This document shows, in pieces, positions 1 through 13,636 of a stretch of 13,636 nt of DNA. The DNA comes from Candidatus Nanohalobium sp. (GTDB lineage: Archaea; Nanohalarchaeota; Nanosalinia; Nanosalinales; Nanosalinaceae). The notes under the pieces were generated by a model. The model worked only from the letters and a program-made list of their open reading frames with translations, was not told the DNA's origin and did no database searches. The translations under genes were made by a program, and so were the position numbers. Numbering within the stretch: position 1 is the stretch's first letter; each line of letters opens with the position of its first letter. Location of the stretch: positions 1 through 13,636 of the forward strand of contig JBDGTY010000068.1 of the NCBI GenBank assembly GCA_042216335.1, given 5' to 3'.

Positions 1-12
1 TTCGGTACGACC

Positions 13-20
13 GGAGGTGA
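13..20 (+). promoter_or_regulatory. Strong Shine-Dalgarno site (GGAGGTGA) for the ORF at 29
   Basis: GGAGGTGA lies 8 nt upstream of ATG 29 and matches the archaeal/bacterial SD consensus. Confidence 0.85.
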
Positions 21-28
21 AAACTTGA

Positions 29-1318
29 ATGAAGAAACACGCAAAGAAAGCACTTAGCCATGAAGTATCTGTCTTGGGTAAGACTGTTCCGACGCTGGCG
101 ATCGCTGCACTCTTCCTTGTCGGAGGAGGAACAGCCGCCACACTGACCTACTTCGGACAGGTCACAGGAACAGCCAACGTTGACCAGGCAGTACTCGTTA
201 ATGGTAATCCTGGAGAGACAACAGTCGACATCTTCGACGGCAGCGAACCTATTACTGCTGGAGAAACTGTTGTGGACACATTCCAGATTAGCAACAACAT
301 GGATTCGGCCTACAGTCCGGCATATAACTCTGAGTTAAGCTACGATGGAAACACTCTGACTCAGACAGGAGCAGACATCGACTGGGTAGACAGTAGTGAT
401 AATCAGGTAGGGATCGACACGACGTTCGCCAATTACTTCAGAGATGCAGGACACAACTTCAGCGCAGTCAGCGCAACAAGAACTGGTGCTGACGTAGTAG
501 TTGATCCTACAGATGACGGCTCTACAGATACTCCTGACACTATCAGTGCAGGGATTGAGGAAGTTACTGAGGACACAGATGATGGAGATAGAGAAATTGT
601 CTTCGTTGCTCAGAGAGATTCAGGTTCCTACAGTGGATTTACACTTGACAAGGCAGGAGTTTCCGTAGTCTCCAATGGAGCCAAGGTCAAAGGGAACATA
701 GAGATTGCTGCTGACAACTTCAGGCTTTCCGGATTCGAAGTTGTTGATGCCGAGAACTCTGCTAACAACGACATCATCAGGGTTCAGACCAATTCCGTAG
801 ATTCTGGAGAGATCAGTAATCTTCTCATCAACGGGAAAGGAACAAGTGACACAGGAACAGGAATCTATCTGAACCATGCCAACGCAGCATCCAATCTGGT
901 CATCAAGCATAACACGATTAAGAATGCTTGGGCCGGAATTGGGGGCACAGAATCCTTCGAAGGATCCATTAACTACAACGTCTTCAAGTCCAACGACGAA
1001 GCGATCGGAGTCGGAGACGACGAGTTCAGCACTGAAGGAAACCGTTTCGAGAACAATGTAGCCTCGTTCAGAGTCTACGACACGGGCAAGTACAGTAGCA
1101 GCAGTCCTAGTGTAGATGCAAGCGGCAACTTCTTCCATGAACCATTCAACATAGAGTACAAGGGTGATATGGGAGAGTCAGACGTTTCTGCATCCTATCA
1201 GACAGTAGATTCGGTTCCTGCTGGAGAAACTGTCACTGTCGGCGTAGTCAACGAATTCGATCTCATGATTAACGGAGCCTACGACTACACGCTGACAACA
1301 GACATCACGACAAACTAG
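29..1318 (+). CDS. Secreted surface protein with a right-handed parallel beta-helix (pectin lyase-like/NosD-like) flanked by beta-rich N- and C-terminal segments; putative fibre subunit
   Basis: 429 aa with a strong RBS. Basic N-region plus hydrophobic signal segment (TLAIAALFLVGGGTAA). Beta-helix cap (DTISAGIEEV...IVFV...GSY) and repeats (NFRLSGFEV, GIYLNH, NLVIKHNTIKN, INYNVFKSN, GNRFENN, VDASGNFF) at about 491-1135. Very acidic, no C-terminal TM. Confidence 0.8.
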   Translation: MKKHAKKALSHEVSVLGKTVPTLAIAALFLVGGGTAATLTYFGQVTGTANVDQAVLVNGNPGETTVDIFDGSEPITAGETVVDTFQISNNMDSAYSPAYNSELSYDGNTLTQTGADIDWVDSSDNQVGIDTTFANYFRDAGHNFSAVSATRTGADVVVDPTDDGSTDTPDTISAGIEEVTEDTDDGDREIVFVAQRDSGSYSGFTLDKAGVSVVSNGAKVKGNIEIAADNFRLSGFEVVDAENSANNDIIRVQTNSVDSGEISNLLINGKGTSDTGTGIYLNHANAASNLVIKHNTIKNAWAGIGGTESFEGSINYNVFKSNDEAIGVGDDEFSTEGNRFENNVASFRVYDTGKYSSSSPSVDASGNFFHEPFNIEYKGDMGESDVSASYQTVDSVPAGETVTVGVVNEFDLMINGAYDYTLTTDITTN

Positions 1319-1329
1319 AATTGATTTAA

Positions 1330-1394
1330 CCTCTCACTTCATTCTTTTCCGAGAGGATTTTCGGCAGGCCCGGCCTAACCGGTTGAGGCCTGCC
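1330..1394 (+). terminator. Two intergenic stem-loops with T-rich tracts: possible terminator or mRNA-stabilising element
   Basis: CCTCTC (1330-1335) pairs with GAGAGG (1351-1356) and is followed by ATTTT. GGCAGGCC (1363-1370) pairs with GGCCTGCC (1387-1394). The function is inferred. Confidence 0.4.
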
Positions 1395-1403
1395 CTGATA
1401 CAT

Positions 1404-1940
1404 ATGCATAGGAAGTCGGCAGTGCTTGTCGCAGGATTGATCTTAGCTGCCGGTATGGGTTCTGCGGGGGTTCTGGAGAGTTTTGGAATTATCTCCGGGA
1501 CTGTGGATGTCGAGGGTCCGACTTTCTATGCTGCTGATGGTAAGGTGCTTCAGCTTGATGTGCCTGAGGGAGATGAGAAGGTCGATTATCTTGGTGTGGG
1601 GCCGAAACCGGGAGATGTCGAGTACTTCTCGACCCGTGACCTGGGAGGGAAGGAATGGTATGATCTGGAGGCGGAGATGTATGTCGAGGTTAAGGCTCAG
1701 TCCGGTGTGGAGAACGCCAGTCTGAACCTTCAGTTCAACTACAGGGATAGCTCTGGTGACTGGAACGGGTGTGGGAAGTGGGTCAACTTCGAAACGCAGG
1801 ACAGTTACCACACGGTCTCGGTTAGCTGCGACCTTGACGTGCCCGGAGATGTGGAGAAATTCCAGTACGTTATCGAGGCCAGGGACGACCTCGGAATCCA
1901 GGCCACTGGAGGAACAAGAGTGGAGGTGAACGCGCAGTGA
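1404..1940 (+). CDS. Secreted beta-rich hypothetical protein (signal peptide, Cys pair); shares its N-terminal motif with the ORF at 29
   Basis: ORF track gives 1383..1940. ATG 1404 gives a normal signal peptide (MHRKSAVLVAGLILAAGMGSA). Acidic, beta-strand pattern, two Cys. The stop overlaps the next start (GTGA). Confidence 0.8.
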   Translation: MHRKSAVLVAGLILAAGMGSAGVLESFGIISGTVDVEGPTFYAADGKVLQLDVPEGDEKVDYLGVGPKPGDVEYFSTRDLGGKEWYDLEAEMYVEVKAQSGVENASLNLQFNYRDSSGDWNGCGKWVNFETQDSYHTVSVSCDLDVPGDVEKFQYVIEARDDLGIQATGGTRVEVNAQ

Positions 1941-3433
1941 GAAAGATCATGGCCTTGCTGGCTGCATCGGTTCTGCTGACAGGTTTCTCTGCCGCGGCGT
2001 CGGTCGACCTTGAGATGGTGCAGAATCCTTCCATGACAGCAGGGAGGACCGGAGAAGCGGTCATCAGTTTCAGGTATGAGGGAGATCAGTTCGAGGACAG
2101 GGCGTTCGACCCGTTCGCGTTGCTGGTCTCGGTTGACCACGAGAAGGGCAATCTCTCGAACCGTTACTTCGATGCCTCCGGCCGGTTGAGCTACTCCTGG
2201 GCTGGCAACAGTTACAGTTTCGATCTGGAGTGCGTGGCGGGGCCGGAAGAGGTCTCGAGCATGAATCAGACTGGCAGCTTCTACTCCACGCAGAGTCAGG
2301 TGGTGGAAAGCAATGAACTTCTCTGCGTCCCGAAGAACACATTATCGGTGCTGAAAAGTAATACTTTCATCGAAGACGGCAAGATAGAACTGAACTTCTC
2401 CACGAGTCCACGGGTCGCTCCAGGCAAGATGAACATAACCTACAGCTTCGGCAGCTTCTCCGGCTTCCCGCAGTTCGATCCTCTCCTCGAGGCGAACGAG
2501 AACGGCACAGTGGAGCTGGAAGACCACGGCATCAGGATAGAAAACCTTGAACAGGGTACGGAGATCGGAGTGGTCGGCTACTCCGCCCTCAACGTCCAGA
2601 ATCCGGTGCCGGACTCCGAAAGCTTCTCCCTCGGCTACTACGAGCTAGAACCCAGGAAGAAGGCATCCGGAAAAGTGTTGATAGAGTACGACCAGCAGAG
2701 CATCGATGGATCCAACCGATTGAACCCGAGACTGTACCGCTGCAGTATCCAGGCAGGGAACTGTGACTGGGAACTGATTTCGAACCAGTCCGCTGCAAAC
2801 GGAATCCTGAAAGCCCAGCTTGATCATTTCTCCCTGTTCGGATTATTCACATCGAAAGAGAGAAAAGTTGTCATCAGGGAGGAAACGCAAACAGTTGACG
2901 GCGATGGAGGTGGTGGAACCACGGTCGTGACCCGGACAGAGACAGAGTACGTGAACAACACGCAGACGGAGACAGAGAAAGTGATTAAACCGACAGCATC
3001 GTTCGACATCCTCTACACCTCCCCGGGAGTAAGGAAAGATGTAAGGTTCAATGCCTCCGACTCCTATGATCCTGATGGAAGCATAGAGAGCTACAAGTGG
3101 AGCTTTGGGGAATCTGGTAAAACAGTTGAACAATCATTCCCTGTAAACAAGTCTGTCAACGTTACCCTGACGGTCACGGACTCGCAGGGCGTCCAGGATT
3201 CGGTAACGAAACAGCTTAACTCCGGCATACGACAGGGTCAGGAAACCGGAACTACTGACGACAGAGGAACACAGGACGCTTCACAGTCGATTACAGGACA
3301 GTTCCTTGGCTCGACCTCGGATATGGTCGGGATACTTGCGTTGCTCGTAGTGGCGGCACTTCTAATCCTGGTCTATACGGGCCGAGTCAATCCTGAAGCA
3401 CTATACAGGAGGGCAAAGCAGAAGATTGAATAG
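1937..3433 (+). CDS. Membrane-anchored cell-surface glycoprotein with a PKD domain
   Basis: GTG start with GGAGGTGA at 1922-1929, signal peptide. Beta domain ending LDHFSLFGL, then a Gly/Thr linker. PKD signature PTASF...VRFNASDSYDPDGSIESYKWSFG...VTLTVTDSQG. C-terminal TM (MVGILALLVVAALLILVYT) and basic tail. Several N-x-S/T sequons. Confidence 0.88.
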   Translation: MRKIMALLAASVLLTGFSAAASVDLEMVQNPSMTAGRTGEAVISFRYEGDQFEDRAFDPFALLVSVDHEKGNLSNRYFDASGRLSYSWAGNSYSFDLECVAGPEEVSSMNQTGSFYSTQSQVVESNELLCVPKNTLSVLKSNTFIEDGKIELNFSTSPRVAPGKMNITYSFGSFSGFPQFDPLLEANENGTVELEDHGIRIENLEQGTEIGVVGYSALNVQNPVPDSESFSLGYYELEPRKKASGKVLIEYDQQSIDGSNRLNPRLYRCSIQAGNCDWELISNQSAANGILKAQLDHFSLFGLFTSKERKVVIREETQTVDGDGGGGTTVVTRTETEYVNNTQTETEKVIKPTASFDILYTSPGVRKDVRFNASDSYDPDGSIESYKWSFGESGKTVEQSFPVNKSVNVTLTVTDSQGVQDSVTKQLNSGIRQGQETGTTDDRGTQDASQSITGQFLGSTSDMVGILALLVVAALLILVYTGRVNPEALYRRAKQKIE

Positions 3434-3441
3434 TGAGTTTT

Positions 3442-5127
3442 CTAAGTGTGGAGACCGGTTTCGTCTGTCTGAACCTTGAAAAATTCCTTCAGTGGAGCAT
3501 CCCCGTATACTTCCCTGATGTTCTTGCCTTCAGGATACTCTTCCAGTCCGAGCAGCCAGGGGAACTCTCTTACGACTTCTTCTGCAAGGTTGAAAGCGTC
3601 CTGTCTGTAGGAGAAGTTGCCTTCTGGCGTGGAGCGCAGGTTGACGAAGTACTGCAGCTGGTCGAACCCCATACTGAATGTGATGGTTGTCATAGTCGCC
3701 ATCGGCAGCAGGTACTGCGTCTGGAGAGGGAAGTCGTCCCGCATCTTTTTTTCCGCCTCATGTGCGATCTCCATAGTTTCGTCAAACAAATTTTGCGCCT
3801 CCTCAGGCATCTCATTGACCACATCAGGTCTTGAGTATCCCATGTCGAGCGTGTAGATGTTCTCGCCCCTGTCGTTCTTCTGGTGTCTTCTCAGATCTCT
3901 CAGTGCGCCGACATCGGTCTTTATCTCGAAGGTTATCTTCTCGATATCCATTTCCTCGTTCCTTCCGATCCACTCATCGTGCTCTCCACGCTTCTCAACC
4001 TTTCTCTTCAGGATTTCAAGCTTCTCGTTGTAGCTCATCGACTTCGCCTCTTTGAAAGCTTCGCTGAAGCTGTGGTGGTTGTTCTCCTTCAGTATGTGGC
4101 CGACTACTTTCTCGAAAGCGTTGTCCGGCCTCGAGATGATGTCTACTCCTTTCTTGATCTCTTCAGGTTCTTTCTCGATCTCCATATCGCCGTCGTAGAG
4201 GTGGAGCTTGTCGCTGCGATACTCGCTCTCCTCTGTGTACTTCAGCAGGGATGGTGCGATCTCTCCGCCAGCCTCCTCGATCTTCTCCGCTGATTCCTGT
4301 ATCTCGCTTAGAGGATGGCCTTTCCACGAAGCTATGTCGAACTCTGTGCTCCTTGCGTCCAGGATCCAGGCGATATTGGTCTGGATGGCCTGAGGCAGGA
4401 GGAACCGAGCTATATCAAGGCCTTTCGCATTGATTTCTCTTTCGTACTTCCTCTCCAGAAAGCTCTCTGACTTCTCCTGTATTTCTTCCGGCTGCATCTC
4501 CAGCCATTTCTCGTATGGGTATTTTTCCCTGTAGAACTCATCGGCGATCTCGGCGAACCTCTCGTAGTTCTCCGTCATCTTTTCGATAGTATCTGTGTAA
4601 GTTTCTGCATGTTCGCTTTCCATTACGTCCGGATCTCTGTAGTAGTTTTCCTTGTCGAACTCGACGTAGCGGGTTGATTGTTCGATGAAGAAGGCTAGCT
4701 GGTCGTCCGCAAGCTTTCGTGCGAATAGCTGGCTTACATCGTTGGCCACGAACGGTATCCAGACGGTGTTAGCGATGGACTTGTGGCCGTATGTTCCGTA
4801 GTATTTCTCGAAGAAGCTCTGTGCCTTCTCAAGTCCTGCTTCCAGTGCTTCCTGTGGGTGCTCGAAGCTCTCTCCGTCTGCATCTTTTTCAGTGGTGTTG
4901 GCCAGTTTTTCCAGTCTTTTCTCTCCGCCCTCTATCTCGTGGCCTTTTACCTCGCCTTTGATGGCGTCGAGCAGGTGTTCTCTGACGTCTTTCGGGCTGC
5001 GTGAGAAGAACGATCCGAACGCCCCGAATATCTCAGGCCGCATGTTTTTGACTGCGTATATGTCTTTTTCCGGGGTTGTTACGAAGTTTTCCAGTGCCTT
5101 TTTCTCTTTCTCGGTGAAGTCTGTCAA
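3442..5127 (-). CDS. thyX: FAD-dependent thymidylate synthase, tandem two-domain (long) form
   Basis: 561 aa. Motifs YGHKSIA, EQSTRYV and DIARFLLP-x3-TN in domain 1; RDLRRH, QYLLPMA and YFVNLRS-x-PEGNFSYR in domain 2. TTG start preceded by GGAGG. Confidence 0.88.
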   Translation of the reverse strand: MTDFTEKEKKALENFVTTPEKDIYAVKNMRPEIFGAFGSFFSRSPKDVREHLLDAIKGEVKGHEIEGGEKRLEKLANTTEKDADGESFEHPQEALEAGLEKAQSFFEKYYGTYGHKSIANTVWIPFVANDVSQLFARKLADDQLAFFIEQSTRYVEFDKENYYRDPDVMESEHAETYTDTIEKMTENYERFAEIADEFYREKYPYEKWLEMQPEEIQEKSESFLERKYEREINAKGLDIARFLLPQAIQTNIAWILDARSTEFDIASWKGHPLSEIQESAEKIEEAGGEIAPSLLKYTEESEYRSDKLHLYDGDMEIEKEPEEIKKGVDIISRPDNAFEKVVGHILKENNHHSFSEAFKEAKSMSYNEKLEILKRKVEKRGEHDEWIGRNEEMDIEKITFEIKTDVGALRDLRRHQKNDRGENIYTLDMGYSRPDVVNEMPEEAQNLFDETMEIAHEAEKKMRDDFPLQTQYLLPMATMTTITFSMGFDQLQYFVNLRSTPEGNFSYRQDAFNLAEEVVREFPWLLGLEEYPEGKNIREVYGDAPLKEFFKVQTDETGLHT

Positions 5128-5159
5128 ATCGGTTTCCCCTCCTGTTTGAGTTGTCGGCT

Positions 5160-5230
5160 GTGAGGATTATAATTGTGTTGGCGTAGCTGGTGCTGAGGTA
5201 ACTTAACTTTTTCTGTACTGGTTTCAGGTG
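5160..5230. promoter_or_regulatory. Divergent promoter region between thyX and the histidine kinase
   Basis: AT-rich TATA-like elements ATTATAATT (5166-5174) and CTTAACTTTT (about 5202-5211) lie in the intergenic gap. AGGTG, an RBS-like site, is at 5226-5230. Confidence 0.4.
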
Positions 5231-5239
5231 TGGTTGGGT

Positions 5240-6016
5240 TTGACGAGCAGTGAGGAAGTAGTCGAGGATATCTACCTGCACGATGTAAAGTCCGGCAAGA
5301 TGGTTCTGGAGACGGCTGTAGGAAGTGAGGTCGATTTCGGGCCTTCTGAGGACGAAGAAGTTGAGAAGCTGGAGTTCTTCCAGTCTCTCGTTGATAACGT
5401 CTATGAGGATATCGAGCAGGAAGGTATCAGGTCTGGAGAAGGGGTTTACGGCACTCTCGCCTGTTTTGAGGGTTATTTTGATGGCTGGGTTGGAGACACA
5501 GTGGACAGGATTTCGAACTGCAGCGCGATAGTGTCGGAGTATCTTGACGAGGCCGGAGAAGAATCCGTGGTAACTGTCTCCGAGCTGGGTGAAAGGCTGA
5601 GCCAGTATGGCGCAGAGGTCGAATATGAAGCCTCTTCAGAAGTCGAAATAGAAGCCGACAGAGGCCTTGCGATGGCATTCAACACTCTGGGAGTCAACCA
5701 GGAAGAACATACCTCGGAAGGAACAGACTGGTACGCCGAGTTCAACGTAGAGGAGGACGAACTCAGGGTAGAGGTCTGCGACAACGGCACAGGGCTCGAA
5801 AGTTATGCTGGAGAAGAGATATTCCAGAAAGGCGTCGGCGACGGCTCAGGCAAAGGACTCTACCTGGCCAGAAGGTTGATAGAGGTGAATGACGGAAGCA
5901 TCGGATACAGCCCCGATATCTCCAATGAAGGAGGATTCGGCCTCGAGATAGAGGTGCCTCTCAGTACCGAACACCGGACTCTGAGTAGAGAGGAAACTTC
6001 TTCAGAAGTTCGCTGA
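5240..6016 (+). CDS. Cytoplasmic histidine kinase-like protein (H-box plus HATPase_c) with no sensor domain
   Basis: H-box-like LHDVKS near the N-terminus. N-box-like [12 protein letters not shown]1 VCDNGTGL, F-box EEIFQKG, G2 [18 protein letters not shown]. Start is TTG 5240 (AGGTG 9 nt upstream) or GTG 5228 (ORF track). The 3' end overlaps glyA by 56 bp. Confidence 0.8.
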
Positions 6017-7223
6017 CTCTTTCAGAGACGTTTTCCCGAACTACGCTTTTTTCTGGATTCTTAACCACTCTTCCGATCATCTTGCCTATCTCCTCAAGCT
6101 CTTCCTCCTCCATGCCTCGCGTCGTTAACGCAGGAGTGCCGATCCTGACGCCTGAGGTAACTCTCGGCGGCTCGGGGTCGTAAGGTACTGCGTTCTTGTT
6201 CACCACTATGTTTGCTTCTTCCAGTGCTTCCTCGGCCTCCTTACCGGTTACTTCCTCATCTCTCAGGTCGACCAGCACAAGGTGGTTGTCTGTTCCGCCT
6301 GAGACCATCCTCAGGTCGTGCTCTCGAAGTCCCTCTGCCAGCGCCTTACTGTTCTTCTTGATCTGTTCAGCGTAATCTTCGAACTCTGGCCTCATAGCTT
6401 CCCTGAAACAGACTGCCTTCCCTGCGATCTGATGCATCAAGGGGCCGCCCTGAGAGTAGGGGAAGACTGCTGAGTCCACGTCATTGGCATACCTCTGCTT
6501 GCAGAGGATCATGCCTCCGCGTGCACCTCTTATCGACTTGTGTGTGGTGGAGGTCACGATGTCGCACTCCGGGAAAGGGCTTGGGTGGACTCCAGCGGCC
6601 ACTAGACCGGAGATATGGGCGATATCACACATCAGCAGTGCATCGACCTCATCCGCGACCTCACGGAACATCCCGAAGTCTATCTCACGCGGATAGGCAG
6701 AGTAACCGCAGACGATCAGATCCGGATTGTGCTCCTTCGCCGCTTCCATCACGTCCTCCTTCTCGAACCTCTCAGTCTCTTTATTGATGCCGTACGTGGC
6801 GAAGTCGAACAGGTCGCCCGAGAAGTTAACTCCGTGGCCGTGCGTCAGGTGGCCTCCGTGGGAAAGCACAGGCCCCAGAATCTTATCCCCTTCGTCCAGC
6901 TGGGAGAAGTAGGCCGCGAAGTTGGCCTGTGAACCACTATGTGGTTGGACATTTGCGTGATCAGCATCGAAGATCTCGCAGGCACGCTCCTGCGCCAGGT
7001 TCTCCACTTTATCATGATACTCGCATCCCGCGTAGTATCTTTTCCCGGGATAGCCCTCCGCGTACTTGTTCGTCAAGACGCTTCCCTGTGCCTGTAGCAC
7101 CTGTTTGGGCACGAAGTTCTCCGAGGCGATCATCTCCAGAGACTCGCTCTCCTGCCTCTCAACCTCGTTCTTCAGTGCTTTGTAAACTTCGGGATCTGCC
7201 TCAGAAAGATCGCGGTGCTTCAT
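5961..7223 (-). CDS. glyA: Serine hydroxymethyltransferase (bacterial-type, PLP-dependent)
   Basis: [61 protein letters not shown]-lysine motif [36 protein letters not shown]. Confidence 0.98.
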
Positions 7224-7250
7224 GGAGAAAACTGTGAAGCCTAAAATTAT

Positions 7251-8312
7251 CTATCTTTTCCCGGTGGAATTCATGTCTTCGGTCAGGTTGCCCGGAGTCT
7301 CCTGCTGCGTGGTATTACCTGGGGTGCTGCCGGTCGTGTTCTTTGAACCGGTTTCCGTGGAGTTGTAGTACTTGGTTTCGGTACTGTTCACTGTATGGCT
7401 TTCGGTCGTATTTTCGGGTGTTTCCGCACCTTTCTGGTTCGCTCCTCTGGTTTCCGTGGTGTTCTCCGTGTTTTTCTCAGTGATGTTTCCGGACTCTGGA
7501 TGACTACTTTCTGAAGCATCTTTCCTGTTTACTGCTTTATTCACGGGGTTCCTGCTTCCGTCTTCACTATCCATTTCATCTGGATCGTTGTTGATCTGAT
7601 TTCCGGGGATTTTTCTGGGTTTTCCCCGCTTTTTTCTATCCTGGCCTCTGCTCAGGTTTGCTTCTGTCACATTGTTTCTCATACTCCGATCTGTGCCTTC
7701 TGATATCTCCGATGTGTTTACAGAGGGTTTCTTTTTACTCTTTTCCGATCTGGCTGGCGTTTCTGGTGTTCCTGCCGGTGTTCTATTCAGTTGAGAAGAG
7801 TTCCTGGGGTTCGATGGCCTATCTACTGCTTTTCCCGGAACGCCTTCCTTTCCGCCGAATACTGCGTTCTCCAGGGTAGTGACTGCCTCTGTCACCTGTT
7901 CGAGGATGCCCTGTGGTTTCATCCTCTGATGGAGCTCTTCCCTCTCCAGTCCTGTCGGCAGTGCGACGTCTTCACCTCTGCCTGTCCTCAGTGTCTGCTT
8001 TCTGGTTCTGTCCGAGGTGTTTCCGTTCGAGGCCTTGGCGTACCATTCGTAGGTGCTTCCTGATCTCAGGCTGAGCGAAAGGTTGACGGTGCCTCTGCCT
8101 ATCATGACGGCCTCCAGGCTCCCGTTTACGTAATATCTGACCTTTGAGCTGTCTTCAACGCCTGAAACGTTTACTGTGAGAACCACTTCTGAGAACTCAC
8201 TGCCTGCATCAACCCGTGGTTCAAGGGCTTCCGCCTGGATATCGCTGCTTTGTGCCATCGCAGCTCCTGTCAGAACAAGTAGAAATGTAGTCAGTATGAA
8301 GGTTTTTCTCAT
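7251..8312 (-). CDS. Secreted protein: Ig/FN3-like domain plus long low-complexity, sequon-rich tail
   Basis: Signal peptide MRKTFILTTFLLVLTGAAMA. Beta domain with the LRSGSTYEWYAKASNG motif. Disordered K/R/N/T/P tail with about 18 N-x-S/T sequons overall. Confidence 0.8.
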   Translation of the reverse strand: MRKTFILTTFLLVLTGAAMAQSSDIQAEALEPRVDAGSEFSEVVLTVNVSGVEDSSKVRYYVNGSLEAVMIGRGTVNLSLSLRSGSTYEWYAKASNGNTSDRTRKQTLRTGRGEDVALPTGLEREELHQRMKPQGILEQVTEAVTTLENAVFGGKEGVPGKAVDRPSNPRNSSQLNRTPAGTPETPARSEKSKKKPSVNTSEISEGTDRSMRNNVTEANLSRGQDRKKRGKPRKIPGNQINNDPDEMDSEDGSRNPVNKAVNRKDASESSHPESGNITEKNTENTTETRGANQKGAETPENTTESHTVNSTETKYYNSTETGSKNTTGSTPGNTTQQETPGNLTEDMNSTGKR

Positions 8313-8335
8313 CAGGTTCGACTTGCCTCTGGCTG

Positions 8336-8343
8336 AATATAAA
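8336..8343 (-). promoter_or_regulatory. TATA box candidate for the ORF starting at 8312 (leaderless-type spacing)
   Basis: Minus-strand TTTATATT lies about 25-30 nt upstream of ATG 8312; no clear SD. Confidence 0.45.
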
Positions 8344-8356
8344 TTATGCCTGATCT

Positions 8357-10699
8357 CTAGCTGAATACCTCTACAAATCTTCCTGTCAGGCTTTCGGACC
8401 GGGCTCCGGCTGATGGCTTGTTCTTGGGTCCCTGTGTCTGACCGCTGCCTGTTGAGGCGCTTGTCTCCATCTTTGCTCTGGCCTCTGCTCCGGCTTTTAC
8501 ACTTGTGTTGCCTGCTGATGCCTGGGTCTGTGCACTTGCTTCGACTTTCGCATCCTGTCTTACTGTGGAATTGCCTTTGCTGGGTTCCTTCCTTACCTCT
8601 GTTTTGTTAGATTCCTCTGGCGTGGCTTTTCTCCTTTTTCCAGTTTTCTGGTTTCTTTCGTTCTGGCGTTTTCTCTCTTCTTCTCCGGGCTTGCCTTTTT
8701 TCTGCTTTCCTTCGATCGGAGGAGTTGATTCTTTACTCTCATCTGGACTTTTCTCCATCTGGTTTCTGTCTGGCTTCAGTGGCTGGCTTTTCTCCATTCC
8801 TCTCTGCTGATTTCTTCCTCCTTTTCTGTGTGATCTCTCCTTCTTCACGTTTTCCAGTGCCTTCATCAGTCCTTGTTTGGCCTGTTCTGGAGCGTCCTTG
8901 ATGACTTTCTCCAGTGTCTGTGCGGCTTCCTCTGTGGCGTTTCCACTGTCTCCAGCGGTCTGCCTCAGCTGCCCGAGTGCTTTCTGCGCCGCTTCCGTTT
9001 TGTTCTGTTCTGCCATCAGGACTGCTTCGCGTGCTCTTTCCTCCATCACCTGTTCGCGCGATGTTAGTCCTATCGCCATCGAGACCCTGTCGAACGCCAG
9101 GTCCAGTCCGTAGAACATCGAAGTGGGGTTGAAAAACCCGGCTCTGGCCTTCCTGGCTACGTTGCTCGCCTGGCTTGGAAGAGGAGGTCTGCTGGTATTC
9201 CTATCTTTCTCTTCACTACTGGTTGACGTGTTGAACTGCTGTAATTCTGTGGATGAGGTGTTTATACCGTCTGTGGTGGCTGCGCTCCATGTGAAGGTTT
9301 CGTTGACTGAAAGGTTCGAGACTGTGGAGCTGACTCTGCCATATCCCTCAACGATGCCTTTCTCCTCGCCTTCGAGGTAGAAGGTGGTCTCAAGGCTCGA
9401 ATTATCGGGGTCGGTCACGTTGACGTAGAGTGTCGTGTTTGCTGTTGCGCCGACGCTGACCTCCGGTTTCAGGGCCTTAATCTCAGGTGCATGGTTACTT
9501 TCTGTCTCATTTTCTGTAGTGTTTTCTTTCTTTTCTTCCTCGGCTATGAGTTGGTATGCTTCGTATATGTCCAGTCTTCCGCTCCCCTGACTGTTTTCAC
9601 CGTATCCGAGTTCGTCTGCGGTGTACATAGTCAGGTTTTTTATCTCTGAAGGAGCCAGTGATGGGTCTTCGGCGAGCAGGAGAGCTGCTGCACCTGCTAC
9701 ATGAGGTGTCGCCATCGAGGTACCTGAAAGAGTGTTAAACTGGGGGCTGTCACCGCTGTTCTTCCAGAGAGAAGTTATCTGTTCGCCCGGAGCTACCAGG
9801 TCGGGTTTTACTCTTCCGTCGGCTGTAGGGCCTCTGCTTGAGAAGTCGCTGATCTCTCCGTTGCTGCTGGACCCCACTGTTATAGGTTTCTCTGCACAGC
9901 CTGGAGCGGTGATAGTTTGTTTCTCCGGCCCCATGTTGCCTGCTGCGACTGTTACAGTTACTCCTGCCTCTACTGCGTTGTTCACGGCTTTAGAGAGTGC
10001 TGAACTGCCGTCGCAGTTCTCGACATCTGCTCCCAGGCTCAGGGTTGCGACCTCTGCTCCGTGCTCGACAGACCATTCCAGTCCCTCGATCACGTCCGAG
10101 GCAGTACCTGCACCATCCTTGTTAAGAACCTTGACGTCGAAAAGATCTGCGTTGTAAGCTACTCCGCGGTATTCATCGTCTGGAGACGCTACGATGCCTG
10201 CAACGTGCGTTCCATGTCCGTTGAGGTCGTCCGTTCCCTCGCTTGTGTAGTCGACCTGTCTGTCAACGTCCAGTACTGTGTTATCCTCTATCCCGGTGTC
10301 AAGTACCGCGATGTCGACTCCTGAACCGGTCGTGTTCTGGCCCCACACCTTCTCCGCGTTCACGACCTTAGTGCTCTCTGAGAGACGAGTTTTTACTGTG
10401 TAGTCCGGCTGGATCTCCCTGACGAAATCCCTCTGCGCTAGTCTCTCTGCAGCAACCTTTGGGATAGTGACTGCAACACCGTTTATGATGCTGAAGTCAT
10501 GTTTAACGTTACCACCAGCGCTCCTGACGGCCTGTTTCGCCCTGTCGTCGGCGTTGGGCTGCGTTAAAATTATGACATCGACCTTCGTAGTATTAGGCTT
10601 CTGCTCCAGCCTGTCCTGAAGTTCAGGTGAAAGCTGTGCTGAAGCTGTTGAAACAGTCAAAACCAGTAGAACCGACAGAGCCAAGGTGCGAATCTTCAT
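8357..10699 (-). CDS. Secreted S8 (subtilisin-family) serine protease with I9-type propeptide, C-terminal Ig-like domain, DUF5667-like helical domain and charged tail
   Basis: Signal peptide and propeptide ([16 protein letters not shown]...VREIQPD). Catalytic triad motifs IAVLDTG (Asp 10298-10300), HGTHVAG (His 10214-10216) and [11 protein letters not shown] (Ser 9716-9718). Oxyanion AAGN and FSSRGP...KPDLVAPG. Confidence 0.95.
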
Positions 10700-10861
10700 A
10701 CTAACTCTGTTTCTCCTCGAGGTTTAACTTTCCTTCGGTTAACTCTGACTCAATTGACGGGCTGCCTTGTCTCTTCGCATTTAGAGACTTATCTTTGAAT
10801 TTCCAAAACTCTCCGTGTTTGTGGAATAGAACTCCTCTGCAGTTTCGATCACTGAAACACT

Positions 10862-11332
10862 TCAGGTATAATCTGCTTTCCTGGGTATGACGTTCCTGAT
10901 TCCTCCTTCCGGGTTTTCGACATCGCCCTCGTATCTTGGAATTACTTGTATGTGGAGGTGGTCTATTGTTCTGCCAGCGACTCTGTTGGAGTTGACGCCT
11001 ATGTTGAAGCCTTCAGGATTGCCTTCCTGGTCGATCACCTGTTCCGTGAAATCGGCAGATTTTTCCGAGACGGGGTCCTTGAGGTTTTCCCGATACCTTT
11101 CTCTGAGGTCGTGGTTCTCGATTAGTTTCTTGGCTTTCGAGATCATCTGCTTCAGTTCTAGGAATTCTTCGTCGGATAGATCCTCCAGCTGGTCTACGTG
11201 TGATTTAGGGATTATCAGGCAGTGACCGAAGTTCAAGGGAAACTGGTCCAGAACTATCCTGAAGTTCTCGCTCTTGAACACCACGTTCCTTTCAACTCCC
11301 TTCTCTAGGCTGCAAAAGATACAGTCCGTCAT
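10862..11332 (-). CDS. HIT family nucleotide hydrolase/transferase (HxHxQ variant)
   Basis: N-terminal DCIFC, FPLNFGHCLIIPKSHV, GFNIGVN, HLHIQVIPRYEGD, and C-terminal GGIRNVIP. Confidence 0.92.
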   Translation of the reverse strand: MTDCIFCSLEKGVERNVVFKSENFRIVLDQFPLNFGHCLIIPKSHVDQLEDLSDEEFLELKQMISKAKKLIENHDLRERYRENLKDPVSEKSADFTEQVIDQEGNPEGFNIGVNSNRVAGRTIDHLHIQVIPRYEGDVENPEGGIRNVIPRKADYT

Positions 11333-11357
11333 TCCTTGACTTCCTCCAGCACTATGT

Positions 11358-11642
11358 TTACATCAAAACCGCCTCTCTCTCCTCTGATTTCTCGTCTTCG
11401 ATCTCTCTCAATTCGGAGATGGCGATATCTTTTCTCTCCATATACTCTTCCATCACCGCAAACAGATCTGCCAGTTCCTCTACTTCTCCGTCCTCCTCGA
11501 ACTCTCTAGCCTCCTCCACAACCTTTCTCCTCAGCCATTTACCTGCCTCCTCGTTTGGAATGCTACGGATCTCAGGTTCCTGATTGTTCTCTCTGATTAT
11601 CTTCGGTATCCTGTCACGGACAAGTTTCGGCAGGTCGCTCAC
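11358..11642 (-). CDS. MazG-like/phosphoribosyl-ATP pyrophosphohydrolase-like all-alpha NTP pyrophosphatase (COG4997 type); C-terminus apparently frameshifted (intact end would be 11329)
   Basis: KLVRDRIPKII start motif, EEAREF...EELADL metal-binding motif. GTG start directly abuts the Nudix stop. The family C-terminus RGGF...IVLEEV is present in another frame. Confidence 0.85.
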   Translation of the reverse strand: MSDLPKLVRDRIPKIIRENNQEPEIRSIPNEEAGKWLRRKVVEEAREFEEDGEVEELADLFAVMEEYMERKDIAISELREIEDEKSEEREAVLM

Positions 11643-12059
11643 TCAGAAAACCCTCTTCCTCAGCATCTGTTTCAATGTTTCAGTCGTATTTTCCTCCATT
11701 ATCTCCTCCGGAGTCATCCACCTGTAGTCCTTGAGTTCGTCTTCCTCTGCATGTTCGGTGTCCATGTTGACTTCGCCGCTGAAGCTTTTCACGTCGAAGA
11801 CTGTCAGGGTCACCTGGTCGCCGTCGTCTTCCGGGCCTCTGAAGAAGTGGTACATGCCGACAGGTTTTCCGGGTTCTATCTCAAGTGAGGTCTCGCCTTT
11901 CACCTCTCTTCTCAGTCCTTCAAGAGGTGCTTCTCCGTGTTCAAGTCTTCCGCCGGGCAGAATCCACAGCATCTCTCCGTCAAGTTCAAAACCTACGAAC
12001 AGGTATTCTCCGTCTCTCTCAATCAGTGCTTTGACTCCTGCGTACATCTTGTCGGCCAT
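11643..12059 (-). CDS. NUDIX hydrolase
   Basis: WILPGGRLEHGEAPLEGLRREVKGETSL is a Nudix box GX5EX7REUXEEXGU with two substitutions. C-terminal DYRWMTPEE. Confidence 0.92.
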   Translation of the reverse strand: MADKMYAGVKALIERDGEYLFVGFELDGEMLWILPGGRLEHGEAPLEGLRREVKGETSLEIEPGKPVGMYHFFRGPEDDGDQVTLTVFDVKSFSGEVNMDTEHAEEDELKDYRWMTPEEIMEENTTETLKQMLRKRVF

Positions 12060-12063
12060 GGTT

Positions 12064-12726
12064 TTATTCCTCGCCGAGAAGCATCTCGACCACTATCTGA
12101 AGAATCTGGACAAATACTCCCATGTAGGCTGTGTAGAGGCCGATGCCGTTGAGGAAAGGTGTACCTGGTCGCGTCTTTGTGACGTAAATCTGGTGGATGA
12201 GGTAGACTATGAAGCCGATGAGAGCCAGCGTGAAGGTGATCAAGGCGAAAATCCCGGAGAAGCTGCCGATGAATGATACTGCCAGGACACTGAGGAAGAT
12301 GTAGTTGGCGTATCTACCCCAGTTCGAGAAGTCGTGGCCTGTCCCGAACACGACTAGACCTGAGAGAACTGCTATAGCTGTTGTAACTATTCCAGTAATG
12401 CCGAGCGCCAGGGCCTGTACCGAAGGTGGCAGCATCCCGATTATGCCTGCGCCGAACATGCCGTACGCCAGCTGTATTATCGATGCTCCTCCAGCCGCCA
12501 TGGTTTTTTCTCCGCTTCTTACTCCTTTCTTGGCCAGCCAGACGCCTCCTGTCAGCATTGCACCGTAGACTATTACTCCGAGGAACAGCTTCCACTGTGG
12601 TGGGGGAAAAATTAGGTCGTTTACTGCTGCGAGCGGTGTGAATGCAAAGATCCACATCACTGCGATGTTCAGGATTATCAGTGCGGTTGCGATTCCCAGA
12701 CTTTTCAGCTGGCCTTGCTTAAACAT
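12064..12726 (-). CDS. Multi-pass membrane protein, Bax inhibitor-1/YccA-like
   Basis: About seven hydrophobic segments. ALGITGIVT...SGLVVFGTGHDFSNWG resembles the BI-1 'T..DFS..G' motif. The C-terminal GIGLYTAYMGVFVQILQI resembles ALxLYxDxxNLFxxLL. Confidence 0.7.
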   Translation of the reverse strand: MFKQGQLKSLGIATALIILNIAVMWIFAFTPLAAVNDLIFPPPQWKLFLGVIVYGAMLTGGVWLAKKGVRSGEKTMAAGGASIIQLAYGMFGAGIIGMLPPSVQALALGITGIVTTAIAVLSGLVVFGTGHDFSNWGRYANYIFLSVLAVSFIGSFSGIFALITFTLALIGFIVYLIHQIYVTKTRPGTPFLNGIGLYTAYMGVFVQILQIVVEMLLGEE

Positions 12727-12730
12727 ATCT

Positions 12731-12756
12731 TATTTATGGTTCCGGAAGGTTAAAAA
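12731..12756. promoter_or_regulatory. Compact divergent promoter (shared TATA-like box) for the BI-1 operon and tmk
   Basis: 53-bp gap. TTAAAAA at 12750-12756 lies about 24 nt from both ATG 12726 (-) and GTG 12780 (+). Palindrome TTCCGGAA at 12740-12747. Confidence 0.45.
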
Positions 12757-12779
12757 CTGTCTCCACTTCAGAAACTCCT

Positions 12780-13517
12780 GTGGAACAGGAAAACTTCCCT
12801 GGAACCTTCATCGTTATTGAAGGCCCGGATGCCTCTGGAAAAGAAACGCAGACTGGTATGATTGTCGAATGGTTGAGGGAACAGAAGGTTTCTGGCATAT
12901 CTGTCGAGGAAGAGAAAGAGTTGATTGAGGAGATGCCTGGTGATTATCCCGATCCTGGAGCTGAGAAAGTGAAAGATAATATCAGTGAGGGTATCTGGAG
13001 GCTTTCATTCCCGACCTACAGCCAGACTCCAGGCGGAAGAGTGGTTGGTGCCTACCTTGATGGTGAGCTAGGAGGAAGAGAAGAACTTGAGATGGAGACT
13101 GTAGTCGATATCTACGCTGCCGATAGGAAGCAGTTCAAGCAACTGATAGCCGATTACCTTGACAAAGGAGGTATCATAGTCTGTGACAGGTACAGGGAAG
13201 CCAACCTCATCCACCAGTTAGTCGGTTTCGACGGCGATGAATGGGAGGAGAAGCTGGAGTACATCAAATCCGTCGACGATGATCTTCCGGATGCTGACAG
13301 AGTCTTCTACCTGGATATATCGCCGGAGGAGGCGCTTCAGAGGATGGAGGATAAAGAGAAGGATATCCACGAGCTTGACGACAGCTACATGAAGAAGTCG
13401 AACCTGAACGGCAGGAAGGTGGCCAGGCATGAGGACTGGGAGGTGGTTGACGGTGAGAGACCTCGTGAGGACGTTTTTGAGGATTTGAGGGATAGAGTAG
13501 AAGCATTACTGGATTGA
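12780..13517 (+). CDS. tmk: Thymidylate (dTMP) kinase
   Basis: FIVIEGPDASGKETQ P-loop, SFPTY, YAADR, IVCDRY, PDADRVFYLDISPE, DIHE, VVDG. Confidence 0.92.
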   Translation: MEQENFPGTFIVIEGPDASGKETQTGMIVEWLREQKVSGISVEEEKELIEEMPGDYPDPGAEKVKDNISEGIWRLSFPTYSQTPGGRVVGAYLDGELGGREELEMETVVDIYAADRKQFKQLIADYLDKGGIIVCDRYREANLIHQLVGFDGDEWEEKLEYIKSVDDDLPDADRVFYLDISPEEALQRMEDKEKDIHELDDSYMKKSNLNGRKVARHEDWEVVDGERPREDVFEDLRDRVEALLD

Positions 13518-13569
13518 TGCCTGTACCGCAACTGTTATTATTCGGCTGCTCCATTTAGTTGAGTATAAG

Positions 13570-13636
13570 ATGGCGGAAGAAGATGTGGAGGAGACGAACT
13601 CCGGAGTGAAGAAGAAGGGCAGCTGGAATGAGATAG
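13570..13636 (+). CDS. 5' end of a gene running off the window; resembles the N-terminus of haloarchaeal DUF5828-type proteins
   Basis: ATG 13570 opens MAEEDVEETNSGVKKKGSWNEI... with no stop before the edge. The EE-x2-SG-x-K-x2-GSW pattern is recalled from haloarchaeal hypothetical proteins; the family call is weak. Confidence 0.5.
   Translation, partial: MAEEDVEETNSGVKKKGSWNEI

Follow-up and report, generated by a model that had tools for sequence, protein, structure and literature searches.

Sequence comparison supports the view that three neighbouring genes in the window (the whole stretch of DNA analysed, 13,636 nt) belong together as a conserved unit, all in one orientation and all encoding exported proteins, that ORF1 and ORF2 share an N-terminal motif, and that ORF3, which contains a PKD domain, crosses the membrane once. 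These elements of the first-pass annotation were borne out, but its proposal of a filament formed by donor-strand exchange was not: no test supports it, and ORF1 has a predicted beta-helix and no TasA family match. The genes lie on the + strand, to which all coordinates refer, and comprise ORF1 (29–1318; 429 aa, about 390 aa when mature), encoding an exported, probable right-handed beta-helix protein, ORF2 (1404–1940; 178 aa), encoding an exported small protein with a predicted beta-sandwich, and ORF3 (1937–3433; 498 aa, with a GTG start at 1937). All three products have hydrophobic N-termini (predicted Sec-type signal peptides), in agreement with their previous description as secreted. The proteins are very acidic and their homologues are named Nanohaloarchaea, which makes a nanohaloarchaeon the probable source. 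The start listed for ORF2 was a TTG at 1383; the ATG at 1404 was set by alignment with eight homologues, in which M1 and K4 are invariant.

The translation signals and non-coding features proposed earlier were all recovered. A perfect GGAGGTGA (Shine-Dalgarno-like) is present at 13–20, 8 nt 5' of the ORF1 ATG, and a second perfect GGAGGTGA, not noted earlier, is found at 1922–1929, within the final ORF2 codons (V-E-V-N), with 7 nt between it and the ORF3 GTG. This GTG (1937–1939) overlaps the ORF2 TGA (1938–1940), so that the two genes share 4 nt, the GTGA (1937–1940) from which their coupling had been deduced. ORF1 is followed by two hairpins, the first (1330–1356) with a T-rich run in its loop and the second (1363–1394), which stops 9 nt short of the ORF2 ATG, with a G+C-rich stem of 13 pairs. 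The spacer at 1310–1410 folds at −32.9 kcal/mol (z −4.1; 0 of 200 shuffles equally stable), and a bacterial-type terminator scan detected no + strand terminator in it.

The trio had been expected to be syntenic in relatives, and its order (ORF1-like, ORF2-like, ORF3-like) is kept in L001, a locus from a Nanohaloarchaea MAG and the one related locus on which the gene-context comparison rests. L001 retains the leader, the two hairpins and the 4-nt ORF2/ORF3 overlap: a 14-nt leader around the first GGAGGTGA recurs upstream of its ORF1-like gene, GAGGTGA occupies the position of the second, hairpin 1 has a counterpart, and the hairpin 2 stem core CAGGCC/GGCCTG is common to both loci. The ORF2 and ORF3 proteins are 30–40% identical between L001 and the window, whereas the middle domain of ORF1 is different. 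The ORF1-like gene of L001 contains an in-frame TAG, and its ORF3 homologue has no C-terminal helix. An ORF1-like protein (P0003) and an ORF2-like protein (P0018) also come from the same contig, of 2572 nt. The ORF2 family (nine sequences) and the full-length ORF3 family (four) are far smaller than that of ORF1, so most ORF1-type proteins may lack such a partner, although these relatives came from word-based searches, in which divergent ones may have been missed.

ORF1 begins with a predicted Sec signal peptide (29–139, aa 1–37) consisting of a basic N-region, a hydrophobic core and a small-residue end, G-G-G-T-A-A, with cleavage probably after A36 or A37; this succession of hydrophobic core, glycine run and small residues is presumably the same in TasA. 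The predicted mature protein starts with the N-strand segment (140–193, aa 38–55), which together with the leader makes up the N block. Conservation across the family peaks in this segment, where 90% or more of 95 members have each of L39, G43, G47 and Q53 and a strand is predicted at aa 44–51. A beta-helix core follows (593–1078, aa ~189–350, with blocks at pLDDT 75–93), and the protein ends in a C block (1181–1315, aa 385–429) with predicted strands at aa 401–410 and 420–427. According to the model, ORF1 is a right-handed beta-helix protein rather than a TasA/AbpA-type jelly roll. Foldseek matched it best to lyases of pectate, alginate and chondroitin and to pectin methylesterases, at a TM of only 0.26–0.36, and the resemblance to polysaccharide lyases and pectin methylesterases recurs in the Atlas structure rows. 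Like exported beta-helix proteins (Beta_helix, PF13229; NosD, PF05048; TIGR04247), ORF1 has this core fold, and its close homologues P0003 and P0005 match Beta_helix and NosD; unlike them, it lies below detection by these models and by enzyme-family HMMs, and its helix is framed by the N and C blocks. The nearest Atlas clusters, from Bacillota, carry Beta_helix together with Peptidase_M73 or the name 'SipW-dependent-type signal peptide', a proximity in language-model features (score 0.90, 167 shared features) that serves as a lead only.

Sequence searches place ORF1 in a large uncharacterised family: a profile of 16 sequences matched 1776 representatives at E≤1e-3, 77 of them at E≤1e-30. Among 161 proteins examined, the N block occurred in 130, the C block (0–18 aa from the protein end) in 98 and the two together in 95; no Pfam or NCBIfam model covers either block. 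Median identity over 1596 pairs was 0.50 in the N block, 0.22 in the middle and 0.28 in the C block, and in the 28 pairs with N blocks at least 85% identical, the middles were just 18–26% identical. HMM matches in the 95 members included Beta_helix (26), NosD (15) and TIGR04247 (40), but the middle domains of P0014, P0016 and the L001 gene are not beta-helices. The two blocks frame unrelated, freely swapped middle domains.

ORF2 is modelled as a small jelly-roll-like sandwich, although the model is poor (pLDDT 59). Its signal peptide probably comprises aa 1–21, leaving 157 aa of mature protein. The most conserved parts of the family are aa 24–41, which are near-invariant, and the C-terminus, with an invariant VNAQ; there are also two conserved Cys residues. 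The ORF3 ribosome site, which sits in those C-terminal codons, can account for some of this conservation at the C-terminus. The top fold matches, among 50 listed PDB matches, were carbohydrate-binding modules and tailspike ends (TM 0.26–0.42), and no sequence match to solved structures was found. As had been claimed, ORF1 and ORF2 have no membrane anchor, the only hydrophobic segment in each being N-terminal, and beta-strand-like tails are predicted in both (aa 420–427 and aa 172–177, respectively), from models of low to moderate confidence. The N-terminal 70–80 residues of both models fall below pLDDT 50, so a sheet domain uniting the N- and C-terminal ends has no confident model.

The N-terminal motif said to be common to ORF1 and ORF2 is indeed above chance: hhalign aligned the two N-terminal profiles over 26 columns with a probability of 94.4% (E 9e-8), whereas a signal-peptide control, the ORF3 family against the ORF1 and ORF2 families, reached only 14.9% and 24.6%. 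The motif runs across the predicted signal-peptidase site into the start of the mature protein. An HMM of the N block matched all nine ORF2-family proteins and none of 83 proteins from the PKD search, including ORF3 and its two full-length homologues. The motif is absent from ORF3 and from the window's remaining two exported proteins (a subtilase and one rich in sequons), so it is not a general trait of signal peptides in this genome.

ORF3 consists of a signal peptide, an unassigned domain of about 300 aa, a Thr/Glu-rich linker, a PKD domain (3032–3211, aa 366–425; PKD_4, E 3e-9) and a C-terminal transmembrane helix (3323–3382, aa 463–482) followed by a basic tail, which upholds the earlier assignment of PKD and membrane segment. 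It is the only one of the three proteins with a C-terminal helix, and carries 10 N-glycosylation sequons.

These features can be accommodated, tentatively and as a possibility that falls somewhat short of probable, by a surface module anchored in the membrane, its base made up of ORF2 and ORF3, with ORF1 displayed as one of many interchangeable proteins and held by strand pairing. After export, a general signal peptidase would cut at the conserved small-residue site. Translational coupling would yield ORF2 and ORF3 in fixed proportion, forming the anchored base, and ORF1, with its own strong ribosome site and two hairpins separating it from ORF2, would be one of many 'passenger' proteins. The N-strand and C-terminal hairpin of ORF1 may close into one small sheet domain that keeps the protein on the cell by pairing its beta-strands with the base or the surface layer, and the beta-helix may offer a contact surface that binds or cuts glycans, plausibly directed at the host cell. 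The many unrelated middles of ORF1-type proteins seem more in keeping with proteins displayed on the surface than with a main fibre subunit.

The three proteins could instead be independent secreted neighbours, ORF1 being a free or loosely bound enzyme of the polysaccharide lyase/esterase type and the motif a lineage-specific signal-peptide or cleavage-site preference. The fold matches of ORF1, the position of the motif over the predicted cleavage site and the presence of other exported proteins in the window are consistent with this. It is nevertheless rather unlikely: the motif is missing from ORF3 and those other proteins, the conserved part takes in about 18 mature residues and is accompanied by a conserved C block, L001 keeps the trio and its non-coding features at low ORF2/ORF3 identity with a different ORF1 middle, and the enzyme resemblance of ORF1 comes with low TM and no family match.

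A donor-strand fibre, counting both possible assignments of roles, is unlikely without being far-fetched. In the first, which is improbable taken singly, ORF2 would be the pilin, ORF3 an AbpB/TapA-like anchor or initiator and ORF1-type proteins alternative tip adhesins joined through the shared N-strand. As described for abpA-abpB of Pyrobaculum calidifontis (PMC9245690), a small Sec-exported beta-sandwich protein immediately precedes a larger exported, multi-domain, beta-rich one, in comparable size and order (abpA, 204 aa; abpB, 410 aa, with a signal peptide and several beta-rich domains), the first mature residues are conserved, and no dedicated signal peptidase or chaperone is nearby, no signal peptidase gene (sipW-like included) being present in the window. 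The jelly-roll-like core of ORF2, the conservation at both its ends, the motif common to ORF1, and the many ORF1-type against few ORF2 and ORF3 proteins also suit this assignment. However, AbpA matches Peptidase_M73 by HHpred (PMC9245690), whereas hmmscan found no such match here; no TasA, AbpA, TafE or thread chain was among the 50 PDB matches listed for ORF2, and a beta-helix gene precedes the pair, with a PKD domain and C-terminal helix in ORF3. The poor ORF2 model, its other fold matches, the lack of sequence matches to solved structures, the partly explicable C-terminal conservation, and tight coupling to ORF3, which argues for 1:1 amounts, also weigh against it.

In the second assignment, marginally less credible again, ORF1 would polymerise head to tail by its N-strand without a chaperone, with ORF2 as minor or tip subunit and ORF3 as anchor. 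The jelly-roll subunits of TasA, ABP, threads and Tafi are given as 170–350 aa (PMC9245690, PMC12337348); ORF1, a beta-helix protein of about 390 aa, is unlike them. As in TasA-TapA-SipW of Bacillus subtilis (PMC9245690; also covered in PMC9674648 and PMC10151520), one operon encodes two secreted proteins with a common signal-peptide/first-strand motif, and the Atlas lead also points to this system. The locus resembles that of the archaeal thread protein Saci_0406 in having a Sec signal and a signal peptidase I site, in the strict conservation of the residues that begin the mature protein and in an adjacent related small protein (Saci_0405, a putative cap or initiator; PMC9715654), but differs in the absence of a sequence match, of a fold match among those listed, and of a conserved N-terminal Asp or YYY motif. 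The Tafi pili (TafE/TafA) of haloarchaea, which use strand donation and have some Sec-dependent members, share the halophile setting and several related subunits per locus (PMC12337348, PMC11821415); the pilins are mostly Tat-dependent, unlike these proteins, which have no twin-arginine motif, and the homologues listed are from Halobacteriales, Archaeoglobales, Thermococcales and Sulfolobales, with neither DPANN nor Nanohaloarchaea mentioned in the text of that paper (PMC12337348). A fibre of ORF1 is also suggested by conserved first mature residues common to two adjacent secreted proteins, by the pairing of the N block with an extreme C-terminal block, as would be expected of a strand from one subunit filling a groove edged by the last strand of the next, by monomer models that place the conserved N-terminal segments without confidence, and by the strong ribosome site and hairpins of ORF1. 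Against it, the Foldseek comparison proposed earlier gave no TasA or AbpA chain among the matches listed for ORF1 and ORF2; Peptidase_M73 (PF12389) matched none of the three ORFs at E≤10 and was not among the 25 families listed for the 95 members, where an unlisted match would involve a single member at E>0.08; and TIGR04088 matched neither the ORFs nor ORF1 family members. Many unrelated middle domains would be unusual in a major fibre subunit, and ORF2/ORF3 coupling suggests fixed proportions rather than tip and anchor.

Beta-helix domains occur in archaeal envelope proteins, which was counted in favour of ORF1 being the surface-layer (S-layer) protein, with ORF2 and ORF3 as accessory envelope proteins. 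This is very improbable, despite a strong ribosome site and hairpins suggestive of high expression and an S-layer reported on Ca. Nanohaloarchaeum antarcticus cells (PMC11291902), given the many paralogue-like family members with differing middles, the single N-glycosylation sequon of ORF1, where the window's other exported proteins have 10–18, and the lack of a C-terminal anchor in ORF1.

Unlike chaperone-usher systems, the locus belongs to a single-membrane archaeon and has no chaperone or usher genes. Chaperone-usher pilins have a conserved N-terminal extension of alternating small and hydrophobic residues with glycines, and a conserved last strand in which a tyrosine lies close to the C-terminus; the conserved protein ends seen here resemble these, by eye only. 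A conserved N-strand combined with a conserved C-terminal strand is also typical of head-to-tail donor-strand polymers, which counts against the surface module.

The three co-oriented genes for exported proteins that open the window are best read, with limited confidence, as a surface module: ORF1 (29-1318, +; 429 aa, taken from the ORF listing), ORF2 (1404-1940, +; 178 aa) and ORF3 (1937-3433, +; 498 aa, with a GTG start). The listed start of ORF2 is a TTG at 1383; all eight of its homologues begin at the position of the ATG at 1404, and the gene is therefore taken as 1404-1940. The first-pass annotation described a perfect ribosome site before ORF1, stem-loops after it and a GTGA overlap between ORF2 and ORF3, and all three features are present. 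The ribosome site, GGAGGTGA, was located by sequence match at 13-20 (+), two hairpins lie at 1330-1356 and 1363-1394 (+), and the GTG at 1937 overlaps the ORF2 stop. Folding of the 85-nt ORF1/ORF2 spacer into these two hairpins gave -32.9 kcal/mol (z -4.1), a value equalled by 0 of 200 shuffles. A bacterial-type terminator scan flagged no terminator on the + strand after ORF1, so these hairpins are not classical intrinsic terminators, and they fall outside every described RNA family, since Rfam (like the tRNA scan) returned no match over the whole window. A second perfect GGAGGTGA, absent from the earlier annotation, is found before ORF3 at 1922-1929 (+), where ORF2 encodes V-E-V-N. In the ORF2 family, the bases specifying the invariant C-terminal residues double as the ORF3 ribosome site and start (1922-1940 in the window; 7716-7732 in L001, a related locus from a Nanohaloarchaea MAG). 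Because the ORF3 ribosome site sits in these codons, pressure on it, a constraint at the nucleotide level, may explain part of the conservation of the ORF2 C-terminus.

Each of the three proteins has a hydrophobic N-terminal segment, and a second such segment, followed by a basic tail, is found solely in ORF3 (aa 463-482). ORF1 and ORF2 were thought to have no membrane anchor, which agrees with the lack of a C-terminal hydrophobic segment in either protein. The PKD domain and C-terminal transmembrane helix attributed to ORF3 were recovered as a PKD_4 match at aa 366-425 (E 3e-9; 37.2 bits, against a curated cut-off of 27) and the helix at aa 463-482. In comparisons with solved structures, this domain matched the PKD domains of collagenase and endoglucanase, to E 1e-10; the rest of ORF3 had no family match. 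Among the 83 proteins from the ORF3 search, at least 97% of the length of ORF3 was covered solely by ORF3 itself and two others, the other 80 covering at most 46% of it. All three proteins are acidic (pI 4.1-4.7), and N-glycosylation sequons number 10 in ORF3, one in ORF1 and one in ORF2. Several known routes of export and anchoring were considered and rejected. Anchoring of the archaeosortase/PGF-CTERM type had no such NCBIfam match in ORF1-3, and the ORF3 helix and basic tail carry no recognised motif. A Tat signal is excluded by the absence of a twin arginine. A type IV pilin, with its class III signal peptide and prepilin peptidase site, would have a basic residue and then G/A directly ahead of the hydrophobic helix; by inspection, the motif order here is the wrong one, G-[KR]-x-[VI]-[PS] leading into the hydrophobic stretch, with the glycine replaced in some members and a small-residue site like that of signal peptidase I after the stretch.

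No Pfam or NCBIfam model matched ORF1 or ORF2, even at E ≤ 10, and ORF1 itself did not match the PF13229, PF05048 or TIGR04247 profiles. A word-based search returned 15 ORF1 homologues, one of which is named from a Nanohaloarchaea genome and two of which, at 59% and 41% identity, carry both Beta_helix and NosD. The AlphaFold model of ORF1 has a mean pLDDT of 66.8, with values below 50 for aa 1-78 and blocks of 75-93 within aa 189-350, a region modelled as the short repeated strands of a parallel beta-helix. The best PDB matches listed for this model are pectate, alginate and chondroitin lyases and pectin methylesterases, all of them right-handed beta-helix enzymes, the matches being weak (probability about 1.0, best E 1.6e-3, TM 0.26-0.36). 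The Atlas structure rows also give a beta-helix, and ORF1 is, as modelled, a right-handed beta-helix protein. The ORF2 model (pLDDT 59, with aa 1-70 below 50) has a jelly-roll-like sandwich as its core, and the PDB matches listed for it are carbohydrate-binding modules and tailspike ends (TM 0.26-0.42); over all comparisons it resembles such modules and the distal ends of phage fibres (TM 0.26-0.48). In sequence searches of the ORF1 and ORF2 profiles against solved structures, matches were at chance level only (E 0.14 to 1), and tblastn of both proteins against a plasmid collection gave no match.

A 16-sequence alignment showed the first ~55 and last ~45 residues of the ORF1-type proteins to be highly conserved and the middle to be variable. 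At E ≤ 1e-3 the profile of this alignment matched 1776 cluster representatives, of which 311 passed E ≤ 1e-10 and 77 passed E ≤ 1e-30. HMMs for the N block (conserved leader and first mature strand) and the C block (conserved segment at the extreme C-terminus) were built from the same alignment and run over 253 proteins. The 161 ORF1-related proteins consist of the 16 of the initial homologue-search set, which match by construction, and 145 new ones; the N block was found in 130/161 and the C block in 98/161, with both in 95/161, the N block only in 35/161, the C block only in 3/161 and neither in 28/161. Several of the 35 proteins with the N block only appear by eye to end in a divergent C block, and the C block, where present, is never more than 18 residues away from the C-terminus. 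The 28 proteins with neither block (371-3588 aa, mostly >650 aa) were matched through the beta-helix alone. The conserved parts of this exported-protein family are covered by no Pfam or NCBIfam model.

Eight residues are present in at least 90% of the 95 aligned members (A36, L39, G43, G47, Q53, G78, F410 and Y420); they fall where the signal peptide ends, where the mature protein begins and in its last strands. A conserved segment follows the signal in ORF1 (aa 38-55) and in ORF2 (aa 22-41); signal-peptide cleavage would fall before it, and the model, with a pLDDT below 50 over the N-terminal 70-80 residues, predicts a strand at aa 44-51 of ORF1. The earlier proposal that ORF1 and ORF2 share an N-terminal motif was borne out by a profile-profile alignment of 26 columns (94% probability, E 9e-8), spanning aa 27-52 of ORF1 and aa 12-37 of ORF2. 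The ORF3 family, used as a control, reached 15% and 25% against the ORF1 and ORF2 profiles, a likeness at the level of the signal peptide, and the N-block HMM matched 9/9 ORF2-family proteins and 0/83 proteins from the ORF3 search. Among 57 members (1596 pairs), the N block was the most alike (median identity 0.50), followed by the C block (0.28) and the middle (0.22), and the 28 pairs whose leaders agree at 85% or more had middles just 18-26% identical. A beta-helix middle was detected by HMM in a minority of the 95 (Beta_helix 26/95, NosD 15/95, TIGR04247 40/95); P0014, P0016 (both homologues) and the L001 gene have a middle of another kind. Groups of proteins, with P0007, P0014, P0016, P0114 and P0125 as examples, have leaders that are almost the same over as many as ~70 residues, a long cytoplasmic N-region among them, and to judge from the protein sequences these near-identical 5' ends on divergent mature parts look like concerted evolution or recombination. 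The pI is below 4.5 in 122/130 N-bearing proteins. A minority of N-block proteins (P0227, P0228, P0233, P0231, P0164 and others) are less acidic (D+E 8-11%, pI up to 5.65) and cysteine-rich, with a slightly different motif in which tyrosines precede the glycine, and the family may reach beyond hypersaline lineages. Mutual information between the N and C blocks in the 95 sequences gave no usable contact signal, all the top pairs lying within the leader and reflecting leader subtypes.

In the surface module favoured here, ORF2 and ORF3 would be co-produced and constitute a base anchored in the membrane. ORF1 would be one of many proteins held at the surface via a common domain consisting of the N-strand and a C-terminal hairpin, with its beta-helix as the working part, probably directed at glycans. 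Of this reading, the architecture, the structure of the family and the conservation of the linkage are established; cleavage, strand pairing and a part in host contact are inferred. A fibre, with ORF1 as the major subunit or with ORF2 as a pilin anchored by ORF3, is a possible but doubtful alternative, even with the two assignments taken together; the version with ORF2 as pilin and ORF3 as anchor is closer to the layout of the archaeal bundling pili (ABP) than the version with ORF1 as major subunit. The subunits of archaeal strand-donation filaments are described as jelly-roll or Ig-like proteins of ~170-350 aa that carry a Sec/Tat signal and begin, once mature, with strictly conserved residues; a gene for a cap or anchor often lies next to them (PMC9245690, PMC9715654, PMC12337348). 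The locus resembles these systems in export, in the conserved first strand and in having adjacent partner genes, which may or may not act as cap, initiator or anchor, but ORF1 differs in being a large beta-helix protein. Foldseek comparison with TasA (5OF1) and the archaeal bundling pilin AbpA (7UEG), suggested in the first-pass annotation, did not bear out the expected likeness for ORF1: neither is among the matches listed for it, and its core is a beta-helix. No TasA, AbpA or other pilin is among those listed for ORF2 either, but as its core is a jelly-roll-like sandwich in a poor model (pLDDT 59), this listing speaks neither for nor against the likeness. The TasA/camelysin family, Peptidase_M73 (PF12389), had no match in ORF1, ORF2 or ORF3 at E ≤ 10, and does not figure among the 25 listed of the 47 families found at E ≤ 1 for the 95 members, an unlisted match being limited to one member at most, at E>0.08; the link of AbpA itself to PF12389 needed HHpred (PMC9245690). 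The SipW-cognate signal peptide (TIGR04088) likewise had no match in ORF1-3 at E ≤ 10 and is not among the 25 listed of 26 families for the 95 members. The Atlas clusters nearest to ORF1 by language-model features, in contrast, would point toward a fibre. They are Bacillota proteins with Beta_helix and Peptidase_M73 (score 0.90, 167 shared features) or with a SipW-dependent signal peptide (cluster 'SipW-dependent-type signal peptide', score 0.88), both rated by the tool as leads only; a resemblance to a SipW-type signal peptide seen by eye is likewise no more than a lead. Complex prediction for two copies of mature ORF1 (aa 37-429, 95-row alignment) returned no answer (score 0.00 in both runs, made without controls) and speaks neither for nor against binding.

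The arrangement of the three genes bears on a further alternative, that they encode unlinked secreted proteins, which is unlikely. A genome scan with the ORF2 alignment found one locus, L001, and the synteny anticipated for the trio was observed there, in the one related locus examined (1/1): an ORF1-type gene and homologues of ORF2 and ORF3 stand in the same order and orientation. A 14-nt leader around the ribosome site is common to the window and L001; the L001 spacer has two hairpins (z -3.0), with a CAGGCC/GGCCTG stem core just before the ORF2 start, as in the window; and the ORF2/ORF3 junction is a 4-nt ATGA overlap with GAGGTGA ahead of it. In six-frame translations of the window and L001, the N and C blocks are confined to the trio genes. 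P0003 (a homologue of ORF1) and P0018 (a homologue of ORF2) each come from a 2572-nt contig, probably the same one. The ORF1-type gene of L001 (6023-7099) encodes another kind of middle domain and is interrupted by one in-frame TAG (6614-6616), the N block lying upstream and the C block downstream in a common frame; this TAG could represent a pseudogene, an assembly error or read-through. The L001 homologue of ORF3 has no C-terminal helix, and the other three members of the family have one. An S-layer reading of the locus is given hardly any weight.

A multi-pass membrane protein with no family match is encoded at 12064-12726 (-) in the window, and a putative counterpart was seen by eye in L001 at 11393-12220 (-), a few kb downstream of the trio. 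As this gene seems to recur downstream in L001, the neighbourhood beyond the trio may also be conserved.

To our knowledge, all cultivated DPANN archaea require direct contact with a host cell, and the molecules of this contact are largely unknown. The window reveals a large exported family in which both ends are constant and the middle is swapped freely, next to a conserved pair of partner genes, one of them for a membrane-anchored protein. A role of the trio in host contact is conceivable. Should the conserved strand serve in attachment, whether to a base or within a polymer, it would provide a testable handle on the display and variation of contact surfaces; otherwise the family would still be of use as a set of markers for the exported proteins of this lineage. 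It is rather improbable that the leader/N-strand and C-terminal hairpin define a previously undescribed archaeal surface-display or fibre system, in which dozens of unrelated passenger domains, beta-helices and others, would dock through donor-strand complementation either on a single ORF2-ORF3 base in the membrane or on one another. Were this the case, nanohaloarchaea and some non-halophilic relatives would make contact with hosts through an attachment organelle that is not of type IV and whose adhesive heads are exchangeable, and near-identical 5' ends on unrelated genes would permit cassette-like recombination switching these heads. No description of the family or the trio was found in the open-access texts searched; passages of nanohaloarchaeal papers deal with type IV pili, SPEARE-like proteins and generic signal-peptide proteins (PMC9563170, PMC11291902).

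Two other proteins encoded in the window have ordinary signal peptides and 18 N-glycosylation sequons each: a 353-aa exported protein with no family match (7251-8312, -) and an S8 subtilase of 780 aa (8357-10699, -) that matches DUF5667 and has a long tail rich in Lys and Glu. The motif common to ORF1 and ORF2 is absent from both in the six-frame HMM scan of the window. A ThyX-type thymidylate synthase of 561 aa (3442-5127, -) has two Thy1 matches and, at about twice the 191 positions of the Thy1 profile, seems to be a tandem or fused form; genes for serine hydroxymethyltransferase (SHMT; 5961-7223, -) and thymidylate kinase (12780-13517) are found near it. The SHMT gene is convergent with the gene for a small HATPase_c-domain protein (5228-6016, +), and the two overlap by 56 nt at their 3' ends.
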